From the NCBI GenBank assembly GCA_963664875.1, contig OY761611.1, positions 256,001 through 320,000 on the forward strand: DNA of 64,000 bases. Reading direction: 5' to 3'. This DNA is from Candidatus Kapaibacterium sp. (lineage in GTDB: Bacteria; Bacteroidota; Ignavibacteria; Kapaibacteriales; UBA2268). The notes beneath the pieces are model-generated. The model saw nothing but the letters and a program-made list of their open reading frames with translations, did no database searches and was not told where the DNA came from. Within the stretch, counting starts at the first letter, position 1. Each line of letters begins with the position of its first letter. Positions 1 to 64,000 of this stretch are shown here, piece by piece. The translations under genes were made by a program, and so were the position numbers.

Positions 1-69
1 TTCTCGTGAAGAAACGATATTCTTGCTGAGCAGATAAAAAACTATTCCTAACAATCGTTTGATTTTCAT
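1..69 (-). CDS. Partial CDS (runs off window start): N-terminus of a probable YafY-family HTH/WYL transcriptional regulator
   Basis: ATG at 69 on minus strand, 6 nt after the Dabb stop; reads MKIKRLLGIVFYLLSKNIVSSRE, resembling the MKIDRLLxIxxxLL..VTAxELA start of YafY HTH_11 proteins; only 23 codons visible. Confidence 0.55.
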   Translation of the reverse strand, partial: MKIKRLLGIVFYLLSKNIVSSRE

Positions 70-75
70 TTTTAC

Positions 76-366
76 CTATAAAGTATAATCTACCGCTGCA
101 GAATCTGTTTTATATTTAGCAATAAACTCTACTACTTTTATGTGTTCAGGATGCACTCGGTACGAGTTCAAATCATCCATATTTTCAAAAGCAGAAACAA
201 GTGAAATATCCCATGCCCTTTCTCCGGGTACTTCATTTAGCCCTATTTCAAATTCCAAAATAAAAGGGATTTTTTTCTTTAAGCTTTCCAATTTTTCTTT
301 GATAGCTTTTGCATTTTCAGCCTTATTTTCATCTTTAATTCTGAAAAAAACTAAGTGCTTCACCAT
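76..366 (-). CDS. Dabb-family stress-responsive alpha/beta barrel protein
   Basis: MVKHLVFFRIK start, IPFILEFEIG, YRVHPEH motif, AAVDY C-terminus typical of Dabb. Confidence 0.9.
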   Translation of the reverse strand: MVKHLVFFRIKDENKAENAKAIKEKLESLKKKIPFILEFEIGLNEVPGERAWDISLVSAFENMDDLNSYRVHPEHIKVVEFIAKYKTDSAAVDYTL

Positions 367-372
367 TGTTTT

Positions 373-927
373 TTACTCCGTTACTTTAACTTTTTCATCA
401 AATAATCTATCTACTTTGTCTCTATTTACCATCATGTATTCTTCTAATGTAATTCCTTCTAAGGGGATATCAAAAATCTCAAAGAATGCTTTTCTTTCTA
501 CATTCATATAATATTTTCTGTTTTGATGATTCAAGCTCATATCGATGATATTAAGTGAGATTTTATCATTAAATAGCTTGAAAGGAATCGTAGAAAAAGC
601 AACTCTAACTCGGTCATGGTCGTCCCAAAATTCCTGATATTGCTCAGCAGTAAGCGGATCATCAGGATGAATTGTCTGATACTCGCCATAGTTTTCACAG
701 AAGAGTATTATCGCAATTTTTCCTACAATTTTTATATCTTTTACAAAATTAAGGAATGGTGTTTCGTGAAGTTGTCTGACTACTGCTTCTTCTTTTTGCA
801 TTTCTACTACTTTTGCACTATCAACAATTTGTTGAGTAGTTTTTTCTATCGGTTTTTCTTCTTCTTTTTGAGAACATGCACCAAAACTTAGGGCAACAAG
901 CAAAGAGAGTAACAATACTTTTTTCAT
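373..927 (-). CDS. Hypothetical lipoprotein
   Basis: MKK + hydrophobic stretch + FGAC lipobox; 3 nt downstream of lnt stop. Confidence 0.75.
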   Translation of the reverse strand: MKKVLLLSLLVALSFGACSQKEEEKPIEKTTQQIVDSAKVVEMQKEEAVVRQLHETPFLNFVKDIKIVGKIAIILFCENYGEYQTIHPDDPLTAEQYQEFWDDHDRVRVAFSTIPFKLFNDKISLNIIDMSLNHQNRKYYMNVERKAFFEIFDIPLEGITLEEYMMVNRDKVDRLFDEKVKVTE

Positions 928-930
928 AGG

Positions 931-2559
931 TTAATCCTTATTTTGAGTAATATTTATTTTACTATATTTTGCATATATAATAGAAATTAGTACAAAGACA
1001 AAAGATATTTTGCCAATAAAATCTCCATACTTAGAATATATACTTATTTCTGTTATTGCAGGAACTTCAACTTTAATACCTGCTTGTTCGTATTGAGGCA
1101 ATTCTGATACGCTTTCTCCGGTTAGAGAAATCAAACCACTAATGCCTGAATTAGCACATCTTGCAATGAACCGTCTGTTTTCAATAGCTCTTGCTCTTGC
1201 AATCATATAATGCTGATAAGGCCCCGGAGTGTGATTATACCAAGCGTCATTTGTGATGATAACAAGAATATTTGCACCTTCATTTACGAATTGAGTACAG
1301 AATTCGGGATAAATAGATTCAATGCAGATGATAGTTCCTATCTTATATTCGAAATTATCTTTCTTAAAGTTTAAGGTAGAAATTGATTCACCTTTTCCCC
1401 ATGCAGAAATGCCAACTCCCCAGTTTAGAAAATCAGTAGCAAATGGTATATACTCTGCATACGGAATACGTTCTGCAAATGGTGTGAGTTTCGATTTTCT
1501 GTATATTTGTGGAGGATTTGACATGTTTGGAGAAATAAGCACAGAGGAATTATATGCCTGAAAATAGACAGTGCTGTCCCATGCTGCCTTTTTAGAAAGA
1601 GCTGGTGCCGTCTCCTTATCGAAGAGTTCATAACGAGCCATGCCGGTAATTAAATATGTACCCGATGTATCAATCCATCTCTGCAAAAATGAGAAATTGT
1701 TGTAGCAATTAAAGCTCATCGATAGATATGGTATCGCAGTTTCAGACCACAAAGCCACATCAGATTTACCGGAAACCTTTGCAAGAGAATCTTGAATAGC
1801 TATATGCTTTAAAACCTGTCCCTCAGGGGAGAGAGACCATTTGTCCCATGGATCCATATTGGGCTGAATAATAGAGATGTTTAGTGTGCTATTAGACGTT
1901 GTAGTTTCATAATTATCAACTTTGACATAGCCATAAACTATCGGCAAAATAATCAAAACAAGTATTGCCACAGAAGGTAGAGAAAAAGCCTTTAAGTCTT
2001 TCTTACTGCTGTCCGATAAATATTTTACAATATATAGCACGAGAGAGTTTACCGATGCTATTACAAATCCGGCTCCGTAAATACCCCAAATATCAAGCTG
2101 CTGTATCCAATAAAAAAAATCAATTTGGCTATAACCAATGTTCAGCCAAGGGTAGCTTAGTTCGCCTAAGCCGTGTCCCCACTCAAAAAAAGTCCAGATA
2201 AATGGGAAAGAGATAAGAGCAGTTTTGAAATTTGTTTTGCGTCTAATATATCGATAGAGAATAATCGGTATCAAAAAAAAGAAAGGATTTATTAGCCAAA
2301 CTGCAAACCCGGAAATAAAAAGATAAGGATCTGTGTTTTCCTGCCAGCTACTAATCCACCAATTAGACATTCCGTGATAAATAAAGAAAGTAAGATATGT
2401 TTTCAAAATATATTTAGAATTCTGAGACTCATTTTCAAATGAAAAAAGTAGCGGTACAAATGCAACAAAGGCCAAAAAGGGGAGAGGCATCGGAGGAAAA
2501 GCAAGTCCTAAAAACAATCCTGTTATAATAAATGGGATTAAACCTTTTAACTTGTGCAT
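931..2559 (-). CDS. lnt: Apolipoprotein N-acyltransferase
   Basis: Multiple N-terminal TM helices, YPWLNIGYSQ, nitrilase-type triad motifs WSETA / YRKSKLTPFAE / IICIES, ITNDAWY, RAIENRR. Confidence 0.95.
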   Translation of the reverse strand: MHKLKGLIPFIITGLFLGLAFPPMPLPFLAFVAFVPLLFSFENESQNSKYILKTYLTFFIYHGMSNWWISSWQENTDPYLFISGFAVWLINPFFFLIPIILYRYIRRKTNFKTALISFPFIWTFFEWGHGLGELSYPWLNIGYSQIDFFYWIQQLDIWGIYGAGFVIASVNSLVLYIVKYLSDSSKKDLKAFSLPSVAILVLIILPIVYGYVKVDNYETTTSNSTLNISIIQPNMDPWDKWSLSPEGQVLKHIAIQDSLAKVSGKSDVALWSETAIPYLSMSFNCYNNFSFLQRWIDTSGTYLITGMARYELFDKETAPALSKKAAWDSTVYFQAYNSSVLISPNMSNPPQIYRKSKLTPFAERIPYAEYIPFATDFLNWGVGISAWGKGESISTLNFKKDNFEYKIGTIICIESIYPEFCTQFVNEGANILVIITNDAWYNHTPGPYQHYMIARARAIENRRFIARCANSGISGLISLTGESVSELPQYEQAGIKVEVPAITEISIYSKYGDFIGKISFVFVLISIIYAKYSKINITQNKD

Positions 2560-2732
2560 TTTTAGCTCCTGATTGCGTTTTCGTTTTTTGCAATTTAAGT
2601 ATTGTAGAGCAAATCATAAAGTACTACATTCAAATTTGCAGTAATTTAACGAACCTATTGTTTACCTTAGCTGTATAAGAAAAAGAAGAAAAATTTGTAT
2701 CTTGCATACTTTATTCTCTTAAAAAAGACAAT

Positions 2733-3677
2733 ATGAAAATAAGCGTAATCATTATTACACATAATCGACTTGAAGATTTGAAAAGAACTATTCCTGCATT
2801 CTTATCCCAATCTTATGAGAATAAAGAAATAATACTTGTCGATAACGCTTCCTCTGATGGAACTCCACAGTGGATTAAACAAGAGTATCCTTTTGTAAAA
2901 TACTTGTGGTTGCCCGATAATTTTGATATCAGAGCGATAAACATCGGTATAGAAATGTCTGATGGCGATATTATCTGGAGAACTGATGATGACTCATACC
3001 CTGAAAATCAAAATACATTTGAAAGAATAGTTGAGATTTTTGAGCAGAACAATGATATTGACATTATTGCTACTGAAGATGTTGAAGTAAGGCAAAATTA
3101 CAGAGTATGGGAGTGGTATCCGCTTAATGTGGACAAATCAAATGTACCGGAAAAGGGATTCCAATCAAATGTTTTCCCGGGAACAGGTGCCGCTATCAGA
3201 CGAAAAGTATATGATAAAATAGGTGGGTTTTGGGAGTTTGGTTTCGAAGAGTTAGATTTTTGTACAAGGGCTATTGTGGCAGGCTTTAACGTTAGATATT
3301 TTCCAAATATCAGAACTTTGCATTGGGCTTCTCCGAGTGGAAGGCAAAGCGGTACACGCTGGGTGAAAGTGTCTAAACAGTTCATAAGATACCACTGGAG
3401 ATATTTTCCATTCGCTCAGGCATTAGGACGCTCCTTTCAAATTTACTTCTTCCAGCTTACTGTTGCCTTGCTCCAAAGAATACCAATTTCTGCGTTTTTT
3501 GAAGGTGCATTTGGAATGTTAGCTACAATGTTTGGTACATATCGTGATGAAAGATCTGTAGTTCCCAAAGAAAAGATTAAAGATATCACTCTGGGAGTTA
3601 CAATAGGCAGGAATCAAAGAAAATATTTTGCGGATGTAATCAGAAAGAAATTAGGCAAATGGTTCAGAAAAAGCTAA
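2733..3677 (+). CDS. Glycosyltransferase family 2
   Basis: ISVIIITHNR, VDNASSDGT, DDD acidic motif, GGFWE..EELDF. Confidence 0.9.
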   Translation: MKISVIIITHNRLEDLKRTIPAFLSQSYENKEIILVDNASSDGTPQWIKQEYPFVKYLWLPDNFDIRAINIGIEMSDGDIIWRTDDDSYPENQNTFERIVEIFEQNNDIDIIATEDVEVRQNYRVWEWYPLNVDKSNVPEKGFQSNVFPGTGAAIRRKVYDKIGGFWEFGFEELDFCTRAIVAGFNVRYFPNIRTLHWASPSGRQSGTRWVKVSKQFIRYHWRYFPFAQALGRSFQIYFFQLTVALLQRIPISAFFEGAFGMLATMFGTYRDERSVVPKEKIKDITLGVTIGRNQRKYFADVIRKKLGKWFRKS

Positions 3678-4885
3678 AAATACTTCAAATTTCTCCACAG
3701 TTTCCATTTCCGATGACTGATGGAGGGAAGATTGGCATAGCAAATATTTATAAAGAATATTCCGCTTTAGGGCACGAAGTAACCTTTTGTGCATATATTG
3801 ACAGCATAGTTGAACAAATACATATCCAAGAAGCTGAAAAATATGGTAAAGTTATACTTATACCTCATTCAACCAGAAATACTCCTTTAAAAATTGCCGG
3901 TTCTTTATTTAAAGCAAAATCGCTTTATACATCTAAGCATTTTTCGGAAGCAGCGTTTAGAGAGTATAAAAGTATTATTGAGTCAAATGATTTTGATATA
4001 ATTCATTGCGACCATTCCGCTATGATGCCTATTGCACTTGAGCTTAAAAAAATTACTAACATTCCGATAGCTTTAAGACTTCATAATATAGAATATACTA
4101 TCTGGGAAAGATATGCCAGTGTGTTAAGTAATCTACATCCTAAAAAGTGGTATATTCTGAATCAGGCAAAGAAACTTAGAGAAGAAGAATCTCATTTCTA
4201 TCAACAGGCAGATGTCTGCTTTGCCATCACTGAGGCAGACAAGGCGAGAGCGTATCAAATTGCAAGAGGTGCGAATGTTTGTGTTGCTACGGCTGGAGTT
4301 AACTTAGATGAATGGAAACCGCTACCCAATATCTCAAAAGAAAACGCTTTGATGGTTCTTGCTACAAATTACGATTGGATTCACAACGTTGATGGTGCGA
4401 TATGGTTCATCAAAAAGGTTCTTCCTCTGGTAATTAAACAATATCCAAATGCAAAATTGCAGTTAATTGGTAAAAATCCACCAGACGCTTTGAAACAATT
4501 ACAAAATAATTCAGTTGAAGTACTTGGTTTTGTTCCGTCAGTTAAAGAGTATCTGTCTAGAGCTAATATATACGTAGCTCCTTTATTTGTTGGAGGTGGC
4601 ATACGTATAAAAATATTAGAGGCAATGGCAATGCATCTACCTGTCGTTGCAACTTCTGTATCTGCAGAAGGTATAGTTGCCGGAGAAGCAGATGGACTTT
4701 TTCGTGCTGATAGTGCTCATGATACATCTAATGTCATCATACAGCTATTAGATAACAAAACACTTGCCTCTGCAAGAGGAACAGCGGCTGCTAAATTCAT
4801 TTCTCAAAATCATACTTGGAAACAATGCGTTGGCATAATGTCTGATTGCCTTCTATCTATTGTAAAAAAACAAAAAATTTATTGA
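3659..4885 (+). CDS. Glycosyltransferase family 4 (GT-B)
   Basis: FPFPMTDGG, HNIEY, GFVPSV, GGGIRIKILEAMA; overlaps the upstream GT2. Confidence 0.9.
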   Translation: MVQKKLKILQISPQFPFPMTDGGKIGIANIYKEYSALGHEVTFCAYIDSIVEQIHIQEAEKYGKVILIPHSTRNTPLKIAGSLFKAKSLYTSKHFSEAAFREYKSIIESNDFDIIHCDHSAMMPIALELKKITNIPIALRLHNIEYTIWERYASVLSNLHPKKWYILNQAKKLREEESHFYQQADVCFAITEADKARAYQIARGANVCVATAGVNLDEWKPLPNISKENALMVLATNYDWIHNVDGAIWFIKKVLPLVIKQYPNAKLQLIGKNPPDALKQLQNNSVEVLGFVPSVKEYLSRANIYVAPLFVGGGIRIKILEAMAMHLPVVATSVSAEGIVAGEADGLFRADSAHDTSNVIIQLLDNKTLASARGTAAAKFISQNHTWKQCVGIMSDCLLSIVKKQKIY

Positions 4886-4937
4886 CCTAACAAGCCAAAC
4901 CCTCAATAATAGAATTTAAAAAAATAAGAATATAAAA

Positions 4938-4976
4938 ATGCCTGCAGCGATTTCATATAAGCGTCTCTACAGGCAT
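4938..4976. terminator. Imperfect hairpin between convergent GT4 and TonB-receptor genes, possible terminator
   Basis: ATGCCTG...CAGGCAT inverted repeat flanked by A-runs. Confidence 0.45.
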
Positions 4977-5032
4977 AGTAAAAAAGATAAGTCCGATATT
5001 GTTATTTTTATATATAAGTCATATTAGTCGCT

Positions 5033-6976
5033 CTAAAGATCTAAATCTGTGTTTATTCCTACTTTCAGCCATCTCCCGGGTATTGCTACATTGGGAATAT
5101 CAGAGACTTGATTATTTAAGATATTAGAAACTTCTGCATAAACTGTGTAATGTTCCTTTTGGAGATATAATTTAGCATCCAATATAAACAAATCATTATA
5201 TGGTTCTTCTGATTCCGGAGTTAAAGTAACAGAATTAAATTTGGTATAAGTTCCGTTTCTGTCTTGGTAGCTGAACTTCCAATCTGCTTTGATATTAAAT
5301 GCAAGATTGTGATTAAGAGATAAAGTTAGTTTATGTCTGAGGTTGTCCAATACGTAATAGGAGATATAGTCTTCACTGCTTTTGCTGTTCTCTGTAAAAG
5401 TATAGCTGATATTCAAATAGTTAACTGGAACAAAAGTATTTAATGTTTTGGTTAAATAGATATATGTTGAAATATCAAAACCTGTAGTTGTGAGTTCAGT
5501 TAAGTTACGAGTAGTCCATTTAGTGTCTTCAGGATTCTCCTTAATCCAGTCAATCATATCTTTGCCTTTTCTGACAAATACGGATGCAGTAGAACGCAAT
5601 ACAGAGTTGTTATATTTGATTCCGGATTCAACTGTATATGCTTTTTCAGGAAGTAAGTCAGGATTCCCTATGTTGCTCGGTCCGGTATAGAACAAATCTG
5701 TAAATGTTGGCATTCGCATAGTATTATTGAGAGATATAAAACAACTTAAATTATCGTAGGCCTTGTAGGATAAATCTATTCCTCCACACAAATTGGTATT
5801 GTATTCTTTTGTATAGTTAATAGCAGCTCCACCGCTAACTGAAAAGTCAGAAATTTGTAGATTATGTTCCAAAAATATGGAAGTTGTGTTTCTGGTATAT
5901 TCTTTTTTAAAGACTGCATTGTCTTCAAATGGCACATCTTTGTATTCTGACATGTCGTTACCGAGGTTAGTACTGAGTATATTTTCAGTTCTATATTCTA
6001 CGCCGAAATTTGAAATACCATAGTCAGAGATGACCGAAACATTCGCTTGTCCACCATAAGTATGAGTTAGATGGTAGTTGTGGTTTGAGTACCAAGCAGG
6101 AGCGTTAGAGCGAAAAAGCTCGAACCTGTCTTGATGACGTCTATAATATATTTTTGGAGTAAATTTTATTAGAGAGCCTGTTTCAAATTGGATAGAAGCA
6201 AAGCTAGTTCTTGTATGTTCGAATTGATTAGGATATTTTGGTGTGTAAAAGCTGTTAGCTCCAAATTCTTTATTGTTGTGTCCTACCTGCATCATAAGAT
6301 TAGAATTCCCGATTTGATGTTTGTGTTTTGCATATAAATTTAAAATATCAAAATCTGTATTTGGAATAAATCCATCTGATTTCATTTTAGAAACAGCAAG
6401 AAATGAAGATGTATTTTCAGTAGCAATCGTACCGTTTAAGCCGGTTTTGTATAACCCAAATTCTCCACCCGAAGCATTAAAAGAAAGGTTGTTGTTATTC
6501 TTTTGTTTAGTGATGATATTTATTGCTCCGGAAAAGGCATTAGGTCCAAAAACTCTAGAACCCGGACCTTGAAGAATTTCTATTCTATCAATTGATTCCA
6601 AATCAACTGGGATATTCATATTATGGTGTCCTGTTTGGGCATCTGTTATATTTATTCCATTGAGCAAAATCATAGTCTGATCGAAAGAACCGCCTCTGAT
6701 ACTTATATCAGATTGCACACCGAAATTACCTCGTTGTCTGACATCTACACCCGAAGAAAATTCTAATAGCTCAGGGAGTGATTGGACAGGTGCATTCTCT
6801 ATTTGTGCATTATCAATGATAGAGACAACTCTTGCTGATTCACTATATAGTTTGGGAACTCTGGTTGCTGTAACCGTTATAGGATTAATTTTGACAGTGG
6901 TTGTGTCTTGAGAAAATGATGTGTATGAAACTAAAAAAAGTGCGAAAATAACACAATAAATTTGATGGCGTTGCAT
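5033..6976 (-). CDS. TonB-dependent receptor (BtuB-like plug + barrel)
   Basis: Signal peptide, ITVTATR TonB-box region, plug motifs SIRGG, LLNGI, IDRIEILQGPGS..FG..AFSGAINIITK, GNPDLLPE; ATG at 6976 with GAGGT SD. Confidence 0.9.
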   Translation of the reverse strand: MQRHQIYCVIFALFLVSYTSFSQDTTTVKINPITVTATRVPKLYSESARVVSIIDNAQIENAPVQSLPELLEFSSGVDVRQRGNFGVQSDISIRGGSFDQTMILLNGINITDAQTGHHNMNIPVDLESIDRIEILQGPGSRVFGPNAFSGAINIITKQKNNNNLSFNASGGEFGLYKTGLNGTIATENTSSFLAVSKMKSDGFIPNTDFDILNLYAKHKHQIGNSNLMMQVGHNNKEFGANSFYTPKYPNQFEHTRTSFASIQFETGSLIKFTPKIYYRRHQDRFELFRSNAPAWYSNHNYHLTHTYGGQANVSVISDYGISNFGVEYRTENILSTNLGNDMSEYKDVPFEDNAVFKKEYTRNTTSIFLEHNLQISDFSVSGGAAINYTKEYNTNLCGGIDLSYKAYDNLSCFISLNNTMRMPTFTDLFYTGPSNIGNPDLLPEKAYTVESGIKYNNSVLRSTASVFVRKGKDMIDWIKENPEDTKWTTRNLTELTTTGFDISTYIYLTKTLNTFVPVNYLNISYTFTENSKSSEDYISYYVLDNLRHKLTLSLNHNLAFNIKADWKFSYQDRNGTYTKFNSVTLTPESEEPYNDLFILDAKLYLQKEHYTVYAEVSNILNNQVSDIPNVAIPGRWLKVGINTDLDL

Positions 6977-7205
6977 TTGGTAAACCTCGAAATAAATAAT
7001 CAATTGTATTGATTATAATATTTCAGAGATGGCGATTATTTCCAAAAGAAAAAATATGGCATAGTTTGAAAATGCCCGAAATTATAAAATATCAGACATA
7101 ATAACAGAAATGTAATAATGTATATAAATCTATAATCATATCATAAATGATGTTACCAAATATTAAATAGGGTGTATCGTGAAAAAGGTTAAAAATAGAT
7201 AACGA

Positions 7206-8363
7206 TTATAGAATGTAAAATAAAATCGAAATAGTAGCACCGGTGTCAATATTATTTTGTGCTTTTATAGCTGCATTGTGACTATCTAAGATAATTTTTG
7301 CTGTAGCCATGCCTAAGCCAAAACCCTCACCATGCGACATTAAATCATCAGATTCAAAAAAGGTGAATAAATTGGACAATGCTTCTTTGGAGAATCCTAT
7401 TCCTTTATCTATAATATCTAATCTGACTTCGTCCGCATTTTTAGTAAGTCTAATCTCGATAATACCATTTTCGTAGGAATATTTAATGGAGTTATCTAAA
7501 ATTATTTCTATAACTTTTTGGATTAAATAAGAGTCTCCCTTAATGCTAAACTCTTCTTTTGTAAGCTCTTTACGAAGATTGATAGATTTGGCAGCAAGTT
7601 TGTTCTCCAGACTCATTACTGCAGTTTCAATCAGTAGTTTGATTGGAATATCTTCTATATGGAAATGATATGAGTTATTTTGAATACGAGTAATCAACTG
7701 AGAAAAGCTGGAAAATCTATGCAATCTTGATACTGATTGTTTGATATTATCAAGATATTCAAGGTGTTCGCTATCGCTAATTTCAGCTTTAAGCAGGTTC
7801 ACAAATCCATCTATTCCTGTTAGAGGAGTATTGAGTTCGTGAGCAAGCAAACTTAGAAAATAATTCTTAGATTTATCGAGTTGAAGGAGTTTTTGGTTAG
7901 CCGCATTTAGCTCTTGAGTTCTGACCAAAACTTTTTCTTCCAATGTTGCATTTAGCTCTTTAAGTTGTAGAGTTTTATCGTGCAGCTCTAATTGAGTACG
8001 TACCCTAGCAATAAGTTCTTCTGAATTGAATGGCTTTGTTAAATAATCAACTGCACCCATTCTAAATCCTTTAACAATATCTTCTGTTTCGGTTTTTGCA
8101 GTAAGAAAAATCACAGGAATATCTTTTGTAGATTCTTGAGATTTAATAATTTCGCAAACTTCATAACCGTCCATCTCAGGCATCATAACATCTAAAAGAA
8201 TCATAGCAGGTGTGATTTCCTGCAAAGTTTCCAAAGCTGAGGCTCCGCTGTCTGCCATCGCAATTTCGCAACCTTGTTGATACAAAATTGTGCCGAGTAC
8301 CTGTAAATTTTTAGGAACATCATCAACAATCAAAATAATTGGCTTTTCAATATTGTTGCTCAT
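7206..8363 (-). CDS. Hybrid receiver-histidine kinase (REC-HisKA-HATPase)
   Basis: ILIVDD, LLDVMMP, KPF; AHELNTPL H-box; DNSIKY, DKGIG, GFGLG. Confidence 0.92.
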   Translation of the reverse strand: MSNNIEKPIILIVDDVPKNLQVLGTILYQQGCEIAMADSGASALETLQEITPAMILLDVMMPEMDGYEVCEIIKSQESTKDIPVIFLTAKTETEDIVKGFRMGAVDYLTKPFNSEELIARVRTQLELHDKTLQLKELNATLEEKVLVRTQELNAANQKLLQLDKSKNYFLSLLAHELNTPLTGIDGFVNLLKAEISDSEHLEYLDNIKQSVSRLHRFSSFSQLITRIQNNSYHFHIEDIPIKLLIETAVMSLENKLAAKSINLRKELTKEEFSIKGDSYLIQKVIEIILDNSIKYSYENGIIEIRLTKNADEVRLDIIDKGIGFSKEALSNLFTFFESDDLMSHGEGFGLGMATAKIILDSHNAAIKAQNNIDTGATISILFYIL

Positions 8364-8448
8364 AAAATACCGAAGTGGGTTGAGTAATACAGAATAGAAT
8401 ATTATACGAATAAGAATTGATTAAGTTGGAATATTCAGCTTGAAAATC

Positions 8449-8479
8449 AAAAAAAAGCCCAAAAAAGATATTTGGGCTT
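8449..8479 (-). terminator. Rho-independent terminator after tsaD
   Basis: AAGCCCAAA-N7-TTTGGGCTT stem with poly-A on + strand (U-tract on minus transcript). Confidence 0.75.
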
Positions 8480-8487
8480 AAATGTAA

Positions 8488-9522
8488 TTATTTGCTTTTC
8501 GTTTTTTTAGTTTTAGCTCTCAGTGCTGTTGGATTTACAATAAAATCCAAATCATCAAAGCCTGAACTGCCATTTTCTTCGTATTTTTTTTGAGCAATGA
8601 AGCCAATCATAGCAGCATTATCCATGCAATATATCATATCCGGAGCGACTGTTTTCATGTTAAATTTAGCAGCCTCTTCAGTCATTTGAGATCTTAATTG
8701 AGAATTGGCTGATACTCCGCCGGCAATAACAATCGTTTTTGCTTTAAACTTTTTAGCTGCTGCAAGAGTTTTATGGACTAAAACGTCAACAATAGCACTT
8801 TGAACTGAAGCGGCTAAGTCAGGCATTTTATCTTCAGGTACACCTTCAGGAAATGTCTTTTGCACAAAGTAACGTACAGAAGTTTTTAGACCTGAAAAGC
8901 TAAAATCGAAATCGTCTGAATGTATCATTGAACGAGGGAAATCATAAGTTTTATCATTTCCTTGTTTTGATAATTTGTCTATCAAAGGTCCACCGGGATA
9001 AGTTAATCCCATCAGTTTGGCTATTTTATCAAAAGCTTCACCTGCTGCATCGTCTCGTGTCATTCCAACGATGTCATATTCATTATAAGATTTGACATTA
9101 AAAATTACTGTGTGGCCACCGCTGACAACTAATGTTACAAAAGGAAAAGTAATGGAGCTGTCTTGCAAGCAACCCGAATAAAGATGTCCTTCAATATGAT
9201 TCACAGGGATAATAGGTTTGTTGTACCTGATAGCAAGACCTTTGGCAAAATTGGAACCGACTATAAGAGAGCCAACTAATCCGGGCTCTGTAGTTACGGC
9301 AAAGGCATCTATGTTTTCTATATTTAATTCACTTTGTTTAAGTGCCTCTGCAGTGAGAGCAGAAATTAATTTGATATGAGCTCTCGAAGCAAGTTCAGGA
9401 ATGATACCACCATACTTCCCATGAAATTTTTGGGAGGAGATAAGACAGCTTTTCACTTTATCGGAATCTAACACTGAGACAGAAGTATCGTCACAGGAAG
9501 ACTCAATAGCTAATATTCTCAT
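8488..9522 (-). CDS. tsaD: tRNA N6-adenosine threonylcarbamoyltransferase
   Basis: ILAIESSCDDT, GGIIPELASRAH, HIEGH, VSGGHT, DDAAGEAFDK, FSFSGLKT, DNAAMI. Confidence 0.97.
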   Translation of the reverse strand: MRILAIESSCDDTSVSVLDSDKVKSCLISSQKFHGKYGGIIPELASRAHIKLISALTAEALKQSELNIENIDAFAVTTEPGLVGSLIVGSNFAKGLAIRYNKPIIPVNHIEGHLYSGCLQDSSITFPFVTLVVSGGHTVIFNVKSYNEYDIVGMTRDDAAGEAFDKIAKLMGLTYPGGPLIDKLSKQGNDKTYDFPRSMIHSDDFDFSFSGLKTSVRYFVQKTFPEGVPEDKMPDLAASVQSAIVDVLVHKTLAAAKKFKAKTIVIAGGVSANSQLRSQMTEEAAKFNMKTVAPDMIYCMDNAAMIGFIAQKKYEENGSSGFDDLDFIVNPTALRAKTKKTKSK

Positions 9523-9525
9523 AAA

Positions 9526-9924
9526 TTATACTTTCAAATTTGAATTTTGTAGTTCAATCTTTTTAATTTTTTTTTCTAAAGTTTGAGCAGTAAATGGTTT
9601 TACAATATAGTCGTTAACTCTTGCCCTCATAGCTTCCATGACATCTGTCTTGTTGTCTTTGGAAGTTACCATTAGAATGGGTACGTTCTCAAGTTTCTTA
9701 TTAGACCTCATTGCTCTGGCTAAATCTAGTCCACTGAACTTTGGCATAATCCAATCTGTAATAACCAAATCGAAATGATGTTTGCCCATAAGTTCTAATG
9801 CTTCGTTACCATCTTCAGCTTCCAATATATCACTATATCCTAAAGTTTTTAAGGAATTAATTAGTACTCGGCGCATTATGGACAAATCTTCTACAACCAA
9901 TATTTTCTTGATTTCATAAATCAT
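9526..9924 (-). CDS. Single-domain CheY-like response regulator
   Basis: ILVVED..IMRR, LVITDWIMP, PILMVT, YIVKPFT..TL..KI closely resemble CheY; ATG at 9924 preferred (no overlap with cinA). Confidence 0.88.
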   Translation of the reverse strand: MIYEIKKILVVEDLSIMRRVLINSLKTLGYSDILEAEDGNEALELMGKHHFDLVITDWIMPKFSGLDLARAMRSNKKLENVPILMVTSKDNKTDVMEAMRARVNDYIVKPFTAQTLEKKIKKIELQNSNLKV

Positions 9925-9941
9925 ATAGCACTCAATCGCTT

Positions 9942-11189
9942 TTATTTGCATAAATAATTATGCAGCAAAACTAATGCCATACTTACAGCTCTTTCACGGT
10001 TATATTCTCTGTTGTTACCGAAATTATATTTATAAGCTAAAGTAGAATCAGAAGTGCTTAAACCAATCCAAACAGTTCCTACAGGCTTTTCTTCAGTACC
10101 ACCTGTAGGGCCGGCAATTCCTGTAATTGATAAGCCAAAATCTGTTTTGAATTTTGTTCTGACTTTACTCGCCATTTCAATAGCTGTTTCTTCTGAAACT
10201 GCTCCGTATAAATTTATAGTATCTTCGCTAACTCCCAAAGAGTCAATTTTAATTGAATTGCTGTAAGAAATAATCCCGCCTTCAAAATATGCACTACTAC
10301 CCGCCATATCTGTGATAAAACCACCTAACAAACCACCTGTGCAAGATTCTGCAACGGACAATGTTTGATTGCGTTCTATAAGTTTCTTACCGATAGCTGA
10401 AGATATATTTTCATCATTGAAGCCGATGAAATATTCCGATGCTTTTTCAAGAATATAACTTTCAAGCCCTGCAATATTTTTATCGGCAATGTCCATGTTT
10501 TCGGCATTCGCACCTATTCTAAGCCTAATTCCTTTGTAATTTGGCAAAAAGGCTAAAGTTCTTCCTGACAGGACTGTGTCATCTATTTGAAGCAAATCTG
10601 CAAGCGAGGACTCAGGGATACCGGCAAAATTGAGTACTTTATATTTGCAGACATCGTGCTCATCTTTTGTTATTAAAGTCTTAATAATATCGAGTATATG
10701 ATCTTCCGCCAGACCTTTCATTTCGGCAGGTACACCCGGTAACGAGAAGAAATGCTTCCCATCGCGTTCTATATAAATTCCCGGAGCGGTACCGCGATTA
10801 TTTTTTAGTGGAATCGCCACATCAGGAATCATAGCCTGTAATCTGTTCCTTTCTGTAACCGTACGGTTCAATCTTGCAAAAATGCTTTCTACATTTTTAT
10901 ATGCTTCGTCGTTAAAGATAAGCTTTGAGTCGAAATAATCACAAAGAATATCTTTAGTAATGTCATCATGTGTTGGGCCCAAACCACCTGTTGTAATGAT
11001 AATATCCGAAAATTCAGAAAGGCGGCTCAATTCAGATTTTAACATTTCGGGCTCATCACCAATAACTGAATGAGTAACTACCTGAGCTCCTGTTTTAGTA
11101 ACTTCTTGAGCGAGCCAAGCAGCATTTGTGTTAACTACCTGACCTATACATAGTTCGTCACCAATAGAAATCAAAGATACTTTAAGCAT
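9942..11189 (-). CDS. cinA: Competence/damage-inducible protein A (MocF-like + PncC NMN deamidase domains)
   Basis: IGDEL..G..VNTNA, TGGLGPTHDDIT, LPGVPAEM; SVAESCTGG, GAVSEE, TGIAGPTGG..KPVGTV. Confidence 0.95.
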   Translation of the reverse strand: MLKVSLISIGDELCIGQVVNTNAAWLAQEVTKTGAQVVTHSVIGDEPEMLKSELSRLSEFSDIIITTGGLGPTHDDITKDILCDYFDSKLIFNDEAYKNVESIFARLNRTVTERNRLQAMIPDVAIPLKNNRGTAPGIYIERDGKHFFSLPGVPAEMKGLAEDHILDIIKTLITKDEHDVCKYKVLNFAGIPESSLADLLQIDDTVLSGRTLAFLPNYKGIRLRIGANAENMDIADKNIAGLESYILEKASEYFIGFNDENISSAIGKKLIERNQTLSVAESCTGGLLGGFITDMAGSSAYFEGGIISYSNSIKIDSLGVSEDTINLYGAVSEETAIEMASKVRTKFKTDFGLSITGIAGPTGGTEEKPVGTVWIGLSTSDSTLAYKYNFGNNREYNRERAVSMALVLLHNYLCK

Positions 11190-11208
11190 TTTGATTAGTC
11201 CTTTATAT

Positions 11209-11246
11209 AAAAAAAGAGGCAGACTATAGAATAAATAGTCTGCCTC
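11209..11246 (-). terminator. Rho-independent terminator after rpsA
   Basis: 12-bp perfect stem GAGGCAGACTAT / ATAGTCTGCCTC with A-run giving a U-tract on the minus transcript. Confidence 0.85.
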
Positions 11247-11268
11247 AAACTTACGAAAATGCTATATA

Positions 11269-13182
11269 TTATTCTGCAGATTTTTCTTCAGCAGCGTCTT
11301 CAGCAGTTACTTCATATTTGTCGTCTTTTTTAGGAACGTCAAATACTTCAGGTACGTTCTTTTCATCTTCAGGAATTTCAATTGGAGTATTATCATAAGC
11401 ATATTTTTCAGCATTTGGCACCGGATGTGCTGCTAAGTATGCTTCGATAACAGAATTGTCTTTACCTCTTAGAGCTTCAACGACAGAAAGAACAATTTTT
11501 TTAGATTCTTTGTCGAATTCAACAACTTTCAAAGGTAAAACATCTCCTAATTTGAAGAATTCACTGATATTTTTAACAGGAGCAAAAGAAAGTTGAGAAA
11601 CAGGTACGAAACCGTCAACACCTTTAGGAAGTTCTACGATTACACCTTTTTCAATAATTCTTTCAATTTTAGCTTCTGTTTCAGCACCAACTTTATATTC
11701 TTCTTCGAATAGTTCCCAAGGATTATCGTTGATTTGTTTGTGACCTAAAGCAATTCTTCTTTGGTCAGGATCGATGCTAAGAACAACAACATCTAATTCA
11801 TCGCCTTTTTTAACAAATTCTCCCGGGTGACGGATTTTTTTAGTCCAAGACAAGTCGCTGATGTGAACCAAACCATCTACGCCCGGTTCCAATTCAACGA
11901 ATACGCCAAAGTTAGTAAGGTTTCTAACGATACCTTTTTTAACTGAATCAACAGGATATTTTTTCATTAGGTCTTGCCATGGATCTGGTTCTAATTGTTT
12001 CATACCCAAAGCAAGTTTTTTATTGTCTTTATCTATGTTAAGAACAATTGCGTCAACAACCTGACCCATAGAAACGATTTGAGAAGGATGTTTAACGTGT
12101 TGAGTCCAAGACATTTCAGAGATGTGGATTAGACCTTCGATACCTTTTTCGATTTCGATAAATGCACCGTAATCAGTCAAGCTAACAACTTTACCTGAAA
12201 CTTTAGTACCTTGTTCGTATTTTTCACCAATATTATCCCAAGGGTGAGAAGTAAGCTGTTTCATACCCAAAGAAATTCTGCGTTTATCTTCGTCAAAGTC
12301 TAATACAACAACTTTAACTGTTTCGTCCAATTTAACGATTTCAGACGGATGAGTAACACGACCCCAAGAAAGGTCAGTGATGTGAACAAGACCGTCAACA
12401 CCGCCAAGATCAACGAATACACCAAAGTCTGCAATAGCTTTAACTGTACCTTCAAGAACAAGACCTTTTTCAAGTTTGCCCATGATAGCTTCGCGTTGTT
12501 CTTTAAGCTGTTCTTCGAGAAGAACTTTGTGAGAAACAACTACGTTTTCAGAAGGGTGGTTTACTTTTACAACTTTAACGTCAATAGTTTTAGTTACCCA
12601 GCCATCAAAATCACGAACAGGACGAACGTCGATTTGAGAACCAGGTAAGAATGCTTCAATACCTAACAAGTCAACAACCATACCACCTTTGATGCGGCGA
12701 AGGATTTTAACCTGAGTAATTTCTTGTGTTTCGTATAATTTGAGAATGTCTTCCCATATTTTCATAAAGTCTGCACGGCGGCGAGAAAGAACTAATTTGC
12801 CACCTGCGTCTTCGATGTTTTCGATAAATACATCGATTTCATCGCCAACTTTATAAGATTCTGCATTGATCAATTCAGCTCTTGGAACAACGCCCAAAGA
12901 TTTAAAATTGATATCTACGCGAATCTCGTCTTTAGTAATTTCAACGATTCTACCTTTTACGAGCTCATCTTCTTTGATTTCGGCGATGTTGCCAATAGAC
13001 ATTTTTTCGAAAGCTTCATCGTCTAAAATCAAGTCGTTGAAGCCGTTTTCCAAAAGTTTTGTTACAGCTTCTCTGGCTCTTTCTGCTACGTTGCCTTCTT
13101 TTCCGGCATCAAGCCCTTGCATTGGATGTTTTTCAACAGATGATTCTGCAACATCTTGTAGGGTATTGTGGTTTTCTGACAT
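11269..13182 (-). CDS. rpsA: 30S ribosomal protein S1
   Basis: Six S1 repeats (AFLPGSQID, FGVFVDLGGVDGLVHITDLSW, YGAFIEIEKGIEGLIHISEMSW...), strong codon bias, acidic tail. Confidence 0.98.
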   Translation of the reverse strand: MSENHNTLQDVAESSVEKHPMQGLDAGKEGNVAERAREAVTKLLENGFNDLILDDEAFEKMSIGNIAEIKEDELVKGRIVEITKDEIRVDINFKSLGVVPRAELINAESYKVGDEIDVFIENIEDAGGKLVLSRRRADFMKIWEDILKLYETQEITQVKILRRIKGGMVVDLLGIEAFLPGSQIDVRPVRDFDGWVTKTIDVKVVKVNHPSENVVVSHKVLLEEQLKEQREAIMGKLEKGLVLEGTVKAIADFGVFVDLGGVDGLVHITDLSWGRVTHPSEIVKLDETVKVVVLDFDEDKRRISLGMKQLTSHPWDNIGEKYEQGTKVSGKVVSLTDYGAFIEIEKGIEGLIHISEMSWTQHVKHPSQIVSMGQVVDAIVLNIDKDNKKLALGMKQLEPDPWQDLMKKYPVDSVKKGIVRNLTNFGVFVELEPGVDGLVHISDLSWTKKIRHPGEFVKKGDELDVVVLSIDPDQRRIALGHKQINDNPWELFEEEYKVGAETEAKIERIIEKGVIVELPKGVDGFVPVSQLSFAPVKNISEFFKLGDVLPLKVVEFDKESKKIVLSVVEALRGKDNSVIEAYLAAHPVPNAEKYAYDNTPIEIPEDEKNVPEVFDVPKKDDKYEVTAEDAAEEKSAE

Positions 13183-13269
13183 TAAAGTACCTCTAAAAAA
13201 ATATTATTTAGGTTAGTGAAACATTAGCACGAATAATATATGTGCCATTACTTATATGTTTAGCTTTGC

Positions 13270-13298
13270 AATATAGCATAAAAATATCGCAAAAGCAA
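13270..13298 (-). promoter_or_regulatory. Putative sigma70 promoter of rpsA
   Basis: Minus strand TTGCTT-17 nt-TATATT with an extended -10 TG. Confidence 0.6.
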
Positions 13299-13340
13299 GT
13301 AAATAAATAAGATAAACAATAAAAATATCAGAGATTTATG

Positions 13341-14831
13341 TTAGGTGTGGAATATTTTGGTTCCGTTGCTGTAAGTAGCTATTATCTCGAAAAAATTGTC
13401 TTTATCTGAACTGGCTTCATTTATCACGATAAAATCAGCAGGGCTACCTATAGAGAGTGGGTGTATATTGAATAATGCTCTTGGAGATTCTGTATAAGAG
13501 GCAAGAGCCTCAGAAAAAGAAATTGCTTCTGAGGGATTAAGTACTCGAGACTTAGGAGTCAATCTATTTAAATAAGCTTTAATGCCGAATTGTGGGTTAT
13601 GTTTGTCAATTGGAAAATCAGATCCTGAAATAAGTCTAAGTTTTTTATCTAACATAGTTTTCCATGGATATGCATAGTCAATGGATTTGGGTGCAATCCT
13701 GTCAAAAAAGACAGAATCGAGATCCGAATAATAATGTAGCGGCTGGACAGACGGAATAATATTCAATTCAATCCATTTGTGTAAATCTGTTTCTTTGAGA
13801 AGTTGTAGGTGCTCGATTCTAAAATGTAAATCTGGATTGTCTTTTGCATAATTTTTATATATTTCTAAAATCATACCTACAGCTCTATCACCGATTGCAT
13901 GAGTCGCTATGTTCAATTTGTGTTTAACTGCCTCACTAATTACTTCGTGATAGTAATCAGATGTATGGAATATAAGTCCGGAACTGTCTGAATTTAGATA
14001 TTTCGAATCTAACGCAGCACCGTAGGAGCCTAAAGCTCCGTCCATAAAAAGTTTTATTCCGGCAATTTTAAAAAATCGATTATTATTAGTTTGAATAAAA
14101 TCATCGATAAAATTTAGAGAATTGACTCTATAATAAGCACGTGATTTGATGTATAACTTATTCGAGTCTTCAAGTTTCTGCATCATCGGGATAAATTCTG
14201 TTTCCAAATCCATATCATGCACTTCTGTTATGCCGACTTTTGCAAGTTCTGACTGACTTCTCTCAATTTGGTTAGCAAACTGTTCATAAGTAAACTGTGG
14301 AATTTGTGCTTCAGCATCCCACATAGCTCTATCAAGTAAAATGCCTGTAGGTTCGCCTTCTGAGTCTTTTAGGATTTCACCACCCTCAGGCGATAGAGAA
14401 TTAGCGGTAATATTGAGCAAATTTAGAGCTTTAGAATTTAGCCATGCAGCGTGGGCATCAACATTTTTGAGGAAAACAGGCACATCGGGAATGACTGAAT
14501 CTAATATTGATTTATGAGGAAATTGATTATTCTTCCATCCTGATTTATTCCAACCTAAACCAAATATCCAATCACCTCGGAAGGATGGAGAATTATATGC
14601 TTTGTAGGCACATTCTTCTGCACTTTGACAATTATTCAAGGTTAGCCCTTGTAGAACTAAACCTAAACCGTGAAAGTGGCAATGAGAATCTACAAAAGAT
14701 GACATAATCTTAAAGTTAGGATACACGGATTTATTCCCGTTTACCTCAATTACAGAGCTATTTTTTGTTTCTCTGATTTCTGAAACTAAACCATGCCTAA
14801 TAGTAATATGTAAAAATCTTGGCAGCAACAA
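13341..14831 (-). CDS. Metal-dependent amidohydrolase (YtcJ-like, amidohydrolase 3)
   Basis: FVDSHCH, DAHAAWLNS, GEPTGIL, KLFMDGALGS, HAIGD, RIEH, SGSDFP; start codon uncertain. Confidence 0.88.
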   Translation of the reverse strand: MLLPRFLHITIRHGLVSEIRETKNSSVIEVNGNKSVYPNFKIMSSFVDSHCHFHGLGLVLQGLTLNNCQSAEECAYKAYNSPSFRGDWIFGLGWNKSGWKNNQFPHKSILDSVIPDVPVFLKNVDAHAAWLNSKALNLLNITANSLSPEGGEILKDSEGEPTGILLDRAMWDAEAQIPQFTYEQFANQIERSQSELAKVGITEVHDMDLETEFIPMMQKLEDSNKLYIKSRAYYRVNSLNFIDDFIQTNNNRFFKIAGIKLFMDGALGSYGAALDSKYLNSDSSGLIFHTSDYYHEVISEAVKHKLNIATHAIGDRAVGMILEIYKNYAKDNPDLHFRIEHLQLLKETDLHKWIELNIIPSVQPLHYYSDLDSVFFDRIAPKSIDYAYPWKTMLDKKLRLISGSDFPIDKHNPQFGIKAYLNRLTPKSRVLNPSEAISFSEALASYTESPRALFNIHPLSIGSPADFIVINEASSDKDNFFEIIATYSNGTKIFHT

Positions 14832-14846
14832 TTTCTCTGTAAAGAT

Positions 14847-14876
14847 AAAAAAAATGCTGCCCTAAGTTAGGGCAGC
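14847..14876 (-). terminator. Terminator after ferredoxin gene
   Basis: GCTGCCCTAA-G-TTAGGGCAGC palindrome plus A8 run (U-tract on minus). Confidence 0.8.
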
Positions 14877-14905
14877 TATATATACTTGTCGTATAAACTT
14901 CACAA

Positions 14906-15091
14906 TTATTTGATGATAGCTTCAACAGGGCATACATCTTGGCATTGTGGTTCGTCAAAGTGACCTTCGCATTCAACGCATACATTTGCATCGATTTCGA
15001 AATGATCTTCGCCTTCAGAAATTGCTTCTACCGGGCATTCAGGTTCGCAAGCACCACAGCTGATGCATTCGTCAGTTATTTTTAAAGCCAT
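14906..15091 (-). CDS. 2[4Fe-4S] ferredoxin (YfhL/Alvin-type insertion)
   Basis: CISCGACEPECP and CVECEGHFDEPQCQDVCP; AGGAG SD. Confidence 0.95.
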   Translation of the reverse strand: MALKITDECISCGACEPECPVEAISEGEDHFEIDANVCVECEGHFDEPQCQDVCPVEAIIK

Positions 15092-15194
15092 TGTAAATCT
15101 CCTTATGAGAATAATGATGTGTTTTTAAAAACTTGAGTAGCACATTTGATTTGATACCAAAATAATAAATACTTATTCTTTTCGCAAGGAAAAA

Positions 15195-16022
15195 TTACTC
15201 TGAAACCCCGAAAAAACCGCTCCAATTCTTAGTCGGAGCTAAATACTGACTATCCATATGTGTAGCAATTGAAGGCATTGGAATCCATAAGTTCCATTTT
15301 TTCCCAAAAAGAAGTCGGGAGGTGCCAAACAATAGCAATTTGATATATATCTTGGCAAATGGCAAATTAGTGAATAGATATTTTACAAACAGAGAAAAAT
15401 TGAAGGCATTTATTTTTGTGAGAGAAAGCCAGATACTATTGTCATAATTCTTTTTGAGATATGTTGCAAAAGCACCGTACGTGGCATTCAGATATTTCTT
15501 TTGAGTAAGAAATGTCATACAAGTTGTTGAGGCAGTTCTCCAGTGCCTGTTGTTGCTTATCTTTATTTGGCTTTTATAGTCATGTATATCGAGAGTGTAG
15601 TAATCTAAATGGTCGTAGGGTGAAACAAAGTGAACATCTTTGTCTGACTCTATGAGTTCAAGCATTTCATGAAAAGTATCCGTTAGATAAAAGTAATCAT
15701 CTTCTGCAAAATATATATTTTCTGCGAAGGTTTGAGTGCTCAAAATTTCTAGTTGCTTTCCCCAAGTGCCGGTATTGCCGATTCCCGGCAAATCTATCAG
15801 CTCTAGACAGTCAGCAGGAATATATTTCTTAAACATTTCAGAGTATTCAGGGGGACAGTTGTCGAGCAGTACCCAAATCTTGTAATCTACATTATTAAGA
15901 GATTTGACAAGAGAACTTAGACACAATTCTGATAGTTTATATTTGTCATCAGAGTGAACAGGAGGTACTTTTGAAACCTTGGGATATATTCTGTAACAGA
16001 TAGATACTTTATGTGTTTTCAT
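15195..16022 (-). CDS. Divergent GT-A fold (GT2-like) glycosyltransferase
   Basis: VLLDNC, GIGNTGTW, IYFAEDDY acidic motif, PSIATH; coupled to the adjacent GT2. Confidence 0.7.
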   Translation of the reverse strand: MKTHKVSICYRIYPKVSKVPPVHSDDKYKLSELCLSSLVKSLNNVDYKIWVLLDNCPPEYSEMFKKYIPADCLELIDLPGIGNTGTWGKQLEILSTQTFAENIYFAEDDYFYLTDTFHEMLELIESDKDVHFVSPYDHLDYYTLDIHDYKSQIKISNNRHWRTASTTCMTFLTQKKYLNATYGAFATYLKKNYDNSIWLSLTKINAFNFSLFVKYLFTNLPFAKIYIKLLLFGTSRLLFGKKWNLWIPMPSIATHMDSQYLAPTKNWSGFFGVSE

Positions 16023-16023
16023 A

Positions 16024-16974
16024 TTATTTTGCCTGTTTCCAACATGCTGCTAATGTTTCGAAATAGTTCTGTTTATTCTCTGCTTTCATTTTGTATTTTT
16101 TTGGCAATATCTTGATTAGCAGAGTCCATAAATGATATAAAAGCTGACTGTGCTTAAGTTCTAATGTTTTAAAAATCGAAGCAGAATATTTGCTGAAATG
16201 TTTTTTGCAAAAAAGCATTTTTGAGTTTACAAAAATTTGCAACATCTTCGCATTTTTGCCTCCATTTTCTGAACTACCGCCACGCAAATGTATAATCTTT
16301 ACTTTCGGGTAAAAGATGACATAAAAATTTACTACCTGCACTTTATAGCAATAGTCAGCTTCTTCAGTATAAAAGAAATAATCTTCGTCGAATCCTCCGA
16401 CTCGTCTAAAAAGATCAGATCTTGTAAAGAGGCTGCCACCATCAGCATATCCGACACTTTTAGGGAATCTGTCGATTTTTATTTTGTTCCAAAAAAGTTT
16501 TCTTAAAGCTCTTTGGAAAGTAGAAATCATAAATAAATCTTTCAATCCTAACCTGACTCCCGGCAAATCTCCATAGCTGTATTGCCAACTTCCGTCAGGG
16601 AATGTTTGCTGTACGCCAACGACTCCTACCGTAGGATTTTTTTCTAAATAAGTCAGGATTGTTTCGATACCCTTCTCTTCGTAAATCACATCTGCGTTGG
16701 AAAGCAGTAGATATTCTGAATCGGAGTTTTTGACGCCAATGTTAATTGCTTTTGCATACCCGAGGTTTGAGTCATTAGCAATTATTTTAATGTCAGGATA
16801 TCTATTTCTCAATTCTGATACTGTATTGTCCGAAGAATTATTATCCACAACTATGATAGAGTAGGAAGTATCATGTAAAGTTGACTTAATAGACTCTATG
16901 CAATTGATAGCGTGATTAAGACAATTATAGGTTATGATAATTATATCTAACTTTCTTTGAGGCAAAAGCAACAC
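16024..16974 (-). CDS. Glycosyltransferase family 2 (WbbL-like)
   Basis: IIIITYN, VVDNNSSD, NLGYAKAINIG, SNAD, GGFDEDYFFYTEEADYC. Confidence 0.9.
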   Translation of the reverse strand: MLLLPQRKLDIIIITYNCLNHAINCIESIKSTLHDTSYSIIVVDNNSSDNTVSELRNRYPDIKIIANDSNLGYAKAINIGVKNSDSEYLLLSNADVIYEEKGIETILTYLEKNPTVGVVGVQQTFPDGSWQYSYGDLPGVRLGLKDLFMISTFQRALRKLFWNKIKIDRFPKSVGYADGGSLFTRSDLFRRVGGFDEDYFFYTEEADYCYKVQVVNFYVIFYPKVKIIHLRGGSSENGGKNAKMLQIFVNSKMLFCKKHFSKYSASIFKTLELKHSQLLYHLWTLLIKILPKKYKMKAENKQNYFETLAACWKQAK

Positions 16975-17139
16975 CCTTTATTACTTAGGTTTATTTATAA
17001 TCTGCTAATATAAATAAAAAAAAGATATTCTGTTCTTACTATAAGTAAAAGACAGTGACCATAACAATTTATGTTTTTTGTATAAAGTATTATTAGTATA
17101 TTCCGTTTTTGTGTTAAATCAGATATTTCAAATGCCATA

Positions 17140-18435
17140 ATGAAAATACTTCTATCTATATTATTCTTTTTTGTGCCTGCCTGCGTTTTGCAGTCTCAGG
17201 TGCTGAAGAGTATTCATGTGGAAGAACATGATAAGTATAGATATCAAGATAAACCAATATCTAAATCTCAATCCAAGTATAAGATTGATTTGCGTAATAC
17301 ACTTAACAGCAATAAGTTAGATAAAAAGTTTGTCGGATTTCATGCTTATTGGGCAGGAGAGAAATATCTCAATTATCGCTATGATTTACTTAGTGATTTA
17401 ATTTATTTTGGATTTGAAATTGATTCTCAAGATGGCTCCATAGCCAATTCTCGTGATTTCTTAAATCATCCGATTTCTGACTTATGCTTTTCTTCAAATA
17501 CAAAACTTCACGTTGCAATTATCCTCTTTGGCAGCGATCAAATCAAATCTTTCTTAGCTGACGATATAAAAATATCCAATTTTAGACAGCAACTCCATTA
17601 TTATAAGAATCAAAAACACTTTGATGGAATAAATATTGACTTTGAGACTCTTCCGGCTGAAAGCTCAACGGATTTTGTTTCTTTTATAACACAACTCAAA
17701 TCTGAATTTCCTAATACTATTATTTCCATAGATATACCTGCGGTTGATTGGAATAGTGCATATAATTTCGATGAACTAAATGATTTGTGCGACTTTTTCT
17801 TTCTAATGGGATATGATTATTACTGGAGTGGTTCAGAAAATGCAGGTCCTGTAAGCCCTTTGTTCGGGGCTGGTCTTAATATTGATAATAGTATTGTACG
17901 ATATCAAAACAAAGGAATAGATAAGCATAAAATTGTGCTTGGTTTGCCATGGTATGGAAGATCATGGGAAGTCGAAGATTCTTCTTATCAATCAAAAGTA
18001 ATTGGCAAATCAGCAGCTTACAGCTATGATTATATTATGGATTTGGGATTATCTTCACATTATGATATGACTTATTCATCTAATCAGATTGTCTTTAAAG
18101 ACGCAGATGCATATAATGAAATATGGTTCGATGATTCGTTGGCATTTTCGAGTAAAATACAATATTCCATAACTAATAATCTTTTAGGCTCAGGAGTTTG
18201 GGCTTTGCACTATCAGTCAATTCAATCCAAACTTTGGACAGCAATTGAAAATATATATGTAAATGTTTCTGTAAATGATGAAACTCAAGAAAAATTTGAA
18301 CCTATCAACATAGAATATTATGATGTATTAGGTAATGAAATTATAAATGTTGAAATGTATTCAAACACGCTATTCTTTCGGGTAGAAATTGATTCACAAA
18401 ACAGAAGAAGGGTGAAGGGGATATACAAAAATTAG
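17140..18435 (+). CDS. Secreted glycoside hydrolase family 18 with putative T9SS C-terminal signal
   Basis: Signal peptide; FDGINIDFE catalytic motif, LMGYDY, AGPVSPL, LGLPWYG, GVWAL; C-terminal IEYYDVLG segment. Confidence 0.85.
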   Translation: MKILLSILFFFVPACVLQSQVLKSIHVEEHDKYRYQDKPISKSQSKYKIDLRNTLNSNKLDKKFVGFHAYWAGEKYLNYRYDLLSDLIYFGFEIDSQDGSIANSRDFLNHPISDLCFSSNTKLHVAIILFGSDQIKSFLADDIKISNFRQQLHYYKNQKHFDGINIDFETLPAESSTDFVSFITQLKSEFPNTIISIDIPAVDWNSAYNFDELNDLCDFFFLMGYDYYWSGSENAGPVSPLFGAGLNIDNSIVRYQNKGIDKHKIVLGLPWYGRSWEVEDSSYQSKVIGKSAAYSYDYIMDLGLSSHYDMTYSSNQIVFKDADAYNEIWFDDSLAFSSKIQYSITNNLLGSGVWALHYQSIQSKLWTAIENIYVNVSVNDETQEKFEPINIEYYDVLGNEIINVEMYSNTLFFRVEIDSQNRRRVKGIYKN

Positions 18436-18588
18436 AAAATAACTAAGCATGGAATAAAAAAAGTTATCCACAATTATAAAATATTAACGTTTGCGTTGGT
18501 AAATTCGATAAATAGATTTATATTCGTGTTTGTCTTAATTGCAAATTAGAATAATTAATAAATATTAGCTTTTAAAACGGAGGTTTAA

Positions 18589-20709
18589 TTGAAAGGGAAT
18601 TTAGGAAGATTCGCCATAGTTGTGATACCAATCTTAGCTGCATTAGCATTATTGTATCCAACTTACAGATCTGCTTCGCTTAAAGATATGCAGGCAGAAG
18701 CCTACGCACGAGCTGCACAGGCACAGTCAATTGATGATTCTTTGGCTATTATTGACGAATTCAATAAAGAGCACAGAGAAGATTTGCAAAATGCAAATTC
18801 AGGTGCTTTAAAATTGGGTCTTGACCTTCAGGGTGGTATGTATGTTACACTTGAAGTTGATGTGCTTAAACTTATCGAAGAAGCAGCAATCAGAGACGCT
18901 GTCGATGAAACATTTATGGAAGTAATCGAGAAAACACGCAAAGAGTTGTTAGAAAGCGATGAAGCTACTCTTGAGGTTTTTCTTAGAAACTTTGATGCTG
19001 TTAAAGATGAACGTGGTGTTTCGCTATTAAATTATTTTGATGTCGGCGATATCAAAGATGCTTCTCGCGAAAAAATAATCGAAAAATTAGAACTTAATGC
19101 TACTCAGGCTGTAGATCAAGCGTTAGAAGTTATTCGCCAACGTATAGATACTTACGGTGTAACTGAGCCAAATATCCAAAAACAAGGTAACAGAAGAATT
19201 ATTCTTGAGTTGCCGGGTGTAAAAGACGAAGCTGAAGTTAGATCTCTATTGGAAACAACTGCTCGTCTTGAGTTCAAACTTCTTAGAAATAATTCTAAAA
19301 TCGTAAGAGCATTCCAAAAAATAGACAAAATGCTTTACGAGCAAAATTTAAGAAGAAAAGGTATCGAAGTTAAAGAAGAAACAGAAGAGGTAGCTGTTGC
19401 TGCAGACTCTACTAATACTCAAAACACTTCAGACACTACAAATGTTGCAGCAAATGAAACAGCAACAGACACAACAAACGTAGCTGCAAACGACACTGCT
19501 GCTAACAAAACTGAAGACACTGCTACAAAAGACAACCCTTATGCCGGAATGTCTGACAGTGAAGCTCAAAAAGCATATAAAGAGAAACATCCGTTTACCT
19601 CGTTATTTGCAACTTATGCAATCGTAAATAATCAATATCAGCCTTTGTCTTATGATATAGAATCAATTCCTGATATCGATTATGCGTTTATGATTTTGAA
19701 AGAGCAAATTGAGTTATTCAACTCTTATTTATCAAGACCGGCTGTAAAAGCATTGATTCCTTCAGATTTGGAAGTTGCAATTGATGCTAAACCGGACGAA
19801 AGAGCATTGAAAAACAGCAATATTGAGTCTTACAATTTCTACTCTTTGAAACGAGATGCTGAATTAACCGGTGAAGTTATCACAAATGCTTTTGCTAACT
19901 TTGATCAAATGAAAAATCAACCTATAGTTAATATGCAAATGAACTCTGAAGGAGCTGAAAAATGGGCTCGAATCACAGGTGCCAATGTTGGTAAACGTAT
20001 TGCAGTAGTACTTGACGGAAGAGTTTATACTGCTCCAAACGTTAATCAAAAAATAACTGGTGGTGGTTCTGTCATTGAAGGTATGGCTGATATTCAAGAA
20101 GCAAGATTGCTTGAAATTATCCTTAAAGCCGGTGCACTAAAAGCTCCTGTTCAGATAGTTGAAGAAAGAGTTGTGGGACCTTCTCTTGGTGAAGATTCTA
20201 TCTCAAGCGGTATCAATGCCACTATGTTAGCAGTAGCTTTAGTAATTATCTTTATGATTATGTATTACAATATTGGTGGTTTCGTAGCCGATTTTGCAGT
20301 ATTGCTAAACGTAACTATGATTATTTCAGTACTTGCTGCTTTTGGCGGTACACTTACTTTACCTGGTATTGCAGGTATTATCCTTACGATTGGTATGGCT
20401 GTGGATGCGAACGTTCTTATCTTCGAACGCGTAAGAGAAGAATTGAAAAAAGGAAGATCAATCAAATCAGCAATTGACGAAGGTTTCCAAAAAGCATTAA
20501 GTGCGATTCTTGACTCTAACATTACTACGTTCATCACTGGTCTTATTTTGTTCTACCTTGGCAGTGGTCCAATCAAAGGTTTTGCAATGACTTTGATGAT
20601 TGGTATCATAGGTACTTTGTTCACAGGTATTGTTGTAACAAGAAAAGTAATCGAAATCATGCTTGGCGATAAATCTAACTTTAACTTTGGTCAATCCAAA
20701 AACGCATAA
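18589..20709 (+). CDS. secD: Protein translocase subunit SecD
   Basis: KLGLDLQGG, RIDTYGVTEP, ELPG, VGPSLG, TLPGIAG..IGMAVDANVLIFER; TTG start with GGAGGT SD. Confidence 0.97.
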   Translation: MKGNLGRFAIVVIPILAALALLYPTYRSASLKDMQAEAYARAAQAQSIDDSLAIIDEFNKEHREDLQNANSGALKLGLDLQGGMYVTLEVDVLKLIEEAAIRDAVDETFMEVIEKTRKELLESDEATLEVFLRNFDAVKDERGVSLLNYFDVGDIKDASREKIIEKLELNATQAVDQALEVIRQRIDTYGVTEPNIQKQGNRRIILELPGVKDEAEVRSLLETTARLEFKLLRNNSKIVRAFQKIDKMLYEQNLRRKGIEVKEETEEVAVAADSTNTQNTSDTTNVAANETATDTTNVAANDTAANKTEDTATKDNPYAGMSDSEAQKAYKEKHPFTSLFATYAIVNNQYQPLSYDIESIPDIDYAFMILKEQIELFNSYLSRPAVKALIPSDLEVAIDAKPDERALKNSNIESYNFYSLKRDAELTGEVITNAFANFDQMKNQPIVNMQMNSEGAEKWARITGANVGKRIAVVLDGRVYTAPNVNQKITGGGSVIEGMADIQEARLLEIILKAGALKAPVQIVEERVVGPSLGEDSISSGINATMLAVALVIIFMIMYYNIGGFVADFAVLLNVTMIISVLAAFGGTLTLPGIAGIILTIGMAVDANVLIFERVREELKKGRSIKSAIDEGFQKALSAILDSNITTFITGLILFYLGSGPIKGFAMTLMIGIIGTLFTGIVVTRKVIEIMLGDKSNFNFGQSKNA
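19432..19491 (+). repeat. 36-nt-period direct repeat encoding DTTNVAAN twice within the SecD low-complexity linker
   Basis: gacactacaaatgttgcagcaaat and gacacaacaaacgtagctgcaaac. Confidence 0.8.
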
Positions 20710-20753
20710 GCATTATAATATTAAGAAACGAAATAATCTTAGAGGATAATAAA

Positions 20754-21695
20754 ATGCAATTTTTTGATAAAACTAATATAGACTTTGTGGGCAAGAGAAG
20801 TTTATTCTTTGTTGTCTCTTCAGTTGTAATAGTATTAGGTCTTGTCGGTACTTTACTTTTAGGAGTTTCCTATGGTATCGATTTTGACGGCGGTACTGAG
20901 ATAGGTATCGGTTTCTCAGGACAAGTTGAAACTAACGAACTGCGTGCTACGGTAGAAAAAGCAGGATTCCAAGGGGCGGAGATTAAATCTTTTGGTAAAG
21001 AAAATCAATTCCTTATCCGTGTTAAAGAGTCAGCAGATGCTCCTAAAATTATTCAACAAGCTTTGGAAACTAAGTATTCCAGCTTGCAGGTAGAAACACT
21101 AAAAGTGGATAAAATCGGTCCTAAAATCGGTAAAGAATCGAGAACAGACGCACTTTTTGCAGTTGTTCTTTCTGTTATCGCAATTCTGCTTTATGTAGGT
21201 TTCCGTTTCGAATTCTCTTATGGCTTAGGAGCGATTGTTGCGTTAGCACACGACGTTCTTGTAACATTTGCAGTAATCGTGATTGTAAATAAAACAGGTC
21301 TTATCAACCTTGAAATCAATCAGACTATATTGGCAGGTATGCTTACTGTAGTGGGTTTTTCAATCAACGATACGGTTATTATTTTTGACAGGATTCGTGA
21401 AAATAAAGAAAAACTTAGAGGTAAAAAGTTTACCGATTTGGTAAATGCTTCTATTAACGAAACACTTAGCCGTACAATCAATACAGTTCTAACAACAGCT
21501 TTAGTGCTTTTGGCACTTGTTCTATTTGGCGGCCCTGTATTGGAAGGTTTTGCATTTACTATGCTTATCGGTATTATTACAGGTACTTACTCTTCAATCT
21601 ATATAGCTTCTTCCTTTGTTATTTGGTATTTAGTACGAAACAACAAAATAGATGCAGAAACAGGATTGTTGAAAAAAGAAGCAACAGCACAGTAG
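20754..21695 (+). CDS. secF: Protein translocase subunit SecF
   Basis: GIDFDGG, IGPKIG, HDV, GFSINDTVIIFDRIRE, GTYSSIYIAS. Confidence 0.97.
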   Translation: MQFFDKTNIDFVGKRSLFFVVSSVVIVLGLVGTLLLGVSYGIDFDGGTEIGIGFSGQVETNELRATVEKAGFQGAEIKSFGKENQFLIRVKESADAPKIIQQALETKYSSLQVETLKVDKIGPKIGKESRTDALFAVVLSVIAILLYVGFRFEFSYGLGAIVALAHDVLVTFAVIVIVNKTGLINLEINQTILAGMLTVVGFSINDTVIIFDRIRENKEKLRGKKFTDLVNASINETLSRTINTVLTTALVLLALVLFGGPVLEGFAFTMLIGIITGTYSSIYIASSFVIWYLVRNNKIDAETGLLKKEATAQ

Positions 21696-21751
21696 TAAAT
21701 GACAGAAATTTTTGCTATTATTGAAATAAAGAAACAAAGCAGTTATCTTAA

Positions 21752-22114
21752 ATGAGAAAGCAAGAAACATACAAATACGAAATCACAGAAAGTAATGGTT
21801 GCAAATACGCTGTTTTAAAAATGAACAGTGAAGCTCTTGGTGGTAATGATGCCTTAGAGTTTACTTCAACCTTACAAAAATTGGCAGATGAAAATCTTTG
21901 CTGTATAGTTATTGATATGCAATATTTGCAAATAATCAATAGCTCAGGTTTAGGTATGCTGGTCAGCAGTCTAAGTACTTTGAAACAAAAAGGTATAAAA
22001 CTGTCTTTGGCGGCAGTGCCTGATAAAGTAAGCAAACTATTAAATATGACCCATTTGGATAAAGTATTCAATATTTGTGAAGACTTAGAAAGTGCATTGA
22101 TTTTCTGCAAGTAA
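21752..22114 (+). CDS. STAS-domain anti-sigma factor antagonist
   Basis: IVIDMQYLQIINSSGLGMLV with conserved Ser, LLNMTHLDKVFNI. Confidence 0.9.
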   Translation: MRKQETYKYEITESNGCKYAVLKMNSEALGGNDALEFTSTLQKLADENLCCIVIDMQYLQIINSSGLGMLVSSLSTLKQKGIKLSLAAVPDKVSKLLNMTHLDKVFNICEDLESALIFCK

Positions 22115-22115
22115 A

Positions 22116-23497
<1,382 letters not shown>

Positions 23498-23526
23498 AAA
23501 ATAACAAAATAAAATATCATACGTCC

Positions 23527-23556
23527 AAAAAAGCAACCCTTCAGGTTGCTTTTTTT
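23527..23556 (+). terminator. Rho-independent terminator after purA
   Basis: AAAAAAGCAACC-cttca-GGTTGCTTTTTTT. Confidence 0.88.
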
Positions 23557-23578
23557 AGTTTAACCGAGTAGAAAAAAT

Positions 23579-24730
23579 ATGATAAATGAACTAAGAAAAT
23601 TCATTGCTCCTGAGTTCGTTTTTGGTGTAGGTGCTGCAAATTTAGTGGCTCAATATGCAAAGAACTACAGCGTTACAAAAGCATTGATAGTAACTGATAA
23701 GAATATTGCACGCGTAGGTTTGTTAGGAAAGATAACTGACTTATTAGAATCTGATAATATAAATTATGCAATATTTGATAATATAAGCCCTAATCCAAGA
23801 GATTATGAAGTTCACGAAGGGGCTGAGTTTTATCTATCTGAAGATTGTAACATTATTATAGCTGTAGGTGGAGGTAGTGTTTTAGATGCCGCAAAAGGCA
23901 TAGGAATGGTATCGCAACATGGTATTAACATTTTAGATTTTGAAGGTGTAGATAAAGTAGAATATGCAATTCCTCCACTCATTTGCATACCTACAACCTC
24001 CGGAAGTTCCGCTGATGTTTCGCAATTTGCAATCATAAATGATACTGAAAGAAAAATCAAAATTGCAATCATCAGTAGAATGATTGTGCCTGACATAGCA
24101 CTTATTGACCCAACTACTTTGCTGACTATGGATAATTATCTCACTGCCTGCACTTCAGTTGATGCTCTTGTTCATGCTGTAGAGGCTTATGTTTCTACTG
24201 CATCTTCACCAACTACCGATCTTGTGGCAGAGAATGCAATTGAAAAAATTGTGAAGTATTTACCACTGACCTTGGCAAATCCCAAGGAGATAGAATTTCG
24301 TTATGAATTGATGCTTGCAAGTTTGCATGCCGGATTAGCATTTTCAAATGCAAGTTTGGGAAATGTCCATGCTATGGCGCATAGCCTTGGAGGATTTAAA
24401 GACTTACCGCATGGAGAATGCAACGCAATGCTATTGCCTGCAGTAATAAATTATAATTACGAAACGCAATCTCAAAAATATGATAAAATTGCTCAAATCA
24501 TGGGACTGCATTTATCAAAAGATAGAAGTCTAAATAAAAAAATGCTGTTGGAACGAGTATCTGCATTTATCAACGTATCAGGAATAGATAGTACGCTAAA
24601 AGACAGAGGAATATCATATTCTGATTTGTCGTATTTAGCTGATGCTGCCTTCAACGATCCGTGCTCAGTTACCAATCCAAGAGAATCATCTGTTGAAGAT
24701 ATTAAAGTGATATATGAAGAAGCATTATAA
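23579..24730 (+). CDS. Iron-containing alcohol dehydrogenase-family protein, ErcA-like
   Basis: ELRKFIAPEFVFG N-terminus typical of ErcA-like proteins; GGGSVLDAAK, PTTSGS, DALVHAVE, VHAMAH, PHGECNA. Confidence 0.85.
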   Translation: MINELRKFIAPEFVFGVGAANLVAQYAKNYSVTKALIVTDKNIARVGLLGKITDLLESDNINYAIFDNISPNPRDYEVHEGAEFYLSEDCNIIIAVGGGSVLDAAKGIGMVSQHGINILDFEGVDKVEYAIPPLICIPTTSGSSADVSQFAIINDTERKIKIAIISRMIVPDIALIDPTTLLTMDNYLTACTSVDALVHAVEAYVSTASSPTTDLVAENAIEKIVKYLPLTLANPKEIEFRYELMLASLHAGLAFSNASLGNVHAMAHSLGGFKDLPHGECNAMLLPAVINYNYETQSQKYDKIAQIMGLHLSKDRSLNKKMLLERVSAFINVSGIDSTLKDRGISYSDLSYLADAAFNDPCSVTNPRESSVEDIKVIYEEAL

Positions 24731-25925
24731 TACGAATGATAAAGAAGAACTTAGAAAAAAGATAATGGGTTTCGGAGAAAAATCTGTTAGAAAAAACTTT
24801 TTTCCTGATTTGCAGAATAAAACAGAAGAACACAAGCACGGTTTGAAATTATTAAATCAAATCAGTGACTCTATATGCTTTTTCGATGTGGATACTTTCC
24901 AGATTATTGATTATAATCTTTCTTTTGCTGATGTTTTTTCTAATGCTGAAATATCAGTCAAAGGTATGATGTTTACCAGCATTTTGTGTGAGGATGATAA
25001 ACAACTTGTAAAAAATACTTTAGAAAATATAAAAAACGGTAAAGTTGAAAAATCTATCAAGGTATTAAACTACCGCAATAACTTTCACAAAGAAAAGATG
25101 ATAGGTGAAACTTCATTCTCTCTAAGTAAGATCGGAGATTCCCATTTTTATATTGCTTTAATTAGAGACATCACCGAGCGGATTGAAGCAGAAAAAAAGC
25201 TCAAAGAATTGAATAATGAACTTGAAAGAAAAATCGAAGAGAGAACTGAAAAACTTAAAGAGATAAATTCTGAATTGCAGCAGTTTGCCTATGTTGTATC
25301 TCATGATTTGAAAGCTCCATTAAGAGGTATTTCTCAGATTGCATACTGGCTTAAAAATGATTACTTAGATAAATTGGATACGGACGGAGTCGATTTGCTA
25401 GAAATGCTTATCCAAAGAGTTAATATCTTAGATGAGCTTATTGCCGGAATTCTCCAATACTCAAGAGTAGGTAGAACTGAAGCAGACAAAGAACTAATCG
25501 ATCTTACTGAGCTGCTCGATGAAGTTTATACTTTTTTTTCAACATCAGAGAATTTCGAACTAAAGTATCAACTCGATAACAACTTTATAATTGCTCATAA
25601 AGTTCGTTTAGAACAAGTTTTACAGAACTTGATTGATAATGCGATTCGTTACAACGACAAAGAAAAGACTATCGTTTCAGTAGAATCGTATGATATGGGG
25701 GATAGCTGGAAAATTATTGTAAGAGATAATGGACCGGGTATTGCAAAAAAATATCACGATAAAGTATTTCAAATATTTCAGACATTGCAACCAAAAGATT
25801 CTCAGAGTACAGGCATTGGGCTTGCTCTGATAAAAAAAATTATTGAAATGTACAATGGTTCAATCTTTATAGACTCAGAAGCAGGCAAAGGTACTGCTTT
25901 TATAATTAATATACCCAAAAGTTAA
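24714..25925 (+). CDS. Cytoplasmic PAS-domain sensor histidine kinase (ErcS-like N-terminus)
   Basis: GFGEKSVRKNFFPDLQ leader, PAS ending RDITER, SHDLKAPL H-box, NLIDNAIRY, DNGPGI, GIGLA; no TM helix; 17-bp overlap with upstream gene. Confidence 0.88.
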   Translation: MKKHYNTNDKEELRKKIMGFGEKSVRKNFFPDLQNKTEEHKHGLKLLNQISDSICFFDVDTFQIIDYNLSFADVFSNAEISVKGMMFTSILCEDDKQLVKNTLENIKNGKVEKSIKVLNYRNNFHKEKMIGETSFSLSKIGDSHFYIALIRDITERIEAEKKLKELNNELERKIEERTEKLKEINSELQQFAYVVSHDLKAPLRGISQIAYWLKNDYLDKLDTDGVDLLEMLIQRVNILDELIAGILQYSRVGRTEADKELIDLTELLDEVYTFFSTSENFELKYQLDNNFIIAHKVRLEQVLQNLIDNAIRYNDKEKTIVSVESYDMGDSWKIIVRDNGPGIAKKYHDKVFQIFQTLQPKDSQSTGIGLALIKKIIEMYNGSIFIDSEAGKGTAFIINIPKS

Positions 25926-26016
25926 TATTAAAACGAAAAATTGTAGAAATTAGCAAATAATTAACTATATCTATTCGTCGCTCTCTGATATGTGAACTAT
26001 AAAACCGGAGAGTAAT

Positions 26017-27156
26017 ATGCAATATTTTTTGACAGAAGAACAAAAAATGTTAAAAGAAATGGTTGATAAATTTGCTGAAGACAAAATCAAACCTCATGCC
26101 GCAGAAAACGAACGTAATCACTTATTCCCTAAAGATATAATAAACGAAGCCGGAGAGCTTGGTCTTATGGGTGTCGCTTATCCTACCGAATATGGTGGTT
26201 CAGGTATGGACTACATTTCTTATATGCTTACAATTGAATCAGTTTCAAGAGCTTGTGCTTCTACCGGCGTAATCATATCAGCACATTCTTCGTTAGTTTG
26301 TGACCCAATTTATAGATTTGGTACCGAAGAACAGAAAAATAAATATTTACCGGATTTGCTCTCCGGAAAAAAAATCGGCAGCTTCTCTTTGACTGAAGCC
26401 GGAGCCGGATCTGACGCCGGTGCCACTAAAACAACAGCCAAATTTGAAAACGGTAAATGGATTTTGAATGGATCGAAACTTTTTGCAACCAACGGCAAAG
26501 AAGCTGATGTTTTTGTGCTATTAGCTTCTACTGAACCGGAGAAAAAGACGAGAGGCGTTACAGCTTTCATTGTTGAGAAGGATACACCGGGATACAGTAT
26601 AGGTAAAGTCGAACGTAAATTGGGTATTAAATCTTCTTCAACAGCAGAAATAATATTAGATAACGTTGAAATACCTGCAGAGAATATGCTCGGAGAACTG
26701 AATAAAGGATTCAAAATTGCAATGGTTACATTAGATGGAGGTCGCCTTGGAATAGCTTCTCAAGCATTAGGGATTGCTCGTGCAGCCATTGAAGATGCAA
26801 TTAAGTATTCCAAAGAAAGAATACAATTCGATCAGCCGATAGCAAATTTTCAGGCAATACAATGGATGATTGCTGATATGTGGACAGAATACGAGGCAGC
26901 ATGGCTGCTTACCTATCGTGCTTCAAAGATGAAAGATTTAGGATTAGATTATGGACGCGAAGCCGCAATGGCAAAACTAAAAGCTTCGGAAGTGGCTATG
27001 TTTTGTGCGAATAAGGCTATCCAGATTCATGGAGGTTATGGATACACAGAAGATTTCAATGTAGAAAGATACTATAGAGATGCCAAGATAACTGAAATAT
27101 ACGAAGGTACAAGCGAAATACAGAGATTAGTAATTGCACGAAGCTTGTTGCAATAG
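26017..27156 (+). CDS. Short/branched-chain acyl-CoA dehydrogenase (butyryl-CoA dehydrogenase-like)
   Basis: FSLTEAGAGSDA, LNGSKLF, TLDGGRLGIA, QIHGGYGY, IYEGTSEIQR. Confidence 0.95.
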   Translation: MQYFLTEEQKMLKEMVDKFAEDKIKPHAAENERNHLFPKDIINEAGELGLMGVAYPTEYGGSGMDYISYMLTIESVSRACASTGVIISAHSSLVCDPIYRFGTEEQKNKYLPDLLSGKKIGSFSLTEAGAGSDAGATKTTAKFENGKWILNGSKLFATNGKEADVFVLLASTEPEKKTRGVTAFIVEKDTPGYSIGKVERKLGIKSSSTAEIILDNVEIPAENMLGELNKGFKIAMVTLDGGRLGIASQALGIARAAIEDAIKYSKERIQFDQPIANFQAIQWMIADMWTEYEAAWLLTYRASKMKDLGLDYGREAAMAKLKASEVAMFCANKAIQIHGGYGYTEDFNVERYYRDAKITEIYEGTSEIQRLVIARSLLQ

Positions 27157-27166
27157 GAGGTAAGTG

Positions 27167-30100
27167 ATGAATATCAGAGTGCTTACAGCAGCAGCACTAT
27201 TTGACGGACACGATGTATCAATCAACATATTTAGAAGATTGTTACAGAAAAGAGGTGCTGAGGTAATAAATATTGGACATAACAGAAGCGTTGACGAAGT
27301 AGTGGCAGCTGCTATTCAGGAAGATGTAGATGCTCTTCTGATTAGTTCTTATCAAGGAGGTCATAACGAATATTTCAAATACTTAATAGATTCTTTGAAA
27401 GAATTAGGTGCTGAAGATAAATTAGTCTTTGGTGGAGGAGGTGGTGTCATTCTTCCGAAAGAAATAAAGATGCTCGAAGAGTACGGTGTAACTCGTATTT
27501 ATCATGCAGAAGACGGTGTAAAGATTGGGATAGATGGTATTGCAGATGATATTATAAACAGGATAACAATCAATAAAAACAATGAAATAACACCTGTTGT
27601 ATATGATGATAATATCAGTAATTCAAATACTGAATCTATATATAGTATTTCGAAAATGTTGTCTTGTATAGAAAACCACTGTAGTGAAACTTATTTTCAA
27701 GAAATCAGAGAGAAAATTGAGCAGAATAATAGAAAAGTGTCTTTTGTTCTCGGAGTTACAGGCACAGGTGGTGCAGGTAAAAGTTCCTTGATTGATGAAA
27801 TAATTGGTAGATTTCTGATTTACACTCAAAAAACAAAGATCGCTGTTCTTGCAGTCGATCCAAGTAAGTCGAGAACAAAAGGTGCACTTTTGGGAGATAG
27901 AATCAGATACAATCATATTTACAACAATAGAGTATTTTTCAGAAGTTTTGCAACTCGCGATTCTGGAAATGAAATATCTAATGCAATCAATGATGGCATA
28001 TCTGTTTTAAAATCCGCAGGATTCGATTTGATTATCGTCGAAACAAGCGGAATAGGTCAGGGCGATTCAAAGATTACAGAAGTCAGCGACAAATCTCTGT
28101 ATGTGATGACTTCTGAGTTCGGAGCACCTTCTCAGTTAGAAAAAATAGATATGCTTGAAGAAGCGGATTTCATTGCTATAAATAAATTTGAGAAAAAAGG
28201 ATCTGAAGACGCATTCAGAGAAGTCAAGATAAACTATATAAGAAATCATGGTATAAAAGCAGATCACTCTTTAGCTTTAGACGATATCCTCCTCCCGGTG
28301 TATGCAGTTAGAAGTAATGAATTTAATAACACAGGTGTTAATAGACTGTTCAAAGATATTTTTCGAACTATGCAGGCATTTACAGGTTATGCATACGAAT
28401 ATCAAAAAGAACTATATGATTTGATAGATGTAGAACATAGAGATAACAAAGGCTTGATTAATGCTGATAGACAACTCTATTTACATGAAATATCCGAGAC
28501 AGTTAGTAATTACAAAAAACGAGTAGAAGCTGTTGCCGACAATTTTGATAAATACCAAGCTCTATCTACTACATTAAAGCTGAATGTAGTTTCAGATGAT
28601 TTGCAGATAAAAATAAACGAATTGGAGTCCAGCTTACCTATAGATGATTTACATTATATCAATCAATATCAGGAATTGAAACATAAATATTCTCAAGACT
28701 TTTTGGAATATAATATTCAAGGAAAAACCTATAAACTTAATCTTACAAATCAGTCAATAACAGGACTGAAGATACCAAAGATAGTTCCTCCTGATTATAG
28801 CTCTTGGGCTGATTTGATACGCTATAAATATCTTGAAAATTTTCCGGGTGAATTTCCCTATACAGCCGGTGTTTTTCCATTTAAAAGAACAACAGAAGAC
28901 CCTAAACGCCAATTTGCCGGTGAAGGAAGTCCGGAAAGAACAAATCGGCGTTTTCACTATCTTTGCGAAGGCGAAGAAGCAAAGAGACTTTCTGTAGCTT
29001 TTGATGGGATTACCTTATATGCAGAAGACCCTGCAGAAAAGCCGGATATCTACGGAAAAATAGGTGAGAGTGGAGTTTCAGTTTGCACCATTGAAGATAT
29101 GGACTCTCTACTTCAGGGGTTTGATCTTATGAATCCTCTGACAAGTGTTTCTATGACAATTAATGCTCCTGCTCCGATTATGGTTGCATTTTTCTTTATG
29201 ACAGCATACAATAGAGAACTCAAAAAATTAGAGTCAGAAGGGAAGTCTCTTGATGAAGAACAAAAAGAAAAACTCAAGTTGGACACATTCAGAAAGTTAC
29301 GAGGTACCGTACAGGCTGATATGCTAAAAGAAGATCAGGGACAAAATACTATTATTTTTTCCATTGATTTTGCAATGAAGATGATTGGGGATTTACAAGA
29401 ATATCTTTCTAAAAATCAAATAAAAAATTACTATTCGCTTTCTATTTCAGGTTATCACATAGCTGAAGCAGGTGCTAACCCTATTACTCAATTAGCATTT
29501 ACGTTAGCAAACGGTTTCACTTATGTAGAGTATTTTTTAAGCAGAGGTCTTCAGATTGATGATTTTGCACCTAATCTGTCATTTTTCTTTTCAAATGGTA
29601 TGGATCCTGAGTATTCAGTAATAGGAAGGGTAGCCAGGAGAATATGGGCTATTGCCATGCGAGACAGATATGGAGCTAGTGCCAAATCTCAAAAACTAAA
29701 ATATCACATTCAAACAAGTGGTCGCTCTCTTCATGCTCAGGAAATAGAATTTAACGACATTAGAACGACTCTACAAGGTTTGATTGCCTTTTATGATAAT
29801 TGTAACTCACTCCACACAAACTCATACGACGAAGCTGTTACTACACCGACAGAAGAATCGGTGCGTAGATCTATGGCGATTCAACAAATATTGACTAAAG
29901 AATTTGGGATGTTGAAAAACGAAAATCCAAATCAAGGTTCTTTCTTTATTAAATGGCTTACAGATGCCGTAGAAAATGCAGTCTTAGAAGAGTTTTCCAG
30001 ATTATCTCGAAGGGGTGGTGTTTTAGGTGCGATGGAAACACAGTACCAACGTTCGAAAATACAGGAAGAATCATTGTATTACGAATCGCTCAAACATTCC

Positions 30101-30400
30101 GGAGCATATCCTATTGTAGGAGTGAATACATTCATAAACCAAAATGCTAAAGATAACTACGAGAATATGCAAGTCATTAGGGCAGATGTTCAGGAAAAGA
30201 ATCAAAGGCTTGAAGAGTTGAAAGCTTTTAAAGAAAAAAATTCCCAAAAATCAGTACTTGCACTTGCAGAATTGAAAAAAGTAGCCTTGAACGGAGGAAA
30301 TATTTTTGAAGAATTATTGAATACAGTACAATATGCTACTATGGGAGAAATATCATCATTGCTTTATGAGATAGGCGGTAAATACAGACGTGGTATGTAA
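27167..30400 (+). CDS. icmF: Fused isobutyryl-CoA mutase / MeaB-type GTPase chaperone
   Basis: N-terminal B12 domain FDGHD, Walker A GTGGAGKSS, ETSGIGQ, mutase barrel DPKRQFAGEG (Phe specificity residue), SISGYHIAEAGA, SLHTN; AGGAGG SD. Confidence 0.95.
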   Translation: MNIRVLTAAALFDGHDVSINIFRRLLQKRGAEVINIGHNRSVDEVVAAAIQEDVDALLISSYQGGHNEYFKYLIDSLKELGAEDKLVFGGGGGVILPKEIKMLEEYGVTRIYHAEDGVKIGIDGIADDIINRITINKNNEITPVVYDDNISNSNTESIYSISKMLSCIENHCSETYFQEIREKIEQNNRKVSFVLGVTGTGGAGKSSLIDEIIGRFLIYTQKTKIAVLAVDPSKSRTKGALLGDRIRYNHIYNNRVFFRSFATRDSGNEISNAINDGISVLKSAGFDLIIVETSGIGQGDSKITEVSDKSLYVMTSEFGAPSQLEKIDMLEEADFIAINKFEKKGSEDAFREVKINYIRNHGIKADHSLALDDILLPVYAVRSNEFNNTGVNRLFKDIFRTMQAFTGYAYEYQKELYDLIDVEHRDNKGLINADRQLYLHEISETVSNYKKRVEAVADNFDKYQALSTTLKLNVVSDDLQIKINELESSLPIDDLHYINQYQELKHKYSQDFLEYNIQGKTYKLNLTNQSITGLKIPKIVPPDYSSWADLIRYKYLENFPGEFPYTAGVFPFKRTTEDPKRQFAGEGSPERTNRRFHYLCEGEEAKRLSVAFDGITLYAEDPAEKPDIYGKIGESGVSVCTIEDMDSLLQGFDLMNPLTSVSMTINAPAPIMVAFFFMTAYNRELKKLESEGKSLDEEQKEKLKLDTFRKLRGTVQADMLKEDQGQNTIIFSIDFAMKMIGDLQEYLSKNQIKNYYSLSISGYHIAEAGANPITQLAFTLANGFTYVEYFLSRGLQIDDFAPNLSFFFSNGMDPEYSVIGRVARRIWAIAMRDRYGASAKSQKLKYHIQTSGRSLHAQEIEFNDIRTTLQGLIAFYDNCNSLHTNSYDEAVTTPTEESVRRSMAIQQILTKEFGMLKNENPNQGSFFIKWLTDAVENAVLEEFSRLSRRGGVLGAMETQYQRSKIQEESLYYESLKHSGAYPIVGVNTFINQNAKDNYENMQVIRADVQEKNQRLEELKAFKEKNSQKSVLALAELKKVALNGGNIFEELLNTVQYATMGEISSLLYEIGGKYRRGM

Positions 30401-30406
30401 TTACAC

Positions 30407-30438
30407 AACAGGCAACCTAAATAATCAGGTTGCCTGTT
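30407..30438. terminator. Bidirectional terminator hairpin between convergent icmF and biotin-carrier genes
   Basis: AACAGGCAACCT-N8-AGGTTGCCTGTT 12-bp stem. Confidence 0.75.
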
Positions 30439-30448
30439 CTATAAATAT

Positions 30449-30763
30449 CTATTCAAATTCTAATAAAAGTTCGCCTTTAGGCACTGTACCGTCTGTTTTT
30501 GCATAAATCTTTTTGATAGTACCTGAAAAAGGAGCTTTTATAGTATTTCTCATTTTCATTGCTTCAAGAACTAATAAGTCTTGAGTTTTGGAAACCTGTT
30601 GACCTTGCTTAACATAAATTTCTCTAATTGTACCCGGGATAAAAGCTATAATATGCTTTTCATTTTTAGGTGCATATTTTTTTCTGTTTTCAAATTTTGT
30701 ATTAAGCTTAGTATTATATTGAGTATCATCAACAACAAGTGATCTCAAATTTTCTATTTTCAT
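30449..30763 (-). CDS. Biotin carboxyl carrier protein (stand-alone)
   Basis: IPGTI..IYVK.G, LEAMKM biotinylation motif. Confidence 0.93.
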   Translation of the reverse strand: MKIENLRSLVVDDTQYNTKLNTKFENRKKYAPKNEKHIIAFIPGTIREIYVKQGQQVSKTQDLLVLEAMKMRNTIKAPFSGTIKKIYAKTDGTVPKGELLLEFE

Positions 30764-30773
30764 GGTTTACTCC

Positions 30774-32318
30774 TTAGAATGGTGGAATACCATGCTTTTT
30801 GTTAGGTAATTGTTCGTTTTTGTTTGCAGACATTTCTAATGCGTGACAGAGATAACCGCGTGTTTCTTCGGGAGAAATAACTGCATCAATAAAGCCATTC
30901 GCAGCAGCAACATAAGGATTTGCAAACTTTTCGGTATATTCTGCTACTTTTTCTTTTCTAACAGCATCTGGATTAGAAGCAGTTGTTATTTCTTTTTTGA
31001 AGATAATATTAGCAGCACCTTCAGGTCCCATTACTGCAATCTCAGCACTTGGCCATGCAAAATAAAAATCCGCACCTAAGTGACGAGAGCACATAGCGAT
31101 GTAACCACCACCATAGGCTTTTCTCAATGTAAGTGTGATTTTAGGAACAGAAGCTTCGCTATACGCATATAAGATTTTCGCACCGTGTCGAATTACACCT
31201 GCATGTTCCTGATCAACACCGGGTAAATACCCAGGTAAATCAACAAGTGTAATAAGTGGGATGTTGAATGCATCGCAATAACGGATAAATCGAGCTGCCT
31301 TATTTGATGAATCCACATCTAATACACCGGCAAGAACTAAAGGTTGATTAGCAACTATACCTACAGTTTCGCCTTTCATACGAGCAAAACCAATAACGAT
31401 ATTAGCAGCAAAGTGTTCCTGTACTTCTAAAAAGTCAGAATCATCAACAAAAGCTTTGATAACGTCCCTTACATCATAAGGCTCTTTCGGATCCTTAGGC
31501 ATAATTTCTTCGATTTTGAAATGTGCTTTAGGAGGTTTAGGAGCAAATTTGTCGGCTTTTTTCTGATTATTCCACGGAATAAACTCCATAAGCTTTTTGA
31601 TTTGCTGAATACATTCCTGCTCGCTTTCTGCGAAAAAGTGAGCATTACCGGAAATTTCTGCCTGCACTCTTGCACCACCAAGATCTTCCATTGAGATTTC
31701 TTCGCCTAACACAGTTTTGATAACTTCAGGTCCGGTGATAAACATTTTCGAGATTTTGTCAACCACAAAAACGAAATCAGTTAGGGCAGGGGAATACACT
31801 GCACCACCTGCGCAAGGACCTAAAATAACTGAAATCTGAGGGATGATTCCGGAAGATTTAGTATTTCTGTAAAAAATTTCTCCATAGCCAGCTAAGGAGT
31901 TTACACCCTCTTGAATACGTGCACCACCACTATCGTTGATGCCAATAAGTGGCATTCCGAGCTTAGCGGCATGGTCCATAATTTTTGTAATTTTACGTGC
32001 ATGAGCTAAACCTAATGAGCCGCCTGCAACAGTAAAATCCTGAGCATAGATACAAACAGGATGACCTGCTACATTACCGGTACCGGTAATAACTCCATCG
32101 CCCGGAAGGAATTTTTTGTCCATACCAAAATCTTTATTGGTATGCTCTACAAATAAATCATACTCGTGAAAAGTTTGGCTGTCAAGAATCGCTTCAATTC
32201 TTTGTCTGGCAGTCATTTTGCCCATAGAATTTTGTTTCTGAACTGCTTGCTCTCCTCCACCTGCTGTTACTTTTTCTTTTCTGGTGAAGAAATCGAGTAT
32301 TTTCTTTGCTAAAGACAT
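30774..32318 (-). CDS. Acyl-CoA carboxyltransferase (PccB/MmdA-like)
   Basis: GKMTARQRI, AQDFTVAGGSLG, DSGGARIQEG, GPCAGGAVYSPA, RKAYGG, IAVMG, KKHGIPPF. Confidence 0.95.
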   Translation of the reverse strand: MSLAKKILDFFTRKEKVTAGGGEQAVQKQNSMGKMTARQRIEAILDSQTFHEYDLFVEHTNKDFGMDKKFLPGDGVITGTGNVAGHPVCIYAQDFTVAGGSLGLAHARKITKIMDHAAKLGMPLIGINDSGGARIQEGVNSLAGYGEIFYRNTKSSGIIPQISVILGPCAGGAVYSPALTDFVFVVDKISKMFITGPEVIKTVLGEEISMEDLGGARVQAEISGNAHFFAESEQECIQQIKKLMEFIPWNNQKKADKFAPKPPKAHFKIEEIMPKDPKEPYDVRDVIKAFVDDSDFLEVQEHFAANIVIGFARMKGETVGIVANQPLVLAGVLDVDSSNKAARFIRYCDAFNIPLITLVDLPGYLPGVDQEHAGVIRHGAKILYAYSEASVPKITLTLRKAYGGGYIAMCSRHLGADFYFAWPSAEIAVMGPEGAANIIFKKEITTASNPDAVRKEKVAEYTEKFANPYVAAANGFIDAVISPEETRGYLCHALEMSANKNEQLPNKKHGIPPF

Positions 32319-32399
32319 AGCTTACCCTAAAAAAGCTTTTACAATATTTTGCTAATATAAGAAACTTTTTAGCTTTAACAACAATCCTTTTTTTAACGA

Positions 32400-32427
32400 C
32401 TTAACAGAAAGTTCTCTATCTGTTAAG
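32400..32427. promoter_or_regulatory. Inverted repeat, candidate operator upstream of the carboxyltransferase operon
   Basis: CTTAACAGA-N10-TCTGTTAAG, with extra TTAAC copies near 32375 and 32393. Confidence 0.4.
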
Positions 32428-32608
32428 ATAGGTCTAACTAAAACATAAAAATATAGGGAAAGCAAAAAAAAGGAATTAAGTTCACAAATACAGGATTATA
32501 TAGATTATAAGCTGATATGCAAGAGTGTATAAAAAAGAATATGTGTTCACTAATGAATGAAAGAAGTAATAGGATTGATATGTCTAAAATAAGCATTAAA
32601 TATTCTTA

Positions 32609-32645
32609 AAGAGCCGAGTCGAATAAATGAATCTCCCCGGCTCTT
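32609..32645 (-). terminator. Hairpin after lplA, probable terminator
   Basis: Minus strand AAGAGCCGGG...CTCGGCTCTTT, large loop, short U-tract. Confidence 0.55.
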
Positions 32646-32656
32646 GTAAATTTATG

Positions 32657-33637
32657 TTAGAACATCCCAGATATAAGCTCGTCGAGATTTGCACCTTTGA
32701 CGAAATCTGAAATATTTATATTGGCTAAAGCTTGTCTTATCGCATTCTCTTCATGTGGTAAATCCGGAAGGAGGCTTTCGAGTTCTGCAATATCCTTTTT
32801 GTTGAAGAAATCTCCATAAATTTTTGCATTTTTTATTATTCCTTTATCTACTTCCAAATGCAGCTCAACGTTACCACCGGAAGTTTTAAAACCTTGCGAA
32901 AAGTTATATTTTGCCGTATAGCCAAAATTCCATTCCCAAGTTGAATATTTTTCTTGTGCTAATTTATTGATAGATTCAACATCTTGTTCCGATATTTCAT
33001 AGATCTTCGAATCAGCATACATATTTTGTATGTGGTTCATTATTTTTTGGGTAAACTCATCTAAAGTTATTTGATTAGGTAAATGTTCACTGATATTTGT
33101 TACTCTTGACCTGACAGATTTTACAGCTTTATCCTGAAATTTTAAAGGATTGACCTTCAAAGATTTGGTCAAATCTTTCATTTCTGAAGAAAAAAGCAAA
33201 GTCCCATGATGAAGGACACGATTTTTGAAAACGTGCTCTGCATTTCCGGAAAACTTCTTGCCATCAATGGTCAAATCGTTTCTCCCTTCAAAGCGTGCAT
33301 CTATTCCAAGCCCTTTTAACACATCAAGAATGGGTTGTGTATATTTTCTGAAATCTACTAATTTCTCAGCATCGCCGGTTTGAATAAAAGTAAAATTTAG
33401 ATTGCCTAAGTCATGAAAAACAGCACCCCCGCCGGATAAACGTCTTACAACCGGGATATTATTTTCTTTTATATAATCTAAATTTATCTCAGCAAGTGTG
33501 TTTTGGTGTTTGCCCACAATAACTGCCGGTTTATTTCTCCAAAGCATAAATATATCTTCGGTATAGTTTTTGAAGAAGTGTTCTTCAGTTGCCATATTTA
33601 TATATGGATCATTACTGGGATTATAAATACAAAGCAT
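32657..33637 (-). CDS. lplA: Lipoate-protein ligase A
   Basis: VGKHQN, RRLSGGGAVFHDLGN, GRNDL, KFSGNA, HHGTLL, KSVRSRV, WEWNFG. Confidence 0.95.
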   Translation of the reverse strand: MLCIYNPSNDPYINMATEEHFFKNYTEDIFMLWRNKPAVIVGKHQNTLAEINLDYIKENNIPVVRRLSGGGAVFHDLGNLNFTFIQTGDAEKLVDFRKYTQPILDVLKGLGIDARFEGRNDLTIDGKKFSGNAEHVFKNRVLHHGTLLFSSEMKDLTKSLKVNPLKFQDKAVKSVRSRVTNISEHLPNQITLDEFTQKIMNHIQNMYADSKIYEISEQDVESINKLAQEKYSTWEWNFGYTAKYNFSQGFKTSGGNVELHLEVDKGIIKNAKIYGDFFNKKDIAELESLLPDLPHEENAIRQALANINISDFVKGANLDELISGMF

Positions 33638-33838
33638 ATAGAAGAGTTCCTTGTCTTTTATTTAATTTCAACTGAGAGTCTAACGAAATAGAAATAAGTT
33701 TATTTAATATAGCTAAAAATGAGGAAAAACATATAAAAGTTCTCTATTTTAAGAAAGAGTTAAGAATCAAAGGATTTTTGAAACATAAAGATATAAACAA
33801 CGTATAAATCGAATGCTGAAATAATATCGAGTAGAAAA

Positions 33839-35128
33839 ATGAAAAAAAAGATGCTTATTAGTATAGCTTTAGTGGCGATAGCCGGTATAGCTAGTTATTA
33901 CTTTTACTTTTCCGACGAAGTGGTAAACCACGTTACAGTAAAACCTACATTTGGAGACTTTGAAGTAGTTGTAAATACTACCGGAGAGCTTCGGGCAAAA
34001 AATTCGACTGACATACTTGGTCCAAGCGAAGCACAGAAAATCGGAATTTACAATATGAAAATTACCAATCTAATTGACGAAGGTACTCATGTGAAAGCCG
34101 GTGAATTTGTTGCTGAGCTTGATAAATCTGAGATAACAAATAAAATCAAAGAAATTGAGCTGAATATCCAAAAGTATGAATCGCAATACAAGCAGAAAAG
34201 TTTGGACTCTTCTTTGAATTTATCGCAGGCGAGAGACAATCTTGAAAACATGAAATACTCACTTGAAGAAAAAAAACTGCAACTCGAACAATCAAAATAC
34301 GAACCACCTGCAACCATAAGACAAGCTGAAATTGCTTATGACAAAGAGCTCCGCAGTTATAACCAATCTAAGAAAAATTACTCTACCAAAGTTGAGCAAG
34401 CCAAAACAGAGCTTTCTATTGTAGGTACTGATTTGGCTAAAGAAAGACAAAAACTTGCATTGCTGGTGGAATTACAACAGCAATTTACTATTCTTGCTCC
34501 CTCAGATGGGATGGTCATTTACGCTAAGGAATGGGGTGGAAGACGAAGAGTAGTAGGTTCAAGTATAAGTCCTTGGAATCCTGTTGTTGCAAACCTGCCG
34601 GATTTGTCAATTATGGAGTCTTTGACTTATGTAAATGAGTTAGATATTCAAAAAGTTAAGATTGGTCAAAAAGTTGAAATAGCATTAGATGCTGATTCTG
34701 ACAAAAAACTGACCGGTGAAGTTACGAAAGTAGCAAACATTGGCGAAGACATGGAAGATAGAGATTCTAAAGTATTCGAGGTAGTTATTAAAATCAATGA
34801 AAAAGACACTACATTGTTGCCATCGATGACAACATCAAACAGAATATTAATAGAAAAAATAAAAAATGTGCTTTCTATCCCGCTTGATGCCCTACATTCA
34901 GAACTAAAAGATGACAACAAGATTCAATATGTTTTTCTAAAAAAAGGTGGCACTGTAGTAAGACAACAAGTCAAAACCGGCAAAATGAATGACGATATGA
35001 TTGTAATTGAAGATGGGCTAAATAAAGAAGATGAGATATTGCTTACAGCACCGGAAGATTCTAAAGATATGAAAATGGTATTTTTAGAAGATAGATCAGC
35101 AAAATCAAAAATTGAAAATAAGGAGTAA
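33839..35128 (+). CDS. Efflux periplasmic adaptor subunit (MacA/HlyD-like)
   Basis: N-terminal TM, GELRA, long coiled coil, ILAPSDGMV, VNELDI..VKIGQ, LLPSMT. Confidence 0.9.
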   Translation: MKKKMLISIALVAIAGIASYYFYFSDEVVNHVTVKPTFGDFEVVVNTTGELRAKNSTDILGPSEAQKIGIYNMKITNLIDEGTHVKAGEFVAELDKSEITNKIKEIELNIQKYESQYKQKSLDSSLNLSQARDNLENMKYSLEEKKLQLEQSKYEPPATIRQAEIAYDKELRSYNQSKKNYSTKVEQAKTELSIVGTDLAKERQKLALLVELQQQFTILAPSDGMVIYAKEWGGRRRVVGSSISPWNPVVANLPDLSIMESLTYVNELDIQKVKIGQKVEIALDADSDKKLTGEVTKVANIGEDMEDRDSKVFEVVIKINEKDTTLLPSMTTSNRILIEKIKNVLSIPLDALHSELKDDNKIQYVFLKKGGTVVRQQVKTGKMNDDMIVIEDGLNKEDEILLTAPEDSKDMKMVFLEDRSAKSKIENKE

Positions 35129-35136
35129 TTATCCTT

Positions 35137-36474
35137 ATGCTAAAAACTCTAAGTTATAACATCAGAATTGCAAATGAAGCAATACTGCAAAACAAAACAC
35201 GATCATTTCTGACTTCTCTGGGGATTATTTTTGGCGTAGCTTCGGTGATTACTATGTTAGCGATTGGTAAAGGCGCTGAGCAGGAAATTTTAGAAAAAAT
35301 GAAAGTTCTCGGCACTAATAACATAATCGTTAAGCCAATCAAAAAGCAAATAAACGGTGCTGAAAATGATCAGCAGAAAGAAGAAGAAGTGTCAGACAAA
35401 AAAGAAGCAGGGGCAAAAAAATACTCTCCGGGGCTGACTATTACAGATGCAGAAAGCATTCAAAAAATAGTTCCCGGTGTTGAGGCAGTGATTCCTGAAA
35501 TAATCTTCGAACAAAAAGCAATTAGAAATAGCTACAATACAAGGGCTAACCTGATTGGTATTGAATCTTCTTATTTTAAAGGTAAAAACACAAGTATCAT
35601 TGGAAATGGATTTAGTAAAGTCAATCACACTAATGCAGATCCTGTTTGTATCATTGGAGATGAAATCTCAAAAAAATTATTTCCTACCGAAAAGCCATTA
35701 GGAAAATCTTTAAAGATAAATGATGTGTGGTTCAAAGTAGTAGGGATAGTTGCTTCCAGAAACATATCCAAAGACAACGCTAAGAGCTTGGGAGTTAGAA
35801 ACTATGACTCTGATATCTACATTCCAATCAATACAATGCTGATGAGAATTGAGAACAGAAGTAAACTGACTTCTCTTGATGTTAGACAAGGCTATAAAAG
35901 AAGTTCTATGAACACAGGCAATTATCACCAGTTAGACCAACTTACAGTAAGAGTGAAAAATACTGATGAAATACAAACGGTAGCAGAAATTATAAAAAAA
36001 ATGCTCACTCGAAGACATAACGGAGTTGAGGATTTTGAAATGGTAATCCCTGAACTGCTACTGAAACAAGAGCAGGATACAAAACAAATATTCAATTTTG
36101 TGCTCGGAGCTATTGCTTCCATATCGTTGATAGTTGGTGGTATTGGTATCATGAACATTATGCTTGCTTCTGTTCTTGAAAGAACAAAAGAAATTGGGAT
36201 TAGAATGGCAGTTGGAGCCAAAAAGACTGATGTTATGACACAATTTCTTTCGGAAGCCGTAGCAATTAGTATTAGTGGAGGAATAATAGGAATAATCCTA
36301 GGTATCTCTGCAAGCTATGCGATTGAAATGTCCACAGAAATCAAGACATTTGTTTCGGTATGGTCAGTTTTAATTTCGTTTGTGGTGAGTATCAGTGTTG
36401 GTTTGATTTTCGGAATATTGCCTGCAAAAAAGGCAGCTAATCAAGATCCTATTGATTTACTAAGGTATGAATAA
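35137..36474 (+). CDS. MacB-type ABC transporter permease (no nucleotide-binding domain)
   Basis: RSFLTSLGIIFGVASVI, ISLIVGGIGIMNIM, ERTKEIGIRMAVGA, PAKKAA..DPI..LRYE. Confidence 0.93.
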   Translation: MLKTLSYNIRIANEAILQNKTRSFLTSLGIIFGVASVITMLAIGKGAEQEILEKMKVLGTNNIIVKPIKKQINGAENDQQKEEEVSDKKEAGAKKYSPGLTITDAESIQKIVPGVEAVIPEIIFEQKAIRNSYNTRANLIGIESSYFKGKNTSIIGNGFSKVNHTNADPVCIIGDEISKKLFPTEKPLGKSLKINDVWFKVVGIVASRNISKDNAKSLGVRNYDSDIYIPINTMLMRIENRSKLTSLDVRQGYKRSSMNTGNYHQLDQLTVRVKNTDEIQTVAEIIKKMLTRRHNGVEDFEMVIPELLLKQEQDTKQIFNFVLGAIASISLIVGGIGIMNIMLASVLERTKEIGIRMAVGAKKTDVMTQFLSEAVAISISGGIIGIILGISASYAIEMSTEIKTFVSVWSVLISFVVSISVGLIFGILPAKKAANQDPIDLLRYE

Positions 36475-37940
36475 TGAAGTGGAAATTTAGAGTTTTACTG
36501 ATTTTTCTGTTTATTCCTCAATTTTTATTTCCAATGGAAATGAATTTACAGGAGTGTATAAATTTTGCTCAAAAGAAAAGTGCAGCAGCGAAAGTTGCTG
36601 AAAAGAATTTTATTGCAAGTATTATGAATTATCAAGGTTTCAAAGCCTCATATTTACCTCAATTTACATTGTCCGGCTCAGCACCGGGTGTAGAAAGAGC
36701 AATTTCTCCTGTAGTCCAACCTGATGGTTCGGAAGCATTTAGAGCAAGGAACAGATGGTATTCAAATTTGAATGTACAAATGACTCAAAAATGGGCTTTA
36801 ACGGGTACTCAGTTTTATGTTGCTTCGAACATTAGTAGAATAGATCTATATGGAGATTATTCTGACAATTATTGGTCTGCAACTCCTATTCAGATAGGTA
36901 TTACTCAACCGCTTTTTAAAGTTAATACCTACGCATGGGATAATATCATTGAAGATATGAATTACCAAAATATGAAAAAAACTTATACAGAAAGTATGGA
37001 AGGGATAGCAATAGATGTTACTTCAAGGTTTTTTGATCTCTATATAGCTGAAATGAATCTGAAAAATGCTAAATTCAATAAATTGAATAACGACACGCTT
37101 TATATGCTGTCGCAGGGCAGGTATGAAGTAGGAAAGATTGCAGAAAATGAACTGTTGCAAGCTGAACTGAATAAACTTCAGAGTGAAGTAGCTTTAGAAT
37201 CTGCTTATCTCAATTATGATATGGTCGTAAATGACTTTAAAATATATATGGGAATTGCTCCCGAAGATGAAATAAGTATAGTACCTGAAACTCAGTTTGA
37301 TATGTTTGATGTAAATCCTGAAGTAGCTATGAAGCAAGCAGTAAAAAACAGAAGCGACTTTACGACTTATATCATTAGAGAAGAGCAGGCAAAAAAAAAT
37401 CTTGAGATGGCAATAAGTAATAACAGCTTTACAGCAGATATCTCAGCCTCATTTGGTATGAATCAAACAGCAGGCGGAATAAACGATGTATATAAAGATT
37501 TGTTGGATCAGGAAAGGTTTGACATTAGGTTTTCAGTACCTCTTTTCCAATGGGGAAAATCTGATGCTGAAATTGAGGCAGCTTTAGCTAATAAAGAACA
37601 AACTGAAATAACTAACAAACAGAATAAGAAACAATTTGAATCGCAGGTAAAATTCCAAACCTTGTCTTTTAAACAGTTGCAAAAGCAAGTCGCACTTGAT
37701 GCAAAAGCAGACACAATTGCTCAAAAAAGGTTCGACGTTGCATATAAAAGATTTATGATAGGGAAAATTGATATGAATGATTTGTTCCTTGCCCAAAGAG
37801 AAAAAGATCAAGCTTTTCAATCTTACATATCGACACTTAAAAATTACTGGGTATCTTACTATCAGCTAAGAAGGACTACATTGTACGATTTTAAAACAAA
37901 TTCAGTGATTGAATATAAACTTTCAGCTTTTAAAAAATAG
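36474..37940 (+). CDS. TolC-family outer membrane channel
   Basis: Signal peptide, YLPQFTL, ITQPLF, RYEVGKI, SVPLFQWG; TAATG overlap with permease. Confidence 0.9.
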   Translation: MKWKFRVLLIFLFIPQFLFPMEMNLQECINFAQKKSAAAKVAEKNFIASIMNYQGFKASYLPQFTLSGSAPGVERAISPVVQPDGSEAFRARNRWYSNLNVQMTQKWALTGTQFYVASNISRIDLYGDYSDNYWSATPIQIGITQPLFKVNTYAWDNIIEDMNYQNMKKTYTESMEGIAIDVTSRFFDLYIAEMNLKNAKFNKLNNDTLYMLSQGRYEVGKIAENELLQAELNKLQSEVALESAYLNYDMVVNDFKIYMGIAPEDEISIVPETQFDMFDVNPEVAMKQAVKNRSDFTTYIIREEQAKKNLEMAISNNSFTADISASFGMNQTAGGINDVYKDLLDQERFDIRFSVPLFQWGKSDAEIEAALANKEQTEITNKQNKKQFESQVKFQTLSFKQLQKQVALDAKADTIAQKRFDVAYKRFMIGKIDMNDLFLAQREKDQAFQSYISTLKNYWVSYYQLRRTTLYDFKTNSVIEYKLSAFKK

Positions 37941-37987
37941 TTTATTATATTACTATTTTTTAGATATATAACTATTCCGGTTAGGAA

Positions 37988-40051
37988 ATGAGCGAACTCT
38001 TGCATAAAATATGTGTCGATTTTTTGTTTGAGACAAACACAAAATCTTTGTATCTCATTAAATCATTTAAAGAAAACTTTTTAGTAGAATTTCATGCGGA
38101 ACGAGACAGAATCAATTATGATATTGTTGATATTCCGCATGATATTAGAATACTTGTAACAACATATATTAAATCAAAAGAAAAGGTAGAAGATTTAGTT
38201 TACTCCAAAGAATTAGACAAGCTCGGAAATAAGTATGTAGTAGTCCCAATATCTGCAAAAGAGCACATAAAAACCTATCTTTTGATTGAAAAAATAAATC
38301 AGGATTTTGATAAAGATAATATTGATTTTTTCAAATCGCTCAACTACTTAATAGAGACAATTTTTACTCTGTACAACAAAGACAAATCTGTTGAAAAGCC
38401 TCATTATAATTCTTCGGATTTTCATTTCAACCCTGAAATATTTGACTATCCTTGTATTTTAATCAGTGCTTTTGATTCTAAAGCTAATAATGCGTTTCAG
38501 CAGAAATTTGGATTATGTCATAGCGTAACCGATTTGAATTCAAGAGAACTAATACCCAATGAAATATTCGATTTGCTTAAAGAAAATATAAAATATTCAG
38601 ATAGTTACATTTTGGATTTCCCCGAAGAATCATATCAGGTTATTTTAAGCAAAAACGATTTTGGAACCGTTTTGCAGCTCATTCCAATTGACAATATGTC
38701 AATTCCCAAAGTAAAGCATGAGACTTATACTTTTTTCAGTGGTCTTAGCCACGAATTGCGTACTCCACTTAATTCAATTATGGGCTATTCTCAACTATTA
38801 TCTACAGATAAATCACTTACACCTGAAAATCAGACAATAGTCGGGCATATCCGTAACAGTGGTGATACTTTACTCCAACTTATAAACGATTTGCTTGACT
38901 TTAGCAGAATAAATTCAGGAAATTATCAACCTAAAATATCAGAAATTCCTTCTTCGGTATTTTTTGAAAGAACAATTAGAAAAGCATTTGAAGAAGCGAA
39001 TTCGAGTATTGAACAGTTTACAAAAATTGACCATAATGTACCTCAGGTATTGATAGGAGATAAAAATCTTTTAAACAGAATTATTACTGCTATAATTGCT
39101 AATGCCATTAAAAATACACAAAAGGGTTTTGTTCGTGCTGAACTTAACTTAATTGGTAAAACGGAAGATAAAGCAATAATAAAATTTGAAGTTAGCGATA
39201 GCGGTAACGGTTTCAAAGATGATGAATTGCGAGTATTATTAAACGAATCAGATGTACCTCTTCAGTCAAAAATCTTATATGCTTATAAACGATTGATTAG
39301 GATTATTAGATTTCTTGGCGGTCGTGTCTATATGGATAGCAAAGTTCAAATTGGAACTAATTTCGGTTTTGTGATAGAACTTCCATACAAAAAAAATGTA
39401 GTACAAACTGCCAATATTTATAGTGAAATTGTAAATTACGAAGGGCCAATCAAGAAAATACTAATAGTTGATGACGATTTTAAAAACAGATTGCTTTTGA
39501 CTACGGTGCTTTCTCCTATTGGATTTGACTTGCAAGAAGCAGAAGATGGTATCGAAGCTATCAAAATTGCCAAATCATTTTTCCCTGATCTTGTATTGAT
39601 TGATTACTTTATGCCCGGTATGAACGGTGCTGAGGCAGCAAAGAATATTCAAAACATTGATGAAGATATTAAAATTCTAATTATCACAGGTAGAGAGCTC
39701 GAAACTGCGAATGATGAAACTTCTTATGATTATATATTGAAACCTTACGATTTTAATATACTTTTTGAAAAGATAAAAAATTATCTAAATATAAATTGGG
39801 TATATGAAAAACAGGAAAAGACAATTCCTTCCAAGGGCAACATTGTCATTTATCCTGATAGAGACATCCTTGTAGAATTGTATCAAAATGCTCTGATAGG
39901 AGATATCAGGAGCCTTACTGCCATATTAGATAAGTTAGACGCTTCAGACTCAAAATATACTGCATTTACATCTCGCATTCGTGAGTATGCAGCCAAATTT
40001 AAAATGAAAAGTATTAGAGAAATGTTACGTCCAAATATTGAAGAGCTATGA
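37988..40051 (+). CDS. Hybrid histidine kinase/receiver with degenerate ATPase domain
   Basis: SHELRTPLN H-box, NAIKNT, DSGNG, no G2 box; REC ILIVDD / LIDYFMP / KPY; C-terminal helical domain. Confidence 0.85.
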   Translation: MSELLHKICVDFLFETNTKSLYLIKSFKENFLVEFHAERDRINYDIVDIPHDIRILVTTYIKSKEKVEDLVYSKELDKLGNKYVVVPISAKEHIKTYLLIEKINQDFDKDNIDFFKSLNYLIETIFTLYNKDKSVEKPHYNSSDFHFNPEIFDYPCILISAFDSKANNAFQQKFGLCHSVTDLNSRELIPNEIFDLLKENIKYSDSYILDFPEESYQVILSKNDFGTVLQLIPIDNMSIPKVKHETYTFFSGLSHELRTPLNSIMGYSQLLSTDKSLTPENQTIVGHIRNSGDTLLQLINDLLDFSRINSGNYQPKISEIPSSVFFERTIRKAFEEANSSIEQFTKIDHNVPQVLIGDKNLLNRIITAIIANAIKNTQKGFVRAELNLIGKTEDKAIIKFEVSDSGNGFKDDELRVLLNESDVPLQSKILYAYKRLIRIIRFLGGRVYMDSKVQIGTNFGFVIELPYKKNVVQTANIYSEIVNYEGPIKKILIVDDDFKNRLLLTTVLSPIGFDLQEAEDGIEAIKIAKSFFPDLVLIDYFMPGMNGAEAAKNIQNIDEDIKILIITGRELETANDETSYDYILKPYDFNILFEKIKNYLNINWVYEKQEKTIPSKGNIVIYPDRDILVELYQNALIGDIRSLTAILDKLDASDSKYTAFTSRIREYAAKFKMKSIREMLRPNIEEL

Positions 40052-41598
40052 TTTCTGAAAAACAAAATAAAGCCACAATACTAATTGTTGACGACATCCC
40101 TGACAATATTGGGGTGTTGTTAGATTTTTTAATGGACAAAAACTTCAGAGTCCTTGTCGCTGAAGACGGCGAGAGTGCAATCGAACAGGTTATGTTTTTA
40201 AAACCTGATTTAATACTGTTAGATGTCATGATGCCCGGGATTGACGGTTTTGAGACATGCAGACGTCTAAAAGAAAACAATCTTACTTCTGATGTCCCTG
40301 TAATTTTTATGACTGCGTTGTCTGATTTGGACGATAAAGTCAGAGGGTTTAATTCCGGTGCAGTTGATTACATTACTAAACCAATTCAACATGAAGAAGT
40401 GCTCGCAAGGATAAATACACATCTTTCTTTGCAACAACTTCGTGAAGAGTTAAAACAGACAAATGACGAATTGGAAAATCGAGTTAAGCAAAGAACAAAT
40501 GAACTATTAGAGATGAATAATAGGTTAGAGGCTGAAATAATAGAAAGAATAAAAGCCGAAACCAAGCTTACACAAACAGTTCAAGAATTGGAACTTCTGA
40601 AAAATAAACTTCAGGAAGAAAATATTTACCTCAAGCAGGAAATCAAAATTCAACACAATTTTGAAGAAATAATTAGCCAAAGCCCTCAATTATCCGAAGT
40701 CTTAAAGAAGTTGGAACAGGTAGCAAAAACTGATTCGACTGTTCTTATTCTTGGTGAAACAGGTACAGGCAAAGAACTAATAGCAAGAGCTGTGCATAAT
40801 ATCTCACTAAGAAGAAAACAGCCGTTAGTTAAAGTAAATTGTGCTGCTTTACCTGCAAATTTGATAGAATCTGAGCTTTTCGGTCATGAAAAAGGTGCTT
40901 TTACAGGCGCACTTTCAAAGAAAATCGGGCGATTCGAATTAGCGAATAACGGAACTATATTTTTAGATGAAATCGGTGATTTGCCGTTAGAGTTGCAATC
41001 TAAGCTGCTTCGTGTGCTCCAGGAAGGAGAGTTCGAGCGTTTAGGGAGTTCGCAGACTCTAAAGGTTGATGTGAGGATTATTGCGGCAACAAATCGTAAG
41101 TTAGAAGAAGAGGTCAAAAAAGGAGATTTTCGGGAAGACCTCTATTATAGATTAAATGTATTCCCTCTGAATTTGCCCCCATTGAGAGAAAGAGACTCAG
41201 ATATTCCTCTTTTAGTAAATCACTTTATTAGTAAATATTCTAAAAAAATTGGTAGAGAGATACTAAAGGTTCCTATCCAAATTATGGATGCCTTAAAAAG
41301 GTATTCTTGGCCAGGTAATGTTAGAGAACTTGAAAATGTAATCGAAAGAGCAGTGATACTTTCCGAAAATGGTATTTTGAATGTTGATGACAGATTTATC
41401 AATACAGATTTTAATACTGAGGATGATGAAAACTCTCAAACAATGCAGGAAATTGAGAAAGCACATATAATAAAAGCTCTTGATGACTGCAATTATATCA
41501 TAGAAGGTAAAAGAGGGGCTGCAAAAAAACTTGGGATGCCTCCGAGTACTCTTAGAGACAGAATGAAAAAGTACAACATCTCAAAACCTACCAAATAA
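40048..41598 (+). CDS. Sigma-54-dependent response regulator (REC-coiled coil-AAA+-HTH; FhlA/NtrC-like)
   Basis: LLDVMMP; GETGTGKE, ESELFGHEKGAFTGA, FLDEIG, DLYYRLNV, WPGNVRELEN, C-terminal HTH; ATGA overlap. Confidence 0.95.
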   Translation: MISEKQNKATILIVDDIPDNIGVLLDFLMDKNFRVLVAEDGESAIEQVMFLKPDLILLDVMMPGIDGFETCRRLKENNLTSDVPVIFMTALSDLDDKVRGFNSGAVDYITKPIQHEEVLARINTHLSLQQLREELKQTNDELENRVKQRTNELLEMNNRLEAEIIERIKAETKLTQTVQELELLKNKLQEENIYLKQEIKIQHNFEEIISQSPQLSEVLKKLEQVAKTDSTVLILGETGTGKELIARAVHNISLRRKQPLVKVNCAALPANLIESELFGHEKGAFTGALSKKIGRFELANNGTIFLDEIGDLPLELQSKLLRVLQEGEFERLGSSQTLKVDVRIIAATNRKLEEEVKKGDFREDLYYRLNVFPLNLPPLRERDSDIPLLVNHFISKYSKKIGREILKVPIQIMDALKRYSWPGNVRELENVIERAVILSENGILNVDDRFINTDFNTEDDENSQTMQEIEKAHIIKALDDCNYIIEGKRGAAKKLGMPPSTLRDRMKKYNISKPTK

Positions 41599-41690
41599 GT
41601 AGAATTATTTTTTTAACAGATGTAATATACTTAAATTTGTAAGCTATAGAATCGAAATAAAATATTTTAATATAAATCATGGTTATAGAT

Positions 41691-43394
41691 ATGAAGCTGA
41701 GCAAATACTTTATCCCTACTTTGAAAGAAGTTACTGCCGAAGTACAGATGCCATCACATAAACTGATGGTAAGATCAGGTATGGTTCGCCAACTTGCAGC
41801 CGGAGTTTTCTCATGGTTGCCTGTGGGACACATTGTACTCAAAAAAGTTATGAATATACTAAGAGAAGAAATAGACAAAATTGGTGGTCAGGAATTTCTT
41901 TTACCTGCTCTGAATCCTATTGACATCTGGGAAGAAACTAATAGAGTGGAAGCGATGGGTGATGTCATGTTTCATATCAAAAACCGAGATGGTCTAATTT
42001 TAGCACCTACTCACGAAGAAGTAATTACATATCATGCGAGACAACACGTCAAATCATACCGTGATATGCCTATGGTTTGGTATCAGATACAGACAAAGTT
42101 TAGAAATGAACCGAGACCAAAATCAGGGGTACTGAGAGGAAGGCAATTTATAATGAAAGATGCTTATTCTCTAGATTCAACTTGGGAAGGTTTAGACATC
42201 AGTTACCAAAATCATTATGAAGCATACTCCAATATTTTCAACAGATGCGGAATAAAGTTCTTTGTCGTTGGTGCATCAAGCGGAGCTATGGGCGGTAAAC
42301 AGTCACAAGAATTTATGGTAGAATCAGAGGCAGGCGAAGATTTATGCGTTATTTCTGATTCAGGTTATGCTGCTAATATTGAGGTTGCGACCTCAAATAT
42401 CGCTCCTGTAGGAAGAATAGATAATAATCCGGAAATCGAAATATTTGCAACTCCAAATGCTAAATCTATTGATGATTTGGTAGAACAGTTTGCAATCCCT
42501 GAAGAAAGATGTGCAAAATCAGTAGTATATATGGTTGAAGATAAGCCTGTGATTATACTTATGAGAGGCAATGATGAGTTGAATGAAAACAAACTTGAAT
42601 CTGTTTTGGGTACAAATGTTTTCAGAGCTGCTACATCTGATGAGTTAATTAGATTTACCGGTGCTGATGGCGGATCTATCGGACCTGTAAATCTTAAAAC
42701 TAAAGTTAGAGTCATTGCTGACAATTTACTAAAAGATGCAAACGGCATGGTATCCGGTGCAAATCAAGATGGATTCCATTATAAAAATATTGACTTAGCA
42801 AGAGATACTCAGATTAGTGAATTTTATGATTTGAGAACAGTAAAAGAAGGCGAACCAAACCCAATAGACGGCACTCCGGTTAGGATTGTAAAAGCTATTG
42901 AGTTAGGTCATATTTTCAAACTTGGTACACGTTATTCAGATGCAATGGGAGCAACATTCCTTGATGCCGATGGTAAAGAAAACCCTATCATAATGGGTAG
43001 CTACGGTATTGGTGTTGAACGTGTAATTGCTTGTTTTATAGAACAAAACTATGATGATTATGGAATAAAATGGAATAAAGAACTTACTCCGTTTCATGCA
43101 CACATAGTTGGCTTAAATACTAAAAAAGCTGAAGATGTAAGAGAAGTTTGCGATAAGTTCTATTCTGATTTAAAAGCTGCAGGTCTTGACGCTCTATACG
43201 ATGATAGAGATGATAGTGTCGGCGTGAAATTTAACGATGCAGATTTGCTTGGTGTACCTGTGCAAATAGTAGTTGGTAGTAAAAATCTTGCAAACGGACA
43301 AGTTGAATTAAAATATAGATTATCAGGTGAAAAACAGCTGGTAAAAATTAAAGATGTAATCACAATCGTAAAAGATTATTATACAACTATTTAG
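41691..43394 (+). CDS. proS: Proline--tRNA ligase (bacterial type with INS editing domain)
   Basis: SHKLMVRSG, LAPTHEE, KFRNEPRP, MKDAYS, IELGHIFKLG, MGSYGIGVER, DADLLGVP. Confidence 0.97.
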   Translation: MKLSKYFIPTLKEVTAEVQMPSHKLMVRSGMVRQLAAGVFSWLPVGHIVLKKVMNILREEIDKIGGQEFLLPALNPIDIWEETNRVEAMGDVMFHIKNRDGLILAPTHEEVITYHARQHVKSYRDMPMVWYQIQTKFRNEPRPKSGVLRGRQFIMKDAYSLDSTWEGLDISYQNHYEAYSNIFNRCGIKFFVVGASSGAMGGKQSQEFMVESEAGEDLCVISDSGYAANIEVATSNIAPVGRIDNNPEIEIFATPNAKSIDDLVEQFAIPEERCAKSVVYMVEDKPVIILMRGNDELNENKLESVLGTNVFRAATSDELIRFTGADGGSIGPVNLKTKVRVIADNLLKDANGMVSGANQDGFHYKNIDLARDTQISEFYDLRTVKEGEPNPIDGTPVRIVKAIELGHIFKLGTRYSDAMGATFLDADGKENPIIMGSYGIGVERVIACFIEQNYDDYGIKWNKELTPFHAHIVGLNTKKAEDVREVCDKFYSDLKAAGLDALYDDRDDSVGVKFNDADLLGVPVQIVVGSKNLANGQVELKYRLSGEKQLVKIKDVITIVKDYYTTI

Positions 43395-43432
43395 TAGTGA
43401 TTTGTAATCTGTATTTCAAAAGTGTTTTTAAA

Positions 43433-43465
43433 TAACAGGTTGTCTTTTCGATAGGCAGCCTGTTA
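43433..43465 (+). terminator. Hairpin after proS, probable terminator or processing site
   Basis: TAACAGGTTGTCT-N7-AGGCAGCCTGTTA (13 bp, G-U pairs favour the + transcript). Confidence 0.6.
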
Positions 43466-43495
43466 GTTTGTATAATAATTCAAATAGGAGCAGCA

Positions 43496-44314
43496 ATGGC
43501 AGATATTGCGGATCTGCACATGCATACTATATATTCTGATGGGAAGCACACTCCCGAAGAATTGTTGCATTTGATAAAGCAAGCAGGCATTAAGGCGTTT
43601 TCCATCACTGATCATGATACAGTCGATGGTATTAGGCCTATGTTAGATATATTAGATGATTCTATAGATTTTATTCCGGGAATTGAAATTAGCTGTCATT
43701 ACAACAAAAGAGAAATTCATTTGCTTGGCTATGGGATAAATATTAATAGTGATTATCTTTTACAACATCTTGATGATTTTAAAAAATCAAGGGAAGATAG
43801 AGCAAAAAAAATCCTTACCAAACTTCAGAACTTAGATGTAGATTTAGAATTGGAGCAAATCCAGGAAAGGACGCCAAACAATACTATTGCAAGACCACAT
43901 ATTGCAGCTGAGCTCGTTACGCAAGGCTATGCTAATGATTTGAAAGATGCTTTTTCAAGATATCTTTATGACAACGGTCCTGCTTACGAAGCAAAGGTAG
44001 AGTTCCCAATCGAAGCAGCTATAAAACTTGTAAAAAAATCAGGTGGTATTTCTGTTATCGCCCATCCGGGAAGAATGGTTACAGAGCAGGATGTTCGGGA
44101 TTTCTTCAAATTAGGAATGGATGGCATAGAGGTTCTGCATCCTAATCACTCTCTGTTTATGCAAAAAAAATATCACAACTTAGCTAAAATGTATAATGCA
44201 GTAGAAACTGGTGGCTCTGATTTTCATGGGCTCAAAGATTACGAACTAAGCAATCTTGGTAAATTTGGAATTCCTATTGCTGTTTTCAATAAAATCAGAA
44301 ACAGCATAAAATAA
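43496..44314 (+). CDS. PHP-domain phosphoesterase (TrpH/YciV-like)
   Basis: DLHMHT..SDG, ITDHDT, GIEIS, HLLGY, RPHIA, AHP, GGSDFHG. Confidence 0.92.
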   Translation: MADIADLHMHTIYSDGKHTPEELLHLIKQAGIKAFSITDHDTVDGIRPMLDILDDSIDFIPGIEISCHYNKREIHLLGYGININSDYLLQHLDDFKKSREDRAKKILTKLQNLDVDLELEQIQERTPNNTIARPHIAAELVTQGYANDLKDAFSRYLYDNGPAYEAKVEFPIEAAIKLVKKSGGISVIAHPGRMVTEQDVRDFFKLGMDGIEVLHPNHSLFMQKKYHNLAKMYNAVETGGSDFHGLKDYELSNLGKFGIPIAVFNKIRNSIK

Positions 44315-44383
44315 TAACTTTTACGTGTCATAGTTATTTATTATCTTCCATACAGCATAAAGAAAAAACAAAACACCTCTATC

Positions 44384-46012
44384 ATGAAGAAGAAATACTA
44401 TCTTATATCGATATTAGTATTTGCATTATCGTTGTGCATATACGATACAGATTCGACCCCTGTAGATTCTGCAAAAGTTTACAGAGAAACGTTTGTAGCT
44501 GGGTTTACCAAAAATGATTCAATTAATGCAATTGATTCTTTTGTCAGAGAAGTCAAGCGAACACTAAATAGTAGCAAGTATGTTAGCTCGGCAGAAAAGA
44601 GTATTGTTATATATTCTTTAGACCGTGACACAGTTGTTTTCCAGGACAACATGACTAAAGTACTGACTCCGGCATCAACAACCAAACTGATGACCACCTT
44701 TTGTGCTATGTCCTATTTTGGACCACATTTTGGTATTACAACTACAGTTTATACTAATGGGAAGATAGATAAAACCGGTGTGCTCCATGGCGACATAATA
44801 ATGGTTGGCAGGGGAGATGCTATACTTTCTGTAAATGATATAGATGTATTAGTACAAGGATTGCTTGATTTGGGGATTGATTCGATTACAGGTAAGTTCC
44901 TGTATGATGATTCCTTTTTCGACTCCAAGCGTATCAGGAAAGAATATTCTGGAGACGCAGATCATGTAGTCAAACTTGCCCCACTATCTGCACTTGGAAT
45001 AGAAAGGAACACTGCGACATTATTGATTTCCTCGGGTTCATACAATAATTCAAGATTGAACGTGCAGCTTATTCCTAACTCGGAAGCATTTTTATTGAAT
45101 GTAACCGGCAAAACTCGTGGAGGTTCAAAATCGAAAGCATATTACGAGTCTGAATCAAACGATACATTTGAAAAAATGTATAATATAGATTATCTCGGAG
45201 ATGCCCCACCTGCTCCTGCAAGAGTTAGAAGTACAGTTAAAATCAGTACGAGCTACAATTCAACAGAACACAAGCAAGTTTTTAGCGTCGGAGGCTATCT
45301 AAATGCAAAAAGGCGTACATCTTATGCCTATCACATGAACGAGCCTGCTGCTGCTACTATTGGTACTCTCATGCAAAGATTAAGGACTCAAGGGGTTGGT
45401 TGTGGGCATGATATTGATACTATCAATATCAGACATTCCAAAGATACATTAACGATACTTTCCGAATTTTCAAGAAGCCTATCTGAATACTCTGCTGCAA
45501 TCAATAAAGATTCTGATAACTTTCTTGCCGAAAATTTATTTAAACTTACAGGTGCTTTGTACGGGAATTATAAAAATAATGCTGCAGGTGCAAGATCTGT
45601 AAGAGATTCGGTTATTAAGCAAAAGAAAATATTTTCGAAAGGAATATCTATCAATGATGGTTCCGGTTTGAGCAGAAATAACCTGCTTTCTGCAAAGTCA
45701 CTTTTAGACATTCTTATAGCAGCAAATAAATCGAATATGCGTGTCGAGTTTGATTCCACTTTGTCGATTGCAGGAGTGGATGGTACACTAAAGAGAAGGA
45801 TGAAAAATACTGCTGCAGAAGCAAATTTGATTGCAAAAACAGGTACTCTGAGAAACGCAAGTGCCCTTGCCGGTTATTGCACAACACTCGATGGAGAACG
45901 ACTTGCATTCGCATTTATATTTAATGGCAATGATGTGCATTCCTATAAAGAAACAGAAGACAAATTAGGCGCTTTAATGTCTCAATTTTTCTATTTCCAT
46001 AAAGAAAACTAA
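44384..46012 (+). CDS. dacB: D-alanyl-D-alanine carboxypeptidase/endopeptidase (PBP4, S13)
   Basis: PASTTK (SxxK), SDN, DGSGLSR, KTGTL. Confidence 0.92.
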   Translation: MKKKYYLISILVFALSLCIYDTDSTPVDSAKVYRETFVAGFTKNDSINAIDSFVREVKRTLNSSKYVSSAEKSIVIYSLDRDTVVFQDNMTKVLTPASTTKLMTTFCAMSYFGPHFGITTTVYTNGKIDKTGVLHGDIIMVGRGDAILSVNDIDVLVQGLLDLGIDSITGKFLYDDSFFDSKRIRKEYSGDADHVVKLAPLSALGIERNTATLLISSGSYNNSRLNVQLIPNSEAFLLNVTGKTRGGSKSKAYYESESNDTFEKMYNIDYLGDAPPAPARVRSTVKISTSYNSTEHKQVFSVGGYLNAKRRTSYAYHMNEPAAATIGTLMQRLRTQGVGCGHDIDTINIRHSKDTLTILSEFSRSLSEYSAAINKDSDNFLAENLFKLTGALYGNYKNNAAGARSVRDSVIKQKKIFSKGISINDGSGLSRNNLLSAKSLLDILIAANKSNMRVEFDSTLSIAGVDGTLKRRMKNTAAEANLIAKTGTLRNASALAGYCTTLDGERLAFAFIFNGNDVHSYKETEDKLGALMSQFFYFHKEN

Positions 46013-46830
46013 TGAGTAGATTCAAAAAATATTTGACATATATACTACTTTCCATATTAGCATTAGGAATGGTATTCCCTATGCTATGGATGTTAATACT
46101 ATCACTCAAGTCAAGCCCGTCTTCGTTTTCAAATATTTGGGCTACTGTAAGTTCTGATTATACTTTCAAAAATTATACAGATGCGTTTGCCTCAGATAAT
46201 TTTGGTTTGTATTTTTTAAATTCTTTATTTGTATCGACGGTAGTCAGCTTTGGTAATGTACTTTTCTGCTTCTTGACTGCTTATGCGATAGTTAGAAAAG
46301 AATTTTTAGGCAAGAAAATATTGTGGCTTACGATACTTGGTGTGCTGATAATACCTCCTCATGTCGTGATGATACCGCTTTATCGTTTGATGGTAGAGTT
46401 ACAGTGGATAAACACATATTATGCTCTGATTATTCCATGGCTAATAACTCCTATGGGAATATTTCTTGTAAAACAGTATTTGCAAAGTTTGCCGGTAGAT
46501 TTAGAAAACGCTGCAAGAATTGATGGAGCCGGAGAGTGGAGTATAATTTTTCAGATTGTTATGCCGCTTGCTAAGCCAATTTTGACAGTACTTCTTATTT
46601 ATATATTTTTGAGCAACTGGAATACGTTCCTTTTTCCGTTTATCTTTACCAATACAGAAGATTATAGAACATTGCCTGTTGGGCTTGCGTTTTATCTCGG
46701 AAAACAATCGATTGATTGGGGACATCTAATGGCAGGAGCTGCTATATCAGCTCTTCCAATTTTATTATTGTTTGTAGTATTCCAAAAGAAAATTATAAAT
46801 GGTCTTACTGCAGGTGCTCTCAAAGAATAA
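46012..46830 (+). CDS. Carbohydrate ABC transporter permease (MalG-like), orphan
   Basis: FLNSL, EAA-like LENAARIDGAG loop, WNTFLFP, FQKKIINGLTAGALKE. Confidence 0.92.
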   Translation: MSRFKKYLTYILLSILALGMVFPMLWMLILSLKSSPSSFSNIWATVSSDYTFKNYTDAFASDNFGLYFLNSLFVSTVVSFGNVLFCFLTAYAIVRKEFLGKKILWLTILGVLIIPPHVVMIPLYRLMVELQWINTYYALIIPWLITPMGIFLVKQYLQSLPVDLENAARIDGAGEWSIIFQIVMPLAKPILTVLLIYIFLSNWNTFLFPFIFTNTEDYRTLPVGLAFYLGKQSIDWGHLMAGAAISALPILLLFVVFQKKIINGLTAGALKE

Positions 46831-46889
46831 AATCAAATAATTTTAGTCTTTAGTAGTATATTTAATTTTAGCACAATAATATTGAATAT

Positions 46890-47846
46890 ATGGAAAACAA
46901 GAAAATTAAAGTTCTGCTTGTAGATGATCAGGCAATAGTATTAGACTTTCTAAAAAAAGGTTTGGCTCAGGATAATGGGATAGAAGTCATTGACACTGCT
47001 AATGATGGTTACATGGCACTTAATTCTATTCAAAGAAATAAACCTGATGTGATAATACTTGACATGGAAATGCCAAGAATGAATGGTATTCAGTTCTTAC
47101 ATAATCTGATGCCTGTCAATCCAATTCCAACCATAGTGCTATCAGCTCTTACTGAAAAGAATTCAAAGCTAACCGTCGAAGCCTTCGAAGCCGGAGCTAT
47201 TGATTTTGTATTGAAACCTACGGGAGGTGCAAAAGAGCTTACGCGCCTTTTTTCTCAACTTAGGGCAAAAATTCGTATAGCTATTACTAAAGATGTGCAG
47301 AAATTCAAAAAATCTTCTAACTATACGCTTCCCGGCAATGCTATAGACAGGACTACAAAGACTAATCAAATAATCCTTGGTATGGGTGCTTACGAAGTCA
47401 TCAATGAAAAAGAGAATCTATTGAAAATATTTGCTTTAGGTTCATGCATAGGTCTTGCGATGTTTTGTCCGTCAAAGGGCGTCATAGGCATGGCACATAT
47501 TGTTTTACCATCTTCCAAAACAGATTTGGACAAATCAATAGACAAACCCGGGTATTTTGCAGATACTGCAATAAAGGCTATGTTAGATGATTTTGCAAAG
47601 TTAGGTTGCACTTCTAATATGATTTACGCCAAAATTGCCGGAGGTGCAAAAACAAAAGTAGAGCTTGGAGATAGATTTAGCATCGGTCAAAAAAATGCAG
47701 TTGCTGTTAAAGCAGGATTGATTAAATACGGTGTTAAGCTATTAGGCGAAGACGTAGGAGGCAACATCTCCAGGACTGTTTTTTTCAAAATTGGTGATAA
47801 AAAGCTTACTGCTCATCATCCTGAAAAGGGACAATGGGAAGTTTAA
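46890..47846 (+). CDS. Fusion of a CheB-type receiver domain and a CheD-family glutamine deamidase
   Basis: aa1-130: VLLVDD, LDMEMPRMNG, PTIVLSALT, AIDFVLKP (CheB-style REC); aa160-318: LGSCIG, GMAHIVLP, PGYFADTAI, AKIAGGA, IGQKN, EDVGG..SRT (CheD). Confidence 0.88.
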   Translation: MENKKIKVLLVDDQAIVLDFLKKGLAQDNGIEVIDTANDGYMALNSIQRNKPDVIILDMEMPRMNGIQFLHNLMPVNPIPTIVLSALTEKNSKLTVEAFEAGAIDFVLKPTGGAKELTRLFSQLRAKIRIAITKDVQKFKKSSNYTLPGNAIDRTTKTNQIILGMGAYEVINEKENLLKIFALGSCIGLAMFCPSKGVIGMAHIVLPSSKTDLDKSIDKPGYFADTAIKAMLDDFAKLGCTSNMIYAKIAGGAKTKVELGDRFSIGQKNAVAVKAGLIKYGVKLLGEDVGGNISRTVFFKIGDKKLTAHHPEKGQWEV

Positions 47847-47857
47847 AATAAAGGATA

Positions 47858-48205
47858 TTGAAAATGGATTACGATGAAATCAAATTATTAGCTAAATTGC
47901 TTGCGAAAGAACTTGAAGAATCAAAATCTGCAGATTTAGCTCCAAAATGGGAAGGAGCAACGATAGAGTTTATTCCTAGCGATTCTGATCTGGCTAAACA
48001 TAGCATTGAAATTGATAAACTCATGCATAAAATTGTTATGGTTAGAGATAATCTCAGAGTATTAGAGCAACAAATAAACTCCAACGATAATTTGTCAGAA
48101 GGTGAAAAAATCAAGTTCCAAAACTATATTACTAAATGTTACGGCTCACTAACTTCATTCAACTTTATGTTCAAAAAGGATGATGACAAATTTTCGTCTA
48201 AATAA
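47858..48205 (+). CDS. Conserved hypothetical helical protein
   Basis: KWEG..., HKIVMVRDNLRVLEQQINS, YITKCYGSLTSFN look like a widespread uncharacterised family; AAAGGA SD. Confidence 0.75.
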   Translation: MKMDYDEIKLLAKLLAKELEESKSADLAPKWEGATIEFIPSDSDLAKHSIEIDKLMHKIVMVRDNLRVLEQQINSNDNLSEGEKIKFQNYITKCYGSLTSFNFMFKKDDDKFSSK

Positions 48206-49202
48206 TTTATTCATAAGTGTATTATTTTTGCTATTGATTTCTTGTGTGTCTGACAAGTCAGGCGATAATCAGGTGCCGATATGGTCTGATGTTATGAAGT
48301 ATGCCGGAAACAAAAGCCTAACTATTGCTATCGATAGTAGTGTTATTGAATATTCCAACAATTTTACTAACTCTATCAAGAATTATTTTGCAGATAAGTA
48401 TAATATCAAAATTGATATAAAGTATATTAGTCCTGCAAAACTGCTTTCAGTAAATTCTGATTTGGTATATACTCAAAGAAACAAACTAAATAAAATGTAT
48501 CAAAATGGTCTTTTATTTGGACCTTTTAAAGATATTTTACCTCATTTCCAACATCTATATTGGGATACATATTATAACCTGCGAACCAATGACATATTAG
48601 ATGAATATATGTGCAGTTGGGGAAATATAGACGTTTCCTTTTATAGAGATTTTGACGGTAAGGTAAAATTACCTTCTAATCTTGCTGAAATCGAACAAGT
48701 TGTCAATGCAAATCCATATCGATATACACTTGGTAGAGGCAGGCAAACATTTAAAATATTATCGAATATAATAGAAGAATGCATCGGCAATAATAAAAAC
48801 AAATATCGTAAGTACGATGTAAATACATACGATAGCTTAAAAACTGAAATAGATAAGAAACTACTGCCTATAGAACAAAAATTTTGGCAAAAGGGAGAAA
48901 TTAGTTTCTCGTATGTTTCATTAGTTGAGGATTTCAATTCACTCGAACAAAGATTTGTTTCAAACTTGGATTCACTTCCTTATGACTACAGAAATATGCT
49001 TTGTCTTGCGATACCAAAATCTGCAAAAAATTTACATACAGCTCTTTTTGTAATAGATCAGCTAATTTCACCACAACTTAGGATGGAACGTGTAAATTCC
49101 ATCCTAAATGAGCAAATAACTGAAGATTTGTCTTTGCCTTCCGCAATCGATTCAAACTATGTCATACGTTATTACGATGACTTCAAATATTGTCGTGATT
49201 AG
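48180..49202 (+). CDS. Lipoprotein, divergent ABC substrate-binding protein (YnjB-like)
   Basis: LISC lipobox; KYNIKI, LLFGPF..LP, ANPYRYT, LAIPKSA......VID.LISP resemble YnjB-type binding proteins. Confidence 0.55.
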   Translation: MMTNFRLNNLFISVLFLLLISCVSDKSGDNQVPIWSDVMKYAGNKSLTIAIDSSVIEYSNNFTNSIKNYFADKYNIKIDIKYISPAKLLSVNSDLVYTQRNKLNKMYQNGLLFGPFKDILPHFQHLYWDTYYNLRTNDILDEYMCSWGNIDVSFYRDFDGKVKLPSNLAEIEQVVNANPYRYTLGRGRQTFKILSNIIEECIGNNKNKYRKYDVNTYDSLKTEIDKKLLPIEQKFWQKGEISFSYVSLVEDFNSLEQRFVSNLDSLPYDYRNMLCLAIPKSAKNLHTALFVIDQLISPQLRMERVNSILNEQITEDLSLPSAIDSNYVIRYYDDFKYCRD

Positions 49203-49211
49203 TATCATTTT

Positions 49212-50306
49212 TTATTGCTGAAAAGGCTTTCCTTTTACTTTTATTATTGTATAGTTATCGTCATTATCGTCGTAGTCTGAGATTTCAGCTAAAGAGTGGA
49301 TAATTTCAACTGAATGGTCAAAAGTTTTGCTTGGGCCGGAAATTTCCACTTTGTTTGGGAATGCAATTTTCTTTTTATTTAGATTAGATTTAATAAGCCC
49401 CGGATCTTTTATAATATATTCAGGTAAATAGTGTGCAACTTCCGATGCATACTGCTCACTCAAATCTTCATCGTTAAAATATGACTGTGCAAAATCCATT
49501 GGATTAAGTTCGGCAACGTCATTATTCATAAATTCGTATTTTAAAGCGGAAATCATATCATCTTTTTGATTGTAGCTCATCACATTATTCTTGATAAAGT
49601 TTTCTGTAGAATCAAAGAACCTTTTTGATTGAATTTTAGGATTTTTATCTGCAGAAAATCCCAAAAAATCTTTGTAAAAATATTCCGCAGGCTTAGAGTC
49701 AACTGAAAACTGGTTATCGAATAAGATACAACCAAATTTGTTATTAGGCCATAATTCGCTATCTTCTGTAGTTTGTTCGTCTGTGTCGCTTCTTTCGTGA
49801 ATCATACCAAACTTAAATAGCCTTTGCTGCGGTGTTAAAAATACATCATCCAATAAGTCCAGGCGTGGTTTATCATCAACTTTTTCGAATCTTAAAGCCT
49901 CATTAACTTCAGCTTTGATAGCAATATATGCAGCATTGCCCATCGCAGTGAGAGCTTCTATAAACAATAAGTATCCACCCGGGATTGTGTTTTTCGTTTG
50001 CGCTTTAGCCAATAGCCATGCAATCTCAGACGTAGTGCGAAGAAACTGCTCGTCATCCATTGCCTGCATCTTTTGTATATGACTAAAATAGCCACCACCG
50101 TCTTTATTTTCTATAAACATTTCAAACGTTTTTGAACCATTTGTAGAAGCTTTTGCAAGCCTGTCTTTTATAATTCTGACTACATCGGGATTTATTGCAA
50201 GTAGCTTGTTATCTGGTATGGCTGTTGCATGGTTATCATCTTCCGTTTTAGCAAGTATTTTATGAATCACCATTCTTCGCACATCTAAATCATTGAAATT
50301 TATCAT
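49212..50306 (-). CDS. Nucleoid-associated protein (NA37/YejK-like family)
   Basis: RMVIHKI start, LAKAQ....IPGG, AIKAE, FLT...RLFKFG, AEYFYKDFLG pattern; AGGAG SD. Confidence 0.65.
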   Translation of the reverse strand: MINFNDLDVRRMVIHKILAKTEDDNHATAIPDNKLLAINPDVVRIIKDRLAKASTNGSKTFEMFIENKDGGGYFSHIQKMQAMDDEQFLRTTSEIAWLLAKAQTKNTIPGGYLLFIEALTAMGNAAYIAIKAEVNEALRFEKVDDKPRLDLLDDVFLTPQQRLFKFGMIHERSDTDEQTTEDSELWPNNKFGCILFDNQFSVDSKPAEYFYKDFLGFSADKNPKIQSKRFFDSTENFIKNNVMSYNQKDDMISALKYEFMNNDVAELNPMDFAQSYFNDEDLSEQYASEVAHYLPEYIIKDPGLIKSNLNKKKIAFPNKVEISGPSKTFDHSVEIIHSLAEISDYDDNDDNYTIIKVKGKPFQQ

Positions 50307-50315
50307 AATTATCTC

Positions 50316-52850
50316 CTAATCTATAGATTTTATAATTTTTATTTTCAATTCTGCATTGCTGTTAGGCTGTCTTTTTATAGGTAACTCGACGTAACCACCA
50401 GTCAGCCAAAGCTGTACTTGATTCCTGTAATTAGGATTCATTGCATCGCCGGATACACCTCCGGGTAAAGAAATATATAAAACAGAATCCTGCATGTTGG
50501 CGACAAGTCTTGCAGAGGCACCAACACGAACTGAGAAAGACTCATAAATCGGATATTCAGTATTATTGATAGTAGTATTATTTCCACCAACCTCAAACTC
50601 TCCTAATGTAACTGAAGGGCGTAGAAAATCAATCTCACTAAAAGGATGTTCTAATGTAAGTTTATGCAATTTGCCCCACCGCCAGGTTTTGCGGTTATTG
50701 CCATGATTGGTTTTCAGCATTTTAACAGCATCTTTAAAGCTTTTTAGTACAATATAGATTTTTGATTCTCTATTGTTGCGGGTGAGGATATTGTCAAATA
50801 TAGAGTTATTGTCCTGCAACAATAGCTCTAAAATCTTGCGTGTCGGAATATTGGAAATAAAAACATATTGCTTATACAAATCTATTCCAAGTTCGTCAGC
50901 AAATGTATTGAATACAATTTTCTGGAAAAATACATTAAATACAGCTGCTTCGTGGGATAGTGAACTTAGCAGGTAGTCCCATTCTTCCAAATCTTTTAAA
51001 CATTTTATCTCTAATGAATCTAAAAGATGACTTTGGCTTTTTACAATGGGCAATGTAAGTTTCAAAAATTGTTTTGCGTAAGGGGAAACGTAATCATTTT
51101 GAATAAACTGAATATCTCTTGTGCTAAATTCAAGCGGTTCATTTAATAAAGCATCAATTCTTCTGGCGCGTGATGCCGGTTCCCAATGCGAACCAATATG
51201 CTCGGGAAAAGATCTATCTAGCTTGTTATTTGCCGAGAAGACATATTTTTTTTCAGGATTATAAATACAAGGCAAATTAGTTTTTGTGTAAGCCGAAGAC
51301 CAATCTAACTCATTATCCCAAGTTGGATTAGGTATATTGGGATTAGTTTTGTTTCTACCCGGAATTTTGGCGAATGGTACTATCCCGATATTACCTTTTT
51401 TGTCTGAGTAAGTAATATTTAGAGCAGGTAGAGTCCAAGTTTTAGTTGCATTTTTAAAAGTATTCCAATCTTTAGCTTTGTTAATTTGATATAGGCTTAA
51501 GATTTCGTCAGAGCTTGCATGGGCAAGCCATTTATAGGTCAATACATATTTTGAAAGGAGATCATTCTTATAATTATCAGTAAAAGGAAGTAAACTGTTT
51601 TTACCTTTCCACAAATGATAGTCTGACATTACAGCAGATTTATTGGTATAGCGTCTGTAATAAATTTTATTATCAGCATTACTTATCTTTATTGTATCTA
51701 AAACATACTCGAAATCTACGTATTTATTATCTCTATTAGAATAATATTTTTTTCCTGTTTCATTTACTTTTTCTATAAAAAAGTCACAATCGTCCAGCAT
51801 AAGATTTGTAATACCCCATGCGATATCGTCATTTCTTCCCGACAAAATCAAAGGAATACCGGGAAGCGAAAGACCTGTAGCATTGTAGCTATTCGAAGAT
51901 AGGTGAATAGGATACCATTTGGGAGGTAAGGAAAGCAAAAGATGTGGATCGTTTGCCATAATTGTATTATTGTTTTTTGGATCTGTTTTGCTGGCTCTAA
52001 CAGCCCATGAATTACTGCCAAATGAACCTGAGGAATAACCTAATTTCTCTCTGATTGTAAGCAATTCAGGTATAAAATTGGAAATAAAGTTACCTGTACC
52101 CAGACGATTTTTTGCAGTAATACTATCAGATACATTAGTATCAATCGAATCTAAATCAGACTTTGCTGCAGTCTGATCAGTAACAAAAGGAGCAGACCAA
52201 GGGTATTCCGGCAAATAATTACTCAATGACTCTATTCCGTATTTTTCTGCAATACTTCCAAAAGTAGGATCTAACCAAAAACTAAAGGACATCTCAAAGG
52301 TAAGTGCCTTGGAAATTAAAATGCAGTCTGTAGCTTGCCATTCTTCAGGTAAATAATTGAGTGCTCCGAACTCGAAAGAAAACTTGGTCTTATTATTTCG
52401 GATAAATTGATTGACACCTGCACTGTATGCTTCTAAAATACTCTTAGATTTTTTACTGAGTTGTTCAAATATTTTTCGAGAAGAATCTTTCAAATCAAGC
52501 GAGCGCATAAAAAAATCAACGTCTAAGGTTCGCTCTCCAAATATTTCCGAAAGCCTGCCTGTCGCTAAACGTCTTGTATAGTCCATTTGCCATAAACGGT
52601 CTTGCGCATGAAGATACCCTTGTGCAAAAAACAAATCAGACTCATATTTAGTCACAACATGAGCTATTCCATAAAAATCTTTATAGATTTCAATATCGTT
52701 TCTAATTTCAGAGTTTTCTTCTTCGTAATAGTCTTCAGATACAGATACTGTTGTAAGCCATACTGAAAAAGAAAAAACTGCCAGGAATATAACTACAAGT
52801 GTTAGCAGTAAAACAGTTAAGTTCCTCAATAATTTTGAACTTATAACCAT
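50316..52850 (-). CDS. Penicillin acylase family (S45) Ntn-hydrolase, membrane-anchored
   Basis: DFYGIAH, AQGYLHAQDRLWQMD, GSNSW nucleophile, ANDPHL, GRNDDIAWGITN, SANNK; ATG 52850 with AGGAG SD. Confidence 0.93.
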   Translation of the reverse strand: MVISSKLLRNLTVLLLTLVVIFLAVFSFSVWLTTVSVSEDYYEEENSEIRNDIEIYKDFYGIAHVVTKYESDLFFAQGYLHAQDRLWQMDYTRRLATGRLSEIFGERTLDVDFFMRSLDLKDSSRKIFEQLSKKSKSILEAYSAGVNQFIRNNKTKFSFEFGALNYLPEEWQATDCILISKALTFEMSFSFWLDPTFGSIAEKYGIESLSNYLPEYPWSAPFVTDQTAAKSDLDSIDTNVSDSITAKNRLGTGNFISNFIPELLTIREKLGYSSGSFGSNSWAVRASKTDPKNNNTIMANDPHLLLSLPPKWYPIHLSSNSYNATGLSLPGIPLILSGRNDDIAWGITNLMLDDCDFFIEKVNETGKKYYSNRDNKYVDFEYVLDTIKISNADNKIYYRRYTNKSAVMSDYHLWKGKNSLLPFTDNYKNDLLSKYVLTYKWLAHASSDEILSLYQINKAKDWNTFKNATKTWTLPALNITYSDKKGNIGIVPFAKIPGRNKTNPNIPNPTWDNELDWSSAYTKTNLPCIYNPEKKYVFSANNKLDRSFPEHIGSHWEPASRARRIDALLNEPLEFSTRDIQFIQNDYVSPYAKQFLKLTLPIVKSQSHLLDSLEIKCLKDLEEWDYLLSSLSHEAAVFNVFFQKIVFNTFADELGIDLYKQYVFISNIPTRKILELLLQDNNSIFDNILTRNNRESKIYIVLKSFKDAVKMLKTNHGNNRKTWRWGKLHKLTLEHPFSEIDFLRPSVTLGEFEVGGNNTTINNTEYPIYESFSVRVGASARLVANMQDSVLYISLPGGVSGDAMNPNYRNQVQLWLTGGYVELPIKRQPNSNAELKIKIIKSID

Positions 52851-53824
52851 TTGTTCTCCTGATACCATTTGACTGTATCTTTTATCCCATCTTCTAATGA
52901 CATTTTCTGTGTATAACCGAAATCTTTTTTTGCTTTATCTACTGAGCAAGTCCAATAGCTTTGTATGAAATCTATTCCTTTTTCGTAGTTAAAAACAGGA
53001 GGCTTTTTAGAAAACTTCCCAAAAAATTCGGATACTCCTGCTAATCCCAAAACGACAGCATGGGGAATTTTTAGTTTTACAATATTCTTTCCAAAAGCTT
53101 TTCCAATTTCAGGAATGACTTTATCCCATGTATAAAATTCTTCAGAAGAGATGAAGTATGTTTCGTCTATTGTGTTACTACTCTCTGCAGCTTCTATCAT
53201 GCCACGCGTCAAATCATCAGAATGAATAAGGCTTACGTACTTTTTGTCGAAACCGATTAGAGTACCCAATCCATATTTCGCAATTTTAAAAATATCAAAT
53301 ATTGCAGTGTCTCGAGGTCCAAATACCGCAGGAGCTCTAACTATTGTATAAGGTATTTTACCTTTGAATTTGTGAACTTCGTCTTCTGCAGCCTTTTTAC
53401 TATTTCCGTAAGATGTAAGCGGTTTTGGAGGCATATCTTCAGTTTTAGGATTTTCCAAAGCATCAGAAGGCCCGGCAACAGTTTGCGAACTCACATGTAA
53501 AAATCTGGATATTTTTGTTTGTGTTTCTTCTATCGCTTCAAGCAAATTACGCGTACCGTCTCTATTGCCTTTTAGAAACTCATCATAGTTTTTCGCGAAT
53601 GTTAAACCTGCCACATGGAAAACAATGTCAATATCTTTTAGTGCAGATTTTAGACTTTCTTTATCATCCAAAGATGCGTTTACAAGCTCTATTGGTTTGT
53701 TTTCAAGCCAACGCAAATTACTCGATTTTCTTACGATGCAGCGTACTTCATATCCTTTGCTTAATAATTTGTCAGCAACATGGCTGCCGATAAATCCGGT
53801 GGCTCCTGTGACTAAAGCTTTCAT
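52841..53824 (-). CDS. NAD-dependent epimerase/dehydratase (extended SDR)
   Basis: VTGATGFIG, HVAG, VSS, YGNSK (YxxxK), VFGPRD. Confidence 0.92.
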   Translation of the reverse strand: MKALVTGATGFIGSHVADKLLSKGYEVRCIVRKSSNLRWLENKPIELVNASLDDKESLKSALKDIDIVFHVAGLTFAKNYDEFLKGNRDGTRNLLEAIEETQTKISRFLHVSSQTVAGPSDALENPKTEDMPPKPLTSYGNSKKAAEDEVHKFKGKIPYTIVRAPAVFGPRDTAIFDIFKIAKYGLGTLIGFDKKYVSLIHSDDLTRGMIEAAESSNTIDETYFISSEEFYTWDKVIPEIGKAFGKNIVKLKIPHAVVLGLAGVSEFFGKFSKKPPVFNYEKGIDFIQSYWTCSVDKAKKDFGYTQKMSLEDGIKDTVKWYQENKWL

Positions 53825-54084
53825 TTTCTTTCCGATGAATGATAAAAAAGTTTATAGCAAAAATAGCTTAAACAGATTGGACAAACAAATCAAAACAAAA
53901 CTAATACATAGTCAAATTAACAAAAAATATAAGAGAAAAACACGCAATTTTGATTAGTTAATATGCTTTCCAAGTAATATATTAGATTTCAGGAAAAAAA
54001 GAATTTTTTGTGTAGATTATTAAACTAATTATCATATCTTATCGTAAATCATTGAGACAATAAAATACAATCTTTGAGGTATAG

Positions 54085-56592
54085 ATGAAAAAAGCAGTTA
54101 TCATGGCAGGCGGATTTGGTACACGTTTGCGACCACTCACTATGACAATCCCTAAACCTATGGTACCAATTATAAATATTCCTATGATGGAACATATTGT
54201 CAATTTGCTAAAAAATCATGGGATAACAGAAATAGTATCACTGCTTTATTTTCAACCGGATAAGATAACAGACTATTTCGAGAATGGTTCACGTTTCGGG
54301 ATTAGCATGAACTATGTAGCTGCTCAAGCCGATTATGGTACTGCAGGCAGCGTAAAAAATGCTTATGAATACCTTAATGAGAGATTTATTATCATCAGTG
54401 GTGATGTACTAACTGATTTTGATCTCGATAAGGCTATCAAATTCCATGAAGAAAAACAATCGAAAGCAACTCTCTTGTTGACAAGAGTTGAAAGACCTTT
54501 GCAATATGGTATTGTTATGACTGACGATGATGGCAGAATTACAAGATTTTTGGAGAAACCATCTTGGGGTCAGGTATTTTCTGATACAATAAATACAGGT
54601 ATTTACATTATCGAACCAGAAGTTCTTGACTTAATACCTTATCAGGAAGATTTTGATTTTAGTAAAGATTTATTCCCAATGATGCTTTCCAAAAACATGC
54701 CTCTTTTTGGATATATCACCGAAGGGTACTGGAAAGATGTGGGTAATCTGAACGAATATCAGGCTGGTCAGGCTGACGCTCTTGCAGGAAAATTGAATTT
54801 ATCTGTCAGTGGTTACAAAATTGGTGAAAGCAAGGTCCACGAAACAGCTTATATAGCACCTTCTGCAAGACTTGAAGGGAATAATGTTATTGGTAAGAAT
54901 GTAAAAATCAGTGAAGAAGCAATTTTAAGAAACAGCGTCATTGGAGATAATTCTGAAATAGGCAGAGGCAGCATTCTTACAAATGTAACCTTGTGGGATA
55001 GTGTGAAGATTGGTGATTTTTGCGAGATTACTGATGATGTGATATGTGACGGTACTCAAATAGGTGATGCTGTAACCATATCTGAAAATGTATTCATTGC
55101 TGAGGATTGTCAAATAGAAGACTCTGCAACACTAAATTCAAATATTAAGTTGTGGCCCGGTAAAAAGGTAGAATCCGGGGCGTTCTTGGCTACTTCCATG
55201 GTGCAAGAGCAAAAGTGGTTGAAAGAGCTTTTTACCGACGCACGTATCTCAGGTGCTTCTAATATTGAAATCAATCCGGAATTTGGAGCAAAACTTGGCT
55301 CTGCTCTCGGACTCACTTTAGGTAAAAAAGCAAACATCCTAGTGAGTCGAGATGCACATAATGTTTCGAGAATTGTAAAACGCTCAATTTCTGCCGGTGC
55401 GGCATCCGTAGGTGTAAATATAAATGACCTTCAGGTTGTTTCTATTCCACAAACCAGACAGGAATTAAGAACAGGCAGATACGACGCAGGATTTCACGTA
55501 AGAAGATCTCCACGCAATCCGAATAATACCGATATTATCATATTTAATAAAGACGGACGGGATTTCTCTCTTGGGAACACACAAAAAGTTGAACGTTATT
55601 TCTTTGGAGAAGAAATCAAAAGAGTTGTGCCTGATGAAGTAGGAACAATAAAATATCCTGAAAGAGCCAATGAAATATATCTAAATAGATTCATTGAGTC
55701 ACTAAATGTAGATGAGATAAGAGAAAGACGATTCAGACTTATCATGGATTACTCATTTGGTTTGGCATCAACTATTTTGCCGAGTATTCTGGGTAAGCTG
55801 GGAGCTGAAGTCATTTCCCTAAATAACTATGTAGATTCTGCAAGATTCCATCCTGATCCGATAGAAGATGCTTCAGGCTCTGATGATACAGGCAAAATGA
55901 TGCGTTCATTAGGATATGATTTAGGTTTCCGAATAGAATCTGGTGCAGAAAAAATTTCTTTGATAGACGAAAGAGGAGTATGGTATTCTCACGATAGACT
56001 ACTGACTATAGTTACTAAACTATTCTTGGAAACACACAAAGATAGAGAACCTTACAAAATCGCTGTATCAATTTGTGCTTCCAAAGAAATAGATGAAGTT
56101 GCTAAAGATTACAATGTCGAAGTGATTAGGATTAAAAATTCTCACTCTGCAATGATGGATGCTACTTTGGACCCTGAAGTGATTTTTGTTGGTGGAGTTT
56201 ATGGTGGGTTTATCTTCAGAGGCTTTATTTTTGCTTCAGACGGTATGTTTACGGTTGGTCAAATTCTGGAAATGCTTGCTCAAACAAAATATAAAGTGTG
56301 GGAACTTGACGAGCTACTTCCTCGCAGAAGACAGCACACATTAGAAGTATCAGTAAATTGGAACGCAAAAGGAAGAGTTATGCGTAAAGCTATGGAGTTT
56401 ACTGAAAACCTGAGCCGCGAGCTCATTGAAGGTGTAAAAGTACACTATGATAATGGAGATTGCGTTCTTATGCTGCCTGCTAAAGAAAAGGGTGCTTTTA
56501 CAGTTATAGGGGAAAGCGAACAGTACGATCAAGCTATTGCTTTAGCCAAAAAGTATTCCAATCTTATCAATCAATGGAAAGAAGACTTGTAA
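54085..56592 (+). CDS. Mannose-1-phosphate guanylyltransferase-like nucleotidyltransferase + hexapeptide repeats + phosphomannomutase-like domains
   Basis: MAGGFGTRLRPLT..PKPM, GTAGSV, ISGD, FLEKP, DFSKDLFP, YWKDVG; LbH repeats; C-terminal PGM/PMM-like fold. Confidence 0.9.
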   Translation: MKKAVIMAGGFGTRLRPLTMTIPKPMVPIINIPMMEHIVNLLKNHGITEIVSLLYFQPDKITDYFENGSRFGISMNYVAAQADYGTAGSVKNAYEYLNERFIIISGDVLTDFDLDKAIKFHEEKQSKATLLLTRVERPLQYGIVMTDDDGRITRFLEKPSWGQVFSDTINTGIYIIEPEVLDLIPYQEDFDFSKDLFPMMLSKNMPLFGYITEGYWKDVGNLNEYQAGQADALAGKLNLSVSGYKIGESKVHETAYIAPSARLEGNNVIGKNVKISEEAILRNSVIGDNSEIGRGSILTNVTLWDSVKIGDFCEITDDVICDGTQIGDAVTISENVFIAEDCQIEDSATLNSNIKLWPGKKVESGAFLATSMVQEQKWLKELFTDARISGASNIEINPEFGAKLGSALGLTLGKKANILVSRDAHNVSRIVKRSISAGAASVGVNINDLQVVSIPQTRQELRTGRYDAGFHVRRSPRNPNNTDIIIFNKDGRDFSLGNTQKVERYFFGEEIKRVVPDEVGTIKYPERANEIYLNRFIESLNVDEIRERRFRLIMDYSFGLASTILPSILGKLGAEVISLNNYVDSARFHPDPIEDASGSDDTGKMMRSLGYDLGFRIESGAEKISLIDERGVWYSHDRLLTIVTKLFLETHKDREPYKIAVSICASKEIDEVAKDYNVEVIRIKNSHSAMMDATLDPEVIFVGGVYGGFIFRGFIFASDGMFTVGQILEMLAQTKYKVWELDELLPRRRQHTLEVSVNWNAKGRVMRKAMEFTENLSRELIEGVKVHYDNGDCVLMLPAKEKGAFTVIGESEQYDQAIALAKKYSNLINQWKEDL

Positions 56593-56638
56593 TTTTTGTG
56601 CATTTCTTTAAATAATTTAGTATTTTTGCTAAGCATTA

Positions 56639-56669
56639 ACCCGTTAGTGTAGTAGATACATTAACGGGT
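56639..56669 (+). terminator. 13-bp hairpin between nucleotidyltransferase and PTS IIA genes (terminator or leader structure)
   Basis: ACCCGTTAGTGTA-gtaga-TACATTAACGGGT followed by ATATTTT. Confidence 0.55.
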
Positions 56670-56711
56670 ATATTTTAGCCTTATAGTTTGAAAATTCTTA
56701 CCGGATAAAAA

Positions 56712-57176
56712 ATGAAAATAACTGATATTTTAAACAAAGACACTCTTGATGTCAGAGTAAAAGCTGATAATAAAGATGAAGCTCTTAAAATCTTAGTAGA
56801 AGTTGCGGCAAAGTCCGGGAAGATAAATGATGTTGCGATAGCTCTTCAAGAAGTATTTGCAAGAGAAGATGTCATGTCCACCGGTGTCGGCAAAGGTATC
56901 GCTCTTCCTCACGCTAAAACAAATGCTGTCAAAGCTCAAATTGCTGCCTGTATCACTTTAGAAGAGCCTATTGATTTCGACGCTCTCGACGGGGAGCCTG
57001 TCGATATTCTTTTCCTTATTTTGGGTAGAGAAGATAATGTGGGAGCTCACTTGCGGATGTTAAGTAAAATATCTCGTTTAATGAACAACGACTCTTTTAG
57101 AGCACAGTTACTTTCAGCGAATTCGCCGGAACAGATGGAAAAGATATTTATGACAATGGATGAAGGTGAAAATTAG
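56712..57176 (+). CDS. Stand-alone PTS IIA (fructose/nitrogen, PtsN-like)
   Basis: REDVMSTGVGKGIALPHAK (phospho-His), IDFDALDGEPV, HLRMLSKISR. Confidence 0.93.
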   Translation: MKITDILNKDTLDVRVKADNKDEALKILVEVAAKSGKINDVAIALQEVFAREDVMSTGVGKGIALPHAKTNAVKAQIAACITLEEPIDFDALDGEPVDILFLILGREDNVGAHLRMLSKISRLMNNDSFRAQLLSANSPEQMEKIFMTMDEGEN

Positions 57177-57178
57177 TA

Positions 57179-57586
57179 ATGCGTCTAATTTTAGTTTTAA
57201 ATGGGTATGAGAATAACTATTTACAAGTGCATGGTTTTTCTAAAGAAGATACCAAAATATTGAAATTTGACGAAAAGAAACTTGCTGCACCTTCTGAAAT
57301 TATCAAAATGATAAATAACAATTCCGTTTCGGAATTCTATGTTGCTTCAAGAGAACTGGGGTTGCAAAGGTTTAAAACCTTTATAAAATTATATATTTTA
57401 TTGTCCAAAGCAAAATCCGGTGGCATTATAGACGAATACGGCAACAAAGATAGATATTCGCTATCTAAATTGATTGTCAATGAGTTGCCGATGTTATTTA
57501 TCGAGATTCTTGTAAGTGTTCTTGTTGTTGTATATTCTTATATTAAATTTCCTCTGATGAAATGGATACTCAAAAAGAAAATCTAA
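57179..57586 (+). CDS. Hypothetical protein with C-terminal TM helix
   Basis: 135-aa ORF packed between PTS IIA (2-nt gap) and GT4 (overlap). Confidence 0.65.
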   Translation: MRLILVLNGYENNYLQVHGFSKEDTKILKFDEKKLAAPSEIIKMINNNSVSEFYVASRELGLQRFKTFIKLYILLSKAKSGGIIDEYGNKDRYSLSKLIVNELPMLFIEILVSVLVVVYSYIKFPLMKWILKKKI

Positions 57587-58761
57587 AAATTATGTTTTGG
57601 CGTACTGATTACTATGGAGCAATCACTGAAGGTGGAGTTGCTTCATTGCACTTAGGACTAATAAACGGCTTTAGAAAAATGGGACATTCATGCAGCTATG
57701 TTTCTTCAGGGCGAATGATTCTCCCAAATGATGTGAACTACCATTTTATACCTCACAATAAATTATTGCGAAACTTCCCTGAAATAATAAATTTGCCTTA
57801 TAACAATTCTTCTTTTAAAGCACTAGCAAAAATAATTGACAAAGAAAAACCTGACTTTATTTTGCAGCATAATCATGATTTTAACTATGGTGGTGCGCTT
57901 TTAAAGAAAAAGATAGGATTACCTCTGTTGTTACATTGCGATGGTGTTGAATATTGGATAAAGAAGAACTGGGGCAAACTTTACTTTGGCAAACTTCTAA
58001 AATGGGCAGAAGAAATGCAGTGGGATGCTGCAGACGCAATTTTTGTGCCTTCTCAAAACGTAAAAAAACAGATGGTCGAATTAGGTGTGGATTCTGAGAA
58101 AATTGTAGTAAATCCTAATGCAGTTGATCCTGATAACTTTTCACCAGAGATTGACGGGACTAAAATAAAAGCAAAATACAATTTGAAGAATAGATTTGTA
58201 TGCGGTTTTGTTGGTACATTTGGTCGTTGGCATGGAGTTGATTATTTAGCTGAATCGGTTAAGTGGTTGAAAAACAATATTCCTAATGCATTTGTATTGT
58301 TTGTAGGCGATGGTGAGTTACGACCTAAAATTGAAGAAATATTAGATAAATATGATCCAACAAGAGAGTACTCGCTTGTAACCGGTCTTGTGCCTTATAA
58401 AGAAGTGCCTGAGTATATGGCAGCGTGCGATGTGTTGCTGACACCATGCATAGGCAATGATGAAGGAACTGATTTTTTCAATAGTCCTATTAAGCTATTC
58501 GAATATATGGCAATGGAAAAGCCTGTAATCGCTACTAATATAGGCCAACAAGGTGAGATTTTCAGGGATAGAGATAATGGTATTTTGATTGATGAACGCA
58601 GCCCTGAGCAAATATATGAATCAATAAAGCTTTTATATGAAGATTCTGAGCTTGCTAAGTCTATAGCTAAAAACGCAAGGATAGAAGTCCTTCAAAAATA
58701 CGACTGGCGAGTAAACTGCCAAAGATTTTTGGATGCATATAACAAAACTAAAAATCAATAA
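57562..58761 (+). CDS. Glycosyltransferase family 4
   Basis: VNPNAVD, GFVGTFGRWHGVD, VGDGEL, SPIKLFEYMAM.KPVI. Confidence 0.92.
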   Translation: MDTQKENLKIMFWRTDYYGAITEGGVASLHLGLINGFRKMGHSCSYVSSGRMILPNDVNYHFIPHNKLLRNFPEIINLPYNNSSFKALAKIIDKEKPDFILQHNHDFNYGGALLKKKIGLPLLLHCDGVEYWIKKNWGKLYFGKLLKWAEEMQWDAADAIFVPSQNVKKQMVELGVDSEKIVVNPNAVDPDNFSPEIDGTKIKAKYNLKNRFVCGFVGTFGRWHGVDYLAESVKWLKNNIPNAFVLFVGDGELRPKIEEILDKYDPTREYSLVTGLVPYKEVPEYMAACDVLLTPCIGNDEGTDFFNSPIKLFEYMAMEKPVIATNIGQQGEIFRDRDNGILIDERSPEQIYESIKLLYEDSELAKSIAKNARIEVLQKYDWRVNCQRFLDAYNKTKNQ

Positions 58762-60698
58762 TTACTTACTGAGGCTTGCATTTCAAATATCATTTCATTG
58801 CTAAGAAAGTAAAGCGAATGGAGTTTATGCCTCAAATCTTTTACAATATGGGTAGAATCTTTAGAATAATCGTAAGTTGGAGTTTTGGACTTATACTTGT
58901 AAAGAGATGGATTACTGCCTAAGCGGTCGATAATATACCAGTTGTTGTAAATCAACCCAATTTTCATTCCTTCCTGCACCAACGCAAAACCATTTTCGCT
59001 TTCCGGAAGTGACAGTATGTTCCTACTAAACGAAGATGTCTTGTGTGGTAGCTCTATAATTCCAAGTACTGTTTCAGTCAAATCTATGTGAGACATAATG
59101 TTGTTTCTTTGTGAGCTTGCAATGTGCTTAGGAGAATAAAAGATCATTGGAACATGTGTTGCACTCAGGTCAAAATCGTAAATAGCATCTTCAGGTATTC
59201 CATGGTCAGCTGTAATGACAAAAATTGTGTTATCGAAGTATTCTTCTTTAGATGCCAAATAAAAAAAATGTTCTAAAGCCCAATCTGTGTATAAGAATGT
59301 ATTATCAAAACTTTTACCTTTTACTTCAGGAATAATCCAAGGACCGTGATTGTTGGAAGACAATATAGTTGCAAAAAATGGAGTATTTGAAGATCGGAAA
59401 GTATTATTCATTTCTTCAAAAAGCCTATGATCCGGTACACCTAAACTGCTGAGCACTTCGGATTTGTCGAAATCATTTTCAGAGATTATCTTATCAGTAC
59501 CGTTCATCGACATAAAACCGCCCATATTGTCGAAATTAGGTACATGGGAGACAGCAAAATAGGTCTTGTAACCGTTTGATTTCAAAATATTAGGTAATGA
59601 GGAGAATCTCTGCCTTCCTTCTGTTCTTTTCATAACATTATCAGCATGAATGTTGGGCATACCTGACATAGTCGAGAAAAGCCCCATATATGTATGAAAT
59701 CCGTTGCTGTAGCAGTTGTTAAAGCTTAGAGACTTTTTTGCTAATTCGTTTATAAATAGATTGTACCCTTTTTCTGTATGCTTATTGATTTTTGTCTGAG
59801 AGAAAGATTCCAATAAAAACACAACTACATTATACTTCCTTTTGTTATTTCCATTTTGATAATTGTACTCTCTAAGAGGAAAATTTAATACAGAGGAAGC
59901 ACTATCAATGATTAGATTTTGGGCATTCTGCTTAGCTTCTTCAAGTTTATTTATAGTAAGATATTTTTTGTAGCTTGATTTATCTGATTTGTGGGAAACA
60001 TCATCTACAAAGGTAAACACATAGTTTAGAGCTAACTGATTTGCTTTAGTATATTCTGAGAAGAAGGCGTGTCCCCACCTCAAAGGTGTTTTAATCTCAA
60101 AGGTACCTCTAAGTCCAATTATGCTCAGTAAGATTATGCTGACAAATGCTAATATTTTGTGACTTATTTTTGTGGAAGAATAATTTTGCAAGTACATTTC
60201 AGACAGTTTTCCAAAAAGTCTATACAAAAGATACATAATTAAAAAGGAAAAAAGTAAAAGCGGAACAATTGGGTAAGATTCCCACAACATTTGAAAAACA
60301 AAAGCAGGGTTCTCAAAGGTATTCAATGTATAAGAGTTAAGCCTAATATGAAAGTAGTCAAAGAAATATAATTCTATGATTCCAAGAAGAATAAAAATAT
60401 AAGCACAGAGGCTTAAATAAATTTTTGCAAAAATTCGGCCGGCTTTTTCTAAGTTGAATAAGTAAAAAATATTAGCTACCAGAAAATAAAAAGAAAGAAG
60501 ATAAAGTGAAGATCTTAAATCAAATCTGAGAGCTACAAAAAATGACTGAATCAGTGTGAGCACAGGTGTGTCACTAAAATAGTCAAGATTCAGAAACAAT
60601 AAAGCAAACCTTTGCACTGAAAACAAAGCAACAAAGATGAGTAATATTATTAGCGAATGTAAAGAAAAGGTATTCAACACCTTTGCAAAAATCTTCAT
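58755..60698 (-). CDS. LTA-synthase-like membrane transferase (alkaline phosphatase/sulfatase superfamily)
   Basis: About five N-terminal TMs, RFDL, FLLES, NGFHT (Thr nucleophile position), NNHGPW, YTD, ADHG; ATG 60698 preferred. Confidence 0.85.
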   Translation of the reverse strand: MKIFAKVLNTFSLHSLIILLIFVALFSVQRFALLFLNLDYFSDTPVLTLIQSFFVALRFDLRSSLYLLSFYFLVANIFYLFNLEKAGRIFAKIYLSLCAYIFILLGIIELYFFDYFHIRLNSYTLNTFENPAFVFQMLWESYPIVPLLLFSFLIMYLLYRLFGKLSEMYLQNYSSTKISHKILAFVSIILLSIIGLRGTFEIKTPLRWGHAFFSEYTKANQLALNYVFTFVDDVSHKSDKSSYKKYLTINKLEEAKQNAQNLIIDSASSVLNFPLREYNYQNGNNKRKYNVVVFLLESFSQTKINKHTEKGYNLFINELAKKSLSFNNCYSNGFHTYMGLFSTMSGMPNIHADNVMKRTEGRQRFSSLPNILKSNGYKTYFAVSHVPNFDNMGGFMSMNGTDKIISENDFDKSEVLSSLGVPDHRLFEEMNNTFRSSNTPFFATILSSNNHGPWIIPEVKGKSFDNTFLYTDWALEHFFYLASKEEYFDNTIFVITADHGIPEDAIYDFDLSATHVPMIFYSPKHIASSQRNNIMSHIDLTETVLGIIELPHKTSSFSRNILSLPESENGFALVQEGMKIGLIYNNWYIIDRLGSNPSLYKYKSKTPTYDYSKDSTHIVKDLRHKLHSLYFLSNEMIFEMQASVSNY

Positions 60699-60712
60699 TA
60701 TCCAATTCCAAG

Positions 60713-62182
60713 CTATTTTACTTTTTCCATTGCCCATTTGAAGACTTTTAGATATTCTAAAGCAGACATACCTGACGAAAAATTTGTCTCCATTGCGTTT
60801 TTTCTAATCACATCCCAATGGTTTTTATTAGAATAAATCGAAAGAGCTCTTCTTATAGCAAAACTCAAATCTTCAGCATTATATTGCCAAAAAAGGAATC
60901 CCGTGCCTTCACTTGAATCATAATTATACTCTTTAACGGTATCTGCTAAGCCACCTGTCATTCTGACAATAGGAATAGTACCGTATTTCATTGCATACAT
61001 CTGTGTAAGCCCGCAAGGTTCAAATCGAGATGGCATAATTAAAAAGTCGCTGGCAGCCATAAGCTTATGCGATTGCTCATCGTTATAGCCGATATAAATC
61101 AAAGCATCTTTAGGGTAATGCCAACTTAGATACTTAAAGTAGTGCTCGTAATTGTCGTCGCCGGAACCAACTAATAAAAATCTAAAATTACCTGATTGGA
61201 GATAGGACTCTAATTTGTGCATCAGTAAATCAATACCTTTCTGCTCTGCTAAACGTGAAACCATTCCGATTGTAGGTTTGTCGAGATTGTCTTCATCACT
61301 AAGACCAAAACTTTTAAGATATTCAATTTTGTTAGTCCGTTTTGCATCAAGATTTTCAGAAGTGTATTTCTCTGTTAAATACCCGTCGGATTCAGGATTC
61401 CATTCGTCGTAGTAAACTCCGTTTAGAACACCAATCAAATCAGCACCTCGAATATTTAAAAATTCTTGCAAACCTTCGCTGTAGTAAGGCCACCTTATTT
61501 CTTTGGCGTATGTGGGACTTACAGTAGTTATTTTATCGGCAAACATAATTCCTGTTTTCATTGCATTTACTGAACCCTGATGTTCAAACCAAGAGCCGGG
61601 ATACATTTCTTTCATTCCAAATCCTGAATACTCGAGAGACGTTTCCGGATTGAACCATCCTTGATAAGCAAGATTATGGATTGTATAGACACCGGCAGTT
61701 TTGTTAAAACGGAAATCATTGTTGTAATGAGATTTAAGGAATGCAAGAGCAAATGCAGTATGAAAATCATGTGCGTGTATAATATCAGGAGTAAAATTAA
61801 GAGCTCGAGCTGCTTCAAATATTGCCCTGCTAAAGAAGATAAATCTACGGTCGTTATCCTGAAATTCTGCAGGATCTCCATAAATACCTTTTCTATCGAA
61901 ATAATCATTATGTTCAATCAGATAAACAGGTACAGATGAATTAGGCAAGACACCTTGCCATAACCTTGCATATTCAGTCCAATAGCCCATAGGAACAATA
62001 AGAGTCAAATCTGTAGGATAAAAGCCCCAGCGATTTACATCGATAAATCCGTATTTTGGCATAATAACGATAGGATTCTGACCAAACTTTTGCCATTCGC
62101 GTGGAAGGGCAGAGGCTACGTCGGCAAGTCCTCCTGATTTTGCAAAAGGATTTACTTCTGCTGAAGCTAATAATATATTCAT
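60713..62182 (-). CDS. glgA: Glycogen synthase
   Basis: PFAKSGGLADV, HAHDFH, TIHNLAYQG, TVSPTYA, SRLAEQKG, PSRFEPCGLTQ, TGGLADTV. Confidence 0.96.
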   Translation of the reverse strand: MNILLASAEVNPFAKSGGLADVASALPREWQKFGQNPIVIMPKYGFIDVNRWGFYPTDLTLIVPMGYWTEYARLWQGVLPNSSVPVYLIEHNDYFDRKGIYGDPAEFQDNDRRFIFFSRAIFEAARALNFTPDIIHAHDFHTAFALAFLKSHYNNDFRFNKTAGVYTIHNLAYQGWFNPETSLEYSGFGMKEMYPGSWFEHQGSVNAMKTGIMFADKITTVSPTYAKEIRWPYYSEGLQEFLNIRGADLIGVLNGVYYDEWNPESDGYLTEKYTSENLDAKRTNKIEYLKSFGLSDEDNLDKPTIGMVSRLAEQKGIDLLMHKLESYLQSGNFRFLLVGSGDDNYEHYFKYLSWHYPKDALIYIGYNDEQSHKLMAASDFLIMPSRFEPCGLTQMYAMKYGTIPIVRMTGGLADTVKEYNYDSSEGTGFLFWQYNAEDLSFAIRRALSIYSNKNHWDVIRKNAMETNFSSGMSALEYLKVFKWAMEKVK

Positions 62183-62211
62183 AGCACCTTATAATTTATC
62201 TGTTATGTATT

Positions 62212-63051
62212 TTAGTCGGCTAAAGAAACTGCAGTATAGTACTCTTTGAACTTGTTTTTAGCTGACTCTAACAAGCTAATATCAGAAAACATGCCAAAAA
62301 CAGTCGAACCACTGCCCGACATAAGAGCAAAAATTGCTCCGCTATCATATAGAGTGTTTTTAATTTCATTTATTTTAGGGAAAGTTTTAAACACATATTC
62401 TTCAAAGTCATTTTTAAAATATTGCAACAAATCAGGGTTTAAAGTCTTTTGTCCATTCACTAAATCCGACAATCTTGTACCTTCAACTATTTCGTCCCCT
62501 TTCCCAAGAGATTTGTAGGCTAAAGGTGTAGAAACATGGATACCGGGATTTACTAGAAGAATATGATAAGGATTTCTTATCTCTATCTCTTCAAGTAATT
62601 CGCCCCGACCTCTCGCAATACAGGCATTACCGCGAAGGAAAAAAGGAACATCTGAGCCCAAATCTATAGCAATTTTGTGTAAATCTGTTAACGACATATT
62701 TAAATCGAAAAAATCGTTGAGAGCTAATAATGTGGCAGCGGCATTACTGCTTCCACCGCCGAGTCCTCCGCCGGTAGGAATTTGTTTTTCTACATAAACA
62801 TTTACCGATAAATCTTTTTCAACAAATCGTTGAAGCGACATCGCAGCTTTATATATTAAATTGTCTTCTAAAGGAATATCTATCGGTTTATCAAATGATA
62901 TTTTATATTTTGCACTCTTTGATAAATGCAAAGTGTCATGTATCTTTGTTTTGTAAAATATCGTATTAATTTCGTGAAATTTATCTTCTCGCTTATATAG
63001 CACTTCGAGAGTAATATTGATTTTTGCACAAGATTTAATTATGTAGGACAT
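62212..63051 (-). CDS. ispE: 4-diphosphocytidyl-2-C-methyl-D-erythritol kinase
   Basis: AKINITL, KQIPTGGGLGGGSSNAA, LGSDVPFF, GRGE, NDFE, MSGSGSTVF. Confidence 0.96.
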   Translation of the reverse strand: MSYIIKSCAKINITLEVLYKREDKFHEINTIFYKTKIHDTLHLSKSAKYKISFDKPIDIPLEDNLIYKAAMSLQRFVEKDLSVNVYVEKQIPTGGGLGGGSSNAAATLLALNDFFDLNMSLTDLHKIAIDLGSDVPFFLRGNACIARGRGELLEEIEIRNPYHILLVNPGIHVSTPLAYKSLGKGDEIVEGTRLSDLVNGQKTLNPDLLQYFKNDFEEYVFKTFPKINEIKNTLYDSGAIFALMSGSGSTVFGMFSDISLLESAKNKFKEYYTAVSLAD

Positions 63052-63066
63052 AGATAGTTACCGATT

Positions 63067-63813
63067 ATGGATGAACTTAATTCAAAATTTGAAGAAAAAA
63101 ACGATTACTCTACAGATACAAAAAATCAGAAACGTAAAGGTAAAAAGAAGAAAAAGAAAAAACAACCTATATCTTACAATCAAGAGATTTTAAGAAAGTT
63201 GATACATCTTTTTTCTCTTTCTATACCAATTGTCTATTATCATATAGACAAAGTTACAGCTCTTTCTATATTGTTCCCGCTCGCATTGCTTGCAGTTTCC
63301 TTGGATTTTTTATCAAAAGGAGAAAACAAATTTGCAGAGTTTATTCAGCATTGGCTTGGGAAAATGATGCGGGCTCATGAGAAAAAGAAAGATAAGATTG
63401 TGCTAAATGGTGCATCATGGGTTCTGATTTCTGCATACTTAACTGTACTAATCTTCCCTAAGATTATAGCTGTTACAGGGTTTGCAATTTTGATAATTTC
63501 TGATCTAACGGCTGCATTGATAGGGAGAAAATTTGGGAAGCACTCACTTTTTAATAAATCTTGGGAAGGAACACTTTCTTTCATGGTATCTGCCATAATG
63601 GTTGTCATATTTGTCGGCACTATGACTAATGCTCCTTGGGTGTTTTATATTGCCGGAGCTGTCGGAGCTATTGTTGCAGGATTTGTCGAGGCTGCTGCAA
63701 AAATACTAAAAGCAGATGATAATCTCACAATTCCTCTGTCATTTGGAGTAGTTGTTCTTTCGCTTGCGGAAGTTGCAAATCAGTTTGGTGTTTCTATTTT
63801 AAATATTTTATAG
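63067..63813 (+). CDS. CTP-dependent polyprenol/phytol/dolichol kinase-like membrane protein
   Basis: EILRKLIH, SDLTAALIGRKFGK, KSWEGT, DDNLTIP motifs; multiple TMs; Lys-rich N-terminal extension. Confidence 0.85.
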   Translation: MDELNSKFEEKNDYSTDTKNQKRKGKKKKKKKQPISYNQEILRKLIHLFSLSIPIVYYHIDKVTALSILFPLALLAVSLDFLSKGENKFAEFIQHWLGKMMRAHEKKKDKIVLNGASWVLISAYLTVLIFPKIIAVTGFAILIISDLTAALIGRKFGKHSLFNKSWEGTLSFMVSAIMVVIFVGTMTNAPWVFYIAGAVGAIVAGFVEAAAKILKADDNLTIPLSFGVVVLSLAEVANQFGVSILNIL

Positions 63814-63820
63814 TTGCAGT

Positions 63821-64000
63821 ATGCTAAAAAAGGAAAAATATATTATCTCGACAATTGCTTTTGTAGCTATAGCTGCATTTTTCTTTATTTTTACTCAAGA
63901 CAGGAATTACTATTCTGTAGAAAATATCATCGCTGATAGCTCAGATCAAGGAAAAGCTGTTTTTTACTTTATAAAGGTCAAAGATCTGGATAAAGATTTT
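63821..64000 (+). CDS. Partial CDS (runs off window end): hypothetical protein with N-terminal TM/signal
   Basis: ATG 7 nt after upstream stop, open for 60 codons: MLKKEKYIISTIAFVAIAAFFFIFTQDRNYY... Confidence 0.65.
   Translation, partial: MLKKEKYIISTIAFVAIAAFFFIFTQDRNYYSVENIIADSSDQGKAVFYFIKVKDLDKDF

Follow-up and report, generated by a model that had tools for sequence, protein, structure and literature searches.

The stretch of DNA analysed here (the window; 64,000 nucleotides, C1:256001-320000) carries at 46890..47846 on the + strand a gene for a 318-aa protein, REC-CheD, in which the ORF call and Pfam/NCBIfam matches place a receiver in front of what a profile search found to be the only CheD of the host genome. 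The CheB-type receiver domain covers residues ~1-131 (46890..47282, with D12, D13, D58, S85, K109 and P110 located by residue alignment) and is followed by a linker of residues ~132-160 (47283..47369), for which BLASTP shows homology to the CheB2 linker as far as the point where the esterase domain begins, and by a CheD domain of residues ~161-318 (47370..47843; Pfam, alignment and structure match). Pfam matched Response_reg at 8-112 and CheD (PF03975) at 206-307, the latter with 82.6 bits against a cut-off of 25, and gave no match to the methylesterase domain PF01339 in the protein, the six PF01339 matches of the genome lying elsewhere. The top NCBIfam match was CheB for residues 4-157 (E 2e-40) and a T. 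maritima-type CheD for residues 160-308, and none of the NCBIfam whole-protein cut-offs was reached (the best CheD model scored 111 bits against an equivalog cut-off of 240), as is expected because the protein is a chimera of halves. An AlphaFold2 model of the two-domain chain, built on a 44-row alignment (pLDDT 87.8, pTM 0.79), matched T. maritima CheD 2f9z_C with a Z of 27.2 (154 residues at rmsd 1.7) and, for the receiver, that of CheB (3t8y) with a Z of 22.3; the CheD domain is 36% identical to T. maritima/B. subtilis-type CheD.

Within these domains, Asp58 (47061..47063) is the predicted phospho-acceptor, Cys186 (47445..47447) the predicted nucleophile aligned with T. maritima Cys27, and His203 (47496..47498) the predicted catalytic His aligned with T. 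maritima His44. The first-pass annotation, which had assigned the receiver to the CheB subtype and placed D58, C186 and H203, is borne out on both points by the NCBIfam and 3t8y matches and by the residue alignment. Its description of an intact CheD holds for the fold and the Cys-His pair, but it overlooked that the third member of the triad, Thr21 of T. maritima CheD, aligns with Ile180 (47427..47429). In addition, Thr255-Lys256 (47652..47657) lies, in our reading of the T. maritima CheD alignment, at the place where CheC-bearing species have a Met-Phe pair (M101/F102 in B. subtilis). The fusion resembles CheB in layout and CheD in chemistry without belonging canonically to either family.

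A chimeric assembly or a frameshift was ruled out as the source of this architecture by two-domain homologues and by junction-bridging contigs from other runs. The contigs checked across the junction showed no chimeric join: contigs from two further runs bridge it at 47167-47560 and 47276-47479, with 21 and 8 differing letters, and two near-identical contigs that span the whole stretch are possibly the source of the same DNA. Both domains are present in 98 of 120 listed homologues. Comparison of four congeners gave dN of 0.03-0.10 and dN/dS of 0.02-0.08 where computable (dS was saturated in 7 of 12 comparisons). A promoter/terminator scan returned 25 matches against 27.1 expected, which is chance level, and one metatranscriptome placed short contigs on the fusion gene, by which transcription is not established; RNA runs sharing few words with the sequence were left aside.

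The host genome is closed (3.83 Mb, 100% complete), is equipped with flagella, and gave matches to 13 MCPs, 6 CheW-domain proteins, 6 CheB-esterases, 4 CheR and 5 flagellin-type proteins, with no match to CheC or CheX anywhere. Among records that carry a name, the closest is a Candidatus Kapaibacterium MAG (93% identity). Cluster 1 reads HEAT-cheR-two receivers-cheZ-like-cheA1-cheB1, and cluster 2 reads cheA2-cheW-cheR2-cheB2-hybrid kinase-receiver; cheD is not in cluster 2, and its hybrid kinase carries an Hpt domain. As the first-pass annotation had stated, no MCP, CheW-domain, CheR or CheB-esterase match falls in the window, and CheC is without a match genome-wide. Its further statement that the gene lies outside any chemotaxis operon is correct at this locus, but complete chemosensory systems are encoded elsewhere in the genome, and in a sister family the gene is kept in the operon. 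With 13 MCPs, two che clusters and no CheC, the inventory of CheA, CheW, MCP, CheB and CheC led us to reject orphan status. The signalling domain is 28 residues longer in 12 of the MCPs than in the thirteenth, whose C-terminus is the pentapeptide DFGKY; from the spacing of sites against E. coli Tsr numbering, we take the former to be 40H and the latter 36H receptors. PMC7184735 and PMC9321776 describe 36H receptors as cognate to F7 systems, and in the sister family the 36H receptor is encoded inside a cluster-2-type operon. Across 29 distinct 36H receptors, four methylation-register positions are E in some and Q in others, and several Gln do not vary at all. The host's single 36H receptor has Glu at 5/5 register positions examined, indicating that these sites need no maturation in this genome and that what matters in it must be methylesterase action, binding or other Gln sites.

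Among all ORFs of the genome, the fusion receiver is closest to CheB2 (48% identity, E 1e-34), with CheB1 second (42%, E 1e-18), and BLASTP aligns residues 5-162 with CheB2, through the linker to the first strand of the esterase. In a quick tree of 59 receivers, 18 fused rows formed one side of a branch (SH-aLRT 81) beside the CheB2 group, but not inside it, and this weakly supported grouping counts against assigning the fusion to system 2, the chemosensory system of cluster 2. A quick tree built on 61 CheD domains placed 21/21 fused rows in one group (SH-aLRT 93) together with 5 apparently truncated fusions, and the fused CheDs were nested among cheB-cheD-type CheDs.

We looked for fused homologues in related genomes and found them in 39 of 114 genomes of the host's family, each at least 85% complete, and in 9 of 11 genomes of the sister family. 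CheD was present in 40 of the 114, and 39 of these have it in a 318-370-aa frame, with the receiver verified in the same ORF for 33 and the remaining 6 counted by frame length. Order-wide, CheD occurs in 49 of 231 genomes and lies in long frames in 48, all from these two families; nine further families of the host's order, with 106 genomes, yielded none, and in a class sample of 301 genomes long CheD frames were confined to that order. A profile search of 1.84 billion representatives returned 3 full-length fusions among the best 150 matches. The fusion is a real, conserved and lineage-restricted variant of chemosensory adaptation hardware.

Within the host's family, the fusion was inherited together with the components of system 2. 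CheB2 orthologues (at least 61% identity) occur in 42 of 114 genomes, including 39/39 with the fusion, whereas the fusion occurs in 0/72 genomes without CheB2; these genomes are related, so that the co-occurrence does not amount to 114 independent tests and kinship inflates any test on the counts; for the same reason we place no weight on a Fisher test of the co-occurrence. The three CheB2 genomes without the fusion are fragmented (85-94% complete), and three genera each have a member with neither gene (G007, G332 and G394). CheA2 was matched in 40 family genomes plus one partial match, with its C-terminal match in 38 of the 39 fusion genomes and a partial one in the other, and the 36H receptor in 40/114, including 37 of the 39. 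Given that some CheA (76/114) and FlhA (102/114) are distributed more widely than the fusion, the gene goes with system 2 specifically and does not simply mark chemotaxis; in 34 family genomes that have CheA but no system-2 component, the fusion is present in none. No stand-alone cheD was seen within 1.5 kb of cheB2 in 30 family loci. CheC-like matches were found in 14 of 114 family genomes, 7 of them among the 39 with the fusion. The CheC-like loci read (L222-L227) hold a separate receiver/CheC-like/kinase trio in 6/6 cases, and this trio is missing from the host genome.

In the sister family, the fusion lies inside the system-2 operon in 9/9 loci, behind cheB2 in six and behind cheR2 in three. 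Five outgroup loci of Desulfuromonadales and Calditrichota (L031, L033, L034, L039 and L045) have a stand-alone cheD immediately behind a cheB that is CheB2-like (57-66% identical to CheB2), and it is this slot that the sister-family fusion occupies. From these loci and the two trees, one origin from a cheB-cheD pair is likely but not proven, with the root not fixed: the receiver-linker part of cheB would have been duplicated and joined in frame to an adjacent cheD, with CheD taking the place of the methylesterase, and in the host's family the fusion gene would later have left the operon.

The neighbourhood in the host's family is of another kind, with no che gene near the fusion in 15/15 flanking regions read, a dacB or ABC-permease gene directly upstream in 9/15 and a 113-134-aa hypothetical gene directly downstream in 5/15. 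Combined with the altered active-site surroundings in the host's branch, this would suit a phospho-gated deamidase that turned to non-chemoreceptor targets after its exit from the operon, possibly to the 115-aa product of the next gene. However, the fusion is found without system 2 in none of the 72 family genomes concerned and is in-operon throughout the sister family. Non-receptor targets of the fusion are unlikely, and we consider this reading as a whole extremely improbable. The first-pass annotation had raised non-chemoreceptor targets on the basis of a che-free window, a basis that fell away with the 13 MCPs of the genome, and its alternative of a rewired adaptation module gained from the co-inheritance with cluster 2, the in-operon place in the sister family and the missing CheC. 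The downstream neighbour in the window is a 115-aa hypothetical gene (47858-48205), whose protein gave no Pfam/NCBIfam match and fell in Atlas clusters of hypothetical proteins only. About 5 kb upstream of the fusion lies a pair of a hybrid histidine kinase and a sigma-54 activator (37988-41598); this pair is not a likely partner, because it is kept beside the fusion in the same-genus locus L169 and not in the other 14 family loci.

Combining receiver kinship, distribution and operon position, we tentatively favour, at a little under an even chance, the reading that REC-CheD is the CheD of the lineage's second, F7-like chemosensory system, with phosphorylation by CheA2 switching its action on 36H receptors and replacing CheC. 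It is supported by the CheB2-like receiver and linker, the operon slot, the 39/39 co-inheritance, the invariant residues, the missing CheC and the E/Q register sites. The CheB esterase is activated by phosphorylation (cf. the title of PDB 1A2O), and the conserved residues together with the example of CheB suggest that CheD may be gated by phosphorylation in the fusion. CheD deamidates and demethylates receptors according to PMC12654446, and in B. subtilis it is controlled by CheC and CheY~P (PMC3513319). In the proposed mechanism, CheA2~P would phosphorylate Asp58, as expected for CheB2, and phosphorylation would alter the access of Cys186-His203 to receptor helices, most likely by lifting a CheB-like autoinhibition. 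The CheD domain would then deamidate Gln or demethylate Glu-OMe on 36H receptors, forming a second, CheC-free, kinase-driven feedback arm. Since CheB2 is present and is expected both to deamidate and to demethylate, the enzymatic role of the fusion may be redundant, which counts against the proposal, as do the Hpt domain of the cluster-2 hybrid kinase, which makes it another possible phosphoryl donor, and the all-Glu 36H receptor of the host. CheA2 itself (L025:1981-4431; G000:C1:105980-108430) has two Hpt domains with the conserved His in both (H52 and H242) and no P2 Pfam match, and its two Hpt domains might serve different receivers.

A reduced form of the operon was read in three congeneric sister-family genomes that are 97-99% complete (L184, L185 and L186 of G462, G460 and G458). 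It consists of a CheA cut after the dimerisation domain, cheR2, REC-cheD and the hybrid kinase, with no CheB2, and the genomes have a separate cheA-cheW-36H cluster without cheB. The truncated CheA2 comprises the Hpt and dimerisation domains. Loss of cheB2 could have occurred through recombination between two similar receiver sequences, and the three genomes fit a fusion that stands in for CheB. We count it in favour of the system-2 reading that CheR2, REC-CheD and the 36H receptor are kept there with another CheA. On the other side, the three genomes keep the fusion with a truncated CheA2, so that an intact CheA2 kinase is not strictly required, and this weighs against CheA2 as the switch. 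That the fusion is kept beside an intact hybrid kinase in these genomes, and that 12 of the 13 host MCPs are of the longer class, would agree with a different wiring, in which the cluster-2 hybrid kinase or CheA1 phosphorylates the fusion and the twelve 40H-length receptors are modified, linking the two systems. By contrast, the absence of the fusion from the 34 genomes that have CheA but no system-2 component and a receiver much nearer to CheB2 than to CheB1 make such wiring very unlikely.

To follow residues across the group, we used 134 distinct full-length fusions and sorted them on the identity of their CheD domains to that of the query; 96 are short-linker and 38 long-linker proteins. 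The residues D13, D58, S85, K109, P110, S185, C186, H203 and T255 are unchanged in 134/134, and position 256 is variable. PMC7022378 gives the T. maritima CheD triad as Cys27/His44/Thr21. The Thr21 position holds Ile in 96/96 short-linker fusions, and Thr in 34 and Val in 4 of the 38 long-linker fusions; of 42 CheDs that are unfused or partial, 30 have Thr there. According to the same source, NTAN1 shares the CheD fold, and Ser69Ala at the equivalent triad place is ~5-fold less active, whereas Cys and His mutants are dead. Because Ser69Ala retains activity, we infer attenuation, not loss, from the Thr-to-Ile change, and the mechanism proposed for system 2, in whose favour this ~5-fold effect is counted, would have the change lower catalysis without abolishing it.

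The fixed Ile, which counts against the proposal together with the Thr at the B. subtilis M101 place, opens the way to a reading in which phosphorylation governs receptor binding and not catalysis. A weak enzyme would bind system-2 receptors and tune CheA2, the receiver replacing the CheC/CheY~P sequestration loop. The all-Glu 36H receptor of the host and the absence of CheC agree with this, and PMC3513319 presents binding by B. subtilis CheD as more important than its deamidase activity. The same paper reports that CheC-bearing species conserve M101/F102, that most of the deamidase activity is lost in M101 mutants and that F102E no longer binds CheC. Against control of binding stand Cys, His and the Ser preceding Cys, unchanged in 134/134, and a Met-Phe pair, tied to CheC/receptor binding in B. 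subtilis, that is not retained; we find it unlikely.

If gating is dispensed with altogether, the phosphorylated receiver might act as a tether to the kinase or array or as a phosphate sink, with CheD constitutively active. The length of the linker, 29 to 97 residues over both branches, speaks for this, as does the existence of fusions with the reverse domain order, which argues against a single fixed occluding geometry; a sink could be useful because no CheC/CheX-type CheY phosphatase is encoded. However, the linker of the host's branch is short (median 30) and has conserved positions, and the pTM of 0.79 and the alignment of the model to full-length CheB 1a2o over 224 residues, with an rmsd of 4.6, are a weak hint of CheB-like domain packing. 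Complex prediction with receiver and CheD as separate chains scored 0.00 in a run whose controls did not fold, and it weighs on neither side. Overall, a tether or sink appears unlikely to us, and gating by phosphorylation within system 2 is retained as the preferred reading.

Compared with CheD of T. maritima (2F9Z) and B. subtilis, the fusion shares the fold with 36% identity, the Cys and His of the triad and an MCP-bearing genome. It differs in its N-terminal receiver, in Ile for the triad Thr and Thr-x for Met-Phe, in a host genome without CheC and in a gene that lies outside an operon. With CheB (1A2O, 6YMZ and 3T8Y) it has in common the receiver, the linker and the domain order, and the same kinase and substrate class are expected; unlike in CheB, a Cys-His CheD domain stands where the unrelated Ser-hydrolase esterase would be, and the fusion coexists with an intact CheB2 in 39/39 family genomes. 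The CheC-CheD-CheY~P loop of B. subtilis (PMC3513319) places CheD under the phosphoryl output of the kinase, as the fusion would, but control in the fusion would be direct and within one chain, without CheC or CheY~P. In common with the F7 class (PMC7184735 and PMC9321776), the lineage has CheR, CheB and CheD as well as 36H receptors that end in a pentapeptide. It departs from that class in a CheA with two Hpt domains, a hybrid kinase that follows and a fused CheD, and its gene order is cheR-cheB-cheD, in contrast to the cheR-cheD-cheB that PMC7184735 gives for proteobacterial stage-1 F7.

Fusions in the reverse order, CheD-receiver, were found in two groups, one with a CheB-type receiver (5 matches: P0391, P0397, P0399, P0400 and P0404, one labelled Planctomycetota) and one with a CheY-type receiver (3 matches: P0233, P0306 and P0307). 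Planctomycetota is also the commonest phylum of an Atlas cluster of 126 proteins with both domains, a cluster that shows no domain order. These proteins carry the same two domains per chain in the opposite order and with a different CheD subtype, indicating separate origins, and their occurrence in other lineages is counted in favour of the system-2 reading. It is possible, although we would not put it at even chances, that CheC-less systems have repeatedly evolved direct phospho-control of CheD as an adaptation design in its own right, able even to replace CheB, and that the Thr-to-Ile branch was retuned, either towards on/off control or away from deamidation and towards methylesterase action or binding.

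Databases give the fusion automatic two-part names. At first pass the architecture was not known to have been characterised, and we likewise found no description of a receiver-CheD fusion in the literature searched, whose scope did not extend to subscription journals and supplements that could list it. A literature match to 'cheBD' proved to be an operon name, not a fusion protein. Many species have CheD without CheC according to PMC3513319, and no account of how CheD is controlled in them was found within the same scope. Through the fusion, the sensory kinase can probably act on CheD directly, with no need for the usual partner CheC. As a natural chimera under the switch of CheB, it offers a single soluble 35-kDa protein for testing CheD control, and it shows that a receiver module has passed from one enzyme to an unrelated one with the same substrate. 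Two families conserve the fusion, and independent reverse-order fusions run in parallel; its significance is limited in that the parts and the type of pathway are known and the hosts are uncultured.

Several minor observations concern single proteins. P0278, P0305 and P0159 are single-member entries with CheB esterase-CheD joins and a tandem CheD-CheD, which may be read-through or assembly artefacts. Most host MCPs are very large, up to ~1570 aa, and two neighbouring MCPs at ~2457-2466 kb have identical signalling domains. A 364-aa protein of cluster 1 (L024:4847-5938; G000:C1:61843-62937) gave a weak CheZ match. Finally, three lone receiver-esterase (CheB-like) genes lie off the che clusters (G000:C1:2059923-2060957, 1500181-1501203 and 1308071-1309072), and their receivers are unlike those of CheB1 or CheB2.
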